Positions 1 through 39,650 of a stretch of 39,650 bases of DNA are shown one piece after another. The DNA is from Escherichia phage pO91, in sequence record OR204650.1. One strand, given 5' to 3'. How positions within the stretch are numbered: position 1 is the first letter of the stretch; every line of letters starts with the position of its first letter. The position numbers were made by a program, and so were the translations under genes. The notes under the pieces were generated by a model that did not search any database, was not told the DNA's origin, and saw only the letters and a program-made list of their open reading frames with translations.

Positions 1-50
1 TCTATGAGTCTCTATCTGTATAGTGTTACAGTATAACATTACGTCCTACA

Positions 51-159
51 CCTACAGTCTAACTACCTACAGTCTAACTACCTACAGTCATTGACTCCTG
101 CTGTACCTACAGTCCTACAACCATAAGACGCTCACAGCCTACAGTCATAGACCTACAGT
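51..159. repeat. Left-end array of short direct repeats (CCTACAGT, 6 copies)
   Basis: CCTACAGT at 51, 66, 81, 106, 138 and 152 with irregular spacing; the position matches the short-repeat arrays next to the T7 terminal repeat. Confidence 0.6.
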
Positions 160-270
160 TCATAGACACAAAACTATAGACTTAAGGTCTAATACATGTT
201 AGTCAAAGACTATATCCTCTTACACCATGAGGCCGACGATAGCTCAATCAATATTATTTAAGATTACCTA

Positions 271-299
271 TTGACTATAGGTCTAGACTATGGCTTAAT
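271..299 (+). promoter_or_regulatory. Weak candidate sigma70 promoter (A1-like position)
   Basis: TTGACT at 271-276, 17-nt spacer, CTTAAT at 294-299; the -10 is a poor match to TATAAT. Confidence 0.25.
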
Positions 300-411
300 A
301 GCTTCCGTCAACACGACACGGCAACAACCGGATAGTGAAGACGCCGGGTCATCCCGGTTAAGTAGACAGCCTGATAAGTCATACGAACAACAGGCAGATG
401 ACAGAAAGTAG

Positions 412-441
412 TTGACAAGATGTACCGACTTAACGTAGTAT
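412..441 (+). promoter_or_regulatory. Host sigma70 early promoter (T7 A3-like)
   Basis: TTGACA at 412-417, 18-nt spacer, TAGTAT at 436-441; flanking sequence closely resembles the T7 A2/A3 promoter region. Confidence 0.6.
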
Positions 442-499
442 GTACCACATCGAAACAACGGTGATGACCAACACTGAAATGGTCTACCTGAAGTCCTCT

Positions 500-600
500 G
501 ACTGAAGGGAATGCTCTTTAACAATCTGGATAAACTCTTAATGTGCGCCGATAGCTAGCTTGCTAGCGATAGCGACTAACTACAGGGTCTTTAAGTCTAC
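500..600 (+). promoter_or_regulatory. Putative RNA processing region upstream of gene 0.3 (R0.3-like)
   Basis: GCTCTTTAACAATCTGG at 513-529 matches the T7 leader at the R0.3 RNase III site; adjacent GCTAGC-TT-GCTAGC palindrome. Confidence 0.3.
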
Positions 601-648
601 ATCTGAAGGCTCTGAATGATAGTCACTAACAACTGAGAGGATATAACT

Positions 649-1155
649 ATGGAACGTAACGCTAACGCATACTATGAACTGCTGGCTGCAACCGTTGAGG
701 CATTTAACGAGCGTATTCAGTATGACGAAATAGCTGAAGGTGACGACTACAGCGATGCACTGCATGAAGTCGTAGACGGTCAGGTTCCGCACTATTATCA
801 CGAGATTTTCACGGTGATGGCTGCTGATGGTATATACCACGAGTTTGAGGACTCTGGGCTGATGCCTGATACCAAGGACGTAACGCGCATACTGCAAGCC
901 CGCATCTATGAGGCGCTATATAACGACGTGTCTAATAGCTCGGATGTAGTTTGGTTTGAGGCTGAAGAGAGCGACGAAGAGGATGAGTATTGGGTAGTTG
1001 ACGCTAAAACAGGCGCAATAATTGAGCAAGCTGTATCACTTAACGACGCTATTGCACGTGCCAAAGACCTCTATGGGGTGGGGCATCACATGAAAGTCGA
1101 AGACATCAACGATAACGTAGTGTTCGACCCTGCTACTGAAGAGGACTGCGAGTGA
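649..1155 (+). CDS. ocr: Ocr-like DNA-mimic anti-restriction protein (T7 gene 0.3 homolog) with C-terminal extension
   Basis: First ~100 aa align with recalled T7 Ocr ([34 protein letters not shown]); acidic; GAGAGGA RBS; first phage gene after the early promoter; 168 aa versus 117 aa in T7. Confidence 0.85.
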
Positions 1156-1310
1156 TGGTAACTTATGGTCTCTGTCAACAACACGTCAACACCGCCCGGA
1201 TTATGGTCAAGACCGGGCAATTAAACCATGATGCGACTATGCGATACCTGAAAGCGGTCTATGAGGGCCGCAAGCGTATACACGACAGTTTGCACGCTGA
1301 GGATAAACAA
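1155..1310 (+). CDS. Hypothetical early protein (51 aa)
   Basis: ATG overlaps the ocr stop (TGATG); ends with TGA 2 nt before the next ATG; not in the ORF track (under 60 aa). Confidence 0.4.
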
Positions 1311-1312
1311 CA

Positions 1313-1465
1313 ATGAAAATGTATAATGTGGTAGTGGTGAACAATAAAACAGGCGTTAAAGTGGTCATAAATGATTCACCGTTAACCCATTCAGAAGGCT
1401 GCGCTATGTTAGCTAAACTGACCAAATACGCCTGGAGAACCGAAAAATTAGAGCAAATCGGTTGA
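1313..1465 (+). CDS. Hypothetical early protein (50 aa)
   Basis: GAGGA RBS 8 nt upstream of ATG at 1313; hand-translated MKMYNVVVVNNKTGVKVVINDSPLTHSEGCAMLAKLTKYAWRTEKLEQIG. Confidence 0.45.
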   Translation: MKMYNVVVVNNKTGVKVVINDSPLTHSEGCAMLAKLTKYAWRTEKLEQIG

Positions 1466-1581
1466 CTTTCTGTAACCAAGATGACTACCGTAGCGGTAGA
1501 AGTGTAGGAGAGTGATAGACGAGAGGTCATCGACTGATAGGTGGCCTCAAAGATTACCACTTGCATTAATAGGAGCTAACT

Positions 1582-1668
1582 ATGAGTATTGGACATTTGG
1601 TATGCTTATCTCCGGTCATCTTTCTGATAGCTTGGGGGATATACGATTGTATTAAACGGAAATCACCA
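1582..1668 (+). CDS. Hypothetical small hydrophobic peptide (28 aa)
   Basis: AGGAG RBS at 1571-1575; ATG at 1582; stop overlaps the next start (ATGA); MSIGHLVCLSPVIFLIAWGIYDCIKRKSP. Confidence 0.3.
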
Positions 1669-1865
1669 TGAGTAGCGCACTATTGATAGCCATAGGCTAT
1701 GGACTTATCGCCTACGTGCTGGCGAAAGACATCAACAAAGCGCGTAAAGTCTACAAATTCAACTATGTACGTCTGGGCCGCTGGACTGTACGCCAACCTA
1801 ACGGACGATTCATGTGCAACCTCGCGAACGTCTGGGATATAGCAACCTTAGGGAGTAAACTGTAA
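1668..1865 (+). CDS. Hypothetical early protein with N-terminal hydrophobic helix (65 aa)
   Basis: ORF track; start coupled to the upstream ORF stop; N-terminus LLIAIGYGLIAYVLA looks like a transmembrane segment. Confidence 0.5.
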   Translation: MSSALLIAIGYGLIAYVLAKDINKARKVYKFNYVRLGRWTVRQPNGRFMCNLANVWDIATLGSKL

Positions 1866-2125
1866 TGAAAACCGTATACACTCACAAATCATCAAGCCGT
1901 AGCCGCATGGAGCAGGTCCAGCGCGATATGTTCTTACAGCGCCGCATGAGAGCAGAAGGCCATAAGTCCGAGCTGATGTGTCTGGCGTATGGTGGACGAC
2001 CAATCACCGACGATGGTAAACTTCTGGTCTCAGGCTGGAAGGCGATAGACCAACGGTCAACCATCAAGCACACGACTCATGGTGACTTCAGTCATCTTCA
2101 CGCTAACCCACTGATATGCAAGTAA
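1865..2125 (+). CDS. Hypothetical early protein (86 aa)
   Basis: ORF track; ATG overlaps the previous stop (TAATG); basic, no recognisable motif. Confidence 0.5.
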   Translation: MKTVYTHKSSSRSRMEQVQRDMFLQRRMRAEGHKSELMCLAYGGRPITDDGKLLVSGWKAIDQRSTIKHTTHGDFSHLHANPLICK

Positions 2126-2130
2126 TTCTG

Positions 2131-2153
2131 ACTTAACTATCACTATAGGACTC
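2131..2153 (+). promoter_or_regulatory. Phage RNAP promoter-like site upstream of the RNA polymerase gene
   Basis: ACTTAACTATCACTATAGGACTC; matches the window consensus except -14 T and +3 A; followed by GACTCAAGGTC and a GGTCT/AGACC hairpin. Confidence 0.5.
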
Positions 2154-2222
2154 AAGGTCTAAGACTCCAAGTGAAAGACCAAATAGACTTTAAGTGAAAG
2201 ACTAATAACAAGGACTTTAAGT

Positions 2223-4904
2223 ATGAGCGTCATCTCTATTGATAAACAGGACTTCTCTGATGTGTCGAACGCCATTGAGCCGTTTAACCTGCTGGCTGAC
2301 CATTATGGGCAAGACCTTGCAGTCAAGCAGCTTCAGCTTGAGCATGAGGCATACACTGAAGGCGAGCGACGTTTCATCAAGAACCTTGAGCGCCAGACTG
2401 AGCGCGGGGAACTGGCAGACAATCAGGTCGCCAAGCCTTTGATGCAGACTCTGGTCCCTAAGATTGCGCAAGCAGTCAAGGAGTGGCACGAAGGCCAAGA
2501 CGGGAAGCTGTCAACCTCTCGTCCGAGCGTAGCGTTCACCATGTTGAGCACTGAAGAGAAGGCCGTAAAGGACCGCTCTCTGCGCATCTCCTGTGAGTCT
2601 GCTGCGGTTATCATACTGAAGGTCATCCTCTCCAAGTTGGTCAAGCCTGAAGGGATACCGATTACACCGATGGCCTCCGCGATAGGTCGCACACTTGAGG
2701 ATGAAATCCGCTTCGGTCGAATCAGAGACAAGGAGCAGGAGCACTTCAAGAAGGCGATAGCTGAGAACCTGAACAAGCGAGCTGGGGTATCCTATAAGAA
2801 AGCCTACATGCAAGCGGTTGAGGCCTCCATGCTGGAGCAAGGCCAACTGGAAGATGCGTGGGGGACTTGGAGTCCTACCGAGTCGGTACACGTTGGCATC
2901 AAGATGCTTGAGATTGTCATCCAGTCTACACAACTGGTCGAGCTTAAGCGTTATGGTGCTGGTAATGTAGCGGCTGATGTCGAGATGGTCCATCTGTCAG
3001 AATTCTGGGTCAAGAAGATGGCACAACGTGGCTTCAACCTTGCGGGTATCGCGCCAGTCTATCAACCTTGCGTAGTTCCACCAAAGCCGTGGACTGGAGT
3101 CGTAGGCGGTGGTTACTGGGCTAAAGGTCGCAGACCGTTACCATTGATTCGCTTAGGGTCTAAGTCTGCGGTAGCACGTTACGAAGACGTGTACATGCCT
3201 GAAGTCTATGACGCTGTGAACATCATCCAGAATACACCTTGGAAAGTTAACAAGAAGGTTCTGGACGTGGTGAACATGGTCGAGAAGCTGAACAACACGC
3301 CTATTGATGACATCCCTCAGATGGAACCACTGAAGCCTGAGGACTATGCTGGTGAGACCGAGGAGGAACTCAAGGCATGGAAGAAGGCTGCTGCTGGTAT
3401 CTATCGCCGCGAGAAGGCCCGACAGTCACGCAGGTTGTCACTGAGCTTTATCGTTAACCAAGCGAACAAGTTCTCTCAGTTCAAGGCCATCTGGTTCCCG
3501 TACAACATGGACTGGCGCGGTCGCGTCTACGCTGTCCCGATGTTCAACCCTCAGGGTAACGACATGCAGAAGGGTCTCCTGACTCTGGCAGTCGGCAAGC
3601 CTATTGGTGCTGGCGGTTTCAAATGGCTAAAGGTACACGGGGCAAACTGCGCGGGTGTCGATAAAGTAACATTTGAGGAGCGCATAAAGTGGGTGGAGGA
3701 CAACCACGACAACATCATGGCTGCTGCTAAGGAACCTATGGATAGCATTGAGTGGTGGGGCAAGTTAGACTCTCCGTTCTGCTTCCTAGCGTTCTGCTTC
3801 GAGTATGCTGGCGTAATGCACCACGGCTTGTCTTACAACTGCTCGCTGCCGATAGCGTTCGATGGGTCCTGCTCTGGGATTCAGCACTTCAGCGCGATGC
3901 TTCGTGACCACATCGGTGGACATGCAGTAAACCTAACGCCATCAGGTAAGGTCCAAGACATCTACCGCATTGTGTCTGACCGCATCGAGGAGGAGCTTAA
4001 AGTCCTGCTTGTTAGCGGTACGGACAACGAGATGGTAACTCACGAGGACAAGAAAACTGGTGAGATTACCGAGCGCCTCAAGCTGGGGACACGAGAGCTG
4101 GCCCGTCAGTGGCTGACCTACGGTATGTCACGCAAGGTCACTAAGCGTTCGGTCATGACTCTAGCCTACGGGTCGAAAGAGTACGGCTTCGCAGACCAAG
4201 TTTACGAGGACATCGTGATGCCAGCGATTGACTCAGGGTCTGGCGCTATGTTCACCGAACCCAGCCAAGCGTCTCGCTTCATGGCTAAGATGATTTGGGA
4301 AGCTGTGAGTGTGACCGTAGTTGCTGCGGTTGACGCGATGAAATGGCTTCAAGGTGCCGCCAAGCTGCTGGCTGCTGAAGTGAAGGACAAGAAGACTGGC
4401 GAAATCCTGAAGCCATGCCTTCCGGTACACTGGGTCACTCCTGATGGTTTCCCGGTCTGGCAGGAATACCGCAAGAAGGATACCACACGTTTGAACCTGA
4501 TGTTCTTAGGATCATTCAACCTTCAGCCTACAGTCAACAAAGGAACGAAGAAAGAGCTGGACAAGCACAAGCAGGAGTCAGGCATTAGCCCGAACTTCGT
4601 CCACTCACAAGATGGTAGTCACCTCCGCAAGACTGTAGTCCACACGCACCGCAAGTACGGTGTGATGTCATTCGCAGTTATCCACGATAGCTTTGGGACC
4701 ATCCCGGCTGACGCTGAGTATCTGTTCCGTGGTGTCCGTGAGACGATGGTCGAGACCTACCGCGATAACGATGTGCTGCTTGACTTCTACGAGCAGTTCG
4801 AATACCAGCTTCACGAGAGTCAGCGCGACAAGTTGCCTGAGCTTCCGAAGAAAGGTAAACTGAATATCGAAGACATCTTGTCTTCAGACTTTGCATTCGC
4901 TTAA
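2223..4904 (+). CDS. Single-subunit DNA-directed RNA polymerase (T7 gene 1 homolog)
   Basis: 893 aa, collinear with recalled T7 RNAP over the full length (PFN.LADHYG, FPYNMDWRGRVYA, SPFCFLAFCFEY, GSCSGIQHFSAML, HDSFGT, C-terminal FAFA). Confidence 0.97.
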   Translation: MSVISIDKQDFSDVSNAIEPFNLLADHYGQDLAVKQLQLEHEAYTEGERRFIKNLERQTERGELADNQVAKPLMQTLVPKIAQAVKEWHEGQDGKLSTSRPSVAFTMLSTEEKAVKDRSLRISCESAAVIILKVILSKLVKPEGIPITPMASAIGRTLEDEIRFGRIRDKEQEHFKKAIAENLNKRAGVSYKKAYMQAVEASMLEQGQLEDAWGTWSPTESVHVGIKMLEIVIQSTQLVELKRYGAGNVAADVEMVHLSEFWVKKMAQRGFNLAGIAPVYQPCVVPPKPWTGVVGGGYWAKGRRPLPLIRLGSKSAVARYEDVYMPEVYDAVNIIQNTPWKVNKKVLDVVNMVEKLNNTPIDDIPQMEPLKPEDYAGETEEELKAWKKAAAGIYRREKARQSRRLSLSFIVNQANKFSQFKAIWFPYNMDWRGRVYAVPMFNPQGNDMQKGLLTLAVGKPIGAGGFKWLKVHGANCAGVDKVTFEERIKWVEDNHDNIMAAAKEPMDSIEWWGKLDSPFCFLAFCFEYAGVMHHGLSYNCSLPIAFDGSCSGIQHFSAMLRDHIGGHAVNLTPSGKVQDIYRIVSDRIEEELKVLLVSGTDNEMVTHEDKKTGEITERLKLGTRELARQWLTYGMSRKVTKRSVMTLAYGSKEYGFADQVYEDIVMPAIDSGSGAMFTEPSQASRFMAKMIWEAVSVTVVAAVDAMKWLQGAAKLLAAEVKDKKTGEILKPCLPVHWVTPDGFPVWQEYRKKDTTRLNLMFLGSFNLQPTVNKGTKKELDKHKQESGISPNFVHSQDGSHLRKTVVHTHRKYGVMSFAVIHDSFGTIPADAEYLFRGVRETMVETYRDNDVLLDFYEQFEYQLHESQRDKLPELPKKGKLNIEDILSSDFAFA

Positions 4905-4920
4905 CAGGAGAGAGAGAGTT

Positions 4921-5136
4921 ATGAAATTTGCACACAAGCAGGCTGGCGTTAAGGGCGGGACTCAAATCGTGACCGTAACAGAACACAACGGCAAGGGTCT
5001 GGTGAAGACCACGGTCATTCCTACCGAAATGTCAAAGCAGCTTAACGTCCCATTCAAGACCCTCGTCTATCTTGTGGAATCCAGCCACGAGAAATACCTG
5101 AAAGACGCAGTGTCCAAGCTGGAGCAGACCAAATGA
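4921..5136 (+). CDS. Hypothetical protein (71 aa) between gene 1 and gene 1.1
   Basis: AGGAGAGAGAGAG RBS then ATG at 4921; the track ORF starts 30 nt upstream, but this ATG has the RBS. Confidence 0.5.
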   Translation: MKFAHKQAGVKGGTQIVTVTEHNGKGLVKTTVIPTEMSKQLNVPFKTLVYLVESSHEKYLKDAVSKLEQTK

Positions 5137-5210
5137 CAGACCTACAGTTACTGGCCTTGTGGCTGGGAGCACTCGCAGTATTCACTTTAATACAACGCAG
5201 AAGAGGTTAA

Positions 5211-5233
5211 CCTAAACTATCACTATAGGATTA
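5211..5233 (+). promoter_or_regulatory. Phage RNAP promoter (phi1.1-like)
   Basis: CCTAAACTATCACTATAGGATTA; -16 to +2 match the window consensus. Confidence 0.75.
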
Positions 5234-5276
5234 GACTCAAGGTCATGACTCAAAGTCGTGGCCTTCATGATTAACC
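5231..5276 (+). promoter_or_regulatory. Conserved hairpin element, copy 1 (putative RNase III site, R1.1-like position)
   Basis: TTAGACTCAAGGTCA...TGGCCTTCATGATTAAC; 7-bp stem AAGGTCA/TGGCCTT (one G-U) at 5239-5245 and 5259-5265; same element at 12379 and 35600. Confidence 0.5.
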
Positions 5277-5306
5277 CTAAATAAACACTACTGGAGATTT
5301 AACCAC

Positions 5307-5486
5307 ATGTATCAGAACACTATCAACTTCGAGCGCATCCGTGAACGTCAGCAGACTGAAGATTACATTCCGAAGGGCCGCAAGCTGAACAAGACCAAGC
5401 GTGGCGGTGGTGTCAAGGGTGCTTTCCGTAACGCTGAAGGCAAAGACTCTCTGGTCAACCAAGAGAAATACTTCGTAGGAGCATAA
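5307..5486 (+). CDS. Gene 1.1-like small basic protein (59 aa)
   Basis: GGAG RBS; contains GRKLNKTKR as in recalled T7 gp1.1; under 60 aa so absent from the ORF track; the overlapping minus-strand track ORF is discounted. Confidence 0.7.
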   Translation: MYQNTINFERIRERQQTEDYIPKGRKLNKTKRGGGVKGAFRNAEGKDSLVNQEKYFVGA

Positions 5487-5490
5487 CGCT

Positions 5491-5754
5491 ATGGGCCGAC
5501 TTTATAGTGGCAACCTAAACGCTTTCAAAGCAGCGTGTAACAGGCTCTATCAGTTAGACTTCGCTGTCATATCTCAAGAGTTTCAAGACCATGTGTCACG
5601 CCAAGAGTGCATGAAACTCAGGGTGGAGGACCGAACTGGTAACATCTTCTCGCTTGAGTCCTTCGCACATTACGATGAAGACGTGCTGTATAATACTGCA
5701 ACCAACTACCTAAACGGTATCGCTGACCAACTCGACACATGGAGCAAAGCATAA
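5491..5754 (+). CDS. Gene 1.2 homolog (inhibitor of host dGTP triphosphohydrolase)
   Basis: MGRLYSGNLNAFKAA...L.VEDRTGN...HYDEDVLYN nearly collinear with recalled T7 gp1.2. Confidence 0.9.
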   Translation: MGRLYSGNLNAFKAACNRLYQLDFAVISQEFQDHVSRQECMKLRVEDRTGNIFSLESFAHYDEDVLYNTATNYLNGIADQLDTWSKA

Positions 5755-6794
5755 TGACAACTATCAAAACCAACCCACACCGCGCTGTAGATTACTCTGA
5801 GTCTGGCATTAAGAAGGCACTGGAAGCAGCAGGGTCTCTGGAAGCTGAAGTGAAGTACGACGGTGTGCGGCTAAACCTCATGGTACTGCGTGAAGGTGAG
5901 ACCTACTGGCTGAGCCGTGAGTCGAAACCTCTGCCCGCCTTGGAGTGGATGAACTCTGAGCTAGGAAATGCGTGGACCCAAGCTGAATGGCGATGGTTCC
6001 TGCGTCAAGCTGGTTATGAAGGTATTGGCTTAATGATTGACGGCGAAGTCATGATCAAAGGTGTGGACTTCAACACCTCCTCAGGTATCATCCGAACGAA
6101 GTGGCTCAAGCCTAACAACGAGGAGTTCGCTGAATACTATCCGACGGGCACTGGAAAGAAGCTCCCGTTCTGGGGTGCCCGGTCACGACTTCAGGTTGTG
6201 GTCTACGGTGTCATCGACATGACAATCATTGCTGATCCGAAAGCCGAAGGTCCTATCCATAGCGTCACTCGCCTGAAGGCAGAAGCTATCGTCCCTCTCC
6301 TCCAGAAATACTTCCCGGAAATCGACTGGGTTCTGTCTGAGTCACACACGGTCTATGACCTTGAGTCGCTCAACTCCCTGTACGAAGAGAAGCGTCTGGA
6401 AGGACATGAGGGTCTGGTAGTCAAGGACCCACTTGGTAAATACAAGCGCGGCAAGAAGTCAGGCATGTGGAAAATGAAGCCGGAGGACACCATTGATGGT
6501 ATTGTGGTCGGACTGAATTGGGGGACTGAAGGTCTCGCCAACGAAGGTAAGGTGATTGGGTTCGACGTTCTGCTTGAGAATGGCATGGTAGTTGCTGCTA
6601 ACAATATCTCTCAGGCTATGATGGATGAGTTCACTGAGGCAGTGCGTCACGCTGAGTCAATTGGCATGGGGATGCCTTACACCAACTTTCAGTGTGAAGT
6701 ATCCTACATGGAGATGACACCAGATGGCTCCTTACGTCACCCTAGCTTCAAGTGCTGGCGCGGGACGGAAGATAACCCGACAATTAAGAGCTAA
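5754..6794 (+). CDS. ATP-dependent DNA ligase (T7 gene 1.3 homolog)
   Basis: Adenylation motif KYDGVR, then EGHEGLVVKDP, YKRGKKSGMWKMKPE, PDGSLRHPSF; ATG at 5754 overlaps the gene 1.2 stop. Confidence 0.95.
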   Translation: MTTIKTNPHRAVDYSESGIKKALEAAGSLEAEVKYDGVRLNLMVLREGETYWLSRESKPLPALEWMNSELGNAWTQAEWRWFLRQAGYEGIGLMIDGEVMIKGVDFNTSSGIIRTKWLKPNNEEFAEYYPTGTGKKLPFWGARSRLQVVVYGVIDMTIIADPKAEGPIHSVTRLKAEAIVPLLQKYFPEIDWVLSESHTVYDLESLNSLYEEKRLEGHEGLVVKDPLGKYKRGKKSGMWKMKPEDTIDGIVVGLNWGTEGLANEGKVIGFDVLLENGMVVAANNISQAMMDEFTEAVRHAESIGMGMPYTNFQCEVSYMEMTPDGSLRHPSFKCWRGTEDNPTIKS

Positions 6795-6805
6795 CTAAAT
6801 GTCAA

Positions 6806-6842
6806 CCCAGTGGTCTTAGGACTGCTGGGTTTCTTTGCTTTG
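6806..6842 (+). terminator. Rho-independent terminator after the ligase gene (T7 TE-like)
   Basis: 10-bp stem CCCAGTGGTC/GACTGCTGGG (two G-U) with TTAG loop, followed by TTTCTTTGCTTT; same position as T7 TE. Confidence 0.7.
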
Positions 6843-6877
6843 TGCTAGCAAGCTATCGTCTTGGCCACCAGCTAGAC

Positions 6878-6900
6878 CCTAAGCTATCACTATAGGACAA
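6878..6900 (+). promoter_or_regulatory. Phage RNAP promoter (variant, -12 G)
   Basis: CCTAAGCTATCACTATAGGACAA. Confidence 0.65.
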
Positions 6901-6924
6901 CCATCAACAACATAAGGAGACGCT

Positions 6925-7185
6925 ATGTCTAAGAACTTAATGTTCAACCGTTATTCCAATACCTTCCACCTGTCCAACAACCCGTTCGCTTGCATTAAAA
7001 GTAACGAGAAACTGGGCTACTTCGGGAAGGCAGTTAAGTTGTCACCTACAGTCTATGCTCTGATTACTCCGGGAAAAGCTGAAGAGGCTCGCCAGAAGCG
7101 TGCGACCGTCGTACCTGTGGTATACACAAAGTGGCCTCGCGTTCGTCTACTCATTGAGTACGTGAAGGAGGTGGTAAATGACTAA
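6925..7185 (+). CDS. Hypothetical protein at the gene 1.6 position
   Basis: ORF track; AGGAGA RBS; assignment by synteny only. Confidence 0.65.
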   Translation: MSKNLMFNRYSNTFHLSNNPFACIKSNEKLGYFGKAVKLSPTVYALITPGKAEEARQKRATVVPVVYTKWPRVRLLIEYVKEVVND

Positions 7186-7513
7186 GCACAAGAAGTGGTG
7201 CCACTCTGACCTTAGCTTCGCTTCGTACGACCGCAGTGCTATTAACAGCATCATCGCCGCGTGTAGTAAAGATGACGGGGTTCGCAAGCCATCTCACTAT
7301 CAGGTCTTTGATGGCGTGGAATCCATTGAGATTATCGCACGGTCAATGACTGTGAGTGAGTTTCGTGGGTTCTGCATGGGGAACGTCCTGAAGTATCGAC
7401 TCCGGGCTGGCAAGAAGTCAGAGCTAGCTACTATGGAGAAGGACCTAAACAAAGCAGCCTTCTATCAGGAGCTGTTCGACCTACATAAAGGTAAGTGCTA
7501 TGCTACCAAGTGA
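7178..7513 (+). CDS. Gene 1.7-like protein (C-terminal domain of T7 nucleotide kinase gp1.7 only)
   Basis: KPSHYQVFDGVESIEIIARSMTVSEFRGFCMGNVLKYRLRAGKKSEL...FYQELF...KCYA aligns with the C-terminal ~75 aa of recalled T7 gp1.7; 111 aa versus 196 in T7. Confidence 0.75.
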   Translation: MTKHKKWCHSDLSFASYDRSAINSIIAACSKDDGVRKPSHYQVFDGVESIEIIARSMTVSEFRGFCMGNVLKYRLRAGKKSELATMEKDLNKAAFYQELFDLHKGKCYATK

Positions 7514-7595
7514 GTGGGCTGAGAGAAAATTTGAGGAGACAGGTAACGTCGATTACCTTCAGCTCTACAACTTATGGAAGGAGCGCGGTTTATGA
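7500..7595 (+). CDS. Possible small ORF (31 aa)
   Basis: ATG overlaps the end of the preceding gene and the stop overlaps the gene 2 start; no other support. Confidence 0.25.
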
Positions 7596-7750
7596 CTGAG
7601 GTTGAGAAGAAATACATCGTGGAGCTTGAGGGTCGCGTTCAGTCCTTCGAGGTTCCGGTGTACGCAAAGTCTCTTGAAGAGGCTACCCTGAAGTCCCAAG
7701 AGTATGAGGACGCTGGGTTTGTGGTCGGACGGATTCGTCCTGAGACCTAA
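7592..7750 (+). CDS. Gene 2 homolog (inhibitor of host RNA polymerase)
   Basis: 52 aa; [15 protein letters not shown]...[10 protein letters not shown] matches recalled T7 gp2 (HSFEVPIYAETLDEA...AGFEVTRVRP). Confidence 0.8.
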
Positions 7751-7768
7751 ACTATCACTGTAGGACAG
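7746..7768 (+). promoter_or_regulatory. Phage RNAP promoter (phi2.5-like, variant -3 G)
   Basis: CCTAAACTATCACTGTAGGACAG overlapping the gene 2 stop. Confidence 0.6.
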
Positions 7769-7808
7769 ACGTCCAGTTCGTAACTTTTAAATTAGGAGAT
7801 TTACACCA

Positions 7809-8507
7809 ATGGCTAAAGAGCAACTGAAGACCTTCACCACTCCGGTAGCTGGTATCGTTGAGCCTTACGCATGGCTGAACAAAGCAGACACCAAGTTTAA
7901 CGAGCGTGGTGAACACAAAGTCAACCTGACATTCGACCTGAGCAACCCGAAGGTCCGTAAGATGATTGATGTCTTACAGAAGATTCACGACGATGCGTAT
8001 GCGAAAGCGCTCGCAGACCACGAGAAGAACCCTCCTCAGGTTCAGCGTGGCAAGAAGCCTATTGAACCACGAGAAGGCGACATGCCGTGGATTGAGAATG
8101 GTGACGGTACTGTTACCCTGAAGTTTAAATGCTTCGCGTCTTACCTGAAGGATGGTAAGTCCGAGCCTATCGTATTACGGTTCTACGACACCGATGCTAA
8201 GTTAATCCGTGACGTCCCGAATATTGGTGCTGGCTCAAAGCTGAAGGTCAAGTTTAAAGTCCTGCCGTTCAAGTGGAACGCTGCGACTGGTGCAAGCGTT
8301 AAGCTCCAGCTTGAGTCCTGCCTTCTGGTAGAACTGAAGGAGTGGAAAGGTGATGGTGCTGGTGGAGATGGTGGCTGGGGTGATGATGAAGACCTCGGTA
8401 CTGGCTACAAAGCGTCAACCGATGGTGACTTCGGGTCTGATGACTTCGGTGACGATGGTTCCGAAGGTGGTGATGACTCTAACTCTGGTGGCGATTACGA
8501 CTTCTAA
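7809..8507 (+). CDS. Single-stranded DNA-binding protein (T7 gene 2.5 homolog)
   Basis: Collinear with recalled T7 gp2.5 (EPYA, RGKKP, GDMPW, NGDGT, KFKC, GSKLKVK, KWNA, GASVKLQLES); acidic tail ending DF. Confidence 0.95.
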   Translation: MAKEQLKTFTTPVAGIVEPYAWLNKADTKFNERGEHKVNLTFDLSNPKVRKMIDVLQKIHDDAYAKALADHEKNPPQVQRGKKPIEPREGDMPWIENGDGTVTLKFKCFASYLKDGKSEPIVLRFYDTDAKLIRDVPNIGAGSKLKVKFKVLPFKWNAATGASVKLQLESCLLVELKEWKGDGAGGDGGWGDDEDLGTGYKASTDGDFGSDDFGDDGSEGGDDSNSGGDYDF

Positions 8508-8957
8508 ATGACGCTGAAAGAGAAACTGGAGGCTTACTCTAAGGTTTCTCCTTCGGGATGCTGGGAGTGGCAACGCTCCCGGACTAAAACTGGTTATGGT
8601 CAAATAGCTATAGGTCATCAGAAACAGGACTATTCTCACCGAGTTTCGTACAGGGAGTACAAAGGTCCTATACCTGATGGATTGGTTGTTAGACATAAAT
8701 GTGATAACCCTTGCTGCTGTAACCCTGAGCACCTTGAAGTTGGGACTCAGAAGGACAACATGCAGGACTGCGTGAAGCGGGGACGTCACTCGAAACCGCC
8801 AGTATTCAAAGGAGAAGCTAATCACAAGACTAAGCTGACCGAGGAAGACGTAGCGTTTATCCTGAAGTCCAAGCTGAGGCCTATAGAACTTGCTAAGATG
8901 TTTGGTGTTACTCCGCAAGCTATTAATTGGAGACGCAAGAATGGCAAGAACGATTAG
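8508..8957 (+). CDS. HNH homing-endonuclease-like protein (paralog A1)
   Basis: GPIPDGLVVRHKCDNPCCCNPEHLEVGTQKDN, a Cys/His-rich HNH core; free-standing between the SSB and endonuclease I genes. Confidence 0.85.
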   Translation: MTLKEKLEAYSKVSPSGCWEWQRSRTKTGYGQIAIGHQKQDYSHRVSYREYKGPIPDGLVVRHKCDNPCCCNPEHLEVGTQKDNMQDCVKRGRHSKPPVFKGEANHKTKLTEEDVAFILKSKLRPIELAKMFGVTPQAINWRRKNGKND

Positions 8958-9390
8958 CCGAGGGCATCAAGTAGGAATATATAGGTCTGGGCTAGAAGCA
9001 AAGAACCAAGAGTGGCTGGAGAAGAACGGAGTTAAGGCTGAGTACGAGATGTATAGCATCAAGTACACAATACCAGAATCTCTTCACAGTTATTGTCCAG
9101 ACTTTGTACTGCCCAACGGAATCATTGTGGAGACCAAAGGAATCTTCGCAGTGGAAGACCGAAAGAAGCACCTATTGATTAGAGAACAGCACCCAGAGTT
9201 AGACATCAGGTTCGTGTTCTCGAGTTCCCGCTCCAAGTTATACAAAGGGTCTCCGACCACGTATGGCTCATGGTGCGAAAAGAACGGCTATAAGTATGCC
9301 GATAAGTTCATCCCGGTTGAGTGGCTGCGAGAGGCGACTGTACGTCTGCCTTCAGGTATACTCATTCCAAAGAAGAAAGGAGTTAAGTGA
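8941..9390 (+). CDS. Endonuclease I, Holliday-junction resolvase (T7 gene 3 homolog)
   Basis: 149 aa as in T7; YRSGLE, PDFVLPNGIIVETKG, DRKKHLLIREQHPELDIRFVFSSSRSKLYKGSPT match recalled T7 gp3; start at M18 of the track ORF. Confidence 0.93.
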   Translation: MARTISRGHQVGIYRSGLEAKNQEWLEKNGVKAEYEMYSIKYTIPESLHSYCPDFVLPNGIIVETKGIFAVEDRKKHLLIREQHPELDIRFVFSSSRSKLYKGSPTTYGSWCEKNGYKYADKFIPVEWLREATVRLPSGILIPKKKGVK

Positions 9391-9614
9391 TGACTCAAGA
9401 AGTTAAGGTCATTCGTCAGCGTCTGACCATTGATAAAATCCCTGTGGGATATGCGTTTATCGTCCACGGTAAGCCTGGTGAAGTGTACGTGAAGATTAGT
9501 AACTCTCACGTCTTCAACCATAAGTTGCTCCAGATGCACACAACGGATGCTAACCGCTTCCAACGTCATCTGAACCTCGTAGCTGTAGAGCTGGTGGTGT
9601 ACGATGGTGAGTAA
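9390..9614 (+). CDS. Hypothetical protein (74 aa) between endonuclease I and the amidase gene
   Basis: AAGGAG RBS, ATG at 9390; no counterpart at this position in T7. Confidence 0.55.
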   Translation: MTQEVKVIRQRLTIDKIPVGYAFIVHGKPGEVYVKISNSHVFNHKLLQMHTTDANRFQRHLNLVAVELVVYDGE

Positions 9615-10062
9615 GGTTCAGTTCAACCCACGGTCCCGTACTGACGCTATCTTCGTTCACTGTTCGGCTACCAAGCCAGATATGGACATCGGGGTAGAGA
9701 CCATCCGTATGTGGCATAAGCAGCAAGGCTGGCTGGACGTAGGCTACCACTTTATCATCAAGCGTGATGGCACTGTGGAAGAGGGTCGCCAGGTCAATGT
9801 AGTAGGGTCACACGTTAAGGACTGGAACTCACGGTCTGTAGGCGTCTGCCTTGTAGGTGGAATTGACGCTAAGGGCAAGTTTGAAGCTAACTTCACTCCG
9901 GCCCAGATGAACTCCCTGCGCAACAAGCTGGCTGACCTGAAGGCACTGTATCCTCAGGCAGAAATCAAAGCACACCATGACGTAGCACCTAAGGCGTGTC
10001 CAAGTTTCGACCTGCAACGCTGGCTGTCTACCAATGAACTGATCACTTCCGACCACGGTTAA
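9604..10062 (+). CDS. N-acetylmuramoyl-L-alanine amidase / T7 lysozyme homolog (gene 3.5)
   Basis: TDAIFVHCSATKP, WLDVGYHFIIKRDGTVEEGR, GVCLVGG, FTPAQM, HHDVAPKACPSFDL collinear with recalled T7 gp3.5. Confidence 0.95.
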   Translation: MVSKVQFNPRSRTDAIFVHCSATKPDMDIGVETIRMWHKQQGWLDVGYHFIIKRDGTVEEGRQVNVVGSHVKDWNSRSVGVCLVGGIDAKGKFEANFTPAQMNSLRNKLADLKALYPQAEIKAHHDVAPKACPSFDLQRWLSTNELITSDHG

Positions 10063-10086
10063 TAAACCATAAAGGAGAACAACTCA

Positions 10087-10302
10087 ATGATTAAACTTAT
10101 CGAATTTCTCGGTCGTCTGGTGGTGCGTGGCTATCGTCATGCTGCGGTTCTGGAACGAAAAGTAGAAAAGAAGACTGCTGATGGTGCGGCCGAGGCTGCT
10201 GCTATGGCTGACAAGCTGACCATAGCGTCACTGGAAGCTGGCATGAAGGCACGTCAAGCTGATACCAAAGCTGACCAGTTGGCTCAGTTCTTCAAAGACT
10301 AA
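10087..10302 (+). CDS. Hypothetical protein (71 aa)
   Basis: ORF track; GGAGAA RBS; Ala/Lys-rich; sits where T7 carries gene 3.8, but has no HNH motif. Confidence 0.55.
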   Translation: MIKLIEFLGRLVVRGYRHAAVLERKVEKKTADGAAEAAAMADKLTIASLEAGMKARQADTKADQLAQFFKD

Positions 10303-10320
10303 ACTATCACCTTAGGGATT
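10298..10320 (+). promoter_or_regulatory. Degenerate phage promoter-like site
   Basis: ACTAAACTATCACCTTAGGGATT; upstream half matches the consensus, -4 and -3 are substituted (CT for TA). Confidence 0.35.
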
Positions 10321-10366
10321 GGACCATGAGTCCTGTCCCTTTGTTCGCATTTGTGATTATTAAATA

Positions 10367-10445
10367 GCCTCCATAGCTCAAGAGGTAGAGCGGCGGGTCT
10401 TTATGGCCTATTGCGATTAGGGTTCGAATCCCCGTGGAGGCGCCA
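10367..10445 (+). tRNA. tRNA-like element (possible tRNA gene or pseudogene; anticodon arm not resolved)
   Basis: 7-bp acceptor stem GCCTCCA/TGGAGGC plus G-CCA tail; D-arm TAGCTCAAGAGGTAGAGC; T-arm TAGGG-TTCGAAT-CCCCG; the 25-nt middle section does not give a canonical anticodon stem. Confidence 0.45.
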
Positions 10446-10456
10446 CTAAGGAGTGA

Positions 10457-12160
<1,704 letters not shown>

Positions 12161-12211
12161 ATGTCAATGCCCTGAGTGCGACTGGAAGTCACCATACGGA
12201 GGACACCATTA

Positions 12212-12376
12212 GTGTTTAAGAAACTTAAAGCTCGCTACCATCGGTTCATGTACAAATGGTGGAGCGATGAGGCAACCTGCCTGTCAAACATTCTAGGAGA
12301 ACAGAGGTTCGACTCTAAGGCATGGAAGAAAGCTAACCGGAAGTTTATGTATCACTTCTTGCGTACAGACTTCTAG
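12212..12376 (+). CDS. Hypothetical small protein (54 aa, gene 4.x position)
   Basis: In frame with track ORF 12176..12376; GGAGGA RBS 8 nt before GTG at 12212; start uncertain. Confidence 0.4.
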   Translation: MFKKLKARYHRFMYKWWSDEATCLSNILGEQRFDSKAWKKANRKFMYHFLRTDF

Positions 12377-12378
12377 GT

Positions 12379-12423
12379 CTAGACTCAAGGTCATTCATAT
12401 AGAGTGGCCTTTATGATTAGACT
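12379..12423 (+). promoter_or_regulatory. Conserved hairpin element, copy 2 (putative RNase III site, R4.7-like position)
   Basis: TAGACTCAAGGTCA...TGGCCTTTATGATTAGAC; stem AAGGTCA/TGGCCTT at 12387-12393 and 12405-12411. Confidence 0.5.
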
Positions 12424-12439
12424 AAACGGAGGATTAACC

Positions 12440-14611
12440 ATGTTTGACCTTAAGGATATTTGGGGTTCGGACATCGAGACAAACGGTCTCCTTGACACCG
12501 TGTCCCAGTTCCATTGTGGGGTCCTGATTAATGCCGAGTCGAATGAGACCCTTAAGTATGGGGTAGCGCCGATGGTCGGTATCGTCGGTGGCTTCAAAGA
12601 GTATGTTAATAAAGTGGAAGAGATTGCCGCAACACCTACAGGTATGCTGGTATTCCACAACGGTATCAACTATGACGTCCCGGCTATTGACAAGCTGAAA
12701 CGTCTGTACTTTGGGAAACGCTTTAACTTCCCGAAACACAAGATGATTGATACCTTGGTGTTGGGACGCTTGATGTATCCCAACATTAAGTTCTCAGACA
12801 TGGGCGCAGTGAAAGCTGGTCGTCTACCGCCTAAGATGATGGGACGCCAGTCTCTTGAGGCTTGGGGTTATCGTCTCGGTGAGATGAAGGGTGAGTACAA
12901 ACACGATTACGTTGCCAAGTGCAAGGCAGAAGGTATCGAATATAAGGCTGGGGATGAATGGTTGTTCCCGTCTCAGGAGATGCTGGACTATAACGTTCAA
13001 GACGTTGTGGTCACACTGGCGTTGTTCAAGAAGTTCCTGACTGACAAGTATTACTTCCAGTCTGAACAGTTCGCTTTCGACCAGATTTATGCGTTGCGTC
13101 TGGAACATGATGCTGCGTGGACCTGTGCGAAGATGGAACGTAACGGCTATCCAATGAACACCGAGATGGTCGAAGGCTTGTATCGTGAACTTACAGTCAA
13201 ACGTGCAGAGCTGCTGGACAAGCTGCGTTCGACTTTCGGTAGCTGGTACGCACCAAAGGGAGGCAAGGAGTTCTTCAGGCATCCACGGACAGGTAAGGAC
13301 CTTCCGAAGTATCCGCGAGTCGTGTATCCTAAGGTCGGTGGCATCTTTAAGAAGCCGAAGAACAAAGCTCAACGCTTAGGTCTTGAACCTTGTGATCGCG
13401 ATACGCGAGACACGATGGAAGGAGCGCCTTTCACGCCAATCACTTACGTTGAGTTTAATCCGGGAAGCGGAGACCACTTGGCGAAAGTCTTGATGGAGCG
13501 TGGCTGGGAGCCTGTGGACTTCACTGACACCGGGAAACCTGTAGTCGATGACGAGACGTTAGAACACGTTAAGTTACCAGACGCAGAGGCTCAGGCTTGC
13601 GTAGAGCTGGTCCGTGAGTATCTGGTAGTCCAGAAGCGCATTGGTCAGGCGGCTGAGGGTAAGAACGCATGGTTGAAACTTGTAGGTCCAGACGGACGTA
13701 TGCATGGTTCAATCAACCCCTGCGGGGCAGTAACCGGACGTGCGACTCATAGCTCACCAAACATGGCTCAGGTCCCGGCTAACGGTGCTCCGTATGGTGA
13801 GACTTGCCGTGGTGCTTTCGGTGCAGCATGGAACAAGAAGGACGGTAAGCCAGACCCTTGGATTCAAGTTGGTGTGGATGCCTCAGGTCTTGAGCTTCGT
13901 TGTCTTGGGAACCGAGCGGCTCCGTTTGATGGTGGTGCATATGCGAAGACTGTGGTCGAAGGTGACATCCACTGGGCAAACGCAGTCAACGCTGGGTTAG
14001 CACCTAACGTCCCACGCGATAAGTCTAACCACGACCATGAGGCTTTCCGTAACAACGCTAAGACGTTCATCTATGCGTTCCTGTATGGTGCAGGGGCCGC
14101 TAAGATTGGACTGATAGTAGGAGGTGGTAAGAAGGAGGGTTCAGCTCTCATGAAGAAATTCATTGAGGGTACACCAGCCATCAAGGACCTCAGGGAAGCT
14201 GTGAGTAATACGTTAATCTCAGACTCGAAGTGGGTGGACGGTGAGAATATCGTCAAGTGGAAACGCCGTTGGCTGCGTGGACTTGATGGTCGCCGCATTC
14301 ACATCCGGTCGCCACACTCAGCACTGAACGCCTTACTTCAAGGCGATGGTGCGGTAGTCTGTAAAACGTGGTTCACTTGGCTTGAGAGGAACCTAGAAGC
14401 TAAAGGCTACGTGCATGGCTGGGATGGTGACTTTGCGATTATGGCTTTTGTCCATGATGAAGTTCAGGTTGCCGCAAGGACTATGGAAATAGCTGAGGAC
14501 ATCGTTCGGGTGGCGCAGGCCACAATGCGAGAGGTTGGAGAGTTCTATAACTTTAAATGTGTCCTTGATACAGAAGGTAAGATTGGACCTACGTGGCGCG
14601 AATGTCACTAA
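12440..14611 (+). CDS. DNA polymerase (T7 gene 5 homolog)
   Basis: DIETNGLL exonuclease motif, FHNG..YDVPA, Pol A motifs; collinear with recalled T7 gp5; GGAGG RBS before ATG at 12440. Confidence 0.96.
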   Translation: MFDLKDIWGSDIETNGLLDTVSQFHCGVLINAESNETLKYGVAPMVGIVGGFKEYVNKVEEIAATPTGMLVFHNGINYDVPAIDKLKRLYFGKRFNFPKHKMIDTLVLGRLMYPNIKFSDMGAVKAGRLPPKMMGRQSLEAWGYRLGEMKGEYKHDYVAKCKAEGIEYKAGDEWLFPSQEMLDYNVQDVVVTLALFKKFLTDKYYFQSEQFAFDQIYALRLEHDAAWTCAKMERNGYPMNTEMVEGLYRELTVKRAELLDKLRSTFGSWYAPKGGKEFFRHPRTGKDLPKYPRVVYPKVGGIFKKPKNKAQRLGLEPCDRDTRDTMEGAPFTPITYVEFNPGSGDHLAKVLMERGWEPVDFTDTGKPVVDDETLEHVKLPDAEAQACVELVREYLVVQKRIGQAAEGKNAWLKLVGPDGRMHGSINPCGAVTGRATHSSPNMAQVPANGAPYGETCRGAFGAAWNKKDGKPDPWIQVGVDASGLELRCLGNRAAPFDGGAYAKTVVEGDIHWANAVNAGLAPNVPRDKSNHDHEAFRNNAKTFIYAFLYGAGAAKIGLIVGGGKKEGSALMKKFIEGTPAIKDLREAVSNTLISDSKWVDGENIVKWKRRWLRGLDGRRIHIRSPHSALNALLQGDGAVVCKTWFTWLERNLEAKGYVHGWDGDFAIMAFVHDEVQVAARTMEIAEDIVRVAQATMREVGEFYNFKCVLDTEGKIGPTWRECH

Positions 14612-14620
14612 GGAGATAAG

Positions 14621-14947
14621 ATGGGAGGTGTAGCAACCTTACGCTTCCATAAGATGCCTACTGGATGTATCGTCTGTGTATCTCACAAGAGGAACCAAGA
14701 TGGATACTTTCGGTACACGGTAGGCTCTGCCCGTAAGCCGGGACGCAAGGCGTTTATGTTCCACCGATGGGTGTGGGAACAGAAGCGCGGACCTATACCA
14801 GATGGCTACGAGATAGACCATTTGTGCTTGAACCGTGGGTGCTGCAACATAGAGCACCTACAGTGTATTCCAAAGCGCGAACACGTCATTAAGACGAACC
14901 GTGAGCGCAAACTTATTAAGAAGGAGAAGACTAATGGCTATTACTAA
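14621..14947 (+). CDS. HNH homing-endonuclease-like protein (gene 5.3 position)
   Basis: RGPIPDGYEIDHLCLNRGCCNIEHLQ HNH core; immediately after the DNA polymerase gene. Confidence 0.8.
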   Translation: MGGVATLRFHKMPTGCIVCVSHKRNQDGYFRYTVGSARKPGRKAFMFHRWVWEQKRGPIPDGYEIDHLCLNRGCCNIEHLQCIPKREHVIKTNRERKLIKKEKTNGYY

Positions 14948-15218
14948 ACGTATTCGTGTGAGTTTTGACCTGAAGATGGTTGTCAGTTCAGAGGAAGAAG
15001 AGACCATGTGTCGCAACCTGGCTGAGTTGACTAAAGCCTACTCTCAGGGTGTGAAGCTGGATGGATTTCAGGTGGCTATGGTCAAAGCAGCAATCGAGTC
15101 AGGCCCTGAGTCTGCCATTGAAATTGTCGCCAAGAAGTTCATCAAGAAGGAGCTGGTAGACGCCTTTGGTGAGGGTCAGTTCGGTGTGTCCAACCTGCGA
15201 TTCGAGGTCAAGCAATGA
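14934..15218 (+). CDS. Gene 5.5 homolog (T7 gp5.5, H-NS-binding protein)
   Basis: MAITKRIRVSFDL...KLDGF aligns with recalled T7 gp5.5 (MAMTKRFKVTFDV...KLDGW); AAGGAG RBS; internal ATG of the track ORF. Confidence 0.8.
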   Translation: MAITKRIRVSFDLKMVVSSEEEETMCRNLAELTKAYSQGVKLDGFQVAMVKAAIESGPESAIEIVAKKFIKKELVDAFGEGQFGVSNLRFEVKQ

Positions 15219-15424
15219 GTGAATACTTACGGGTCCTAGCGGCCCTTAAGTCCTGCCCGAAGACATTTCAGTCCAACTATGTGCGCAACAACGCTGCACT
15301 TGTGGCTGAGGCTGCGAGTCGTGGACATCTAAGCTGCCTGTCTATGGATGGGCGTAACAACGGTGCGTGGGAGATTACCGCTGCTGGCACCAAGTTCCTG
15401 AATCAACACGGAGGCTGCCTGTAA
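15215..15424 (+). CDS. Gene 5.7 homolog
   Basis: MSEYLRVLAALKSCPKTFQSNYVRNNAALVAEAASRGH..C...GRNNGAWEITA.GT almost identical in pattern to recalled T7 gp5.7; 69 aa. Confidence 0.9.
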   Translation: MSEYLRVLAALKSCPKTFQSNYVRNNAALVAEAASRGHLSCLSMDGRNNGAWEITAAGTKFLNQHGGCL

Positions 15425-15807
15425 TGACCGAGTGTACCCGTTGGACTGGCTACTTCCTATCTAATGGGTATGGTCAGATAAAGAAAGCTGGAGTAAAGTG
15501 GCTGGCACATCGTCTGGTTTATACCGAGAACTTCGGTCCAATACCTGATGGTCTGGTGGTCAGGCATAAATGTGACAACCGCTGGTGCGTTAACCCTGAG
15601 CACTTAGAGCTTGGGACTCAGCGTGATAATATAAACGACTGCGTTGCCCGTGGTCGCCATAACAATGCAAAGCTGTCAGACCAGCAGGTTCGTGAAATCC
15701 GCAAGGATAAGCGCAGCTCTCGTGCTGTAGCGGCTGACTATGGGATTGACCATAAAGGCGTACTGGCGGTGCGGAACCGTAAATCTTATCAACATGTGGA
15801 GGACTGA
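15424..15807 (+). CDS. HNH homing-endonuclease-like protein (paralog A2)
   Basis: GPIPDGLVVRHKCDNRWCVNPEHLELGTQRDN; shares an identical 15-aa block with the 8508 protein; ATG overlaps the 5.7 stop. Confidence 0.85.
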   Translation: MTECTRWTGYFLSNGYGQIKKAGVKWLAHRLVYTENFGPIPDGLVVRHKCDNRWCVNPEHLELGTQRDNINDCVARGRHNNAKLSDQQVREIRKDKRSSRAVAADYGIDHKGVLAVRNRKSYQHVED

Positions 15808-16674
15808 ATGTCTGAAAAGAAAATAGCTCTTGTGTTAGATGGTGACTATCTGGTGTTCTCTTCTATGGCTGCTGCCGAGGACGAGACTGACTGGGGTGAT
15901 GATATTTATACCCTTATCTGCGACCACGCCAAGGCTCGTCGTATCCTTGAGAACACCATCGCTGAAATCGTTAAGAAGCGCAAGGCGTGGAAAGACGCTA
16001 AGATTGTGATGTGCTTTACTGACGATAACAACTGGCGTAAGGACGTTCTGCCTACCTATAAGGCCAACCGTAAAGGTTCTCGCAAGCCTGTAGGTTACAA
16101 GAAGTTCGTAGCCGAAGTGATGGCTGACCCACGGTTCAACAGCTTCCTGCGTCCTACGCTTGAGGGTGATGACTGTATGGGTATCATCGGTACCAGACCT
16201 CAGATTGTCGGATGTGACCATGCGGTTCTGGTGTCCTGTGACAAGGACTTCAAGACCATCCCGAACTGTGAGTTCTTCTGGTTAACCACTGGTGAAATCC
16301 TGAGTCATACGACTGCCGAGGCAGACTACTGGCACATGGAGCAGACCATCAAGGGTGACACTACAGATGGCTACGGTGGTATTCCGGGGATGGGTGAGGA
16401 CACCACTCGTGTGTTCCTTGACGAGCCGTACTACTTCGTGCAGGAGAGCCGAGAGCTTAAGACTGGTAAGAACAAAGGCCAGATTAAGACTGAGTGGAAG
16501 AAGTATCCGAAGCGTGAAGACATGACGTTGTGGGACTGCATGGTGACTCTGGCTGCTAAGGCTGGCATGACCGAGGAGGAACTTCTGGTCCAAGCTCAGG
16601 TCGCTCGTATTTGTCGAGCATCTGACTATGACCCTAAGTCCAAGGAGGTCATCCTATGGACACCATCCATGTAA
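15808..16674 (+). CDS. 5'-3' exonuclease (T7 gene 6 homolog)
   Basis: DGD.LVF, CDHAKAR, FTD..NWRK, YKANRK, KPVGY, LEGDD.MG, SCDKDFKTIPNC, TIKGD.TDGY, GKNKGQ, LWDC, AKAGMTEE collinear with recalled T7 gp6. Confidence 0.95.
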   Translation: MSEKKIALVLDGDYLVFSSMAAAEDETDWGDDIYTLICDHAKARRILENTIAEIVKKRKAWKDAKIVMCFTDDNNWRKDVLPTYKANRKGSRKPVGYKKFVAEVMADPRFNSFLRPTLEGDDCMGIIGTRPQIVGCDHAVLVSCDKDFKTIPNCEFFWLTTGEILSHTTAEADYWHMEQTIKGDTTDGYGGIPGMGEDTTRVFLDEPYYFVQESRELKTGKNKGQIKTEWKKYPKREDMTLWDCMVTLAAKAGMTEEELLVQAQVARICRASDYDPKSKEVILWTPSM

Positions 16675-16680
16675 TATACT

Positions 16681-16701
16681 GGGCCGGACTTCTGGCCCTT
16701 T
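16681..16701 (+). terminator. Weak hairpin after the exonuclease gene (possible attenuator)
   Basis: GGGCC-GGACTTCT-GGCCC followed by only TTT; short stem and poor U-tract. Confidence 0.2.
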
Positions 16702-16800
16702 ACTGCATGTACAAGTGGTTCGGGTCGAACAACCGACCTAAACACTGAGTCTAACCGATAGTCATATCCTATCAATCCAACAGTCATCCATAGGTGAAAC

Positions 16801-16823
16801 ACTAAACTATCACTATAGGGACT
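16801..16823 (+). promoter_or_regulatory. Phage RNAP promoter (phi6.5-like)
   Basis: ACTAAACTATCACTATAGGGACT; perfect -17 to +4 consensus. Confidence 0.8.
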
Positions 16824-16884
16824 TTAGGACCTAAGATATGACTATAAGATAGACTTTAGTCTCAACTTAAAGAGGAGATTCAAG

Positions 16885-17157
16885 ATGGCTATTAATGCTA
16901 TTGAAAACGTTGTTAAGCAGTTACAGGAAGAAAGACTTGATGTACCGAACATCTCCCAGTCTGCCATCCAGTTCCTGCACGTATTGTTCAACGCAAGCTA
17001 CGCTGAGAAGATGGGAGCCATTAGTCTCCTCAAGCAGCAGGGATACAGCGATGCGTTCATTGCCGGATTCATCAAGGGTCTCCAGTATTGCTCTGACACT
17101 CTCGACTCTGCAATCGCTATGCGTCGTGAGCTGAAAGATACCGTTCAGTTCGATTAA
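16885..17157 (+). CDS. Hypothetical protein at the gene 6.5 position
   Basis: ORF track; GAGGAGA RBS; assignment by synteny only. Confidence 0.65.
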   Translation: MAINAIENVVKQLQEERLDVPNISQSAIQFLHVLFNASYAEKMGAISLLKQQGYSDAFIAGFIKGLQYCSDTLDSAIAMRRELKDTVQFD

Positions 17158-17171
17158 CTGTAGGAGGGACT

Positions 17172-17396
17172 ATGTGTTTCAGTCCAAAGATTAGCGCTCC
17201 GAAGCCTTCGGTCCAAGCACCTGAACCAGCACCTCTGAGTGAGGAAGTTGCGTCAGTTGACATCGGGGCTGAATCTGATGTGGACACCAACGAGACCAAA
17301 GGTATCAAAGACCTAAAGGTCAAGAAGGAGTCTGCACCTAAAGATAAATCGTCAGTTAGCCGCGCTATGCGAGCCTCTGGCGTCAACATGGGGTAA
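17172..17396 (+). CDS. Gene 6.7 homolog (small virion protein)
   Basis: N-terminal MCFSPKI and EPAPL match recalled T7 gp6.7. Confidence 0.8.
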   Translation: MCFSPKISAPKPSVQAPEPAPLSEEVASVDIGAESDVDTNETKGIKDLKVKKESAPKDKSSVSRAMRASGVNMG

Positions 17397-17400
17397 GACA

Positions 17401-17805
17401 ATGCTACCATATCTCAACTCACGCGAAGGTCGCCACATGTGCGCTTGTCGCCTCTGGGAAGACGGGCAGTCTAACTTCAAGTCATTCGAGGACTTCAAGG
17501 CTCATACTTACCGTATGGCTGACGAGTTCGATGGTGAAGAGTACACAATCTACGATGTCTCAGGTCAACCAGTAGCGTATCTCTACATGCTGGCTACCGC
17601 ATCTTGGCACCGACCGACTCCCGGTCTTGACCTTTCAATCGTCGCTATTCGTCGTGACTCGCAGTCCTCCCGCAAGGTTCTTGAGACTGTCAGGCACATC
17701 GTAAACGAAGAGTGCAAGCGGTGGGGTCTTGACTGGTATTCTCGTGTCAAGCATGTTTCTGGGTCGGTAGACATCGTAACAACTAAGGAGATTAACCGTG
17801 GGTAA
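17401..17805 (+). CDS. Gene 7-like protein (by position)
   Basis: ORF track; size (134 aa) and position match T7 gene 7; no motif confirmation. Confidence 0.6.
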   Translation: MLPYLNSREGRHMCACRLWEDGQSNFKSFEDFKAHTYRMADEFDGEEYTIYDVSGQPVAYLYMLATASWHRPTPGLDLSIVAIRRDSQSSRKVLETVRHIVNEECKRWGLDWYSRVKHVSGSVDIVTTKEINRG

Positions 17806-18046
17806 ATCAATCAGTAAGGCTTTCAAGAAAGTAGTAAAAGGTGCGTTAGGGACAGTTGGTCTTGGAGCTGACGATGCACCTAAGGCTGTTGAGGCTCAGA
17901 CCCCAGCAGCACCAGTGGAAGTACCGAACGACAAAGTGGAAGATGTGGATACTGAAGCGACTGCATCTGACGAGAAGAAAGTGAAGCGTTCCGGTAAGCG
18001 TAGCCTTCAGGTCTCTCGTACCTCTGGTGGCGGTATTTCTATTTAA
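17798..18046 (+). CDS. Gene 7.3 homolog (tail/virion protein)
   Basis: MGKSISKAFKKVVKG...RSGKRSLQVSRTSGGGISI matches recalled T7 gp7.3 ends; GTG start after AAGGAG. Confidence 0.8.
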   Translation: MGKSISKAFKKVVKGALGTVGLGADDAPKAVEAQTPAAPVEVPNDKVEDVDTEATASDEKKVKRSGKRSLQVSRTSGGGISI

Positions 18047-18057
18047 GGAGGTGACGA

Positions 18058-19626
18058 ATGGCTGAACGTGAAGGGTTCGCTGCTGAAGGAGCCAAAGCGG
18101 TCTATGACCGACTGAAGAACGGTAGACAGCCATATGAGACACGCGCTCAGAACTGTGCTGCTGTCACTATCCCGTCACTGTTTCCTAAGGAGTCCGACAA
18201 CTCGTCTACGGAATACGTGACGCCGTGGCAAGCTGTAGGTGCTCGCTGTTTGAACAACTTGGCTGCAAAGCTGATGTTGGCGTTATTCCCTCAGTCACCG
18301 TGGATGCGACTTACAGTCTCCGAATATGAGGCCAAGACCTTGAGTCAGGACTCAGAGGCTGCTGCTCGTGTTGACGAAGGGCTGGCTATGGTAGAGCGTG
18401 TGTTGATGGCCTACATGGAGACAAACAGTTTCCGTGTACCACTGTTCGAAGCTCTGAAGCAGCTTATCGTCTCAGGTAACTGTCTGCTCTACATTCCAGA
18501 GCCTGAACAGGGTACTTACAGTCCTATGCGAATGTACCGCTTAGTGTCCTACGTTGTTCAGCGTGATGCTTTCGGTAACATCTTGCAGATTGTGACTCTC
18601 GACAAGGTAGCGTTTAGTGCTCTACCGGAAGACGTGAAGTCTCAACTCAACGCAGACGACTATGAGCCTGACACCGAGCTGGAAGTGTATACGCACATCT
18701 ACCGTCAGGACGACGAGTATCTGCGCTACGAGGAAGTGGAAGGAATTGAGGTAGCAGGGACCGAGGGTTCTTACCCACTGACTGCATGTCCGTACATCCC
18801 GGTACGAATGGTTCGACTGGATGGTGAAGACTATGGTCGTTCTTACTGCGAGGAGTATCTGGGAGACCTGAACTCGCTGGAGACGATTACAGAAGCTATC
18901 ACCAAAATGGCTAAGGTAGCCTCCAAGGTGGTGGGCCTCGTTAACCCGAACGGTATCACGCAACCTCGTCGTCTGAACAAGGCGGCTACAGGTGAGTTCG
19001 TGGCTGGTCGCGTTGAGGACATCAACTTCCTGCAACTGACGAAAGGTCAGGACTTTACGATTGCCAAGTCGGTGGCTGACGCTATCGAGCAACGTTTAGG
19101 CTGGGCCTTCCTTCTTAATAGTGCTGTTCAGCGTAATGCCGAGCGAGTAACTGCTGAAGAGATTCGTTATGTTGCTGGAGAACTGGAGGCGACCTTAGGT
19201 GGCGTGTACTCAGTGCAGTCACAAGAGCTTCAGTTACCTATCGTCCGTGTGCTGATGAACCAGCTTCAGTCTGCTGGCATGATTCCTGACCTTCCGAAAG
19301 AAGCGGTAGAGCCTACGGTATCCACAGGTCTTGAGGCGCTAGGTCGTGGTCAGGACTTGGAGAAGCTAACTCAGGCAGTCAACATGATGACCGGTCTGCA
19401 GCCTCTGCAACAGGACCCAGATATTAACTTGCCGACCCTGAAGCTGCGACTGCTGAATGCCTTAGGCATTGATACTGCTGGCCTTCTGCTGACTCAGGAC
19501 GAGAAGATGCAACGTATGGCTGAAAAATCCGCTCAAGGAGCTGTGGTCAACGGTGCGTCTGCTGCTGGTGCTAACATGGGCGCTGCTTTAGGTCAGGGAG
19601 CTGGTGAGGACATGGCTCAAGCCTAA
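18058..19626 (+). CDS. Portal (head-to-tail connector) protein, T7 gene 8 homolog
   Basis: Collinear with recalled T7 gp8 from MAE..G.A.EGAK.VY.RLKN.R.PYETRAQNCA through RLDGEDYGRSY and PDINL. Confidence 0.97.
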   Translation: MAEREGFAAEGAKAVYDRLKNGRQPYETRAQNCAAVTIPSLFPKESDNSSTEYVTPWQAVGARCLNNLAAKLMLALFPQSPWMRLTVSEYEAKTLSQDSEAAARVDEGLAMVERVLMAYMETNSFRVPLFEALKQLIVSGNCLLYIPEPEQGTYSPMRMYRLVSYVVQRDAFGNILQIVTLDKVAFSALPEDVKSQLNADDYEPDTELEVYTHIYRQDDEYLRYEEVEGIEVAGTEGSYPLTACPYIPVRMVRLDGEDYGRSYCEEYLGDLNSLETITEAITKMAKVASKVVGLVNPNGITQPRRLNKAATGEFVAGRVEDINFLQLTKGQDFTIAKSVADAIEQRLGWAFLLNSAVQRNAERVTAEEIRYVAGELEATLGGVYSVQSQELQLPIVRVLMNQLQSAGMIPDLPKEAVEPTVSTGLEALGRGQDLEKLTQAVNMMTGLQPLQQDPDINLPTLKLRLLNALGIDTAGLLLTQDEKMQRMAEKSAQGAVVNGASAAGANMGAALGQGAGEDMAQA

Positions 19627-19644
19627 ACTATCACTACAGGAACA
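19622..19644 (+). promoter_or_regulatory. Phage RNAP promoter (phi9-like, variant -2 C)
   Basis: CCTAAACTATCACTACAGGAACA; followed by a nested leader hairpin (ACGGGAC/GTCCCGT at 19645-19651 and 19694-19700, inner CACAC/GTGTG). Confidence 0.6.
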
Positions 19645-19731
19645 ACGGGACACACATTCACCGAGAGTGTGCCACTGGGAGCTACCATACTCTGTCCCGT
19701 CACCTATTAACTACCAAAGGAGAATGACTCA

Positions 19732-20616
19732 ATGTCTCAATCAGTTTATGCCGAGTTCGGCGTTAGCTCTAATGCAATCACTGGTTCCGTTGAGGACCTG
19801 AACGAACACCAGAAGTCTATGCTTGAACAGGACGTAGCTGTTCGTGATGGCGACGACGCTATTACCTTCAAGCAACTGGAAGCCGAAAACGAAGAGGCGA
19901 CCGAAGAAGACGAGAACGTCGAAGAGACTGAAGGTGAAGAAGACCACGAGTCAGATGACGAAGAGTCTGAGACCGATGGTGAGCAGCCTGAGTTCATCGA
20001 ACTAGGTGATGCACCAAAAGAGCTGACCGAAAGTGTCACCGCTCTGGATGAAAACGAAGCTGCATTCGATGACATGGTGTCTTCTGCTGTAGAAGCTGGC
20101 AAGGTCACTGCTGATGAAATTACCGCTATCAAGGCCGAATACGCCAAGGACGGTAAGCTGTCTGACGCATCCTACGCTAAGTTGCAGGAAGCAGGTTACA
20201 CCAAGCGTTTCGTAGATTCGTTTGTCCGTGGTCAGGAAGCTCTGGCTGAACAGTATGCTGCTGGAGTGGTTCGCTACGCTGGTGGTGCTGAACAGTTTAA
20301 TCGCATCCTGTCACACCTTGAGTCCAACGACCCGTCAACTCGTGAAGCACTGGAAGCTGCTATCGTTCGTAAGGACATTGCTACTACCAAAGCTCTACTG
20401 AATCTGGCTGGCAAGACTCTGGGTAAAGCTGTGGGTGTTAAACCTCAGCGTACCATCACCACACAGGCTAAACCTGTGGTCGCACCTAAGGCTCCTCAGG
20501 CAGAAGCATTCAGCTCCAAGGCTGACATGATTAAGGCTATGAGTGACCCGCGATACCTGCGTGACGCTAAGTACACGATGGAAGTTCGCGCTAAGGTAGC
20601 TGCCTCAAGCCTGTAG
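19732..20616 (+). CDS. Capsid assembly (scaffolding) protein, T7 gene 9 homolog
   Basis: Acidic; VYAEFGV, RDGDDAI, SYAKL.E.GYTK.F.DS..RGQEAL.EQY, IKAMSDPRY match recalled T7 gp9. Confidence 0.93.
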   Translation: MSQSVYAEFGVSSNAITGSVEDLNEHQKSMLEQDVAVRDGDDAITFKQLEAENEEATEEDENVEETEGEEDHESDDEESETDGEQPEFIELGDAPKELTESVTALDENEAAFDDMVSSAVEAGKVTADEITAIKAEYAKDGKLSDASYAKLQEAGYTKRFVDSFVRGQEALAEQYAAGVVRYAGGAEQFNRILSHLESNDPSTREALEAAIVRKDIATTKALLNLAGKTLGKAVGVKPQRTITTQAKPVVAPKAPQAEAFSSKADMIKAMSDPRYLRDAKYTMEVRAKVAASSL

Positions 20617-20617
20617 G

Positions 20618-20640
20618 ACTAAACTATCACTATAGGGAGA
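20618..20640 (+). promoter_or_regulatory. Phage RNAP promoter (phi10-like, full consensus)
   Basis: ACTAAACTATCACTATAGGGAGA; T7-identical from -7 to +6; leader can form a GGGAGACC/GGTTTCCC stem. Confidence 0.85.
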
Positions 20641-20742
20641 CCAATAGACAGACTAAAGGTTTCCCTATTACTTCAGTCCATACGGATTGGGCATACAGTA
20701 AGTAATAAACTTTATCTTTCAATTGAATAGGAGAATTATCAT

Positions 20743-21786
20743 ATGGCAAACGTTCCGGGTCAGAAAATTGGTACAGACCAAGGTAAAGGCAAATCCAGTT
20801 CCGACGCTCTGGCGTTGTTCCTGAAGGTATTTGCTGGTGAAGTCCTGACCGCATTCACTCGCCGCTCTGTAACTGCTGACAAGCATATTGTCCGTACCAT
20901 TCAGAACGGTAAGTCTGCTCAGTTCCCGGTCATGGGTCGCACCTCTGGTGTGTATCTGGCTCCGGGTGAGCGACTGTCCGATAAGCGTAAAGGTATCAAA
21001 CATACCGAGAAAGTGATTACCATTGATGGTCTGCTGACTGCCGATGTGATGATTTTCGACATTGAAGACGCGATGAACCACTATGACGTGGCTGGCGAGT
21101 ACTCCAACCAGTTGGGCGAAGCTCTGGCTATCGCTGCTGATGGTGCGGTTCTGGCTGAAATGGCTATCCTGTGTAACCTCCCGGCTGCATCCAACGAGAA
21201 TATTGCCGGTCTGGGCACTGCGTCCGTACTTGAAGTAGGCAAGAAAGCTGACCTCAACACCCCGGCTAAACTGGGCGAAGCAATCATCGGTCAACTGACC
21301 ATTGCTCGTGCTAAGCTGACCTCCAACTACGTTCCTGCTGGCGACCGTTACTTCTACACCACGCCGGACAACTACTCTGCAATCCTCGCGGCTCTGATGC
21401 CGAACGCTGCTAACTATGCTGCGCTGATTGACCCAGAGACTGGTAACATACGTAACGTAATGGGCTTCGTGGTTGTTGAAGTTCCACACTTGACTCAGGG
21501 TGGTGCTGGTGAAACTCGTGGTGACGATGGTATCACTATTGCGACTGGTCAGAAGCACGCCTTCCCAGCTACTGCTGCTGGTGATGTTAAAGTTGCTCTG
21601 GACAACGTTGTGGGCCTGTTCTCTCACCGTTCTGCTGTGGGTACTGTTAAGCTGCGTGACTTGGCGCTGGAACGTGACCGTGACGTCGATGCTCAGGGCG
21701 ACCTGATTGTTGGTAAGTACGCTATGGGTCATGGTGGTCTGCGTCCAGAAGCAGCAGGCGCACTGGTTTTCAGCCCAGCGGCGTAA
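20743..21786 (+). CDS. Major capsid protein (T7 gene 10A homolog)
   Basis: GTDQGKG, LALFLKVF.GEVLTAF, KHTEKVITIDGLLTADV, AILAALMPNAANYAALIDPE, VGTVKLRDLALER, AMGHGGLRPEAAGA collinear with recalled T7 gp10A. Confidence 0.98.
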   Translation: MANVPGQKIGTDQGKGKSSSDALALFLKVFAGEVLTAFTRRSVTADKHIVRTIQNGKSAQFPVMGRTSGVYLAPGERLSDKRKGIKHTEKVITIDGLLTADVMIFDIEDAMNHYDVAGEYSNQLGEALAIAADGAVLAEMAILCNLPAASNENIAGLGTASVLEVGKKADLNTPAKLGEAIIGQLTIARAKLTSNYVPAGDRYFYTTPDNYSAILAALMPNAANYAALIDPETGNIRNVMGFVVVEVPHLTQGGAGETRGDDGITIATGQKHAFPATAAGDVKVALDNVVGLFSHRSAVGTVKLRDLALERDRDVDAQGDLIVGKYAMGHGGLRPEAAGALVFSPAA

Positions 21787-21917
21787 GCACCTTTAGCCAA
21801 CCTAACGTCGCTACAGTAGCGGCTGCACCTGAAGAGGAGACTCTAACTCCTCAACAGAAAGCTGCGCGTACTCGTGCTGCGAACAGGGCCGCTAAACTGG
21901 CTGAGTCCAACAACTAA
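21765..21917 (+). other. Putative -1 programmed frameshift site and minor capsid (10B-type) extension
   Basis: G GTT TTC at 21765-21771 in the last codons of the capsid gene; the -1 frame from 21771 is open for 48 codons to TAA at 21915-21917, as in T7 gene 10. Confidence 0.55.
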
Positions 21918-21921
21918 TTGA

Positions 21922-21961
21922 AACCCCTTGGGTGCCTTCGGGTGCTTGAGGGGTTTTTTGC
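21922..21961 (+). terminator. Late terminator (T7 Tphi-like)
   Basis: AACCCCTTGGGTGCCTTCGGGTGCTTGAGGGGTTTTTTG; G-U-rich stem and TTTTTT run; closely resembles recalled T7 Tphi. Confidence 0.85.
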
Positions 21962-21980
21962 TTAAAGTGAGAGGAGACTT

Positions 21981-22547
21981 ATGGCTCAATACATTCCACT
22001 GAATACTAACGATGACTTAGACGCCATCAACGATATGTTAGCTGCTATCGGTGAACCAGCAGTCCTACAGCTTGACGAAGGAAACGCTGATGTCTCGAAC
22101 GCACAACGTATCCTGCATCGTGTCAATCGTCAGGTCCAAGCTAAAGGCTGGAACTTTAATATCAACGAAGCTGCTGTCCTGACACCTGATGTCCAAGACA
22201 ATAGGATTCGATTCTTGCCGTCATACCTTCGTGTAATGACATCTGGGGCCACCAGCTACTACAGCAACATGGGTGGATACCTGTACGACCTGTCCACTCA
22301 GTCAACCACTTTCACCGACCCTATCACGGTAGAGCTTGTGGAGATGAAGCCATTCTCCGAGATGCCTGTGGTCTTCAGGGACTACATCGTCACTAAAGCT
22401 AGCCGTGAGTTCAACGCTAAGTTCTTCGGTAGCCCAGAGTCAGAGCTATACCTTCGTGAGCAGGAAGCAGAACTCTATCAGCAGGTTATGGAGTACGAGA
22501 TGGACACTGGTCGCTACAACATGATGTCTGACATCGGGAGGGACTAA
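21981..22547 (+). CDS. Tail tubular protein A (T7 gene 11 homolog)
   Basis: GEP.V, RIL.R.NRQ.Q..GW.FNI, GGY.YD, EMP..FR..IVTKASR.FN..FFG.PE, MEYEMD.G.YNM match recalled T7 gp11. Confidence 0.93.
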   Translation: MAQYIPLNTNDDLDAINDMLAAIGEPAVLQLDEGNADVSNAQRILHRVNRQVQAKGWNFNINEAAVLTPDVQDNRIRFLPSYLRVMTSGATSYYSNMGGYLYDLSTQSTTFTDPITVELVEMKPFSEMPVVFRDYIVTKASREFNAKFFGSPESELYLREQEAELYQQVMEYEMDTGRYNMMSDIGRD

Positions 22548-22774
22548 TGGCTAGTCACAACCTGAAGATTCACCGCCGGCACTTTGGTCCGGTACAGCTA
22601 GGTATAAAGACAGCAGAGCTGAGACTTAACGACCGGGACTTTAAGGTTGGCGATTGGCTTATCCTGAATGAGTGGGACAACGGGTATACTGGACAACAGG
22701 TAGCGCGTAAGGTTATCCACATTGCTGACGTTGGTGACATCGCTGAAGGATACGTCCTAATGAGTATGATTTAA
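22547..22774 (+). CDS. DUF3850/ASCH-like (PUA-fold) small protein inserted between the gp11 and gp12 genes
   Basis: HNLKIHRRHFGPVQLGIKTAELRLNDRDFKVGDWLILNEWDNGYTGQQ...GYVLMS fits my recollection of the DUF3850 pattern; ATG overlaps the gp11 stop; T7 has no gene here. Confidence 0.6.
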   Translation: MASHNLKIHRRHFGPVQLGIKTAELRLNDRDFKVGDWLILNEWDNGYTGQQVARKVIHIADVGDIAEGYVLMSMI

Positions 22775-22783
22775 GGAGGGCCT

Positions 22784-25141
22784 ATGCCACTAATTACTCA
22801 ATCAATCAAGAACCTTAAAGGCGGCATTAGCCAGCAGCCTGATATACTGAGGTTCTCAGACCAAGGCGAGGCACAGGTTAACTGCTGGTCATCCGAGAGT
22901 GATGGCCTCCAGAAGCGCCCACCTACAGTCTTCAAGCGACGTCTTAACATCGACGTTGGGAGCAACCCTAAGTTTCACCTGATTAACCGTGACGAGCATG
23001 AGCAGTATTACATCGTGTTCAATGGGTCCAACATTCAGGTAGTTGACTTGAGTGGTGATCAATACTCAGTGTCAGGTGCGGTAGACTACGTTAAGTCCTC
23101 CAACCCACGAGATGACATCCGTGTCGTTACCGTGGCAGACTATACGTTCGTCGTTAACCGTAAGGTTGTCGTCAAAGGTGGAAACGAGAAGTCACACTCT
23201 GGTTATAACCGCAAAGCACGAGCTTTAATTAACCTGCGTGGTGGACAGTATGGTCGAACCCTTAAGGTGGGAATCAACGGTGGCGTTAAGGTCTCGCATA
23301 AGCTACCAGCAGGTAATGATGCCGAGAATGACCCGCCTAAGGTGGACGCTCAAGCCATTGGTGCAGCTCTGAGAGACCTTCTTGTTCAGGCCTATCCTGA
23401 CTTCACGTTCGACCTTGGGTCTGGATTCCTGCTAATCACAGCTCCTTCAGGGACTGACATTAACTCAGTGGAGACGGAGGATGGCTACGCTAACCAGCTA
23501 ATAAGCCCAGTCCTAGACACTGTGCAGACAATCTCTAAACTACCTCTTGCAGCTCCTAATGGGTATATCATTAAGATTCAAGGTGAGACAAACAGTAGCG
23601 CCGATGAATACTACGTGATGTATGACTCCAACACTAAGACGTGGAAGGAGACAGTGGAGCCGGGAGTTGTCACTGGTTTCGATGTCACCACAATGCCACA
23701 TGCTCTGGTCAGACAGCCTGATGGCTCCTTTGAGTTTAAGACTCTGGATTGGTCCAAGCGTGGTGCTGGTAACGATGACACAAACCCTATGCCTAGCTTC
23801 GTGGATGCTACGATTAACGATGTGTTCTTCTACAGGAACAGGCTAGGGTTCTTGTCAGGTGAGAACGTAATAATGAGCCGTTCAGCCAGCTACTTTGCGT
23901 TCTTCCCTAAGAGTGTGGCGACACTGAGTGATGATGACCCTATTGATGTAGCTGTAAGTAACCCTCGAATCTCAATCCTTAAGTATGCCGTTCCGTTTAG
24001 CGAGCAGCTACTACTTTGGTCGGATGAGGTTCAGTTCGTGATGACAAGCTCTGGGGTACTTACCTCGAAGTCTATCCAGCTTGATGTAGGCTCAGAGTTT
24101 GCCCTAGGTGACAATGCCAGACCGTTCGCTGTAGGACGCTCAGTCTTCTTCTCAGCTCCTCGTGGGTCATTCACCAGCATTAAGCGATACTTCGCTGTAG
24201 CTGATGTGTCTGATGTGAAGGATGCCGATGATACAACTGGTCACGTACTGTCCTACATCCCTAACGGGGTGTTTGATATTCAAGGTACAGGGACTGAGAA
24301 CTACATCTGCGTCAACTCTACAGGTGCATACAACCGTATCTACATCTACAAGTTCTTGTTTAAGGACGGCGTACAGCTTCAAGCCTCTTGGTCACACTGG
24401 GAGTTCCCTAAAGATGATAAGATTCTGGCGTCTGCTTCTATTGGCTCTACCATGTTCATCGTTCGTCAGCACCAAGGAGGGGTAGACATTGAGCACCTTA
24501 AGTTCATCAAGGAGGCAACTGACTTCCCCTCAGAGCCATATAGACTACACCTTGACTCCAAGGTGTCTATGGTAATTCCAATTGGCTCATATAATGCTGA
24601 CACATATAAGACTACGGTTGACATTGGTGCTGCTTATGGTGGCAACGCTCCGTCTCCCGGTCGGTACTATCTGATTGACAGTCAGGGTGCCTACGTGGAC
24701 CTTGGGGATTTGACCAGTATCTCTACTGAGGTTATCCTCAACGGCGATTGGTCAGGACGCACAGTGTTCATCGGGCGGTCCTATCTGATGTCCTACAAGT
24801 TCTCACGATTCCTGATTAAGATTGAAGATGATAGTGGCACTCAGTCTGAAGACACTGGTCGTCTACAGCTTCGTCGGGCTTGGGTCAACTACAAAGACAC
24901 TGGCGCTCTGAGACTCATTGTCAGAAACGGTGAGCGGGAGTTCGTGAATACCTTCAACGGGTACACCCTTGGTCAGCAAACCATCGGGACTACCAACATT
25001 GGGGATGGTCAGTATCGCTTCGCTATGAACGGTAACGCATTAACCACGAGTCTAACCTTAGAGTCCGACTATCCTACCCCAGTGTCAATCGTTGGGTGTG
25101 GCTGGGAGGCGTCATACGCTAAGAAAGCTCGTTCCGTCTAA
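22784..25141 (+). CDS. Tail tubular protein B (T7 gene 12 homolog)
   Basis: SQSIKNLKGGISQQPDILR, HLINRDEHEQYY, VTVADYTF.VNR, DVFF.RNRLGFLSGEN, DDDPIDVAVS, KYAVPFSE, GRLQLRRAWVNY, IGCGWE collinear with recalled T7 gp12. Confidence 0.97.
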   Translation: MPLITQSIKNLKGGISQQPDILRFSDQGEAQVNCWSSESDGLQKRPPTVFKRRLNIDVGSNPKFHLINRDEHEQYYIVFNGSNIQVVDLSGDQYSVSGAVDYVKSSNPRDDIRVVTVADYTFVVNRKVVVKGGNEKSHSGYNRKARALINLRGGQYGRTLKVGINGGVKVSHKLPAGNDAENDPPKVDAQAIGAALRDLLVQAYPDFTFDLGSGFLLITAPSGTDINSVETEDGYANQLISPVLDTVQTISKLPLAAPNGYIIKIQGETNSSADEYYVMYDSNTKTWKETVEPGVVTGFDVTTMPHALVRQPDGSFEFKTLDWSKRGAGNDDTNPMPSFVDATINDVFFYRNRLGFLSGENVIMSRSASYFAFFPKSVATLSDDDPIDVAVSNPRISILKYAVPFSEQLLLWSDEVQFVMTSSGVLTSKSIQLDVGSEFALGDNARPFAVGRSVFFSAPRGSFTSIKRYFAVADVSDVKDADDTTGHVLSYIPNGVFDIQGTGTENYICVNSTGAYNRIYIYKFLFKDGVQLQASWSHWEFPKDDKILASASIGSTMFIVRQHQGGVDIEHLKFIKEATDFPSEPYRLHLDSKVSMVIPIGSYNADTYKTTVDIGAAYGGNAPSPGRYYLIDSQGAYVDLGDLTSISTEVILNGDWSGRTVFIGRSYLMSYKFSRFLIKIEDDSGTQSEDTGRLQLRRAWVNYKDTGALRLIVRNGEREFVNTFNGYTLGQQTIGTTNIGDGQYRFAMNGNALTTSLTLESDYPTPVSIVGCGWEASYAKKARSV

Positions 25142-25165
25142 CTTATTGAAGGGCCTATAGATTTA

Positions 25166-25188
25166 CCTTAACTATCACTATAGGGACT
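25166..25188 (+). promoter_or_regulatory. Phage RNAP promoter (phi13-like) inside a perfect 10-bp inverted repeat
   Basis: CCTTAACTATCACTATAGGGACT; flanked by GGGCCTATAG (25151-25160) and CTATAGGCCC (25187-25196). Confidence 0.7.
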
Positions 25189-25217
25189 ATAGGCCCTTAA
25201 GGTTATAAGGAGACTTT

Positions 25218-25682
25218 ATGTATATTCGCAAGGCTACGGAACCAGATGTCCACTACTTTCTGTGGCATCTTTCAGCAGATGATGTTAATGAATGCAAAGC
25301 AAACTACGGGTCAACCGTGGGTCTCTCTGAGAGACTGCTTAAGCACCTATCTCCATCATCTGTGGTCTTAACTAACGGTGTAGGCGAAGTGTTTGCCTAT
25401 GGTGGAAACCAAGGGGATAACGTATGGTTCTTGACTTCGGGTCTTGTCCACAAGCTGAGACCTAAAGAGAAGCGAGAGTTCATAAAGCGTATCTCTGAGT
25501 ACAGGGACTTAATGTTAGACCAATACGGGACCATCTGGAACTACGTGTGGTCAGGCAATAAGTCTCACATTAAATTCTTGAAGTTGCTTGGTGCTAGGTT
25601 TCACGAGGAGTGGACTGTAAGCCCAGTAACTGGTGAGCGTTTTCAACTATTCACTATCTCTAAGGAGGATGGATGTGACTAA
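25218..25682 (+). CDS. Internal virion protein at the gene 13 position
   Basis: ORF track; AAGGAGA RBS; assignment by synteny only. Confidence 0.6.
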   Translation: MYIRKATEPDVHYFLWHLSADDVNECKANYGSTVGLSERLLKHLSPSSVVLTNGVGEVFAYGGNQGDNVWFLTSGLVHKLRPKEKREFIKRISEYRDLMLDQYGTIWNYVWSGNKSHIKFLKLLGARFHEEWTVSPVTGERFQLFTISKEDGCD

Positions 25683-26061
25683 GGTTTGTACCGTCTGTAA
25701 AATTGAAAAGCCGCTCGAGGCATTCTCTCCTCGGAAAGACTCTAAGTGTGGTGTGCGCTCGGCCTGTAAGCTGTGTCATAATGGCAGGAGTCACAAGAAC
25801 AAGGGATACGAGAAGTATCACATTACGCAGATAGAATATGATTCCATCCTAAAAGAGCAGGGTGGTGTCTGCGCAATCTGCAAGACATCAGGAACTAGCC
25901 GAGGATTATGCATTGACCATTGTCACATCTCCTGGAAAGTCCGAGGCATCCTTTGTCATACCTGCAACCTAAAGCTGACCCGTAGAAACTATCCTTCTAC
26001 ATGCGAAGATTTCGATGGTAAGGCTGCTGAGTACCTGGCTATAAGCCAGAAGGGGGATTAG
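25675..26061 (+). CDS. Endonuclease VII-family (HNH-type) nuclease
   Basis: GGVCAICK...RGLCIDHCH...RGILCHTCN matches the T4 endonuclease VII zinc/His-Cys pattern; start uncertain (GTG 25675 after AAGGAGG; the track ORF starts at 25633). Confidence 0.7.
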   Translation: MTKVCTVCKIEKPLEAFSPRKDSKCGVRSACKLCHNGRSHKNKGYEKYHITQIEYDSILKEQGGVCAICKTSGTSRGLCIDHCHISWKVRGILCHTCNLKLTRRNYPSTCEDFDGKAAEYLAISQKGD

Positions 26062-26088
26062 GAAATTTGCGAACCAATTTCAATCGGC

Positions 26089-26652
26089 ATGGGTCTCATG
26101 GCTGTAGCCGGGGCCACTATGTCCGCATCCCAACAGGCCAAGGCCGAAGGTGCAGCAATTGACGCTCAGAACCGACAGGCTCAGGAAATGGTTAAGCAGA
26201 TGAACTACTCTGACGCCAACCTGAAGATGCAGGAGCGAGACCTGAAGGAGCAGCAGATGGCTGAACTGACAGAGACCACGCTCAACGGTATACGCAATCA
26301 GGGTATGGTCAGAGCTGCGGTAGCTGAGTCCGGTCTGGAAGGTAACTCTATGGACAGGATTGAACGTCAGGTCGAGGGAGACACAGTCAAGGAGAGAGCA
26401 GGGATTACCGAAAGTTACAACCGCGACTATGCGGCTATCTTCGGGAACCGTATCGCCAACATTGAGAACACAAAGTCTGCTATCCGTGGTCAAGGTAAAA
26501 TCATCAAGACCAGCCCACTGGCTCATGCACTTAATGTTGCTACCGCCGGGATGCAAGGCTACGCCGCTGGTAAGTCAATCTCTGGAGCGTCCAGCTCTGG
26601 GGGTGCTGCACCTATTAGTGCTGCTAAAGGCACACCTACAGGTCATAGCTAA
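26089..26652 (+). CDS. Internal virion protein (T7 gene 14 homolog)
   Basis: LEGNSMDRI and RDYAAIF match recalled T7 gp14; position between gp13 and gp15; exact start uncertain. Confidence 0.8.
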   Translation: MGLMAVAGATMSASQQAKAEGAAIDAQNRQAQEMVKQMNYSDANLKMQERDLKEQQMAELTETTLNGIRNQGMVRAAVAESGLEGNSMDRIERQVEGDTVKERAGITESYNRDYAAIFGNRIANIENTKSAIRGQGKIIKTSPLAHALNVATAGMQGYAAGKSISGASSSGGAAPISAAKGTPTGHS

Positions 26653-26663
26653 GAGGAGGACTA

Positions 26664-28946
26664 ATGGCTAGTAATATTGAATCAGCTCTGGCTAATCGGA
26701 CTATGGGTCGTGGCAGAGCGCCGGGTAAAACTATCGCCGTCAACTATCAAGCAGCAAACGTTCAGGCTCCCACTGGGGACTCCGGGCTGGCTCGTGCATT
26801 AACTAACTTCGTTGAGTCTGGGACAGGATTGTACAAGCAGTTCAAGGACGATGAGAAGACAAGAGCCGACGAGCGGTCTAACGAGATTATCCGTAAGCTG
26901 ACACCTCAGCAAAGACGTGAGGCTATCCAGAACGGCACATTGCTGTATCAGGATGACCCTTACGCTATGGAAGCACTTCGAGTCAAGACTGGTCGTAACG
27001 CTGCCTTTGCGGTGGATGACGAGATTAACGTTAAGATTCAGAACGGTGAGTTCCGTACACGTCAGGACATGGAAGAGTATCGCCACCAGCGACTTCAAGA
27101 CGCAGCTAAGTCCTATGCTGAAGAGGCGGGTATTAACCCTACCGACGAGTTCTTCCAGCGTGGATTCAACGATAACATCACGGACCGAAACATCGCTATC
27201 TACGGGTCATTCAATAAGTATTTCAGCAAGCAGTCTGAAGAGACAGCAATGTTGAACACTCGTATTGAGATGAACTCGTTCCTTAACGATGGGGACCTGA
27301 TGCGTTCGCCTGAGTCTGGAAAGACCTTCATGGCCTACCTTCGGGATGGACTGACGACTGCTGCTATACCTTCGGACCAGAGAGCACGAGAGGTCATCAC
27401 CCAGACGGTCCGTGACGCAATCCAGAAGTCAGGAGGCTCAAACTTCCTACAGCAAGTCCGTGGCGAGCGTATCACCCTTAATGGTGTTGACGCTACCATC
27501 GAAGAGATTGTAGGACCTGACGTCTTCAATGCTGCTATGGTTGAGGCCCAAGGTACTGAGTATAAACTGGTGGCTAAGTATCAGGAAGACTTGGCGTTAG
27601 GCGTTCAGTCTGCGATTCTTCAGGATGACCCAACCATCGGTCTGGCCCAGATTCAAAAACTCAAGGAGCAGAACAACCAGCTTCAACCCGGCGAAGAACT
27701 CACTCCTCAGCGACAGATGCTTATTAACGCCGAAGCCACACTACTGGAAGCGGTAAAGCGTAAGTCTGCTGAACAGGCGAAGGAGAACACGAAGTTAATC
27801 CAGACACAGAACAAGCAACTGGTCATTGACCAAGTTTATCAGCGACGTCTTGCTGGGGACAACGTGTCCACCAACTATGAGGACCTTCCGGTCTCTGAAG
27901 CCACAGGAGAGTTCAAGCGTTCAGACATGAACAACTATGCGTCTGCCAAGCTACAGCAGATTGACCAGATGGACATCCCTGAGGCTGCTAAGGACGCTCA
28001 GAAGGTGGCATTGTTAAGAGCTGACACTAACAACGGTCCGTTCCGTAATGCCTTCCAGACGCTTACTCAGGACGCTGCTGGTGAGTGGCAAGCTGCGGTC
28101 ATCCGTGGACAGTACGACCCAAACAAGATGCAACGCTTCGAGTCTCTTCGTCGTTCCTACACTCAGGACCCTTCAAGTTTCGCTGCTCTGTATCCTGACC
28201 AAGCTCAGTTGTTCTCTACGTTCGACCAGATGGACAAGATGGGTCTGGACCCTCAGACGATGATTGAAGCTGATAAGCAAGCTGCAAGTCAAAGCCGTGA
28301 GATGCGCATGGAGTCAGACAAGGCGTGGCAGGAGTTGAAGAACGACTCCAAGAACACCCAGTTGTCTCGCCTCCCAACGTCTCTGGACTCAAGTGCTCGT
28401 AAGGTCTGGGACTCATGGTACTATCGTACAGGTAACGCTGACGCTGCAACGCAGCAGACTCAACGCTGGCTGAATGAGAACACCGTAACGTTCCAGTCTG
28501 AAGGTTCTGACGGTAAGTCCATCGGCATGGTGTCCAAGCACCAGCTTATGGTCGGGGATAACCCAGAGTCGTGGCAGGTTGGTCGAGACATTATCGACAC
28601 CGCTCGTAAGCAGCTCATTAAGGCCAACCCTTGGGTAGTGAACTCTCAGTTGTCCGTTGTTGAACAGAACGGCTCTATCTTCCTCCAAGACGCTACAGGG
28701 ACTATTCGTATTCGCTACGATAAAGAACTTGTAGGTAAACTCTACCGCGAACAACAGCAGAAGGCACAAGATGCCGCATACGCTCAGGCAGAACGTGACG
28801 CTAACAAGCGAGCGCGTATCGTCGAGACTAAAGCTGCTGGTGACAAACGTCGAGCTGACCGAGAGGCCAACATCGAGAAGCGCGGTGGGATGTACAATGA
28901 CGTCTCACTGGAGGGTATCGCAAACACCTTAATTGGTAAGGAGTAA
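26664..28946 (+). CDS. Internal virion protein (T7 gene 15 homolog)
   Basis: 760 aa versus about 747 in T7; AGGAGGA RBS; called on size, synteny and general similarity. Confidence 0.85.
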   Translation: MASNIESALANRTMGRGRAPGKTIAVNYQAANVQAPTGDSGLARALTNFVESGTGLYKQFKDDEKTRADERSNEIIRKLTPQQRREAIQNGTLLYQDDPYAMEALRVKTGRNAAFAVDDEINVKIQNGEFRTRQDMEEYRHQRLQDAAKSYAEEAGINPTDEFFQRGFNDNITDRNIAIYGSFNKYFSKQSEETAMLNTRIEMNSFLNDGDLMRSPESGKTFMAYLRDGLTTAAIPSDQRAREVITQTVRDAIQKSGGSNFLQQVRGERITLNGVDATIEEIVGPDVFNAAMVEAQGTEYKLVAKYQEDLALGVQSAILQDDPTIGLAQIQKLKEQNNQLQPGEELTPQRQMLINAEATLLEAVKRKSAEQAKENTKLIQTQNKQLVIDQVYQRRLAGDNVSTNYEDLPVSEATGEFKRSDMNNYASAKLQQIDQMDIPEAAKDAQKVALLRADTNNGPFRNAFQTLTQDAAGEWQAAVIRGQYDPNKMQRFESLRRSYTQDPSSFAALYPDQAQLFSTFDQMDKMGLDPQTMIEADKQAASQSREMRMESDKAWQELKNDSKNTQLSRLPTSLDSSARKVWDSWYYRTGNADAATQQTQRWLNENTVTFQSEGSDGKSIGMVSKHQLMVGDNPESWQVGRDIIDTARKQLIKANPWVVNSQLSVVEQNGSIFLQDATGTIRIRYDKELVGKLYREQQQKAQDAAYAQAERDANKRARIVETKAAGDKRRADREANIEKRGGMYNDVSLEGIANTLIGKE

Positions 28947-28950
28947 CATA

Positions 28951-31900
28951 ATGGCGACTCGTGGTATTCGCAATAATAATCTGGGTAACCTCCGGGTAAG
29001 TAAGGACCAATGGGAAGGTGCTGTGGGCGATGATGGTGCATTCGTTATCTTCGATAGTCCTGAATCAGGAGTAAGAGCATTAGCGAAAAACCTTCAAAGC
29101 TACGGTCGCCAAGGTTATGACTCCATCGAGAAGATTATCAACCGATGGGCACCTCCTAACGAGAACGACACTCAGTCTTATATTAACTCAGTGGTGGCTG
29201 CGACTGGTATTCCAGCTACCCAGAGTCTCGACCTATCGGACCCTGACACCCTGTCTTCTCTGGCTCAAGCTATCGGCTTCCATGAGACAGGCTCCCGGTA
29301 CGACCCTGAAGTCTATCAGAAGGGAGTCGCACGAGCACTCAATGGCATTAGCCCAAAGACTCCACCAGTAAGCGCTAACGTATTTGACGCACTCACGGAA
29401 GGACTCAAGGCTAAACCTAACGTAGCTCTGGGTGAGAACCTTCCGACCGCTGCTGGTCTGAACATTGAGGGTCAAACACCTGAAGCTCCCAACGAATCGT
29501 TCGGCGAGATGTTCTATAAGGCTACTGGAGAGACCATGCAGGAACGAGAGGACCGCTCTACGTGGTTCGGTTTCGGTGCGGCTACAGAAGCTGAAGTGAA
29601 GAACTCTATGGGCGGCGTGGCTATCCGCGCTGGTCAGACCGAGGACTCACTTGATGTCATTGGCGATGTGTTTAACCCGACCCGCTGGAATAACCATAAG
29701 TGGACTCGTGAGGAGCTTGACCAGATTCGCAACGCTGGGGTTCTTCCTCAGTATTACGGGGTCATTACTGGAGGCTCTCCTCAGAACCTGACCGAGCTTA
29801 TTAACTTGGCGCTTGAGAACCAGAAGTTGGACCAAGAGAAGGCCAAGGCTGGGACTGGTGCTCAGCTAGCCGCTGGTGTTATTGGTGCTGGCGTGGACCC
29901 TCTGACATACGTTCCTATTGCTGGACAGGTGTGGAAAGGAGGTAAACTGGTCAACAAGATGTTCACCGTGGCAGCTCAATCTGGAGCACTGGCTGGTGTG
30001 TCTGAGAGGGCCCGTACCTCAGTGGCTGGTGGTGATGCTCATGTGGCTGAAGCTATCCTTGGTGGTGCTCTCTTCGGTGGTGGTATGACGGCTATCGCTG
30101 ACGGACTAGGCAGAGCCTTAGGTCGTAACACTAACGAGTTCGCTGGCCCAGCTACACGTCTGGAAGCCCGTGAGACTGCACGTAATGTTGATGGTCAGGA
30201 CCTGTCGCGTATGCCAATCCGTGAAGGAGAGGAGACCTTTAGTCACCAAGGCGTTAAGTTCGCTGACGTGCCGAATGAGCCGGGAAGTGTACGATTAGAA
30301 GACGGTTCAATCCTGATTGGTGAGAACCCTCTGAATCCTAAGACACGTCAAGTCTTTGACGAAGTGATTGAGCCGGAACGTGCCGCTGCTGGCGTGAACC
30401 TTGGTGGACTTACCGAGATTGGGCTGAAGCTGCTTCGGTCTGAGAACCCTGAGATTCGTGGAGTAGCTGCTGACTTAGTGCGTTCACCGACTGGTATGCA
30501 GTCTGGGGCCTCAGGTAAAATCGGGACCACTGCATCTGACGTATTCGAGAGACTTCGTGCTGTAGATCATCGGTTCTACAACGACATCGACGATGCTGTT
30601 ACTGAGGCGCTCAAGGACCCATACTTCCAGACAGCATTCTGGCGAGACTCTGGCGCATTCCGTCAAGACGTCTATCAGCGTGTGTCTATGGCTATCGAAG
30701 ATGGTAGTGGGAACCTGAAGGCTGAACTAACTCCGGGAGAGCTGAAAGTATATGACCTGCTGAAGAACCAGTTTGACGCCAAGCGTGAGATGATGGAGAA
30801 CCCGTCTATGTTTGGTCGTCCAGACGCTAAGTCTATCTTTCCGGGTAGCCGCTTCAAGGGAACCTACGTCCCGCATGTGTATAGCAACCAGATGAAGGAG
30901 CTGTACATCAAGGAGCTTGGGAGTCCAGAGGCGTTGCAGGAGGCAATCAAGAAGTCATGGCTTACCAGCTATGCGTCTCGACCTGAAGTAAAGAAACGTG
31001 TGGACGAGGCACTATTAGAGGCTGACCCTACGTTGACTCCAGAAGGACTTGCGGCTGCGGTCGATAAGTACGCCAACGATAAGGCTTACGGTATCTCTCA
31101 CACGGAGCAGTTCGAGCGTTCATCCGTAATGGAAGAGAACATCAACGGTCTGGTAGGTCTGGAGAACAACAGCTTCCTTGAGGCGCGCAACCTGTTCGAT
31201 AGCGATATGTCAATCGTCCTGCCTAACGGTCAGACCTTCAGTGTCAATAACCTACGTGAGTGGGACATGGACAAGATTGTCCCGGCCTACAACCGTCGAG
31301 TTAACGGCGACATTGCTATCATGGCTGGTACAGGAAAGACCACGAAGGACATGAAGGACTTGGTTGAGACCCTGATGAACAAAGCCGGTGATGACGGAAA
31401 GTTGAAAGGTGAGGTATCTACCTTACGTGACACCTTGAAGATTCTCACTGGTCGTGCTCGACGTGATGGTGCTGATGATGCAGCCTTCAATACCGTTCTG
31501 CGCACAATGACAGACCTATCGTTCTTCGCTAAGAATGCCTACATGGGTGTTCAGAACTTAACGGAGATTGGTGGTATGCTGGCTCGCGGTAACGTTCGTG
31601 CAATGCTTCATGGAGTCCCGATGTTCCGTGACCTAGCCTTCCGTAACAAGAAGGTCGGAGCCTCAGAGATTAAGGACCTTCACAATGTTCTCTTCGGTAA
31701 GGAACTGGACGACTCAATCCGTCCGTCTAAACAGGATGTCATTGACCGTCTGCGCTCCTACAGCGACCTCGGTCGTGGTACGGCTACAGCTCTGGGGACT
31801 GCCAAGTATTACACCGGTGAACTTGCAGTACGCTCTCCTTTAACTAAAGTCCTCAACGGTACGACAAACTACCTGTTAGATGCTGGACGTCAAGGCTTCC

Positions 31901-32838
31901 TGTCTGACATCGTGGAGCATAGTCTGACTGGCAGTAAGCGTAAGTTCGATGACCGCTGGCTGAAGACCGCTGGTATCTCTGACGAGCAGTGGAAGGGTAT
32001 TAAGTCCCTAATCCGTGAGTCAGTGACTCGTGGTCCAGACGGGAAGTATACCATCAAGGATAAGAAGGCGTTCAGTCAGGACCCAAGGGCTATGGACCTG
32101 TGGCGTATGGGTGACACCATCGCTGACGAGACATTGCTTCGTCCACACAAGCTGAGTAACATGGACGCCAAGGCTTATGGCCCTCTGGCTAAGACTGTCC
32201 TTCAGTTTAAGAACTTCGTCATCAAGTCCATCAATGGGCGTACCATGCGAACCTTCTATAACGCCACGAAGAACAACCGAGCGATGGATGCTGCTCTGTC
32301 CACTGTGATGTCTATGGGTCTTGCTGGTATCTACTACATGGCTCAGGCACACATCAAGGCTTACGCTATGCAGGATGGTCGTGACCGTGACTACCTCAAG
32401 CAAGCTCTGGACCCGACGATGATCGGATATGCGGCTCTGTCCCGTAGTTCACATCTCGGTGGACCACTTGGTGTAGCTAACATTCTGGGTGGTATCGCTG
32501 GGTACGAGGACACTAAGATGCTCCGTTCATCTATCCTACCTCGTTCACCTACAGAGAAGCCTGAACGTGCCATCGCGTATGGTGCAGCTACAAGTGACCC
32601 TGTGATGAATATTGTTGGTAACTTCTTGGAGCAGGTTCCAGCTTTCGGATATGCTGCTAACGTTGGCGCTTCGGCTTACAACTTGGCTGGCTACCTAAAG
32701 GCCGATACTCGTGTCAACGAGCGTGACTACATGACCGGGATGTATAATACGTTCCGTGAACTGGTTCCGAACGACCCCATTACCCAGAAGCTGTTACTTG
32801 GAACGTTTGAGGAGCAAGGCATCCACATCAAGGACTAA
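28951..32838 (+). CDS. Internal virion protein (T7 gene 16 homolog) with a non-T7 N-terminal module
   Basis: From about residue 185 collinear with recalled T7 gp16 (STWFGF, PTRWN, VAGGDA, RLEARETARN, DLVRSPTGMQSGASGK, GTYVPHVY, ILTGRARR, LDPTMI); first ~180 aa lack SLT motifs; ATG 28951 after AAGGAG. Confidence 0.92.
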   Translation: MATRGIRNNNLGNLRVSKDQWEGAVGDDGAFVIFDSPESGVRALAKNLQSYGRQGYDSIEKIINRWAPPNENDTQSYINSVVAATGIPATQSLDLSDPDTLSSLAQAIGFHETGSRYDPEVYQKGVARALNGISPKTPPVSANVFDALTEGLKAKPNVALGENLPTAAGLNIEGQTPEAPNESFGEMFYKATGETMQEREDRSTWFGFGAATEAEVKNSMGGVAIRAGQTEDSLDVIGDVFNPTRWNNHKWTREELDQIRNAGVLPQYYGVITGGSPQNLTELINLALENQKLDQEKAKAGTGAQLAAGVIGAGVDPLTYVPIAGQVWKGGKLVNKMFTVAAQSGALAGVSERARTSVAGGDAHVAEAILGGALFGGGMTAIADGLGRALGRNTNEFAGPATRLEARETARNVDGQDLSRMPIREGEETFSHQGVKFADVPNEPGSVRLEDGSILIGENPLNPKTRQVFDEVIEPERAAAGVNLGGLTEIGLKLLRSENPEIRGVAADLVRSPTGMQSGASGKIGTTASDVFERLRAVDHRFYNDIDDAVTEALKDPYFQTAFWRDSGAFRQDVYQRVSMAIEDGSGNLKAELTPGELKVYDLLKNQFDAKREMMENPSMFGRPDAKSIFPGSRFKGTYVPHVYSNQMKELYIKELGSPEALQEAIKKSWLTSYASRPEVKKRVDEALLEADPTLTPEGLAAAVDKYANDKAYGISHTEQFERSSVMEENINGLVGLENNSFLEARNLFDSDMSIVLPNGQTFSVNNLREWDMDKIVPAYNRRVNGDIAIMAGTGKTTKDMKDLVETLMNKAGDDGKLKGEVSTLRDTLKILTGRARRDGADDAAFNTVLRTMTDLSFFAKNAYMGVQNLTEIGGMLARGNVRAMLHGVPMFRDLAFRNKKVGASEIKDLHNVLFGKELDDSIRPSKQDVIDRLRSYSDLGRGTATALGTAKYYTGELAVRSPLTKVLNGTTNYLLDAGRQGFLSDIVEHSLTGSKRKFDDRWLKTAGISDEQWKGIKSLIRESVTRGPDGKYTIKDKKAFSQDPRAMDLWRMGDTIADETLLRPHKLSNMDAKAYGPLAKTVLQFKNFVIKSINGRTMRTFYNATKNNRAMDAALSTVMSMGLAGIYYMAQAHIKAYAMQDGRDRDYLKQALDPTMIGYAALSRSSHLGGPLGVANILGGIAGYEDTKMLRSSILPRSPTEKPERAIAYGAATSDPVMNIVGNFLEQVPAFGYAANVGASAYNLAGYLKADTRVNERDYMTGMYNTFRELVPNDPITQKLLLGTFEEQGIHIKD

Positions 32839-32856
32839 ACTATCACTATAGGAAAC
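32834..32856 (+). promoter_or_regulatory. Phage RNAP promoter (phi17-like)
   Basis: ACTAAACTATCACTATAGGAAAC; followed by leader hairpin AAACGGGAG...CTCCGTTT. Confidence 0.8.
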
Positions 32857-32902
32857 GGGAGGCGCTACCATAGGTCTCCGTTTAAATCACAAAGGAGGCA
32901 TA

Positions 32903-35023
32903 ATGTCCACGATTACACAATTCCCTTCAGGAAACACTCAGTACAGGATTGAGTTCGACTACCTAGCCAGAACGTTTGTTGTTGTTACGCTGGTGAATAG
33001 CTCTAACCCTACCCTGAACCGTGTACTGGAAGTTGGTCGAGATTACCGATTCCTTAATCCAACGATGATTGAGATGTTGGTTGACCAATCAGGTTTCGAC
33101 ATCGTTCGTATTCACCGTCAGACTGGAACTGACTTAGTGGTAGACTTCAGGAATGGCTCAGTGTTGACAGCTAGTGACCTGACCAATGCAGAGCTTCAGG
33201 CTATCCATATTGCAGAAGAAGGTCGAGACCAAACTGTTGACTTAGCGAAGGAATATGCCGATGCTGCTGGTAGCTCTGCTGGCAACGCTAAGGATAGCGA
33301 GGACGAAGCACGACGAATCGCTGCTACTATCAAGGCAGCTAGTCTAGTTGGTTATATTACCCGTCGCTCCTTCGAGAAAGGCTTCAACGTTACAACATGG
33401 AACGAGGCCCTGCTATGGGAAGAGGATGGTGATTATTACCGCTGGGATGGTACGCTTCCAAAGAACGTTCCTGCTGGTTCAACTCCTGAAACGTCTGGTG
33501 GCATTGGGTTAGGCGCGTGGGTTAGTGTCGGCGATGCTACATTGCGCAATCAAATATCTGACCCTGACGGTGCCACTAAGTACCCAGCGTTACAAATTGC
33601 GCGTTGGCGTGATGAAGGAGATGTGCGCGGTTGGGGTGCTGGTGAAGAAGGTTTTAACGCCGCGATGTCTGCTATTAGCTCATCAGGAGGTGGGACGTTA
33701 TTTGTAAACGAGGATATTCTTTTCACTTCGTTACCTATTAACCACCTACCAAAAGTTACAGTCCACTGGAACGCTAAGGCAATTGTGCAGACCGGACTTA
33801 CATCGACTTACGCCTACATCATGGACGGTGGCGCCGATACTCCATCTTATGATAATACCGACCACTTTACGCTAGCTAACAAAACTAACTGTTACGGCTT
33901 GCGTTTAGAGGCGCAGGATTACACTGTCGGGATCAATGCCATTGGTGTATGTGTTAGGCATTGCTACGGGTGGACTTACGAAGGGGGAGCCATTATCGGA
34001 TTTAATAATGGAGGTTTCTACGAGACTAACAACTACGAAGGAAAAGCCAGCAAGTTCACTCTAGTTGTAGCCAATACAAGACTTGATAACTCCGTGGGGT
34101 TTGAAAGTAATTCAACTGACAGTTGGTTTAGTGAAATTTCGCCAGTAGGTTATTCAATCGGTGGAAAGTTTAATAAGAGTGGTAACTCTCTAGATAAATT
34201 TCATCCATGGGGAAACACTGTTGATAATCGCGTAGGCGTGATGGGGAAGATGAATGTTGGTATCGTAATTACAGAGAATGGAGGTTTTTCTACATATTCA
34301 AATATTATTCTTGATACTCCAGTAAGGAAAAACACCAATAATGTCCCATCTAGAAGTAATGGTGGGGTTGGTGTAATTTGTGATGCATGGGACTGCGTTC
34401 TTGATGGGATTCTTGTATTACCGTCCAAACATGACACAGTAGCAAAAAGTACCTTACCAATGATCACCACTACGCAAAGATCAACAATAAAAGATTTTCA
34501 GGTTTCGGGTGAGCAGTATGTAACAGACATATGGATTTCATTTGAAAACAATTCAGGGATAGCCAGGAATCACGTTTCAGGTTATGGGTATGCTGAAAAA
34601 ATGCGTACAGGAATGACCTTTGGGCCTAATTCTGGAGCTGCCCTTGCAAGTGCTGGGGGTGTAACGATGTCGAGCCAAACTCTGACCTCTGGAATATGGA
34701 ACAACACATTAAGTTTTTCCATAGCTACAACAGTAACAGCTATACCGTCAGCAACAGGTGATGTAATTGTTAATATATCTCCTGTTTATGGCATTAAATC
34801 TGGATTCGGAGGTACTGTTAAGGGTGGTATGTTTGCATTCTTCTATGCTACCGCTAACTCCTCCAAACAATTGTACGATGTGTCCATAGAAGTTACAGCA
34901 GACAACACAGCTAAGTTTCTGCTAACGTTTATCGACGGCACGACACGGTACGCACGATGGACAGATGTATCTAACGGTTCATCAAGAAGCATAAGCATAT
35001 CAGGAGTCCTTAATATAAAATAA
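32903..35023 (+). CDS. Tail fibre / tailspike protein (T7 gene 17 homolog N-terminus, divergent C-terminal receptor-binding module)
   Basis: N-terminal ~150 aa (FDYLARTFVVVTL, DYRF, DFRNGSVLTASDL, AEEGRD) match the recalled T7 gp17 adaptor domain; the remainder is unrelated to T7 and the last ~1 kb is visibly AT-rich. Confidence 0.9.
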   Translation: MSTITQFPSGNTQYRIEFDYLARTFVVVTLVNSSNPTLNRVLEVGRDYRFLNPTMIEMLVDQSGFDIVRIHRQTGTDLVVDFRNGSVLTASDLTNAELQAIHIAEEGRDQTVDLAKEYADAAGSSAGNAKDSEDEARRIAATIKAASLVGYITRRSFEKGFNVTTWNEALLWEEDGDYYRWDGTLPKNVPAGSTPETSGGIGLGAWVSVGDATLRNQISDPDGATKYPALQIARWRDEGDVRGWGAGEEGFNAAMSAISSSGGGTLFVNEDILFTSLPINHLPKVTVHWNAKAIVQTGLTSTYAYIMDGGADTPSYDNTDHFTLANKTNCYGLRLEAQDYTVGINAIGVCVRHCYGWTYEGGAIIGFNNGGFYETNNYEGKASKFTLVVANTRLDNSVGFESNSTDSWFSEISPVGYSIGGKFNKSGNSLDKFHPWGNTVDNRVGVMGKMNVGIVITENGGFSTYSNIILDTPVRKNTNNVPSRSNGGVGVICDAWDCVLDGILVLPSKHDTVAKSTLPMITTTQRSTIKDFQVSGEQYVTDIWISFENNSGIARNHVSGYGYAEKMRTGMTFGPNSGAALASAGGVTMSSQTLTSGIWNNTLSFSIATTVTAIPSATGDVIVNISPVYGIKSGFGGTVKGGMFAFFYATANSSKQLYDVSIEVTADNTAKFLLTFIDGTTRYARWTDVSNGSSRSISISGVLNIK

Positions 35024-35141
35024 ATAACCCCGCCGAACCGGGTAGAGGGTCGAAGGTTGTGGAGGTAGAGGCTAACTGCACGCTGACCAACGTATGTAAC
35101 AACTTTGGGTCACGGACGACCCGCTTTAAACTGGAGGTTTT

Positions 35142-35336
35142 ATGATTGAGTTAGACTTCAAGAATGAGGTCCTTAAAGCCTCTCCTATCGTCGGGACCGC
35201 TGCGGCTGATGGTGCCAGTCGGTTCTTCTTCGGACTTACACTGAACGAATGGTTCTACGTTGCAGTTATCGCGTACACCGTTGTCCAGATTGGTGTGCTA
35301 GTCTACAAAACGATTAAAGGAGGTGGTAAAACATGA
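35142..35336 (+). CDS. Holin (T7 gene 17.5 homolog)
   Basis: LDFKNEVLKASPIVGT..AD...RFFFGLTLNEWFYVAVIAYTVVQIG matches recalled T7 gp17.5. Confidence 0.92.
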   Translation: MIELDFKNEVLKASPIVGTAAADGASRFFFGLTLNEWFYVAVIAYTVVQIGVLVYKTIKGGGKT

Positions 35337-35596
35337 CGCAGATGGACTTAGAGAAGTTCCTCTTAATGCTAGATACTGAACGTGCTCGACTCATGTTGCA
35401 AGACTTACGTGACGACTCTAAGCGTTCACCTCAGCTTTACAACGCCATTGAGAAGCTACTGGCTCGTCACAACTTTGTGTTAAGCAAGGTGTCTGTGGAC
35501 GAGAAGACGCTGGCTGATATGGAGGCCCTGAACGCAGAGTACGATAAGGTGCTTTCAGCGACTGAGGATAATGACACCGGGTATGGTGTTCAATAA
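35333..35596 (+). CDS. Terminase small subunit (T7 gene 18 homolog)
   Basis: FLLMLDT, RSPQLYNAIEKLLARH match recalled T7 gp18. Confidence 0.88.
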   Translation: MTQMDLEKFLLMLDTERARLMLQDLRDDSKRSPQLYNAIEKLLARHNFVLSKVSVDEKTLADMEALNAEYDKVLSATEDNDTGYGVQ

Positions 35597-35599
35597 GTG

Positions 35600-35646
35600 T
35601 TAGACTCAAGGTCATTACTATATGTAGTGGCCTTTATGGTTAACAC
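35600..35646 (+). promoter_or_regulatory. Conserved hairpin element, copy 3 (putative RNase III site, R18.5-like position)
   Basis: TAGACTCAAGGTCA...TGGCCTTTATGGTTAAC; stem AAGGTCA/TGGCCTT at 35608-35614 and 35628-35634. Confidence 0.5.
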
Positions 35647-35697
35647 TAACTAGTGGAGGCGACTCTACGTGAAATCTGATAAACCGGGAGGGCATCT

Positions 35698-36135
35698 ATG
35701 CTCGAATTTTTAAAGAGAGCGGCTCCGTGGTTACTTGCAGCAGTGATGTTTGCTGGTGGCTACCACACCGCTAACAATAAGTGGGAGGCTAAGGTCAATG
35801 CAGAATACACCTCGAATCTTAAGGCATCGGAAGATACAAGGCTTGCTGTCCAAGCTGAAGTCAACAAAGTGTCCAGACGGTTTCAGGACGAAATGTCCTC
35901 GCTGGAAGGCAGCACTGATAGGATTATTGCTGACCTTCAGTCTGACAATAAGCGGTTGCGCGTCAAAGTCAACACCTCAGGTCTCACCGAGTCCGATATC
36001 AGTCGATGCTTCCCTAATGGTAGAGTCGAATTACACGAGTCAACTTCTAGAAGTCTTATCGAAATAACCCAGAAGGCAGACTTAAAGGAGAAGGCTTTAC
36101 AGGATACCATAAGGAGGTTGCAGGGTGCTAAGTGA
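35698..36135 (+). CDS. Rz-like i-spanin (T7 gene 18.5 homolog)
   Basis: MLEFLKRAAPWLLA, LEGSTDRIIADLQSDNKRLRVKV, LQDTIRRLQ match recalled T7 gp18.5. Confidence 0.92.
   Translation: MLEFLKRAAPWLLAAVMFAGGYHTANNKWEAKVNAEYTSNLKASEDTRLAVQAEVNKVSRRFQDEMSSLEGSTDRIIADLQSDNKRLRVKVNTSGLTESDISRCFPNGRVELHESTSRSLIEITQKADLKEKALQDTIRRLQGAK
35798..36067 (+). CDS. Rz1-like o-spanin lipoprotein embedded in the +1 frame of Rz (T7 gene 18.7 homolog)
   Basis: PRWKAALIGLLLTFSLTISGCAS lipobox and SVDASLMVE match recalled T7 Rz1; GGAGG 9 nt before ATG 35798; wholly inside the Rz gene. Confidence 0.85.
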   Translation: MQNTPRILRHRKIQGLLSKLKSTKCPDGFRTKCPRWKAALIGLLLTFSLTISGCASKSTPQVSPSPISVDASLMVESNYTSQLLEVLSK

Positions 36136-36511
36136 TTTAGTATATGAAGACGGGAAGCTGCTTAAAGGTGGGAAGGAGGTGGGTCACATCTCTAACCACG
36201 GCTACAGGCGCTTCAAGATAAACGGAAAGAACTATTTGGTCCACCGCTTGATTTACAAGATGCACAATCCTGAGTTCGACATTCTATCTGAACTGGTTGT
36301 GGACCACATCAACCGCAACCGTCTGGACAACATGATTGAGAACCTAAGGGCTGTGACCACGGCGGAGAATAACAGGAACCACGCTCCACCACTAGGTGTA
36401 TCATTCTGTAAACAGACTGGTAAATGGAAGGCGATTCATCCCCGGTGGCTTGGACGTTTTGATACAAAAGAGGAGGCCCTTAATGCAGTCAACGCCGCAA
36501 GACAGGAATAA
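36125..36511 (+). CDS. HNH_3-type homing endonuclease with AP2-like DNA-binding domain (paralog B1)
   Basis: [30 protein letters not shown] core followed by [28 protein letters not shown]; between Rz and large terminase; start uncertain (GTG 36125 or GTG 36178 after GGAAGGAGG). Confidence 0.8.
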
Positions 36512-38246
36512 TGAGCTGACCTCTCGGATGAAGGCGGACTTTGTGTTCTTTCTCTTTGTCCTGTGGAAAGCACTATCACTTCCCCCCCCGACTCGCTGTC
36601 AGATTGACATTGCTCGAAAGGTATCTAATGGGGGCAACCGCCGATTCATCCTTCAGGCTTTTCGAGGCGTGGGTAAGTCGTTCCTCCTATGTGCCTTCGT
36701 GGTCTGGAAGCTATGGAACAACCCAGACTTGAAGTTCATGATTGTGTCGGCCTCAAAGGAACGAGCCGATGCTAACTCCATATTCATCAAGCGAATCATC
36801 GACCTCATGCCTCAGCTTCAGGAACTAAAACCTAAGCAGGGGCAGCGAGATGCGGTTATCAGCTTCGACGTTGGGCCAGCCAAGCCAGACCACTCACCTT
36901 CGGTTAAGTCCGTTGGTATCACTGGTCAATTGACTGGTAGTCGTGCCGACATCCTGATTGCCGATGACGTGGAGGTTCCGAACAACTCAGCGACTCAGGC
37001 TGCACGAGACCGCCTGTCAGAGCTTGTGAAAGAGTTCGACGCTATCCTGAAGCCGGGAGGTACAATCATCTATCTGGGTACTCCTCAGAACGAGATGACC
37101 TTGTATCGTGAGCTGGAAGGCCGTGGGTACACCACTACTATCTGGCCAGCTCGTTATCCACGCGACAGGAAGGACTGGCAGTCTTACGGAGACCGTCTGG
37201 CTCCTATGCTTCAGGCAGAGCTGGAAGAGGACCCTGAGGCATTCTACTGGCGTCCAACCGATGAAATACGATTCGATGATACGGACCTTAAGGAACGTGA
37301 GTTGTCATATGGTAAAGCTGGCTTCGCTCTACAGTTCATGCTTAACCCGAACCTGAGTGATGCTGAGAAGTACCCTCTGAAGCTCCGTGACCTTATCGTA
37401 GCGGACTTGGACCCAGCGTCCAGTCCAATGGTCTACCAATGGTTGCCGAACCCTCAGAACAAGCGTGAGGACGTTCCTAACGTTGGACTCATGGGTGACT
37501 CATACCACACGTATCAGACTGTAGGTTCTGCCTTCAGTTCGTACACCCAGAAGATTCTGGTCATTGACCCTAGTGGTCGTGGTAAGGATGAAACTGGTTA
37601 TGCGGTACTATATCAGCTCAACGGCTACATCTTCGCTATGGAAGTTGGTGGTATGCGTGGTGGCTATGAAGACTCTACGCTGGAAGCCTTGGCTAAGATT
37701 GGTCGTAAGTGGAAGGTCAACGAATACGTCATTGAGGGTAACTTCGGTGATGGTATGTACCTTGAGCTATTCAAGCCTGTAGCGGCCCGTATCCATCCTT
37801 CGGCTGTAACTGAAGTGAAGAGTAAGGGTCAGAAAGAACTCCGCATCTGTGACGTTCTGGAGCCTATCATGGGGTCTCACAGACTTATCGTCAACGCTGC
37901 TGCTATCGTCCAAGACTACCAGACAGCCTCTGACAAGGATGGTGTGCGTAACCCTATCTACTCTCTCTTCTACCAGATGACACGTATCTCTCGTGAACGT
38001 GGAGCCTTGGCACACGATGACAGACTTGATGCTCTAGCTATCGGTGTACAGTTCTTCGTTGAGTCTATGGCTAAGGATGCCAACAAAGGCGAACGTGAAG
38101 TCACTGAGGAGTGGCTGGAGGAACAGATGGAGAACCCACGGAAAGGCTTCGAGTCCATCCACACTGAGTTCTGGGACAATGGTGTCCGGGTAACTCACGA
38201 TATGGACGACGAGCTGGGGCTAGGGTCCTACGTTACGTTTCATTAA
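36483..38246 (+). CDS. Terminase large subunit (T7 gene 19 homolog)
   Basis: 587 aa versus 586 in T7; [108 protein letters not shown]; ATG 36483 after AGGAGG. Confidence 0.97.
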
Positions 38247-38259
38247 ATAAGGAGGTATT

Positions 38260-38802
38260 ATGGCGAAGGTGAAGGACATCGACAGGGTGTCCCTCTTCGA
38301 CCACTATGCGTATGTTGATGGACAACTGGTGTGCAGGAAGCCTTTCGGCAGCTCGAAGAAGACCCCGGGCGAACCTATGGGCTTCTCTGTACACCCTTCC
38401 GGATACGCCATAGTGAAGGTGCTTGGAGGTAGGTATAGACGCTCTCGAATCATATACAGTCTAGCTGTAGGTCGAATACCTAAGGGTATGATGGTCGACC
38501 ACATCAATGGTGATAGGCTGGACGATAGACCTGAGAACTACAGGCTTGTTACTGCGCTTGAGAACCGCTGGAACTCAGAGGGTGGAGAGACTAATGGTCT
38601 CCCTAAGGGTATCAGCTTCTTCAAGCCAACAGGTAAATATCGTGCTCAGCTTCGGGTTCATGGTAAGTGTTTCACTAAGACTTCGGATTCCATAGAGGAA
38701 CTAGAGGCATGGCTGGCTGCTCTACGAACAGAGAAGCACAAGGAATACGCAGTAAACCGACGGTCCCCTACGCGAGATAGGACATACAGAAACCGTAAGT
38801 AG
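38260..38802 (+). CDS. HNH_3-type homing endonuclease with AP2-like domain (paralog B2)
   Basis: MVDHINGDRLDDRPENYRLVTALEN plus GISFFKPTGKYRAQLRVHGK; directly after the large terminase gene; AAGGAGG RBS. Confidence 0.85.
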   Translation: MAKVKDIDRVSLFDHYAYVDGQLVCRKPFGSSKKTPGEPMGFSVHPSGYAIVKVLGGRYRRSRIIYSLAVGRIPKGMMVDHINGDRLDDRPENYRLVTALENRWNSEGGETNGLPKGISFFKPTGKYRAQLRVHGKCFTKTSDSIEELEAWLAALRTEKHKEYAVNRRSPTRDRTYRNRK

Positions 38803-38815
38803 AATCAACAGGTTA

Positions 38816-38838
38816 ACTAAACTATCACTATAGGGATG
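38816..38838 (+). promoter_or_regulatory. Phage RNAP promoter near the right end (phiOR-like)
   Basis: ACTAAACTATCACTATAGGGATG; transcript begins GGGATGGGGGGACCGGGGGGACC. Confidence 0.8.
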
Positions 38839-38924
38839 GGGGGACCGGGGGGACCTTACTATATGCCGACCAAAAGTTAGCATATATACATATATAAGGT
38901 AGACCTTAAGTCTCCCTATTGTTA

Positions 38925-38943
38925 ACACACACACACACACACA
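38925..38943. repeat. (AC)9 dinucleotide microsatellite
   Basis: ACACACACACACACACACA at 38925-38943; adjacent alternating TA/CA tract at 38879-38897. Confidence 0.9.
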
Positions 38944-39084
38944 TATGCAGACTTTATGCAAGACCTTAGGAGGCAGACTCCGAGTTCTTACCTAAGGCTT
39001 GCACCGATGGAAGGAGGGTGATATTAATCATAATCCCTCCAATACAGATAGTCACCGACCATAGATACAGGAGGTATGTAGCAT

Positions 39085-39243
39085 ATGGCAAAGACCAAAG
39101 CTGTACTTAAAGCTCTGGCGACCAATCGAGCTACATACAGGTTTCTTGCTGCTGTTCTACTTGCTGCTGGCGTTACTGCTGGAAGTCAGTGGGTCGGGTG
39201 GGTCGAGACTCTCGTATGCTCTCTGGTCTCTCAGTGTAATTAA
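39085..39243 (+). CDS. Hypothetical small membrane protein (52 aa) near the right end
   Basis: AGGAGG 10 nt before ATG 39085; hydrophobic core FLAAVLLAAGVTAGS; not in the ORF track (under 60 aa). Confidence 0.4.
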   Translation: MAKTKAVLKALATNRATYRFLAAVLLAAGVTAGSQWVGWVETLVCSLVSQCN

Positions 39244-39404
39244 TGCAATCATGGTAACGCTTCATGAGCGGAAGACCTAAGGTCAGTTCATAGCTGACGC
39301 TACTCTACTGACCTTAGCTACTGTAGTCAAGGACTTTAGGTAACACCTTAATAGAAGCTCACTTAGGGTCATCCTACTTATTGGTCTATCCTAGTGTCGC
39401 CTGA

Positions 39405-39441
39405 CCTACGGTCCTTGACCTACAGTAGCTGCCACCTACAG
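39405..39441. repeat. Right-end copies of the CCTACAGT-family short repeat
   Basis: CCTACGGT at 39405, CCTACAGT at 39418 and 39434; same family as the left-end array. Confidence 0.55.
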
Positions 39442-39478
39442 TCTTCGATTAGTTTTGGACCAAAAGTTTGAGACCACA

Positions 39479-39650
39479 TCTCACAGTTCAAGAACCTCAA
39501 GTCTCCCCCATAGGCCCTCTTTCAGTCCAGACCAAGGATGGCCCTACCTCCAGTCTATCACAAGGTTAGACAGACGGTCAAGACTTCAGGTCAACGATAG
39601 GTCATGACGATAGGTGGTGGTGGAGACGATAGGTTGGGACTATGGGTCTG
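39479..39650. repeat. Terminal-repeat-like region (single collapsed copy; probable physical genome end near 39479)
   Basis: TCTCACAGTTCAAGAACCTCAAGTCTCCCCCATAGG resembles the first bases of the recalled T7 genome; window end joined to window start resembles the recalled end of the T7 terminal repeat. Confidence 0.4.

Follow-up and report, generated by a model that had tools for sequence, protein, structure and literature searches.

A putative F-CphI-like homing endonuclease gene at the start of gene 14 in a K1F-like phage

In T4-like phages, the free-standing homing genes of the Seg and Mob families (GIY-YIG and HNH nucleases) occupy intergenic positions between conserved essential genes. Their distribution is patchy, and they spread when breaks are repaired during mixed infections. 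Another group of nucleases is defined by the endonuclease VII motif, comprising CX2-4C, DHDH, R and CX2C-N and corresponding to D40, H41, H43, R54 and N62 of T4 endonuclease VII (Fang et al., 2018, PMC6083498). This family has two clades. In the resolvase clade, the motif is N-terminal and the proteins align with T4 gp49 over their whole length. In the endonuclease clade, the motif is located towards the C-terminus; this clade holds F-CphI, intron-encoded proteins of T7-like phages and Hpy99I, and each of its podoviruses also has T7 endonuclease I (Fang et al., 2018, PMC6083498). F-CphI (S-PM2p180, cyanophage S-PM2) is a characterised homing endonuclease and the founding member of the 'DHHRN' family (Fang et al., 2018, PMC6083498). 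The family, its role in homing and its presence in T7-like phages possessing endonuclease I are already published.

Within the genus Kayfunavirus, near-identical genes located at the exact site considered below are already deposited and named. The copies of Penshu1, PSK1, ZCEC02, HC13, U8, CY1 and ST21, with 86-94% protein identity and the same position between genes 13 and 14, differ from the one studied here as alleles only. Some copies are annotated, for example as 'recombination endonuclease VII' (CPT_Penshu1_042) or 'endonuclease VII' (PSK1_00003). A more distant gene of the same family is found at the same junction and in the same genus as EcoDS1 gp13.5 and as ORF40, 'endonuclease VII', of Hafnia phage Ca (yong1).

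The window analysed here, i.e. the whole 39,650-nt stretch of DNA of Escherichia phage pO91 (OR204650.1), is the complete or nearly complete genome of a K1F-like phage of the T7 group, genus Kayfunavirus. The nearest GenBank genomes show about 93-94% identity over 90-94% of its first 25 kb. The original prediction, made from the sequence of the window, had placed an endonuclease VII-family ORF containing the segments GGVCAICK, LCIDHCH and RGILCHTCN between genes 13 and 14, in a phage that also has a T7-type endonuclease I. This description was borne out: the three segments are present in the translation, the ORF is flanked by PF11090 and PF24072 genes and is missing from the same position in most relatives, its contact with the end of gene 13 is an overlap of 8 nt including the gene 13 stop codon (TAA 25680-25682), and the profile matches for the ORF and for endonuclease I are highly significant (Table 1). 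Among the functions that the prediction had offered, another homing-type element is the one favoured here; five further ORFs of the window contain HNH_3 domains. With a probability of about 0.78, the ORF can be regarded as a free-standing homing endonuclease gene of the DHHRN, F-CphI/Hpy99I-like branch of endonuclease VII-motif proteins, inserted between the ATG and the second codon of gene 14. This reading is proposed because of the homology to F-CphI, the precise insertion site, the existence of empty sites and of decayed copies, and a history of the insert that is decoupled from that of its flanks.

Table 1. Features of the gene 13-gene 14 region and of the resolvase gene, with positions in the window
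Feature	Position	Strand	Remarks
Endonuclease I, T7-type resolvase gene	ORF 8890-9390		PF05367, E 1e-73
Gene 13 (gp13)	25218-25682	+	PF11090, E 4.7e-43
Ribosome-binding site TAAGGAGG	25661-25668	+	Gene 14's in insert-free relatives; nuclease gene's here
Nuclease ORF	25675-26061	+	128 aa, GTG start, TAG stop 26059-26061; Pfam PF02945, E 1.1e-14
N-terminal CxxC...CxxC region (C5, C8, C31, C34)	25687-25779	+	Presumed second zinc site / DNA-binding module
Beta-beta-alpha-metal catalytic core	25870-25968	+	C66-x2-C69, D81 H82 (C83) H84, R90, C94-x2-C97 N98
Replacement ribosome-binding site AAGGGGGA	26050-26057	+	Inside the last codons of the nuclease gene
ATT replacing the ancestral ATG of gene 14	26065-26067	+	In frame with, and 3 nt after, the nuclease TAG
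Gene 14 (internal virion protein B)	26065-26652	+	PF24072, E 9.5e-43; start revised from ATG 26089 to ATT 26065

Family, motif and fold of the nuclease

The Pfam profile Endonuclease_7 (PF02945) matches residues 48-105 of the 130-aa version of the protein with 54.5 bits, the curated gathering cutoff being 23.6. It is the sole match reported: the HNH and HNH_3 models of Pfam gave none at E 0.1 for this protein. Family membership is further supported by PHROG 2633, 'endonuclease VII' (E 8e-26). The DHHRN motif, CX2-4C ... D-H-x-H ... R ... CX2C-N, is present. In an alignment of 29 sequences, C66, C69, D81, H82, H84, R90, C94, C97 and N98 are invariant columns, and the four cysteines of the N-terminal region are at least 90% conserved. 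All predicted catalytic residues and zinc ligands are intact in the window nuclease. In the segment ISWKVRG, it has a Trp where most homologues have a Gly. The family is very large: a word-indexed protein search returned 18 relatives, and an exhaustive search 66,708 cluster representatives at E <= 0.001.

Pairwise comparisons bring the window nuclease close to F-CphI. BLASTP gives 38% identity over 119 aa (E 2e-17, window residues 1-105), and when F-CphI is compared by hhalign with a profile of the relatives of the window protein, 125 columns are aligned out of its 142 residues with a probability of 99.9. The two proteins are co-linear, with an N-terminal CxxC...CxxC module, a C-terminal endonuclease VII motif and a terminal helix. 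Both are small and free-standing (128 aa in the window, 142 aa for F-CphI), and both phages possess a different resolvase, which in the window is endonuclease I, as in the podoviruses of the endonuclease clade. Unlike the F-CphI gene, the window gene belongs to a T7-like podovirus, where it is inserted into a virion gene at the start codon.

Among solved structures, Hpy99I (PDB 3fc3) is the best match by sequence (E 0.0047, residues 5-109) and by fold, as judged from a Foldseek search with the AlphaFold model (E 3.1e-4, probability 0.99). Hpy99I has two zinc sites and a beta-beta-alpha-metal core, which are also predicted for the window nuclease. Hpy99I differs, however, in being a type II cellular restriction enzyme with a paired methylase and an extra N-terminal domain; the window has no methylase. 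The N-terminal cysteine region aligns with the matching parts of Hpy99I and F-CphI, and the first 30 residues of the AF2 model have pLDDT values of 90-95 (mean of 85.4 for the whole protein). From these comparisons, the N-terminal Cys4 module can be inferred to bind zinc.

With T4 endonuclease VII (gp49; PDB 1e7d, 1en7), the window nuclease has in common the catalytic motif (D40, H41, H43, R54, N62 and the Cys4 zinc site) and the Pfam family. The phmmer match is restricted to residues 61-123, with an E of 0.27, and the Foldseek match has an E of about 0.11 and a TM of 0.33; hence neither phmmer nor Foldseek shows whole-length similarity to gp49. The T4 enzyme has its motif at the N-terminus, ahead of a dimerisation region, whereas the window nuclease has a Cys4 module there. 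The alignment with F-CphI, the ranking of Hpy99I above T4 endonuclease VII and the C-terminal position of the motif argue, by architecture and by pairwise and profile scores, that the nuclease belongs to the sequence-cutting rather than to the junction-resolving branch.

The insertion site and its history

Comparison with insert-free relatives shows that the insert precisely separates the ATG of gene 14 from its second codon. Empty sites read ...TCTAAGGAGGACGT ATG TGY GAR CCN..., where the ATG is the start of gene 14 (GTG in the most distant locus, L036), and the corresponding start string can be written AAGGAGGACGT-ATG-TGY. At the left junction of carriers, the same ribosome-binding site is found with the same spacing, and the nuclease start takes the position of the old gene 14 ATG. 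This junction is clearest in Esher7 (GGAGGACGT ATG ACG AAG) and in Penshu1. The right junction reads ...AAG GGG GAT TAG GAA ATT TGC GAA CCA..., and the TAG of the nuclease is in frame with gene 14 in all carriers of the window type. The insert measures 390 nt (130 codons), and 392 nt in the window, where 2 extra nt are present just before the nuclease start. Because of the insertion with these 2 extra nt, the C-terminus of gp13, which aligns as ...SKEDVCASQ* in empty-site genomes, has become ...SKEDGCD* in the window. A -1 frameshift at the heptamer AAATTTG of the right junction was also considered and was rejected, the heptamer being outside the frame of any ORF translated there.

The insert is not foreign-looking in composition. 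Its GC content is 0.473, against 0.498 for the genome, and its GC and GC3 are inside the range of the neighbouring genes. A promoter and terminator scan of positions 25000-26800 returned a single promoter-like site and a single terminator-like site, numbers also reached by shuffled sequence, and therefore gave no support to a transcription unit of its own for the nuclease gene.

The distribution of the gene is patchy. A 2.2-kb query around it matches 260 phage records, and many of the top matches (95-96% identity) cover 82% of the query in two pieces, with no gene between genes 13 and 14. The site is empty in 22 of the 24 K1F-like loci of an IMG/VR sample. The distance between conserved anchors is 52 nt in empty sites, against 442-446 nt in carriers. 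Close full-length copies (86-94% protein identity) occur in only 10 GenBank records, always at the gene 13/14 site. Absent from most close relatives, the nuclease gene is not a conserved core gene. Decayed copies are also found. Three genomes contain internally deleted remnants: about 100 nt are left at each end in KM02, about 30 nt of the 5' end and about 60 nt of the 3' end in Esher7, and the 3' half in ZG49. In the copy of Salmonella phage ST21, the zinc ligand Cys94 is changed to Arg. Together, insert-free genomes, intact copies, the point-inactivated copy of ST21 and the deletion remnants would provide a natural series illustrating the life cycle of a homing gene.

Judged by segment-wise identities, the history of the insert differs from that of its flanks. 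The inserts of PSK1 and ZCEC02 are 93% identical to that of the window, while their gene 13 is another allele, only 68% identical. Conversely, the inserts of Penshu1 and ST21 are 78% identical, with flanks at 93-96%. Both gene 13 alleles are found with empty sites too, e.g. in L019. Moreover, at least three diverged lineages occupy the same site, i.e. the window type, the Ro45lw type and the yong1/EcoDS1 gp13.5 type. The Ro45lw type is about 43% identical to the window nuclease and has its last ~40 nt in common with the window type. The yong1/EcoDS1 type is only about 40% identical and is out of frame with gene 14. Distant paralogues are located in other classic homing positions, for instance, in Przondovirus, immediately before the DNA polymerase gene. 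As a whole, these features correspond to the usual pattern of free-standing homing endonuclease genes.

A change in codons 4-5 of gene 14 (GTA AGT to ATT TCA) was considered as a signature of target immunity. It was dropped because two loci break the linkage: L021 has an empty site and yet the carrier-type CCAATTTCA, and CY1 has the insert and yet the empty-type CCAGTATCT. The only strictly insert-linked features are the ATT and the new ribosome-binding site.

Translation starts of the nuclease gene and of gene 14

The original prediction had called the start of the nuclease ambiguous. On the sequence of the window alone this stands, with three in-frame candidates (GTG 25633, ATG 25669 and GTG 25675); comparison with homologues settles the matter in favour of the third. 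Aligned homologues have a start codon exactly at the 25675 position, GTG in U8 and ATG in Penshu1. In addition, AGGAGG ends at 25668, leaving a 6-nt spacer to GTG 25675 and none to ATG 25669. Alignment and spacing together resolve the predicted start as GTG 25675, with a product of 128 aa. The ribosome-binding site used there, TAAGGAGG, has an anti-SD duplex energy of -12.0 kcal/mol.

In carriers, the nuclease gene has taken over this site from gene 14. Existing annotations begin gene 14 at a downstream ATG, 8-12 codons late. In the window, ATG 26089 (codon 9) and ATG 26098 (codon 12) have no ribosome-binding site, with duplex energies of -1.7 and -4.1 kcal/mol, respectively, and codon 9 is not conserved across junctions, where it is ATG, TTA, CTA or CTC. 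On the other hand, the last codons of the nuclease gene contain AAGGGGGA, which ends 7 nt before ATT 26065 and has an anti-SD duplex energy of -10.8 kcal/mol, comparable to those of the sites of genes 12, 13 and 15. The residues that would be encoded downstream of this ATT in carriers, CEPISIG, are conserved with insert-free gp14 (MCEPVSIG...).

The ATT itself is present in all 14 carrier or remnant junctions collected (window, U8, Penshu1, PSK1, ZCEC02, CY1, ST21, KM02, Esher7, ZG49, Ro45lw and the metagenomic L040, L054 and L057) and in no empty site. The last two come from a search of metagenome contigs with a degenerate junction pattern, in which 14 stretches were retrieved, 2 of them real (L054 and L057) and 12 chance matches. 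This constancy is seen across nuclease lineages that are only 38-93% identical. Codons 2-11 of gene 14 (CEPISIGMGL) have a pN/pS of 0.18 over 10 unique carrier junctions, with synonymous variation that includes a TCA/AGC serine switch, a pattern to which recombination with insert-free genomes could add. The replacement site is also retained where the nuclease is no longer whole: AAGGGGGA is kept in all three deletion remnants and in L040. In L040, where an earlier TAA terminates the nuclease ORF, the 26 nt GAGGGGGATTAGGAAATTTGCGAACC are nevertheless unchanged, so that nuclease coding does not account for their conservation.

Taken at the sequence level, these data indicate that carrier gp14 probably starts at the AUU, using a ribosome-binding site that comes from the insert. 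Termination-reinitiation at the neighbouring UAG may assist this initiation. It can be proposed that the remnants keep their 3' end because it supplies AAGGGGGA and the AUU for gp14. More tentatively, and with slightly less than even confidence, the homing gene may have made part of itself indispensable, by capturing the ribosome-binding site of gene 14 and leaving this gene dependent on the 3' end of the insert and on AUU, so that decay spares the 3' end. If so, a homing gene could entrench its remains by way of the site at which translation of a neighbouring essential gene begins. An ATG would recreate the target of the enzyme itself, which might be the reason why the AUU persists. In the yong1/EcoDS1 type, gene 14 is given a GTG start behind GGAGGTGA, instead of the ATT of the window type. 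The takeover of the gene 14 translation start with a conserved AUU looks like the sole new detail of this locus, a modest addition to what has been described.

Homing and its alternatives

Characterised members of the family, together with what is generally known of free-standing homing genes and of T7 recombination, allow a homing cycle to be proposed. The nuclease gene would be transcribed late, along with genes 13-16; shared late transcripts are proposed because promoter and terminator signals separate from them do not exceed chance. It would be translated from the ribosome-binding site that formerly belonged to gene 14, in a manner coupled to the stop codon of gene 13. During mixed infection, the enzyme would cut both DNA strands of insert-free relatives, at their uninterrupted gene 13/14 junction or close to it, and T7-type recombination repair would copy the insert into the cut genome. 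The carrier genome would be immune, since the insert is proposed to split the target site. Finally, the 3' end of the insert would provide gp14 with AAGGGGGA and an AUU start. Unlike the Seg and Mob genes, the window gene is built into the translation initiation region of the adjacent gene, and it belongs to another nuclease family.

The original prediction had also seen in the ORF a second junction-type nuclease. In this case, an auxiliary structure-specific resolvase of junctions and branches, similar to T4 gp49, would debranch DNA before packaging beside endonuclease I. Membership in PF02945, the database name 'recombination endonuclease VII' and the catalytic residues common to T4 endonuclease VII agree with such a role, and late expression beside morphogenesis genes would fit a packaging function. 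However, the match to the T4 enzyme is weak and partial, and the motif is C-terminal and preceded by an extra Cys4 module, an arrangement found in F-CphI and Hpy99I but not in the resolvase clade. Moreover, most close relatives lack the gene, others have decayed copies, and a dedicated resolvase is present in the phage. A homologue of F-CphI having Hpy99I as its closest structure and being lost or decaying in related phages is thus very unlikely to be a resolvase. Patchiness in itself might have another origin, since presence or absence and mosaic flanks could also come from ordinary recombination and from deletion of a dispensable gene, and are alone no proof of endonuclease-driven mobility. 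The gene might accordingly be a dispensable accessory nuclease without homing, involved in host DNA degradation or in interference between phages, as was speculated for the nucleases of Hafnia phage Ca in the paper describing them. Precise insertion into an essential gene, at a single conserved site that at least three diverged lineages occupy, and full-length homology to F-CphI, a proven homing enzyme, make this reading unlikely.

The position of the gene among those of internal virion proteins might, in addition, suggest a packaged nuclease, ejected with the virion proteins and acting on host or competitor DNA at infection, possibly as a fusion to gp14 produced by read-through of the TAG. 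The nuclease ORF and gene 14 are indeed in the same frame, with a single TAG between them, in all carriers of the window type. Nevertheless, there is neither a read-through signal nor evidence for a suppressor, the ORF of L040 ends at an earlier TAA, and the paralogue of the yong1 type is out of frame with gene 14. The strong ribosome-binding site 7 nt before the ATT points to separate initiation, and the sporadic distribution counts against a structural role. For the packaged nuclease of the original prediction, position in the structural cluster was the one basis, and this position is accounted for by insertion at the start codon of gene 14; such a reading is therefore highly improbable, more so than the two preceding ones. 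What had been described as an unusual place, the structural cluster, is an unsurprising location for a homing gene.

The homing reading has consequences for annotation. The gene would be better labelled as a putative F-CphI/DHHRN-type homing endonuclease than as a 'recombination endonuclease VII' or a resolvase. In carriers, gene 14 should be started at the ATT, since the late starts remove part of a conserved hydrophobic N-terminus. For the engineering or therapeutic use of K1F-like phages, the gene 13/14 site is a proven permissive insertion point, and the nuclease could bias recombination within phage cocktails.

Start codon of gene 14 and alleles at the gene 13/14 junction

The ATG that opens gene 14 in insert-free phages is replaced by ATT in all insert-carrying phages (window 26065-26091; junctions L003-L013 and, for the metagenomic loci, L040, L054, and L057). 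In public annotations of the carriers, gene 14 is made to start at an ATG located 8-12 codons further downstream, and this ATG is devoid of a ribosome-binding site. The empty site of Escherichia phage ST31 (L021, junction about 2465-2520) has the ATG start, yet it displays the CCAATTTCAATC variant otherwise found in insert carriers. The ST31 junction could represent either the allele that the insert originally entered or the product of a precise loss. The junction is also the boundary of a divergent gene 13 block. Gene 13 occurs as two alleles sharing only ~68% nucleotide identity (L009, L010, L006, L019), within structural modules that are otherwise 93-97% identical.

Variant endonucleases were observed at this site. 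In Salmonella phage ST21 (L012, 1173-1559), the invariant zinc ligand Cys94 is changed to Arg (GILRHTCN) in an otherwise intact copy, which is probably an inactivated allele. As judged by protein identity, the same substitution also appears in ST3 and ST1. Escherichia phage Ro45lw (L008/L030, 1204-1660) has, at the same site, an Endo VII-family gene whose protein is only ~38-43% identical. Despite this divergence, the last ~40 nt of the gene and the SD-TAG-AAA-ATT junction are near-identical to those of the lineage found in pO91. Either the Ro45lw gene is a mosaic or a separate constraint acts on its 3' end. Finally, many representative-library matches to the product of window 25675-26058 are 240-500 aa long, with 2-6 matched stretches each. 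They either carry Endo VII-motif modules in tandem or may be the result of merged gene calls.

Other putative homing-type nuclease genes in the genome

Besides the Endo VII-motif gene, five ORFs of the window match Pfam HNH_3, with E-values from 5e-15 to 1e-19 (see table). Two of the five have an additional match to zf-His_Me_endon, and a weak match to AP2 was obtained for one. In total, the genome contains six putative free-standing homing nuclease genes, which together account for ~6% of its length.

HNH_3 ORFs of the pO91 genome
Feature	Window position	Strand	Evidence	Remark
HNH_3 ORF	8508-8957	+	Pfam	
HNH_3 ORF	14621-14947	+	Pfam	
HNH_3 ORF	15367-15807	+	Pfam	
HNH_3 ORF	36125-36511	+	Pfam	GTG start
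HNH_3 ORF	38260-38802	+	Pfam	

The ORF with the GTG start overlaps the 3' end of an Rz-like lysis gene (35698-36135) and is directly followed by the large terminase gene. The same position and arrangement have been reported for a 397-bp homing gene in stocks of Hafnia phage Ca (PMC8861465); according to that report, the gene is polymorphic within these stocks, with a correlation to plaque size.

Repeats at the left genome end

At the left end of the genome (window 40-170), CCTACAGTC(TAACTA) is repeated several times at short intervals. These copies resemble the short repeats located near the terminal repeat in T7-group genomes.

Follow-up and report, generated by a model that had tools for sequence, protein, structure and literature searches.

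In T7-type phages, three internal core proteins leave the virion before the DNA and reassemble as a trans-envelope channel; gp16 is the largest of them. Phage T7 gp16 (structures 7EYB, 7K5C and 6YT5) is the inner-membrane component of this ejectosome, and carries a murein-cutting domain at its N-terminus, a Pfam SLT domain with E37 in an E-S motif, and with the motifs GMMQ and AYNQG. This domain cuts at the MurNAc-GlcNAc bond and yields 1,6-anhydroMurNAc ends. Previous work has described the murein-cutting module of Autographivirales ejectosomes as exchangeable, with overall length being constrained (bioRxiv 10.64898/2026.05.18.726046; PMC5380687). For example, phiKMV/Ar-KM gp42 has a T4-lysozyme-like domain located on a gp15-like protein, and SP6/K1-5 have a lysozyme-type domain; like the domain we describe here, these are swappable murein-cutting ejectosome modules, but they belong to another fold family and occupy another host protein or position.

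A second group of described proteins is the family of the Hafnia phage Enc34 endolysin (ORF39, PDB 7Q47), which also includes M4Lys of Salmonella phage BSPM4 and the CDD entry PHA02564, 'V virion protein'. The Enc34 report (PMC8943055) describes a crystal structure with an all-helical domain and a permuted helix order, assigns Glu131 by structural superposition, argues that the domain and GH23/GH73 share a very remote ancestor, and shows that ORF39deltaC lyses outer membrane-permeabilised E. coli, P. aeruginosa and H. alvei. Purified peptidoglycan is degraded by M4Lys-deltaTMD with release of GlcNAc, and LC-MS of M4Lys in this one study identified N-acetylglucosaminidase products and also suggested endopeptidase activity (PMC7143992). 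In these reports, Enc34 ORF39deltaC and M4Lys-deltaTMD are the only members of the family with muralytic activity demonstrated by experiment (PMC8943055, PMC7143992). An Enc34-like domain is also present in a virion component, GP11 of vibriophage NO16, where a role at entry has been proposed (PMC13552765), and our tblastn searches matched the gp16 head described below to 'P5-like structural proteins' of tailless (Vinavirales-type) phages; both NO16 GP11 and the P5-like proteins belong to tailless phages that contain a membrane, and are small and stand alone, outside a T7-type ejectosome. The NO16 protein named 'GP16' is unrelated to gp16. Our literature search found no publication connecting Enc34 with gp16.

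Here we analyzed gene 16 of Escherichia phage pO91 within a stretch of 39,650 nucleotides (OR204650.1; the window), which represents a K1F-like (Kayfunavirus) T7-type phage. The coordinates of all features are collected in Table 1.

Table 1. Gene 16 of phage pO91, its neighbours, its modules and its putative active-site codons (positions in the window)
Feature	Position	Strand	Basis and remarks
gp14 homologue (outer-membrane ejectosome component), gp16 partner	26089..26652	+	Pfam T7_gp14, E 9.5e-43
gp15 homologue (periplasmic tunnel component), gp16 partner	26664..28946	+	position and size as in T7, K1F and PE3-1
Shine-Dalgarno AAGGAG of gene 16	28938..28943	+	overlaps the end of gene 15; direct sequence reading
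Gene 16 homologue (internal virion protein D, ejectosome inner-membrane component)	28951..32838	+	1295 aa plus stop; ORF list, BLASTP, phmmer, PHROG 342
Replaced head, residues 1-125	28951..29325	+	Enc34-type (PHA02564) lysozyme-like, mainly helical, predicted peptidoglycan glycosidase domain
Short mosaic patch within the head, codons 23-51	29019..29103	+	26 nt differences from PE3-1, near-identical flanks
Codon W66, Enc34 Trp79 equivalent (putative substrate-positioning aromatic)	29146..29148	+	alignment; conservation
Codon Y77, Enc34 Tyr95 equivalent	29179..29181	+	alignment; conservation
Codon E112, Enc34 Glu131 equivalent (proposed catalytic acid), motif F-H-E-T-G	29284..29286	+	alignment; role as proposed in PMC8943055
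Linker, residues 126-185	29326..29505	+	homologous to T7 gp16 ~153-207, weakly conserved; BLASTP, alignment, binned identities
gp16 body, residues 186-1295	29506..32835	+	collinear with T7 gp16; BLASTP, phmmer, binned identities

A single unbroken open reading frame spans 28933..32838, and its ATG at 28951 lies 7 nt past the AAGGAG and 4 nt past the TAA stop codon of gene 15 (28944-28946); translation from this ATG gives exactly the N-terminus quoted in the original prediction, MATRGIRNNNLGNLRVSKDQWEG. The same Met begins the near-identical 1295-aa chain 9vvp_L in PDB, which matches gp16 with 2819 bits (phmmer), and the T7 gp16 chains 7eyb, 7k5c and 6yt5 are also matched, with these matches covering residues 126-1294. 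The assignment to PHROG 342 (E=0), the gene order gp13-gp14-gp15-gp16-gp17, and a homologous body of ~1150 aa in a gene that follows those of gp14 and gp15 place this protein in the T7 gp16 family. It shares the gene position of T7 gp16, is of similar length (1295 versus 1318 aa), and presumably shares its role as an inner-membrane ejectosome component with an N-terminal murein-cutting domain.

The head, however, is not homologous to that of T7: it is of Enc34 type and has E112, where T7 has the SLT domain with E37. Neither the whole of gp16 nor residues 1-190 gave any match in Pfam or NCBIfam, even at E<=1, whereas residues 15-127 of T7 gp16, used as a control, were recognized as PF01464 SLT with an E-value of 1.7e-31, which agrees with the original prediction that this head lacks the SLT motifs. 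The N-terminal SLT domain with E-S, GLMQ-like and AYNxG motifs found in the T7 gp16 family is absent here. The prediction had listed the SLT catalytic Glu-Ser among the missing motifs; the head does contain the dipeptide E-S once, at residues 38-39 (SPESG), but this is neither SLT motif I nor a credible catalytic pair of SLT type, since Enc34 has Ala at the equivalent position and the site varies within the head family. The extent of the exchange also required correction. Collinearity with T7 gp16, placed by the prediction at about residue 185, begins at 125-126 (T7 152-153) by both BLASTP and phmmer, and the replaced module, thought to be ~180 residues long, comprises residues 1-125 only; the swapped region therefore corresponds to 28951-29325, and an end at 29490 overshoots by ~55 codons. 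The linker that follows shows 24-36% identity to T7 gp16 and contains the junction motif GI[ST]PK at 132-136, which is GISPK here and is common to T7 and MmP1 (GITPK); AF2 pLDDT drops to 76 and then 64 beyond residue 130. Residues 125-1295 share 53% identity with T7 gp16 overall (BLASTP), with 53-72% per 100-residue bin over residues 301-1200 and 38% in the last bin.

Our searches identify residues 1-125 as a member of the Enc34-endolysin/PHA02564 family. Using residues 1-190 against PDB, head residues 3-122 match residues 7-139 of the Enc34 endolysin catalytic domain (7q47_A) with an E-value of 2.3e-13 (phmmer), and the head alone is matched by several virion-lysin families (phrog_873 at 3e-50, and also 992, 2276 and 7182). 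The head has the helical two-bundle fold (alpha2-alpha6) of this family and is superposable on 7Q47, with GH73 glucosaminidases being the next-closest structural relatives. The characteristics of GH73 enzymes of the FlgJ and TM0633 type, i.e., an alpha/beta lysozyme fold with a beta-lobe, collinear helices and a Pfam Glucosaminidase match, were not found. The domain is compact, of the Enc34 type and distantly related to GH73/GH23 enzymes, with the catalytic helix in permuted order; its conserved Glu lies towards the C-terminus (E112), as opposed to E37 in T7, which fits the helix permutation reported for Enc34. At the level of the whole protein the two differ: in contrast to the Enc34 and M4Lys endolysins, the domain forms the N-terminus of an ejected core protein of 1295 aa, in which it is joined to the gp16 body and encoded among the virion-core genes, with a separate amidase endolysin and the lysis genes located elsewhere.

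Alignment to 7q47 pairs Trp79, Tyr95 and Glu131 of Enc34 with W66, Y77 and E112 of the head, and a predicted model that superposes on 7Q47 at 2.1 Å suggests that these three residues would cluster in space. In an alignment of 35 diverse homologues, Y77 is invariant, E112 is at least 90% conserved and W66 is near-invariant; in 25 gp16-fused heads, which represent 22 distinct sequences, E112 and Y77 are each present in all 25, and position 66 is occupied by W in 23 heads and by Y in the other 2. The gp16 head is under purifying selection (dN/dS 0.05-0.21). The sequence around the proposed catalytic Glu is HETG in 23 of these 25 heads (Kayfunavirus), as opposed to HENG in most of the family, although the residue following the Glu also varies among active members in the 35-sequence alignment. 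This phage has L11 and L14 within a motif that otherwise reads RNNNPGNI.

Comparison with gp16 of relatives, proposed as a check with the original prediction, demonstrated that the Enc34-type head is common to K1F, other Kayfunavirus and MmP1. The same architecture occurs in gp16 of K1F (head 92% identical) and of other Kayfunavirus, in Gp29 of phage E1004 (PDB 9VVP; head ~93% identical in 9vvp_L) and in gp16 of Morganella phage MmP1 (Minipunavirus; head ~40% identical), and relative to all of these pO91 has a private 85-nt mosaic patch and the L11/L14 variants. Gp29, which is near-identical to gp16, is modelled with 4 chains in 'Core proteins of the bacteriophage E1004' (9VVP), and by analogy gp16 is probably packaged in the capsid core in the same way. 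A scan of IMG/VR provided 78 complete gp16 loci, in which head type follows clade exactly: all 23 Kayfunavirus-like loci have the Enc34-type head and all 55 T7/K11-like loci have SLT, with no third head type on a T7-like body in these 78 loci. Two further loci scored as 'neither' are contig-end truncations, and the locus of Enterobacter phage 01_vB_Eclo_IJM was left out as a fragmented record with many frameshifts. The supplement of a preprint citing the 9VVP/E1004 core structure contains no Kayfunavirus entry. The module swap is real, and ordinary for the genus Kayfunavirus.

What we describe is a non-orthologous replacement of the peptidoglycan-cutting head of the ejectosome by a kind of domain that has already been characterised, and very probably this phage retains the T7-type linker and body with an Enc34-type murein-cutting head that acts at entry in place of SLT. 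Once ejected into the periplasm, the head would be tethered by the flexible linker of ~60 residues and would cleave murein glycan strands locally, allowing gp15/gp16 to reach and span the inner membrane, with E112 as the putative catalytic acid, while Y77 and W66 would hold the sugar in place. Judged from M4Lys and GH73 enzymes, the target of cleavage is probably the GlcNAc-beta-1,4-MurNAc bond (N-acetylglucosaminidase), which would be the other glycosidic bond than that cut by the T7 transglycosylase, and hydrolytic glucosaminidase chemistry would be expected instead of lytic transglycosylase chemistry.

The original prediction had named a diverged canonical SLT domain as the finding that would count against it, and we tested this directly. 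That the head is such a highly diverged SLT/GH23 lytic transglycosylase, collinear with that of T7, is scarcely credible: profile-profile comparison of the head family with T7-like SLT heads (hhalign) gave a probability of 0.5% and an E-value of 0.11, and no SLT/GH23 structure was among the top fold matches. In its favour are the distant GH23/GH73 ancestry argued by the Enc34 authors and the sole local match of hhalign, which pairs the helix 'SPESGVRALAKNL' with T7 77-96 'NPELAINAAAKQL'. The part of the prediction that the murein-cleaving head was exchanged for a different, possibly enzymatic domain is supported by the Enc34-type homology. Almost as improbable is that the head works late in infection, in lysis from within, as do the bona fide endolysins of the Enc34, chi-like and BSPM4 phages that belong to the same domain family. 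The window encodes a separate T7-type set, an amidase (Amidase_2, 9604-10062), a T7 holin (35142-35336) and a weak, sub-threshold Rz-like match (35698-36135), and the gp16 head is therefore not needed for lysis; it is also fused to a capsid-core protein, the packaging of which is seen in the near-identical 9VVP, and ends in the gp16 linker with no signal sequence or transmembrane domain of the Enc34-endolysin type.

Whether the head cuts at all can also be questioned, since the N-terminal motif and the site beside the proposed catalytic Glu (HENG to HETG) both carry lineage-specific changes, and since the transglycosylase activity of T7 itself is reportedly dispensable in standard laboratory conditions (Moak and Molineux 2000). 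Mutants in the T7 gp16 transglycosylase reportedly show a delay at 20 °C or below and on stationary-phase cells (Moak and Molineux 2000). It is nevertheless unlikely that the head is a relic without catalytic activity, or that it only binds peptidoglycan or serves as a structural module to anchor or position gp16, given the invariant E112 and Y77 and the aromatic residue at position 66 in all 25 gp16-fused heads, the low dN/dS, and the variability of the post-Glu residue in active family members. Somewhat more room is left for an active head that cuts another bond, i.e., a muramidase, a lytic transglycosylase or a dual glycosidase/endopeptidase, a possibility we consider improbable to a lesser degree: specificity has been measured for M4Lys only, with mixed glucosaminidase and endopeptidase signals, and the GH73/GH23-like fold family covers several specificities, but GH73 glucosaminidases rank next to Enc34 in structural similarity, and M4Lys digestion removes GlcNAc from muropeptides.

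An Enc34-type murein-cutting head on gp16 does not overturn current understanding, and its value lies mostly in an annotation gap. In >200 sequenced Kayfunavirus genomes, gp16 is labelled 'peptidoglycan lytic exotransglycosylase/transglycosylase' or 'with endolysin domain', a transglycosylase label in all likelihood carried over from T7, and a 2025 in-silico survey found 1295-aa proteins without a lytic domain (PMC12031403); the actual domain of the Kayfunavirus gp16 head is Enc34-type, a predicted glycosidase. The Enc34-type family is large (~18,700 clusters at 50% identity; 13,153 representatives at E<=1e-10 with our homologue profile) and occurs across many virion-protein architectures, and there is no Pfam or NCBIfam model for it, therefore surveys of ejectosome lysin domains, for example one reporting an 'identifiable' lysin domain in 127/205 Autographivirales genera (bioRxiv 10.64898/2026.05.18.726046), may undercount such heads. 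As a small, mainly helical, cysteine-free module, the head is also a candidate enzybiotic.

Since the Enc34-type head is probably a hydrolase of the GlcNAc-MurNAc bond, the ejectosomes of Kayfunavirus and Minipunavirus may open murein by another chemistry than T7 does, perhaps insensitive to factors that affect transglycosylases or lysozymes, a speculation we hold to be doubtful. If true, the candidates for such insensitivity would be MurNAc modifications and periplasmic inhibitors of the Ivy/MliC type, and fixation of the swap throughout entire genera would be explained by an entry advantage dependent on host range or conditions. In a bolder variant of this speculation, the head may be bifunctional (glycosidase plus endopeptidase), as suggested for M4Lys. 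With two unrelated murein-cutting heads on one ejectosome chassis, these phages represent a natural experiment that probes the contribution of the head to DNA entry.

Gene 16 lies in an uninterrupted open reading frame from 28933 to 32838, with AAGGAG located 7 nt before the ATG at 28951 and overlapping the end of gene 15, and the 1295-aa PDB chain 9vvp_L has the same starting methionine; this spacing and the start of 9vvp_L agree with the start at 28951 and the N-terminal peptide given in the original prediction, which are correct. Our searches confirm the absence of an SLT (lytic transglycosylase) domain from the head of gp16, as had been proposed: neither whole gp16 nor residues 1-190 matched any Pfam-A or NCBIfam model, even at E<=1, while our positive control for Pfam, T7 gp16, matched PF01464 (SLT) over residues 15-127 with an E value of 1.7e-31. 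BLASTP against T7 gp16 gave a single collinear alignment (53% identity) from window residue 125 (T7 residue 152) to the C-terminus, with nothing aligned for window residues 1-124, and a phmmer search of PDB showed residues 126-1294 to be covered by the T7 gp16 chains 7eyb, 7k5c and 6yt5. Since collinearity with T7 gp16 starts at residue 125-126, the replaced module is residues 1-125 (28951-29325), and the boundary formerly placed at about residue 185 is some 60 residues too far along. Residues 126-185 are a weakly conserved linker homologous to T7, with GI[ST]PK (132-136) common to T7 and MmP1.

An unlikely alternative, against which the original prediction was to be judged, is that the head is a diverged but canonical SLT domain. 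Alignment of the head-family profile with a profile of 13 T7-like SLT heads using hhalign gave a probability of 0.5% and an E value of 0.11, and the conserved Glu is at residue 112 in the window head vs residue 37 for the catalytic Glu of T7; by this test the head is not a diverged canonical SLT domain. We rejected E38-S39 as SLT motif I, as Enc34 has Ala at the aligned position and the pair varies among family members. Between the two head families, hhalign gave a single match, which is not significant (E 0.11) and pairs window gp16 residues 35-54 (29053-29112; helix alpha2, 'DSPESGVRALAKNLQSYGRQ') with T7 gp16 residues 77-96 ('LNPELAINAAAKQLAGLVGK'). The Enc34 authors describe the region containing this helix as collinear with GH23 enzymes (PMC8943055), and the pairing may be a weak remnant of the deep common ancestry that they propose.

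Several lines of evidence point to an Enc34-type domain, i.e., one like the catalytic domain in the endolysin of Hafnia phage Enc34. Residues 2-156 match PHROGs profiles of several virion and lysis protein families that have just this module in common (phrog_873, 'endolysin', 3e-50; phrog_992, 2276 and 7182 at 1e-19 to 1e-26), with the module located internally in each profile (670-1280 positions). Using phmmer against all PDB sequences, we identified two relatives: 9vvp_L ('Gp29', 'Core proteins of the bacteriophage E1004'), a full-length protein near-identical to window gp16 and present as four chains, and 7q47_A ('Endolysin', E 2.3e-13), the Enc34 catalytic domain (Cernooka et al. 2022, PMC8943055). 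The latter, assigned to NCBI family PHA02564, lyses outer membrane-permeabilised E. coli, P. aeruginosa and H. alvei, and has an all-helical fold similar to the lysozyme alpha-lobe; on superposition, residues important for catalysis in GH73 (TM0633) and GH23 (phiKZ gp144, MltC) enzymes coincide with its Glu131, Tyr95 and Trp79, with its Glu-bearing helix permuted in sequence position relative to both families (PMC8943055). Residue mapping along the phmmer alignment equates Enc34 Trp79, Tyr95 and Glu131 with window W66, Y77 and E112. In an alignment of the window head with 34 diverse homologues, drawn from a collection of 5.8 billion proteins, Y77 is invariant, W66 and E112 each show conservation of 90% or more, and the N-terminal motif R7-N8-N9-N10-x-x-N13 is also conserved. 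An AlphaFold2 model of residues 1-150 based on this alignment (pLDDT 87.4, pTM 0.82) matched 7q47 in Foldseek (E 4e-10, TM 0.77), with no SLT or GH23 structure near the top of its structural matches. The phmmer match, conservation and predicted fold therefore all favor the proposal that the head was swapped for a different, possibly enzymatic domain, and catalytic roles for W66, Y77 and E112 would carry over from the superposition-based Enc34 assignment.

We classified the N-termini of 80 IMG/VR loci encoding gp16-body relatives using the Enc34-type family HMM and the T7 head. All 23 loci whose body shares 72% or more identity with that of window gp16 contain an Enc34-type head, and all 55 with T7/K11-like bodies (53-57% identity) contain an SLT head; the remaining two are cut by contig ends, and no third head type or mixing was seen. 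The K1F head is 92% identical to that of the window, and the Morganella phage MmP1 (Minipunavirus) head is ~40% identical, similar to its body divergence (~50%). These clade-matched heads, together with the K1F and MmP1 copies, indicate that the swap is old and fixed in the clade, rather than recent in this phage. The head is unlikely to be a dead relic: E112 and Y77 are invariant in all 25 gp16-fused heads (22 distinct sequences), where residue 66 is W or Y, and Nei-Gojobori dN/dS is 0.05-0.21 for the head vs 0.04-0.07 for the body (same pairs with measurable dS), so that the head is clearly under purifying selection.

Head dS exceeds body dS because of a mosaic patch at 29019-29103 (gene 16 codons 23-51), with 26 nt differences from PE3-1 in ~85 nt, mostly synonymous, and flanks near-identical to PE3-1. 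The 150-nt bin 28950-29100 has no more than 82% identity to any of 23 IMG/VR relatives, vs 97-100% in adjoining bins, and the best match among 216 GenBank phage records is 85%. The patch resembles a short stretch acquired by recombination from a lineage not yet sampled. L11 and L14, within the RNNN-P-GN-I motif, occur in the window alone (position 11 is A, L, I or V elsewhere in the family), and 23 of 25 gp16 heads (Kayfunavirus) read H-E-T-G vs H-E-N-G in most of the family (position 113).

The window is a virtually complete T7-type podophage genome (39.65 kb), with gene order as in T7 on the + strand, and its gene 16 region shares 92-94% DNA identity with ~150 Kayfunavirus (K1F-like) phages, e.g., PE3-1, CHX131 and LM33_P1. 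As separate T7-type lysis genes are present, the gp16 head is not required as an endolysin. The Endonuclease_7 ORF, with an uncertain GTG start and a 50-nt overlap with the 3' end of gp13, is probably a homing-endonuclease-type insertion; in PE3-1 and K1F, gp14 directly follows gp13. The C-terminal ~490 aa of the tail fibre/spike have no Pfam match, GC is 0.40 at 34001-35000 within this gene vs ~0.50 elsewhere, and the protein is much shorter than the product of K1F gene 17 (3195 nt), suggesting that a receptor-binding or depolymerase module has been swapped.

Genes around gene 16 and lysis genes in the window
Feature	Coordinates	Details
Amidase_2 lysis gene	9604-10062	
gp12	22784-25141	
gp13	25218-25682	Pfam Phage_T7_Gp13
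Extra Endonuclease_7 ORF	25633-26061 (+)	142 aa; PF02945, E 1.3e-14; between gp13 and gp14
gp14	26089-26652	Pfam T7_gp14
gp15	26664-28946	
Gene 16	28951-32838	
Tail fibre/spike	32903-35023 (+)	706 aa; T7 tail-fibre N-terminal domain and Tail_spike_N (PF18668)
Holin	35142-35336	
Rz-like	35698-36135	weak match, 24.5 bits, marginally below the Pfam cut-off of 25.4

The N-terminal domain of T7 gp16 digests murein locally so that the channel can be completed (PMC5380687; bioRxiv 10.64898/2026.05.18.726046). By position and homology, window gp16 would be an inner-membrane ejectosome component, with local digestion most likely carried out by the Enc34-type head in place of the T7 domain. The head would hang on a flexible linker, as predicted pLDDT falls after residue 130, with E112 as the putative acid catalyst. 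A related domain, M4Lys, breaks down purified peptidoglycan, with loss of GlcNAc from muropeptides shown by LC-MS (PMC7143992); this one study and the resemblance to GH73 make N-acetylglucosaminidase the likely specificity by analogy. Overall lengths are close to those of T7 (gp16, 1295 vs 1318 aa; three ejectosome proteins in total, 2242 vs 2261 aa), in line with a published constraint on the length of ejectosome modules (bioRxiv 10.64898/2026.05.18.726046).

The domain family, fold and activity are already published (2020-2022), a near-identical protein has been modelled by cryo-EM (PDB 9VVP, released 2025-11), and an Enc34-type head on gp16 is the architecture of every Kayfunavirus sequenced since K1F (2005). 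Lysin modules are known to move within Autographivirales ejectosomes (bioRxiv 10.64898/2026.05.18.726046). In the searchable literature, which does not cover the K1F genome and E1004 structure papers, we found no explicit naming of the K1F-type gp16 head as Enc34-type, and in a survey from 2025 the 1295-aa proteins of SHAK9454, SHAK7854, LNA3 and LNA5 are given without a recognisable domain (PMC12031403); SHAK9454 is also among the DNA-level relatives of our gene 16 region. GenBank labels on gp16 relatives, e.g., 'peptidoglycan lytic exotransglycosylase', 'peptidoglycan transglycosylase' and 'endo-type membrane-bound chitopentaose', with (exo)transglycosylase in many, are in all likelihood transferred or spurious. 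An Enterobacter phage record classed as Kayfunavirus (OP272490.1, 01_vB_Eclo_IJM, 44908-54258; 56 kb, 199 features) has core-protein genes split among dozens of short ORFs (30-280 aa) and was probably assembled chimerically or with many errors; its fragments recur as separate proteins (P0114, P0124) in protein collections. Our exhaustive profile search identified 18,691 representatives (50% identity) of the Enc34-type family at E<=1e-3, and 13,153 at E<=1e-10, with the domain stand-alone or N-terminal, central or C-terminal in large proteins; one 762-aa protein (P0125) has four stretches matched by the profile. BFVD matches are mostly 'Virion protein' or uncharacterised, and despite its very large size the family has no Pfam-A or NCBIfam model. 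The head swap, while unsurprising to a specialist, can help annotation and offers a natural experiment in head exchange.

Follow-up and report, generated by a model that had tools for sequence, protein, structure and literature searches.

Kayfunaviruses carry one enzymatic tailspike, directed against the O-antigen or the capsule (PMC11990801). O-antigen targets are known for the tailspikes of Ro45lw (O45), Ro103C3Iw (O103), CLB_P1 (O104) and Bas105 (O16) (PMC10408124, PMC11990801, PMC12737597). A horizontally exchanged receptor-binding domain (RBD) on a conserved Kayfunavirus anchor has already been described for these four phages and for K1F, which targets the K1 capsule. Swapping of the tailspike module is the normal route of host change for such phages; it is textbook for Kayfunaviruses, and the case described here leaves the current understanding unchanged. 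Tailspike cassettes decide which strains a podophage infects, and it is these parts that are exchanged in engineering phages for use in therapy or detection.

Here we analyzed a stretch of 39,650 nucleotides from Escherichia phage pO91 (OR204650.1), from now on called the window, together with the claims of a first-pass annotation of the same DNA. We estimate a probability of about 75% that its single Kayfunavirus tailspike consists of a conserved anchor and a recombined, polysaccharide-cleaving beta-helix cassette, with the O-antigen as the likeliest target and O91 as the leading serogroup. The anchor (aa 1-246) comprises a T7-type adaptor, a Tail_spike_N domain and a neck, and attaches the spike, presumably a trimer, to the tail. 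The cassette (aa 247-706) would have been gained by homologous recombination, with the 5' crossover in a conserved stretch encoding ...ARWRDEGDVRGWGA and the 3' crossover within a small hairpin element right after the stop codon, and takes the place of the endosialidase found there in K1F. The cassette most likely serves to bind and cleave a polysaccharide of the host surface, giving the phage access to the outer membrane. Such binding and cleavage would make the cassette the host-range determinant; the first-pass annotation had proposed this role, and it follows from the published work on single-tailspike Kayfunaviruses (PMC11990801, PMC10408124). To what was known of such cassettes, the present analysis adds the precise junctions, a fold, a candidate active site, a list of carriers and a lead to O91.

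Tailspike locus and conserved anchor

The backbone of the window was that of a K1F-like Kayfunavirus, its first 25 kb being 93-94% identical to many Kayfunavirus records over 90-94% of the length. From the list of open reading frames and the synteny with the K1F annotation, we recognized a gene 17-type tailspike ORF of 706 aa (32903..35023, + strand), located between gp16 (28933-32838) and the holin gene 17.5 (35142-35336). The flanks of the tailspike gene aligned with the K1F genes 16, 17.5, 18 and 18.5 at 94-97%. The exact tailspike protein had no record in the public gene-position collection. There were no Rfam matches, and promoter- and terminator-like sites showed no excess over the shuffle expectation. 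An antisense ORF of 89 aa (34201-34470) was within chance, the longest open stretch being 98 aa versus 84 ± 20 aa in shuffles.

The N-terminal part of the spike carried a T7-type tail adaptor domain (aa 1-148; 32903..33346, + strand). PF03906 matched aa 10-116 with an E-value of 5.6e-16 and a score of 59.1 bits, compared with a cut-off of 25.2. The first-pass annotation had likened only the N-terminus to T7 gp17, and this likeness was indeed confined to aa 6-116, where the PDB chains 7boz, 8dsp and 8e4g aligned. Beyond this region T7 gp17 (7boz, 553 aa) gave no alignment, and homology to the T7 fibre tip was absent.

A second anchor domain had been missed by that annotation, which had recognized the T7 adaptor. 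This was a Tail_spike_N domain of the CBA120 TSP1/gp66 type (PF18668; aa 149-211; 33347..33535, + strand), with an E-value of 1.3e-19 and 70.4 bits versus a cut-off of 25. Chains of the CBA120 spikes TSP1, TSP3 and TSP4 matched aa 145-229, and the Tail_spike_N segment had a DNA identity of 93% with K1F. The solved Kayfunavirus-type spike 9vvr_A (PDB) matched aa 1-279 (E 2e-152), with the identity collapsing past ...RWRDEGDVRGWGA. Tail_spike_N follows the adaptor within the conserved anchor, as its second part. The whole of aa 149-246 is of non-T7 type, yet it belongs to the conserved Kayfunavirus anchor rather than to the swapped segment.

Mosaic junctions

Homology to K1F spanned positions 31000-33640 and 35040-35977, with a K1F-type identity of 94%. 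It broke at 33640, corresponding to aa 246, and resumed 17 nt past the stop codon. The 1.4 kb between the junctions were 71-89% identical at the nucleotide level, and 70-93% at the amino acid level, to the tailspikes of unrelated phages and prophages. PH1061, in the same comparison of the junction region, was 91% identical throughout. The mosaic junctions thus show directly a horizontal acquisition of the module, as the first-pass annotation had suggested from composition. The span it had given, 33900-35023, was too narrow: by homology and composition the exchanged receptor-binding module covers aa 247-706 (33641..35020, + strand), with its boundary at aa 246/247 and not near aa 333. Likewise, the peptide it had quoted (GGGTLFVNED...) lies upstream of that span, at aa 262-292 (33686-33778).

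At the 5' junction, anchor-type and donor-type homologies overlapped in a crossover zone encoding ...DPDGATKYPALQIARWRDEGDVRGWGA (33554..33640, + strand). Donor-type homology started at 33551 for Meifeng, at 33554 for the siphovirus L012, at 33569 for ECO340P1 and at 33617 for LPST94. Depending on the donor, roughly 25-90 nt were common to both parental types.

The 3' crossover zone (35024..35039, + strand), delimited by alignment and folding, comprised ATAACCCCGCCG and the first bases ahead of the K1F-type sequence. Homology to both K1F and PH1061 resumed at 35035-35040. The ATAACCCCGCCG found after the stop codon, an AACCCC hairpin relic (35024-35035), was the 5' half only of an element that follows the LPST94 copy as an intact hairpin. 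The LPST94 hairpin folded at -11.7 kcal/mol (z -2.0), and the window element had no significant fold (z +0.38). A hairpin half-kept in the window and intact in the Kuttervirus places the 3' crossover inside this element. With at least six anchor contexts, the 5' overlap at 33554-33640 and the hairpin relic at 35024-35035, the module belongs to the exchanged RBD cassettes.

Conserved motifs flanking the RBD have been proposed as cross-genus recombination hotspots (PMC10408124). The hairpin element at the 3' junction invites comparison with the "motif three" of that study.

Carriers and distribution of the module

The 5' part of the gene was found in 164 phage records, and PH1061 was the only one of them that also had the 3' part; the remaining 163, as well as K1F, were without the module. 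A tblastn search with the module gave matches in five of 50,697 phage records, namely PH1061, the Phapecoctavirus ECO340P1, LPST94, Meifeng and, distantly, an Aeromonas phage. In the Kuttervirus LPST94 the module was found on one of the four spikes. Three of the 5,426 complete E. coli genomes carried it, and a more sensitive blastn of the E. coli genomes gave no additional carriers. Single protein and profile scans of 185,579 species-representative genomes detected 0 loci. Four IMG/VR contigs had the module. A large protein collection contained 142 clusters with it, and 23 clusters at 50% identity were found among 1.84 billion representatives. The cassette family is small, and has neither a characterized member nor a domain model or a solved structure.

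Different anchors carried the module. The combination of T7 adaptor and Tail_spike_N (PF03906 and PF18668) was found in the 706-aa spikes of Kayfunavirus, Tail_spike_N (PF18668) alone in spikes of 618-626 aa, and the P22 head-binding domain PF09008 in the 606-aa spikes of P22-like E. coli prophages. Five other anchors bore the module, at 70-93% amino acid identity, in a Kagunavirus-like siphovirus, a Phapecoctavirus, a Kuttervirus, the Hafnia phage Meifeng and the P22-like prophages. The closest copies were from a 44-kb siphovirus with a Kagunavirus-like gene content and PF18668 only (93% amino acid identity, and 89% nucleotide identity over 33554-35024). Further copies were found in Yersinia kristensenii, Buttiauxella and Hafnia paralvei. 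As hosts or residences of the carriers we recorded E. coli, Shigella, Salmonella, Hafnia, Yersinia and Buttiauxella. The cassette circulates in at least six phage lineages, including podo-, sipho- and myoviruses, both lytic and temperate.

The cassette was also internally mosaic. At aa 277-336 the window was 90-97% identical to LPST94 and 63-70% to PH1061. At aa 487-576 the pattern was reversed, the window being closer to PH1061 than to LPST94.

O-antigen linkage and candidate serogroup

Genes modifying the O-antigen were found directly downstream of the spike in seven of the eight temperate carriers. In Meifeng, E. coli 30COLEC and one IMG/VR contig the spike was followed by gtrCBA, in another IMG/VR contig by GtrC, and in E. 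coli GPEC1292 and two IMG/VR contigs by an Acyl_transf_3 (Oac-type) gene. The only temperate carrier without such a gene after the spike was MB06231. P22, Sf6 and related serotype-converting phages modify the O-antigen used by their spike. Based on this precedent and on the adjacency of gtrABC or acyltransferase genes, we infer that the LPS O-antigen is most likely the substrate of the module. The first-pass annotation had given no specificity; the class of target can now be narrowed, with an O-antigen being likely and O91 the leading candidate.

The position of a serotype-conversion gene beside the tailspike is partly fixed by the P22-like genome layout.

By annotation, the three completely sequenced E. 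coli lysogens had O-antigen clusters of the types O91, O91 and O21. Both O91 strains (wzx/wzy annotated) had intact P22-like prophages, with ejection proteins and Arc/Ant regions. In 30COLEC (O21), the spike, the gtr genes and an integrase adjoined another integrative element. This prophage was remnant-like, which weakens the association with O21 and does not remove it. With O91, O91 and O21 (n=3, one of them a remnant), the lysogens stayed below the serogroup consistency of ≥90% used in PMC10408124. The O21 and O91 copies were 90-92% identical, and no sequence signature set the former apart: 16 sites were consistent, compared with 43 that differed between the two O91 copies. We regard E. coli O91 as the leading candidate. 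With respect to LPST94, the only spike listed in Table S1 of PMC10408124 is the neighboring AXF41694 (subtype X25, no serogroup), the module-bearing AXF41693 being absent, and the phage does not appear in the paper on Ackermannviridae subtypes or in its supplement.

That O21 and O91 strains harbor near-identical copies would also be explained if the module were a depolymerase of the capsule (K-antigen) or of another exopolysaccharide, because the K type of a strain varies independently of its O type, and K1F offers a precedent. We consider a capsule target unlikely, given the O-antigen glucosylation and acetylation genes beside the spike in seven of eight temperate carriers. It is also at odds with the literature on two of the contexts in which the module occurs, as the head-binding tailspikes of the P22 type and the tailspikes of Kuttervirus are overwhelmingly O-antigen-specific (PMC10408124, PMC8432352).

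Predicted fold and candidate active site

The structure model of the module was nearly all beta. A right-handed parallel beta-helix was predicted at ~aa 264-562 (33692..34588, + strand) with a pLDDT of 94; a cap helix (aa 247-260) lies ahead of it. By this model, the receptor-binding domain has a pectin-lyase fold. The fold matches were tailspike glycanases, over ~300 residues of beta-helix, and the closest phage matches were all enzymes. The earlier description of the region as beta-rich and depolymerase-like is thus in agreement with a confident model. A C-terminal beta-sandwich (~aa 579-706; 34637..35020, + strand), recognized from the secondary structure of the model, was outside the ~300-residue fold matches; it could serve for trimer stabilization or for extra glycan binding.

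A conserved stripe of candidate active-site residues was found at 34034..34216 (+ strand), consisting of Y378, E379, R393, D406, Y417, H434, W436 and N438. Across 38 sequences with identities down to 28%, none of these residues varied apart from E379, which was present in 37 of the 38. The spacing of E379, D406 and H434 was 27-28 residues, about one helix rung, and in the model every stripe residue directly followed a beta-strand. Catalysis probably uses the E379/D406/H434 stripe.

Family searches for aa 247-706, by Pfam (E≤1), NCBIfam, phmmer against the PDB and a 38-sequence profile against the PDB, gave matches to the anchor domains only, and the PHROGs matches were confined to the anchor as well. 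Pfam had no match beyond aa 211, and thus no K1F-type Peptidase_S74 chaperone domain was present. No close structural relative was found in BFVD.

A K1F-type endosialidase (GH58 and Peptidase_S74) was ruled out, since the homology stops at aa 246, Pfam is silent past aa 211 and the predicted fold is a beta-helix.

It is improbable that the beta-helix forms a binding-only spike, devoid of glycanase activity. The lack of matches to catalytic Pfam and NCBIfam families, and the lack of solved relatives above 15% identity, would be compatible with it. However, E379 (37 of 38), D406 and H434 are placed on consecutive rungs, conserved down to 28% identity and beside invariant Tyr, Arg and Trp; this arrangement is the pattern of catalytic grooves, and the enzymatic nature of all the closest phage fold matches points in the same direction.

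Breadth of the target

The spread of the carriers over E. coli, Shigella, Salmonella, Hafnia, Yersinia and Buttiauxella is unusually broad for a single O-antigen.

Copies 70-93% identical across these genera, and copies 90-92% identical in O21 and O91 lysogens, would fit a glycan or epitope common across Enterobacterales or to several serogroups, for example the enterobacterial common antigen (ECA) or a common O-unit substructure. We find such a target very unlikely. A spike for a universal antigen should be common, and the module was rare (5/50,697 phage records, 3/5,426 E. coli genomes, 0/185,579 species representatives, 23 clusters). ECA is not mentioned in the BASEL paper. Furthermore, related O-antigens exist across genera, for example in E. 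coli O21 and S. enterica O38, as stated by a title cited in PMC7685785. There is a slim chance that the beta-helix family recognizes an epitope of several O-serogroups and Enterobacterales genera, or an ECA-like glycan. If so, the shared-epitope cassette would give cross-serogroup and cross-genus adsorption, and would explain both the near-identity of the O21 and O91 copies and the 70-90% identical relatives in Salmonella, Hafnia and Shigella phages.

Under the preferred reading, a spike cleaving an O-antigen, the intact lysogens suggest O91 LPS as the target. If this is the case, the cassette would be a ready-made RBD for an important non-O157 STEC serogroup, and the mapped junctions give the exact points for grafting it.

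Composition of the module

The first-pass annotation had described the last 1.1 kb of the gene as AT-rich. This was borne out by calculation, the G + C content of 33900-35023 being 41.1% (0.411), compared with 49.8% (0.498) in the whole window. The segment had the 11th lowest value among 38,527 same-size windows, the minimum of 0.408 starting at 33904, and its z-score was -4.1 relative to 33 non-overlapping windows. The full module (33641..35020) had a G + C content of 0.419 and a GC3 of 0.359, versus a GC3 of 0.547 ± 0.036 in 27 other + strand ORFs (lowest 0.481), resulting in a z-score of -5.2. This drop in GC3 shows that the shift in composition hits synonymous sites, beyond amino acid content. 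G + C at codon positions 1 and 2 was 0.449 versus ~0.50, and the GC3 of the anchor (0.435) was also low. Gly, Asn, Thr and Ser, for which the domain had been called rich, reached 40% in aa 247-706, 29% in the anchor (aa 1-246) and 27% in gp16.

In other carriers the module had a G + C content of ~0.40-0.42, with flanks of 0.43-0.51. It blended with its flanks only in the Phapecoctavirus (0.39), and the Kuttervirus copy, with 0.45, was partly ameliorated. The low G + C content belongs to the cassette pool and not to the window phage. A dip arising from amino acid composition or local selection, without foreign origin, would fit the Asn-, Ser-, Thr- and Gly-rich domain, the lower G + C at codon positions 1 and 2 and the low GC3 of the anchor, but is hardly tenable against the module GC3 of 0.359, the exchange of the segment among unrelated phages with its ~0.40-0.42 kept in carriers of 0.43-0.51, and the mapped junctions. 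Overall, the interpretation given by the first-pass annotation was supported.

Comparison with known systems

K1F gp17, the endo-N-acetylneuraminidase tailspike for the K1 capsule, shares with the window both the genus backbone and the locus. Its anchor had ~93% DNA identity with aa 1-246 of the window, ending at the boundary between anchor and catalytic domain. Past this boundary the two spikes differ: K1F gp17 is a 1064-aa sialidase with a C-terminal chaperone, whereas the window spike has 706 aa and an unrelated predicted beta-helix without Pfam match. The tail protein of the Kayfunavirus PH1061 (OQ680138) had the same architecture and length, with 89.3% nucleotide identity over the gene and 87% amino acid identity over the module. 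Unlike the window, PH1061 bears an extra ORF of 177 nt after the spike. The metagenomic 706-aa siblings P0009, P0017, P0019 and P0030 also had the same architecture and length, and the module of P0009 was 92% identical at the amino acid level.

The solved beta-helix O-antigen tailspikes CBA120 TSP2 (6w4q/5w6p), Det7 gp208 (6f7k), HK620 (2vji), Sf6 and P22 had 9-13% identity to the module, with TM-scores of 0.3-0.46. There is no kinship to them at the sequence level, and their catalytic residues are not transferable. The spikes of Ro45lw, Ro103C3Iw, CLB_P1 and Bas105 follow the same principle, in which an exchanged enzymatic beta-helix on a conserved anchor sets the serogroup. These phages were absent from the five phage records matching the module, indicating that the module is a different RBD subtype. 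By its description, Dep6, an O91-specific LPS depolymerase of the T7-like phage PHB19 (Chen et al. 2020, AEM; as cited in PMC10621286), is likewise a tailspike of a T7-like podophage, and acts on the LPS of O91, the serogroup of the two intact lysogens.

Composition and mosaic structure of the tailspike gene

The AT shift spans the entire gene 17, the swapped module as well as the anchor. GC3 of the conserved anchor (32903-33640) was 0.435, below that of all other phage ORFs (minimum 0.481), even though K1F-like phages share the anchor at ~93%.

The swapped module (33641-35020) was compared with its copies in the Kuttervirus LPST94, the Kayfunavirus PH1061 and the Phapecoctavirus ECO340P1. Over aa 277-336 it was 90-97% identical to the LPST94 copy, versus 63-70% to those of PH1061 and ECO340P1. 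The opposite pattern was found over aa 487-576, which were closer to PH1061 and ECO340P1 than to LPST94. The module is internally mosaic, implying that cassette variants have recombined with one another, besides the recombination at the cassette borders.

Downstream of the spike, the K1F-type sequence restarts at an identical point in the window and in PH1061 (AACCGGGTAGAGG). In PH1061 an additional annotated ORF of 177 nt (L004:6207-6383) separated the spike from the holin gene; this ORF was missing from the window (compared at 35024-35040).

A homing endonuclease gene, a possible second one, and genome relatives

A segment of ~540 nt (35978-36516), flanked by the Rz-like gene 18.5 and the gene for the terminase large subunit, was missing in both K1F and PH1061. 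It held a 128-aa HNH_3 homing endonuclease ORF (36125-36511, + strand; PF13392, E 5e-15) with a weak AP2-like tail. Gene 18.5 itself also differed from K1F at its 3' end (35978-36135). The next ORF after the terminase (38260-38802, + strand, 180 aa) may be a second homing endonuclease, because a sibling Kayfunavirus contig (L013) encoded a 180-aa HNH_3 protein at the equivalent position.

The best whole-genome matches had 93-94% identity across 90-94% of the first 25 kb of the window, suggesting that this Kayfunavirus falls short of the customary 95% species cut-off. The close backbones included that of the Hafnia paralvei phage yong1.

Spike-associated gtr genes in other genomes

In E. coli 30COLEC (L006, NZ_CP070930.1 1415896-1433064) we found a spike-gtrCBA-intS-tRNA-Arg block. 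Ahead of it were a second integrase, Icd-like, AntA/B and DUF6387 genes, and P22 structural genes were absent from that place. At the argW/yfdC site, the locus looks like a prophage remnant that borders on a separate, satellite-like integrative element.

The GtrA and GtrB adjoining the spike were 100% and 96.7% identical, respectively, between the Hafnia phage Meifeng (L005:7483-10200) and the 30COLEC remnant (L006:9248-12014), and the serotype-specific GtrC was only 25% identical between the two, so that the gtr cassette combines a conserved A/B part with a swapped C part.

Follow-up and report, generated by a model that had tools for sequence, protein, structure and literature searches.

Putative HNH_3 homing endonuclease genes on both sides of the terminase large subunit gene of Escherichia phage pO91

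Escherichia phage pO91 is a T7-like Kayfunavirus, and its whole genome (OR204650.1, 39,650 nt) is the stretch of DNA analysed here, referred to below as the window. The terminase large subunit gene (terL) of this phage is bracketed by two open reading frames, here called HNH-A (before terL) and HNH-B (after it), as an earlier note on this DNA had stated and as a check of the coordinates confirmed (Table 1). The overlaps also agree with that description, as HNH-A shares 29 nt (36483-36511) with terL and 11 nt with the end of the Rz-like gene, whose TGA stop lies at 36133-36135. The last 24 nt of the Rz-like gene are the site of both the ribosome-binding site and the start codon of HNH-A; the gene itself scored 24.5 bits against Pfam Phage_lysis, slightly below the cut-off of 25.4. 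The true ATG of terL is at 36483, and its product, which is 95% identical to TerL of relatives, matched the Pfam families Terminase-T7_RNaseH-like (E 1e-37) and Terminase_6N. HNH-A and HNH-B, 'hypothetical proteins' of phage pO91, gain a proper annotation.

Table 1. Features at the terL locus of phage pO91 (positions in the window; nuclease and AP2-like assignments are predictions)
Feature	Position	Strand	Remarks
Rz-like i-spanin gene (gene 18.5)	35698..36135	+	Pfam Phage_lysis E 3.5e-5; Rz-like spanin annotation in relatives
Shine-Dalgarno AGGAGG of HNH-A	36112..36117	+	inside Rz coding sequence, 7 nt 5' of GTG 36125
HNH-A, putative free-standing HNH_3 homing endonuclease gene	36125..36511	+	128 aa
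Divergent patch linked to HNH-A	36138..36710	+	BLAST boundaries, binned identity, breakpoint map
AP2-like C-terminal domain of HNH-A	36395..36508	+	residues 91-128, three strands and a helix
terL Shine-Dalgarno GAGGAGG	36470..36476	+	6 nt before terL ATG
terL, terminase large subunit gene (T7 gene 19 type)	36483..38246	+	one uninterrupted ORF
B-specific segment	38247..38940	+	HNH-B, phage promoter and ~100 nt beyond promoter
Shine-Dalgarno AAGGAGGT of HNH-B	38249..38256	+	begins 3 nt past terL stop codon
HNH-B, putative free-standing HNH_3 homing endonuclease gene	38260..38802	+	180 aa
AP2-like domain of HNH-B	38596..38739	+	roughly residues 113-160
Phage-RNA-polymerase promoter core ACTATCACTATAGGGA	38821..38836	+	19 nt past HNH-B stop

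The start of HNH-A, which had been called ambiguous, turned out to be well defined, since the GTG at 36125 is served by the AGGAGG upstream of it and no better in-frame start is present. Orthologues begin with ATG at the homologous codon, the layout of AAGGAGG plus start recurs in relatives, and the deposited protein WMM35660.1 of phage pO91 is exactly the 128-aa sequence read from this GTG; the deposited WMM35662.1 is likewise identical to HNH-B. Both genes are free-standing, with ribosome-binding sites and starts of their own and with terL left intact. Rfam scans found no intron in the window and none in the loci of the Yersinia fPS phages discussed below; an intron or intein setting is ruled out by the Rfam result together with the uninterrupted terL frame. 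The genome holds 11 phage-RNA-polymerase promoter sites against 0.35 expected by chance. The site that follows HNH-B, whose homologous place in Citrobacter phage CR44b and in the fPS phages carries a promoter annotation, is the first since 32839, thus HNH-A, terL and HNH-B would all lie on late transcripts. Counts of sigma-70 promoters and intrinsic terminators in a scan of 32800-39650 were not above those in shuffled sequence. Altogether, pO91 carries six homing-endonuclease-like genes in 39.6 kb, and the four besides HNH-A and HNH-B are located elsewhere in the genome.

Profile searches assigned both proteins to the HNH_3 family, as had been proposed, and did so well above the Pfam threshold: the E values were 5e-15 for HNH-A and 3.7e-15 for HNH-B (about 55 bits each, cut-off 24.8), and against PHROG 99 they were 6e-38 and 9e-40, respectively. 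The two proteins are paralogous, with 37% identity over 109 aa (E 2e-14). A search with HNH-B alone gave only 3 clusters, and an alignment was then used as the query. Across 122 homologues the residues of the D-H...N...N pattern show no variation or very little (at least 90% conserved). H61, N73, R75 and N85 of HNH-A are invariant, as are H81, N93 and R95 of HNH-B, while the adjacent D60 and D80 are conserved in at least 90%; the predicted catalytic pairs D60-H61 and D80-H81 are encoded at 36302-36307 and 38497-38502. The HNH_3 motifs quoted in the earlier note occur in HNH-A as stated, and the motif MVDHINGDRLDDRPENYRLVTALEN is present in HNH-B, but the latter protein reads ENYR and not ENLR.

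Both proteins align to the active-site stretch of I-HmuI (Bacillus phage SPO1, PDB 1U3E), the archetypal HNH_3 homing endonuclease and the best solved relative of the two. For HNH-A the likeness was found by sequence (phmmer, E 2e-4) and by fold, its AlphaFold model (pLDDT 94.1) giving 1u3e as the top Foldseek match (E 8e-5, probability 1.0, 34% identity over 88 columns). The HNH-B model (pLDDT 89.8) also had I-HmuI (1u3e) as its top Foldseek match (probability 1.0), and a direct sequence search of HNH-B against the PDB gave no meaningful match. I-HmuI and the pO91 proteins have in common a beta-hairpin region at the N-terminus and a beta-beta-alpha-metal core with DH...N...N. I-HmuI, which is a nicking enzyme, is intron-encoded and reads DNA with a C-terminal helix-turn-helix, whereas the pO91 genes are free-standing and their products would end in an AP2-type domain.

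The assignment of that C-terminal domain to AP2 held: it is supported by family profiles and, for HNH-B, by fold, but both proteins remain below the Pfam cut-off. HNH-A scored 17.7 bits (E 0.0047) against Pfam AP2 (PF00847, gathering cut-off 33.3), HNH-B gave no match to it at E <= 1, and matches at E <= 1e-3 were obtained for 35 of the 122 homologues. A profile of the C-terminal family, with both window sequences among its members, matches the plant AP2/ERF structures WRI1, ERF096, TEM1 and AtERF1 with E from 1e-16 to 6e-7. When the profile was built from AP2-positive relatives only, it detected HNH-A (32.9 bits, residues 91-128) and HNH-B (18.6 bits, residues 116-136), whereas none of the three remaining HNH_3 genes of the window matched it. 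The models predict strands at residues 92-95, 100-104 and 108-112 and a helix at 115-127 in HNH-A, and strands at 118-121, 126-133 and 136-142 and a helix at 145-159 in HNH-B. The Foldseek comparison with AP2 structures was weak for HNH-A (probability 0.14) and strong for HNH-B, which matched the AP2 domain of AtERF1 (1gcc) with probability 0.99 and TM 0.68. Profiles and models together support homology to AP2 of the small three-strand-plus-helix domain predicted at the C-terminus of both proteins.

HNH plus AP2 is a recognised architecture of homing endonuclease genes (HEGs), for which the surroundings of terminase genes are hot spots (PMC10448857). Phages, cyanobacteria and protists all have HEGs with these two domains (PMC10448857, citing Magnani et al. 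2004), in comparison to which the pO91 AP2 domains are shortened (HNH-A) or divergent (HNH-B). The 'IPA-HNH' HEGs of ICP1 likewise lie beside essential genes, including terminase, and are tied to recombination boundaries (Barth et al. 2023, PMC10448857); however, their HNH domains have diverged too far to be matched by Pfam HNH_3, while the pO91 proteins are canonical members. AP2 domains of phage origin have also been co-opted as repressors (bioRxiv 10.64898/2026.02.23.707548; PMC10448857, discussion), and the pO91 proteins might then be mainly sequence-specific DNA binders controlling transcription, similarly to CasPR/CapR-like HEG-derived proteins. With the conserved HNH active site intact in both of them, we consider this extremely improbable. 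An identity as CasPR-like AP2 repressors was rejected, CasPRs being devoid of HNH and combining CapR with AP2 in phages of Bacillota.

What the earlier note had missed is that the HNH-A cassette supplies the ribosome-binding site, start and N-terminus of terL, and that a divergent terL tract is linked to it. The 3' end of HNH-A contains the terL Shine-Dalgarno sequence, the ATG and the first ~11-14 codons. The Shine-Dalgarno sequence falls in the codons of the conserved 'EEA' of the predicted AP2 helix, and an AGGAGG or GGAGGG equivalent, with the terL ATG likewise inside the HEG, was found in all seven A-type orthologues examined, which come from two genera. The start of HNH-A, overlapping the Rz stop, takes the position of terL's own start in HEG-less genomes. 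Since HNH-A carries the terL start signals, expression of the HEG and of terL is physically interlocked, and a simple loss of the HEG would remove those signals too. A HEG can thus capture the translation start of the essential gene next to it and provide a new one; in the engineering of therapeutic T7-like phages, removal of 'junk' HNH genes beside terL could harm terL expression.

Homology to HEG-less relatives stops at 36137, and neither the HEG body nor the first ~11-14 codons of terL have a counterpart in HEG-less genomes. The first ~230 nt of terL are 73-78% identical to every aligned phage-database relative (11 genomes), while the remainder is 91-97% identical, and the same patch is 98-100% identical in L094, which has a different backbone. 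To find the donor, 36138-36725 was compared by distant blastn with 50,697 phage records, which gave at most 75% identity for the HEG part and at most ~80% for the terL part, and the 90% protein cluster of HNH-A holds only four metagenomic sequences. Co-conversion predicts sharp edges of the cassette and a divergent terL 5' tract linked to it, both of which are seen here, and a ~230-nt tract travelling with the HEG may give mosaic boundaries and apparent TerL N-terminal variation, as met in phage comparative genomics, a HEG cause. However, phiYIO1-1 and BUCT788, both of which carry HNH-A, share their terL 5' haplotype with CR44b and Penshu1, which lack it; the haplotypes are not strictly tied to the presence of the HEG, and ordinary T7-like recombination could yield much of the mosaicism. 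On the B side, homology to B-less genomes, among which are Penshu1 and P7124, stops at 38245/6 and restarts at 38941 (BLAST boundaries). The empty B slot of Penshu1 was aligned to CR44b 3.8B and to the window in search of a HEG remnant, and the alignment was unconvincing.

Comparison with relatives lacking the genes, suggested by the earlier note as a check, showed a presence/absence polymorphism at fixed sites in near-identical genomes. Orthologues of the A type sit without exception at the Rz/terL junction and overlap terL by 26-29 nt; those in 7 Kayfunavirus records are about 70% identical to HNH-A, and those in Yersinia Helsettvirus records, at least 18 in number, about 58%. The latter include Gp045 of the fPS-series phages (58-59% identity), a true HNH-A orthologue from another genus and host that sits in the same Rz/terL slot and has been called an unusual late-region homing endonuclease (Salem & Skurnik 2018, PMC5923468). 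It shares with HNH-A the 29-nt overlap and the 'ATG CAG TCA' start of terL, but has another HNH downstream of it, and the annotation of fPS-9 shows terL, unlike that of pO91, divided by one more ORF with an HNH label. B-type orthologues were found in 14 Kayfunavirus records and lie directly after terL in 7 of the 7 examined as loci. The product of T7 gene 3.8 is a homologue of HNH-B (36% identity over residues 60-164) and also a free-standing HNH in a T7-like genome, but its gene sits in the DNA-metabolism (class II) region and not beside terL.

The same two Kayfunavirus slots can also be taken by other HEG lineages, namely 3.8A and 3.8B of CR44b and ORF48 of Hafnia phage Ca, HNH_3 genes only about 30% identical to HNH-A and HNH-B; the insertion point of 3.8A gives a different terL N-terminus (MSKKTPAERQ...). 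In relatives whose terL is 91-97% identical beyond its first ~230 nt, the two slots are filled by A, B, other HNH families or nothing, in the combinations (A,-), (-,B), (38A,38B), (38A,B), (A,38B) and (-,-). HNH-A occurs without HNH-B in 6 phage records, and 13 have HNH-B, either by itself or accompanied by a different HNH; the two are found together only in phiYIO1-1 and pO91, and neither is present in most of the closest IMG/VR relatives. The view of the earlier note that they are a pair is not supported, since they are only 37% identical, occur independently, can be replaced in their slots by unrelated HNH families and are two of six such genes in the genome. In Kayfunavirus and Helsettvirus both flanks of terL are recurrent landing pads for several HNH lineages, as the mapped boundaries document. 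Some 'empty' A slots are, to judge from their sequences, remnants of another HEG, as HEG-less derivatives of the other slot-A family retain an open frame of 17-23 codons that begins at the start codon overlapping Rz and ends in a stop overlapping the terL ATG; Penshu1 has a site of this scar type.

This distribution bears on the function of the proteins. HNH proteins encoded beside the large terminase gene are known from HK97, where those of the gp74 type are conserved and are required for packaging in cos phages that have a Terminase_1-type TerL (PMC8861465, PMC10448857), and in HK97-like phages HNH proteins near terminase genes are needed for cos cleavage, according to the passages in which these two papers cite the work. 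As both pO91 genes adjoin terL, their products could in principle assist the terminase in concatemer cutting. However, the pO91 genes are sporadic, missing from most relatives with 91-97% identical TerL; HNH-A and HNH-B assort independently, and unrelated HNH families can fill the same slots. The TerL that they flank is of the T7 type with an RNase-H-like nuclease domain of its own, direct terminal repeats and not cos ends are annotated in relatives, and the proteins belong to a different HNH family, being I-HmuI-like HNH_3 proteins with an AP2 reader as in known HEGs. A role as terminase cofactors is thus very unlikely, and we rejected it on distribution, HNH family and TerL type. On the best reading the pO91 genes are ordinary HEGs at a known hot spot, neither packaging cofactors nor a new type of system.

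We conclude, with a probability of about three in four (0.74), that HNH-A and HNH-B are two independent free-standing I-HmuI-like HNH_3 HEGs in landing pads flanking terL. In each protein a beta-hairpin region at the N-terminus would be followed by a His-Me-finger nuclease and, at the C-terminus, by a domain of AP2 type that reads the DNA sequence, and both enzymes would be made late from the long transcripts of the phage RNA polymerase. During mixed infection either enzyme could nick or cut the HEG-less allele of a co-infecting relative, and the insertion boundaries point to putative targets at or near the Rz/terL junction for HNH-A and at the terL/promoter spacer for HNH-B. Recombinational repair from the HEG-carrying genome would then copy the HEG and flanking DNA into the recipient, while the carrier would be immune as the insertion has replaced its target sequence. 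The same nuclease and DNA-reading architecture would be needed by enzymes that exclude rivals by cutting the DNA of co-infecting relatives, or of the host, with no copying of their own genes, and six such genes in one 39.6-kb genome suggest some benefit in mixed infections. We nevertheless find pure competition quite unlikely, as each lineage is tied to one site (A at Rz/terL; B after terL in the loci examined), the cassette boundaries are clean and the same A patch occurs in different backbones, all of which is predicted by copying into a cognate site. Competition and homing largely overlap in any case, as in marker exclusion.

Both genes are under strong purifying selection, with dN/dS of 0.06-0.15 for HNH-A and 0.07-0.13 for HNH-B, and decayed copies were absent among the orthologues examined. 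Together with the conserved terL overlap, this would also fit a host-beneficial or cis-acting role. HNH-A might be an entrenched, domesticated HEG, kept mainly for the terL start signals and for Rz-terL translational coupling, whose nuclease may no longer home. The low dN/dS, the terL ribosome-binding site and ATG within the gene in all seven orthologues examined from two genera, and the short frames retained in the HEG-less derivatives agree with this. However, purifying selection spans the whole HNH-A protein, including the catalytic residues, and not just its 3' end; many relatives thrive with no HEG, their terL start directly overlapping the Rz stop, as does the TTG of JSS1 and CHRF_30001, and the patchy spread over two genera argues for ongoing mobility. 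Domestication is therefore unlikely in our view. Equally unlikely is the idea that a slot-A HEG, by taking the Rz-coupled start position and encoding the terL start signals in its AP2 helix codons, has made itself hard to lose, so that deletions persist only if they are internal, in frame and leave the relay ORF, to which the 17-23-codon scars would point, and that two flanking HEGs could drive the replacement of the whole of terL in mixed infections, making it a HEG-propelled mobile cassette among T7-like genera. In Hafnia phage Ca, where ORF48 overlaps the lysis gene and terL, a HEG-minus variant with a 397-bp deletion coexists in stocks, and small plaques are dominated by HEG-deleted genomes (PMC8861465), the latter being in line with entrenchment.

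The gene order of pO91 is T7-like, with the RNA polymerase, DNA metabolism, structural, holin, terS, Rz/Rz1 and terL genes on the + strand throughout, and 11 phage-promoter-like sites matching ACTATCACTATAGGGA are present, compared with 0.35 expected by chance. The nearest relatives are Kayfunavirus phages (Studiervirinae; nucleotide identity 87-95%). The two ORFs bracketing the terminase large subunit gene (terL), here called HNH-A (upstream) and HNH-B (downstream), were found by exact-sequence look-up to be WMM35660.1 and WMM35662.1, both entered as 'hypothetical protein' of pO91. Their positions, overlaps and motifs, read from the sequence, are as the earlier note described. That note also called the HNH-A start ambiguous. 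It is not really so, because GTG 36125 comes 7 nt after AGGAGG, the nearby ATG 36144 is out of frame, orthologues carry ATG at the homologous start codon (MLTDFAY... vs MLSDLVY...), and WMM35660.1 was deposited with the same start.

Features of the pO91 terL locus and of other genes discussed in the text
Feature	Coordinates	Strand	Remark
HNH-A	36125-36511	+	overlaps the Rz end (stop 36133-36135) and terL (ATG 36483) by 29 nt
terL ribosome-binding site GAGGAGG	36470-36476	+	inside the codons for 'EEA' of the HNH-A AP2 helix
HNH-B	38260-38802	+	starts 14 nt past the terL stop
B-specific DNA	38247-38940	+	includes promoter 38821-38836 and ~100 nt further on
HNH_3 gene	8508-8957	+	homing-endonuclease-like
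HNH_3 gene	14621-14947	+	homing-endonuclease-like
HNH_3 gene	15367-15807	+	homing-endonuclease-like
Endonuclease_7-type gene	25633-26061	+	homing-endonuclease-like
tRNA-like gene	10367-10445	+	between phage promoter 10303-10318 and the primase/helicase gene
DUF3850/ASCH-domain gene	22547-22774	+	75 aa; wedged between both tail tubular protein genes

The HNH_3 core proposed for both ORFs was recovered by Pfam (E 5e-15 for HNH-A, 3.7e-15 for HNH-B), and both match PHROG 99, 'HNH endonuclease' (E 6e-38 and 9e-40, respectively). The two proteins share 37% identity over 109 residues. The catalytic His and Asn are invariant over 109-122 homologues, and the adjoining Asp is kept in at least 90%. The AlphaFold models are confident (pLDDT 94.1 for HNH-A and 89.8 for HNH-B), and the best Foldseek match of both is I-HmuI (probability 1.00; E 8e-5 for HNH-A), which HNH-A also resembles by sequence (1U3E, E 2e-4, with the DH...N...N stretch aligned).

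For the AP2-like C-terminal domain Pfam alone is weak: HNH-A scores 17.7 bits vs a cut-off of 33.3, and HNH-B gives no AP2 match. The call is nevertheless right, because four tests beyond Pfam's verdict on the two proteins support it. Firstly, 35 of 122 homologues match Pfam AP2 at E <= 1e-3. Secondly, a C-terminal family profile, which took in both pO91 sequences, matches the plant AP2/ERF structures WRI1, ERF096, TEM1 and AtERF1 (E 1.2e-16 to 5.8e-7). Thirdly, a profile restricted to relatives having precomputed AP2 hits matches residues 91-128 of HNH-A (32.9 bits) and 116-136 of HNH-B (18.6 bits), with no match in the other three HNH_3 proteins of the genome or in control proteins. Finally, both models end in three strands and a helix; that of HNH-B matches AtERF1 1gcc (Foldseek probability 0.99, TM 0.68), and HNH-A matches AP2 structures weakly. 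The domain is shortened in HNH-A and divergent in HNH-B.

All evidence fits HNH-A and HNH-B being free-standing homing endonuclease genes (HEGs) at a hot spot; presumably both proteins cleave target sites and support homing. HNH plus AP2 is a recognised HEG architecture, and HEGs are enriched around terminase genes (PMC10448857). The fPS orthologue of HNH-A has already drawn comment in the literature, as a homing endonuclease of the late region (PMC5923468). Hafnia phage Ca has, in the same Rz/terL slot, an HEG of the type of CR44b gene 3.8A, found side by side with a variant carrying a 397-bp deletion (PMC8861465).

The two genes had been described as a pair; they are no functional pair. Seven Kayfunavirus records (~70% identity) and at least 18 Yersinia Helsettvirus records (58-59%) contain an A-type orthologue, always at Rz/terL and overlapping terL by 26-29 nt. 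B-type orthologues occur in 14 Kayfunavirus records (82-92%), directly behind terL in all seven records examined as loci. The lists share phiYIO1-1 only, and other HNH_3 lineages use the same slots: CR44b carries 3.8A and 3.8B in both, SR04 a 3.8A-type gene together with B, fPS-59 an A-type gene and yet another HNH, and one metagenomic contig a pO91-type A with a 3.8B-type gene. Among the 13 closest IMG/VR relatives, only two have an HNH gene adjoining terL. Purifying selection acts on HNH-A and HNH-B (dN/dS 0.06-0.15), and every orthologue examined has its full length. An HK97-style packaging-cofactor role is rejected on grounds of distribution, HNH family and TerL type.

A third slot, terS-Rz (35597-35697), is empty in pO91; BUCT788 has an HNH_3 gene there (L086:2173-2574) and phiYIO1-1 an Endonuclease_7-type gene (L001:1226-1501). 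In Yersinia phage fPS-9 (L088:3359-5898) the annotation divides terL into g046 and g048, with g047, an ORF labelled HNH endonuclease, in between. No Pfam match was found for g047 at E <= 0.01 and no intron by Rfam at the gathering threshold; the gene could be split here or contain an intron that went unrecognised.

The original observation is correct and the element of an ordinary kind, and a modest addition is that HNH-A is interlocked with the terL translation start. Compared with A-less genomes, homology ends at 36137 and returns at ~36517-36526, therefore the A cassette takes in the first ~11-14 codons of terL. In each of the seven A-type orthologues examined, from both genera, AGGAGG or GGAGGG stands at the equivalent place and 'ATG CAG T..' comes after it. 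The slot has three states, each with a distinct TerL N-terminus: (M)SKDLVARQALMTARMKADF without an HEG, the start codon of terL then being a TTG that overlaps the stop of Rz; MSKKTPAERQ... with a 3.8A-type HEG; and MQS/LTPQ... with an A-type HEG.

Further modest additions are probable HEG remnants in 'empty' sites and a divergent terL tract linked to HNH-A. The Penshu1 slot (L003:2026-2079) holds a 17-codon ORF that joins the opening codons of a 3.8A-type HEG to its final ones (VLNDYYKVD|LMLEGLYV), and that of Ro45lw (L090, ~120 nt upstream of terL) a 23-codon ORF of the same make-up. In both, the frame still opens at a GTG that overlaps Rz and closes at a stop codon that overlaps the ATG of terL. 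We infer that they are deletion remnants of a CR44b-3.8A-type gene and not pre-existing small ORFs; they may be in-frame deletion scars in which translational coupling was preserved.

Over its first ~230 nt, pO91 terL shares 73-78% identity with each of the ten phage-database relatives aligned, and over the remainder 91-97%, with a sharp breakpoint; no closer donor of the HNH-A/terL 5' patch was found in the phage collection. A metagenomic phage (L094) whose Rz 5' end and downstream HNH differ carries this patch at 98-100% identity, so the patch travels as a unit. The terL 5' haplotypes track HEG presence imperfectly. Rz is mosaic too, with C-terminal variants of 145 aa (...RRLQGAK) and 147-149 aa (...QQDKE..); in L094 its first ~240 nt are 58-80% identical to pO91 (35698-36135) and the remainder 98-100%. 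At 38840-38943, in HNH-B-linked DNA downstream of the promoter, lie GGGGGGACCGGGGGGACC and a (CA)9 microsatellite (38926-38943), neither found in B-less relatives.

The four further HEG-like genes neighbour ssb/endonuclease I, DNA polymerase, exonuclease and gp13; two of the three HNH_3 genes among them give weak, sub-threshold zf-His_Me_endon matches. The genome also contains the DUF3850/ASCH-domain gene and the tRNA-like gene listed in the table. The latter scores 35.9 bits with Rfam tRNA (cut-off 29) and is called 'tRNA-Stop' by ARAGORN; its anticodon, TTA, would decode UAA, and the CCA end is encoded. A conserved 141-nt region here recurs in 151 phage records (at least 80% covered in 34, ~90-94% identity), and the labels it bears there are inconsistent: tRNA-OTHER, tRNA-Thr, tRNA-Pseudo or none.

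Follow-up and report, generated by a model that had tools for sequence, protein, structure and literature searches.

The window analysed here, the whole 39.65-kb stretch of DNA from Escherichia phage pO91, derives from a Kayfunavirus (K1F-like) that shows 93–95% DNA identity to known genomes. On its plus strand, at 36483..38246, lies the gene for the large terminase subunit (terL), a gp19 homologue of 587 amino acids that was identified through Pfam, PDB matches and an exact look-up. The encoded protein matches WMM35661.1 (Escherichia phage pO91) exactly, Pfam searches with the open reading frame returned PF22530 at 1e-37 and PF03237 at 5.4e-5, and the nearest solved structures were 8dgc_E (2.9e-244) and T7 gp19, 4bij_A (4.5e-213). 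The protein has the features of a T7-type large terminase, namely full-length similarity to solved T7-family terminases and Pfam terminase domains, together with an intact Walker A motif downstream of the C tract described below. This Walker A motif (P-loop) reads AFRGVGKS in the translation and occupies residues 59–66 (36657..36680, plus strand); the Pfam Terminase_6N match begins at residue 61. The program-made list of open reading frames begins the terminase frame at GTG 36396. We take ATG 36483 to be the true start, because a GAGGAGG Shine-Dalgarno sequence precedes it, the predicted N-terminus MQSTPQ... aligns with those of the relatives' proteins, and the relatives are annotated likewise. 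The large terminase of T7, encoded by gene 19, is essential for packaging.

The terminase gene is flanked on both sides by genes of the HNH type. Upstream, an open reading frame of 128 amino acids (36125..36511, plus strand) carries an HNH_3 domain (Pfam PF13392 at 5e-15) and a weak AP2 match, as in homing endonucleases, and overlaps the start of terL by 29 nt. Directly 3' of terL there is a second HNH_3 open reading frame of 180 amino acids (38260-38802, plus strand); it occurs in phiYIO1-1 (gp50) and is missing at that place in P7124 and BUCT788, and L091, a metagenomic relative, has a different HNH gene of 138 amino acids at the same position. Elsewhere in the window, at 32903-35023 (plus strand), a 706-amino-acid open reading frame encodes a tail spike, which in relatives has a T7-tail N-terminus. 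Presumably this tail spike corresponds to ORF43, the O91-specific receptor-binding protein employed in STEC detection, and ORF43 is listed as such in a review (PMC13433624).

The C8 tract within terL

A run of eight C residues, CCCCCCCC, lies at 36582-36589 (plus strand), preceded by T and followed by G, in the context ...GCACTATCACTT CCCCCCCC GACTCGC.... Codons P34 (CCC) and P35 (CCC) contribute six of its bases and the opening CC of P36 (CCG) the other two, and the codons across the site are L33 CTT, P34 CCC, P35 CCC, P36 CCG and T37 ACT. Direct reading of the sequence thus bore out the 8-C run reported in the initial annotation, which had also described it as encoding LPPPT near the terminase N-terminus with the frame intact; both statements were correct, the peptide being L33-P-P-P-T37 and the frame continuing through all 587 amino acids.

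No other homopolymer in the window exceeds 6 nt, and the C runs next in length are one C5 and 12 C4. The expected number of C runs of at least 8 in the window was 0.25 under an iid model, 0.07 under a first-order Markov model and 0.008 under a second-order Markov model; for runs of at least 8 of any base the corresponding values were 2.0, ~1.2 and 0.12. Three consecutive prolines, the usual minimum for a polyproline motif, are reached at P34-P35-P36, which is the single PPP in the 28 major open reading frames of the window, and the tract uses two of the 15 CCC codons found in these frames. C8 is therefore a real outlier for the pO91 genome in three respects: its length, the codons it uses and the peptide motif it encodes.

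The composition of the window as a whole was also recorded. The CCC proline codon is strongly avoided throughout (15 of 403 proline codons in the 28 major plus-strand open reading frames), polyproline is scarce in the same set (one PPP and 10 PP), and homopolymers are generally depleted, with no runs of 7 and four runs of 6. Two G6 runs, 3 nt apart, are located at 38838-38852 in the non-coding right end, and the non-coding ends that follow terL in relatives contain a C8 (L089, position 3990) and a C10 (L014, position 3335). These G6, C8 and C10 runs of non-coding ends may be features of a terminal repeat or a packaging region.

A conserved LPxPTxxQ element at the tract

The tract falls within a conserved motif, L-P-x-P-T-x-x-Q (36579..36602, plus strand), which reads LPPPTRCQ in pO91, with x at residue 35, and which recurs in 91 of the 96 related loci. 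The same number of loci carried the fuller pattern W-x-x-[L/I]-x-L-P-x-P-T-x-[C/V/I]-Q. Both flanking prolines, the threonine and the glutamine are fixed in LPxPTxxQ of the 91 loci and x varies freely, being D in 22, E in 20, V in 13, S in 10, K in 9, P in 7, N in 5, Q in 2, A in 2 and I in 1. Proline is tolerated at x, since other T7-like terminases carry it there. No C run longer than 5 was present in the LPxPT codons of the related loci.

From its pattern, LPxPTxxQ resembles a Q-motif and could be an adenine-recognition element located 19 residues before Walker A: Q40 sits 19 residues upstream of A59, and P-T-x-[CVI]-Q is conserved in the 91 loci. A Pfam scan with E values up to 10 gave sub-threshold alignments to ResIII (E = 0.12) and GpA_ATPase (E = 0.25) that begin at residues 39-40. 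A search of the literature on the terminase Q-motif yielded nothing specific to T7-type enzymes.

State of the tract in relatives

Runs of at least 8 inside terminase open reading frames were found in none of ~95 relatives (399 kb of related loci), and the only C runs of at least 8 in those 399 kb were those of L014 and L089, both in non-coding ends. The view that such runs are rare in essential phage genes therefore holds for this gene family. At the site, the twelve Kayfunavirus relatives nearest to pO91, whether named or from IMG/VR, have CCN GTN CCN (LPVPT), one of them reading CCA ATA CCA (LPIPT). Pattern scans of IMG/VR and JGI metagenomes detected neither a C8 at the homologous site nor a C7 to C10 version of the pO91-type allele. 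The initial annotation had envisaged a comparison with relatives in which C8 might prove uniform among isolates; no such uniformity was seen, and C8 is private to pO91.

Relatives with the same 5' terL allele were gathered in three ways: the N-terminal 90 residues served as a protein query, a pattern scan anchored on the flanks was run, and members were taken from the 90% clusters to which the terminase and the upstream HNH protein belong. The N-terminal 90-residue search returned only 10 short proteins, among them P0010, an 82-amino-acid Logan protein that is a +1-frame product of the pO91-type allele and that led to the allele family. Ten contigs, from independent metagenomic samples, were found to carry the pO91-type allele, and in all ten the tract is interrupted, with the codons CCT TCC CCT, CCT CCC CCT or CCC TCC CCG; the interrupted tracts include CCCTCCCC and CCTCCCCCT. 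When these sequences were aligned, ~215 nt proved to be near-invariant apart from the tract.

The alignment separated two haplotypes. Hap I, present in L088, L091, L092, L093 and L096, and in L086 with a 1-nt deletion, reads CTT CCT TCC CCT ACC CGA TGC (LPSPT); a variant of it in L089/L090 (two runs) reads CTT CCT CCC CCT, which gives LPPPT with a C5 run. Hap II, present in L094/L095 (two independent runs), reads CTT CCC TCC CCG ACT CGC TGT (LPSPT), and the corresponding pO91 sequence is CTT CCC CCC CCG ACT CGC TGT (LPPPT, C8 run). The base that makes the run is at 36585 (plus strand): pO91 has C there (CCC, Pro35), and its nearest relatives, L094/L095, have T (TCC, Ser35, CCCTCCCC). L094/L095 show 97.1% identity to the window over 35096-38245, and in the 258 nt of 5' terL they differ from pO91 at 36585 and at one other base. 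The pO91 allele is accordingly Hap II with a T/C difference at 36585, and C8 is one transition from CCCTCCCC. Among the same-allele contigs the polymorphism at the tract is a base substitution (T/C at 36585) and not a change in tract length. C8 exceeds the composition-based expectation, yet it represents a single event, one base change from the state of the relatives. An origin from the common LPVPT allele, which would take three adjacent substitutions (GGT to CCC), had also been considered and was dropped on finding that the same-allele neighbours have TCC-containing tracts.

One of the ten contigs bears on the accuracy of sequences in this region. L086 (Logan SRR15364498_7), a 2-kb contig, lacks one nucleotide in the homologous C4 run (510-520) and another in a C3 run (~1494), so that terL is split into three called open reading frames. 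Both deletions probably arose in the assembly or in the reads, and the suggestion in the initial annotation that the tract is an error hotspot is supported to the extent that C runs here attract indel errors. Could C8 itself, then, have entered the deposited pO91 genome through faulty base calling or consensus building, with the phage really carrying CCCTCCCC (Ser35) like L094/L095? Such an error would explain why, of the 11 carriers counted for the allele, pO91 alone shows C at 36585, a position inside a pyrimidine run of the kind that some platforms miscall; the clear C-run errors of L086, a same-allele assembly, point in the same direction, as does the fact that the pO91 reading takes the phage's rarest proline codon twice and makes its sole PPP. 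The difference at 36585 is nevertheless a substitution and does not disturb the frame, whereas miscalled homopolymers typically show errors of length. Moreover, CCC is present at x in the independent lineage L089/L090 (two runs), indicating that Pro35 is a real natural variant, and distant relatives also have Pro at x. We consider an error in the deposited sequence unlikely.

The divergent 5' block of terL and the adjacent HNH gene

The tract is held in a hyperdivergent 5' block of terL (36483..36700, plus strand). Identity of this block to other Kayfunavirus alleles is 69-76%, whereas the remainder of the gene reaches 95-96%, and sliding identity values shift sharply at the end of the block, near 36700. 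A megablast search of 50,697 phage records found no 28-mer in common with the first 218 nt of terL, and the best blastn identity for the block was below 78%. Other Kayfunavirus phages have several 5' terL alleles with 74-97% mutual identity and a uniform gene body (95-97%). Judged by these alignments, the 5' terL region is a mosaic, recombination-prone hot spot among Kayfunavirus.

The HNH gene immediately upstream is patchily distributed among collinear relatives. It was found in PhiNW-B1, phiYIO1-1, P7124, BUCT788, BDX03P1, L091-L096 and L086, and was missing in L003, L004, L010, L020, L021, L088 and L089. When pO91 is compared with L094, L091 and L096, identity is 97-100% in the block from ~35950 to 36710, which comprises the HNH gene and the first ~215 nt of terL, and 92-97% in the flanks of that block. 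In L088 and L089 the pO91-type 5' terL allele is preceded by a different sequence and the HNH gene is absent. The HNH gene and 5' terL have the look of a mobile module whose flank was co-converted, although the link between the HNH gene and C8 is positional only and the nuclease role is putative.

A further sign of exchange may be seen at the tract itself. The differences between Hap I and Hap II, six in all and every one synonymous, are confined to 28 nt (36572..36599, plus strand), and the surrounding ~200 nt contain no further difference between the two haplotypes. Starting at 36587, Hap II matches the K1F-type CCCGACTCGCTGTCAGATTGACAT exactly (compared with L010/L004). This arrangement suggests short-patch recombination or gene conversion at 36572-36599, and a clustered patch of this kind is the signature expected around the insertion site of a homing endonuclease; the activity of the HNH protein is itself a prediction.

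The patch also bears on whether the S35P change, with its PPP and C8, could be adaptive, either by tuning down terminase synthesis or making it EF-P-gated, or by altering a protein surface or the patch 36572-36599 as a nuclease target or immunity site; a surface variant of this sort would lie near the ATP site and be recognized by host defence or by the neighbouring homing endonuclease. Both haplotypes coexist with the same HNH gene (L091/L096 versus L094/pO91), which argues that neither is needed for immunity, and L003, which lacks the HNH gene, has the same patch sequence as the HNH carriers phiYIO1-1 and BUCT788. In addition, four of the six Hap II states are those of the K1F-type allele, so that short-patch recombination is the simpler explanation. 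An adaptive change thus seems quite improbable to us, even though the TCC/CCC change recurs on two haplotypes, six synonymous differences between Hap I and Hap II are crowded into 28 nt beside an HNH gene with ~200 nt otherwise invariant, and the region is a mosaic hot spot in Kayfunavirus.

The idea of an HNH immunity site was rejected when the patch was compared in genomes with and without the HNH gene and no consistent difference emerged. A related and broader proposal is that the patch is a nuclease target or immunity site and that C8 is one of several escape alleles. The proposal rests on the six clustered synonymous differences, on the recurrent TCC/CCC toggle and on the location of the patch, in which LPxPTxxQ is encoded, directly downstream of a mobile HNH gene. 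We hold it to be very improbable; were it true, the nuclease would be the adjacent HNH protein or an enzyme of a competing phage, and an endonuclease-driven arms race would be taking place in an essential gene.

Tests for recoding and phase variation

A homopolymer of this length could in principle act as a programmed recoding or phase-variation site, at which slippage deliberately gives an alternative product or an ON/OFF switch. The tract is a compositional outlier, and it formally contains the slippery sequences C_CCC_CCG and CCC-C. We simulated tract lengths of 6, 7, 9 and 10, which yielded products of 40, 82, 41 and 83 amino acids, respectively. The shifted frames stop after 5-47 codons, the resulting peptides of 40-83 amino acids all end before Walker A or lack it, and no long alternative open reading frame opens. 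The RNA at 36560-36680 (121 nt) folds with a minimum free energy of -28.9 kcal/mol compared with a mean of -33.6 for shuffled sequences (z = +1.31); the fold is less stable than those of the shuffles, and a downstream stimulatory structure is absent. No Rfam match, and thus no Rfam frameshift element, was detected at the tract with E values up to 1, and scans of both strands revealed neither a promoter nor a terminator there.

Thus, apart from the slippery sequence, the properties of a frameshift site (a stimulator, a substantial conserved trans-frame open reading frame and conservation of the site) were lacking, the C8 run being conserved in no relative (0 of 91 related loci and 0 of 10 same-allele contigs). 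Nor does the tract have the properties of a contingency locus: there is no length polymorphism among relatives apart from the probable assembly error of L086, and the OFF state of this gene is not viable, the terminase being essential and single-copy, so that OFF means a dead phage. On the combined evidence of the length simulation, the RNA fold, Rfam and conservation we reject C8 as a functional slippage device, a role that we find hardly credible at all.

Discussion

The evidence from the relatives and from the tests for slippage makes it likely that C8 is an incidental, private point variant and not a recoding or phase-variation device, and the variant is probably slightly costly. A plausible history would be as follows. 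T7-like terminases keep L-P-x-P-T-x-x-Q upstream of Walker A with the flanking prolines fixed and x free, and in the lineage of the pO91-type allele x would have been Ser (TCC), so that the DNA was already a pyrimidine tract. From the nearest sub-haplotype, CCC TCC CCG, one transition at 36585 (TCC to CCC, S35P) would suffice to fuse C3 and C4 into C8 and to make PPP. Transient-misalignment mutagenesis is a known polymerase error mode, and loss of the interrupting base inside the run by such a route is plausible. A serine at x is the more parsimonious ancestral state, since it would entail two S-to-P events versus ~3 P-to-S events, although recombination blurs parsimony here.

Two consequences of the substitution can be envisaged. 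Homopolymers of the length of C8 raise the rate of +/-1 indels during replication, and each such indel in the tract would be expected to produce a terminase-null, lethal genome that is quickly purged. PPP needs EF-P for efficient peptide-bond formation, and the tract may therefore be a mild liability in translation, in which a PPP stall needing EF-P is combined with CCC-C, +1-slippery and built from the rarest proline codons. Neither the indel nor the translation liability would serve regulation. The scarcity of CCC and PPP across the genome agrees with selection against these motifs and with C8 being a recent change, unselected or slightly deleterious; on balance C8 probably imposes a small cost and plays no part in regulation.

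Two observations speak against an incidental origin. The TCC/CCC toggle is seen on two haplotypes (in pO91 and in L089/L090), which could hint at selection or at mutational bias, and C8 remains a strong compositional outlier when measured against the second-order Markov expectation of 0.008.

C8 matters little biologically: it is private to pO91 and affects a residue that varies freely in an enzyme already well studied. The site has some practical bearing, because assemblies of this phage group can gain false frameshifts there, as happened in one Logan contig, and because pO91 is the source phage for the O91-specific receptor-binding protein, and its stocks could accumulate terminase-null mutants at C8. 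S35 (CCCTCCCC) and P35 (C8) form a natural isogenic pair that is usable to gauge the cost of PPP and CCC-C in an essential phage gene. For the study of phage mosaicism, the HNH-linked hyperdivergent block is a more interesting lead than C8.

Comparison with known systems

The poly-C and poly-G contingency tracts of Neisseria, Haemophilus and Campylobacter are, like C8, G/C runs of at least 8 near the 5' end of a coding sequence, and in both cases slippage by +/-1 would turn the gene off. Contingency tracts, however, lie in dispensable surface or restriction genes, whereas the gene that contains C8 is essential; unlike them, C8 is private, one substitution old and free of length polymorphism among relatives. 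A lytic phage has no known benefit from an OFF state.

With respect to translation, CC[C/U]-[C/U] is +1-slippery for tRNAPro in E. coli, reaching up to ~1% at codon 2 (PMC4519876). C8 offers CCC-C in frame at two places, in a phage whose host is E. coli; the high frameshift rates that have been published concern motifs beside the start codon, whereas C8 is at codons 34-36. Like the EF-P-dependent polyproline stalls of E. coli, C8 encodes PPP, and stalling at this site is predicted from the sequence.

The HNH_3 gene of pO91 resembles the free-standing HNH homing endonucleases of T-odd and T-even phages in being patchy and wedged between conserved genes. The co-converted flanks of those endonuclease genes would have their analogue in the ~215 nt of divergent terL, which are 97-100% identical among carriers. 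A point of difference is that the pO91-type terL allele also occurs without the HNH gene (L088 and L089).

Finally, T7 gp19 (4bij) and the PhiV-1-type terminase (8dgc) belong to the same family as the pO91 terminase over their full length. T7 reads LPVPT and the 8dgc protein LPKPT, so that neither has Pro at x nor a homopolymer, unlike pO91. Both nevertheless have the W-K-A-L-x-L-P-x-P-T-x-C-Q element and the Walker A motif in common with the pO91 enzyme.
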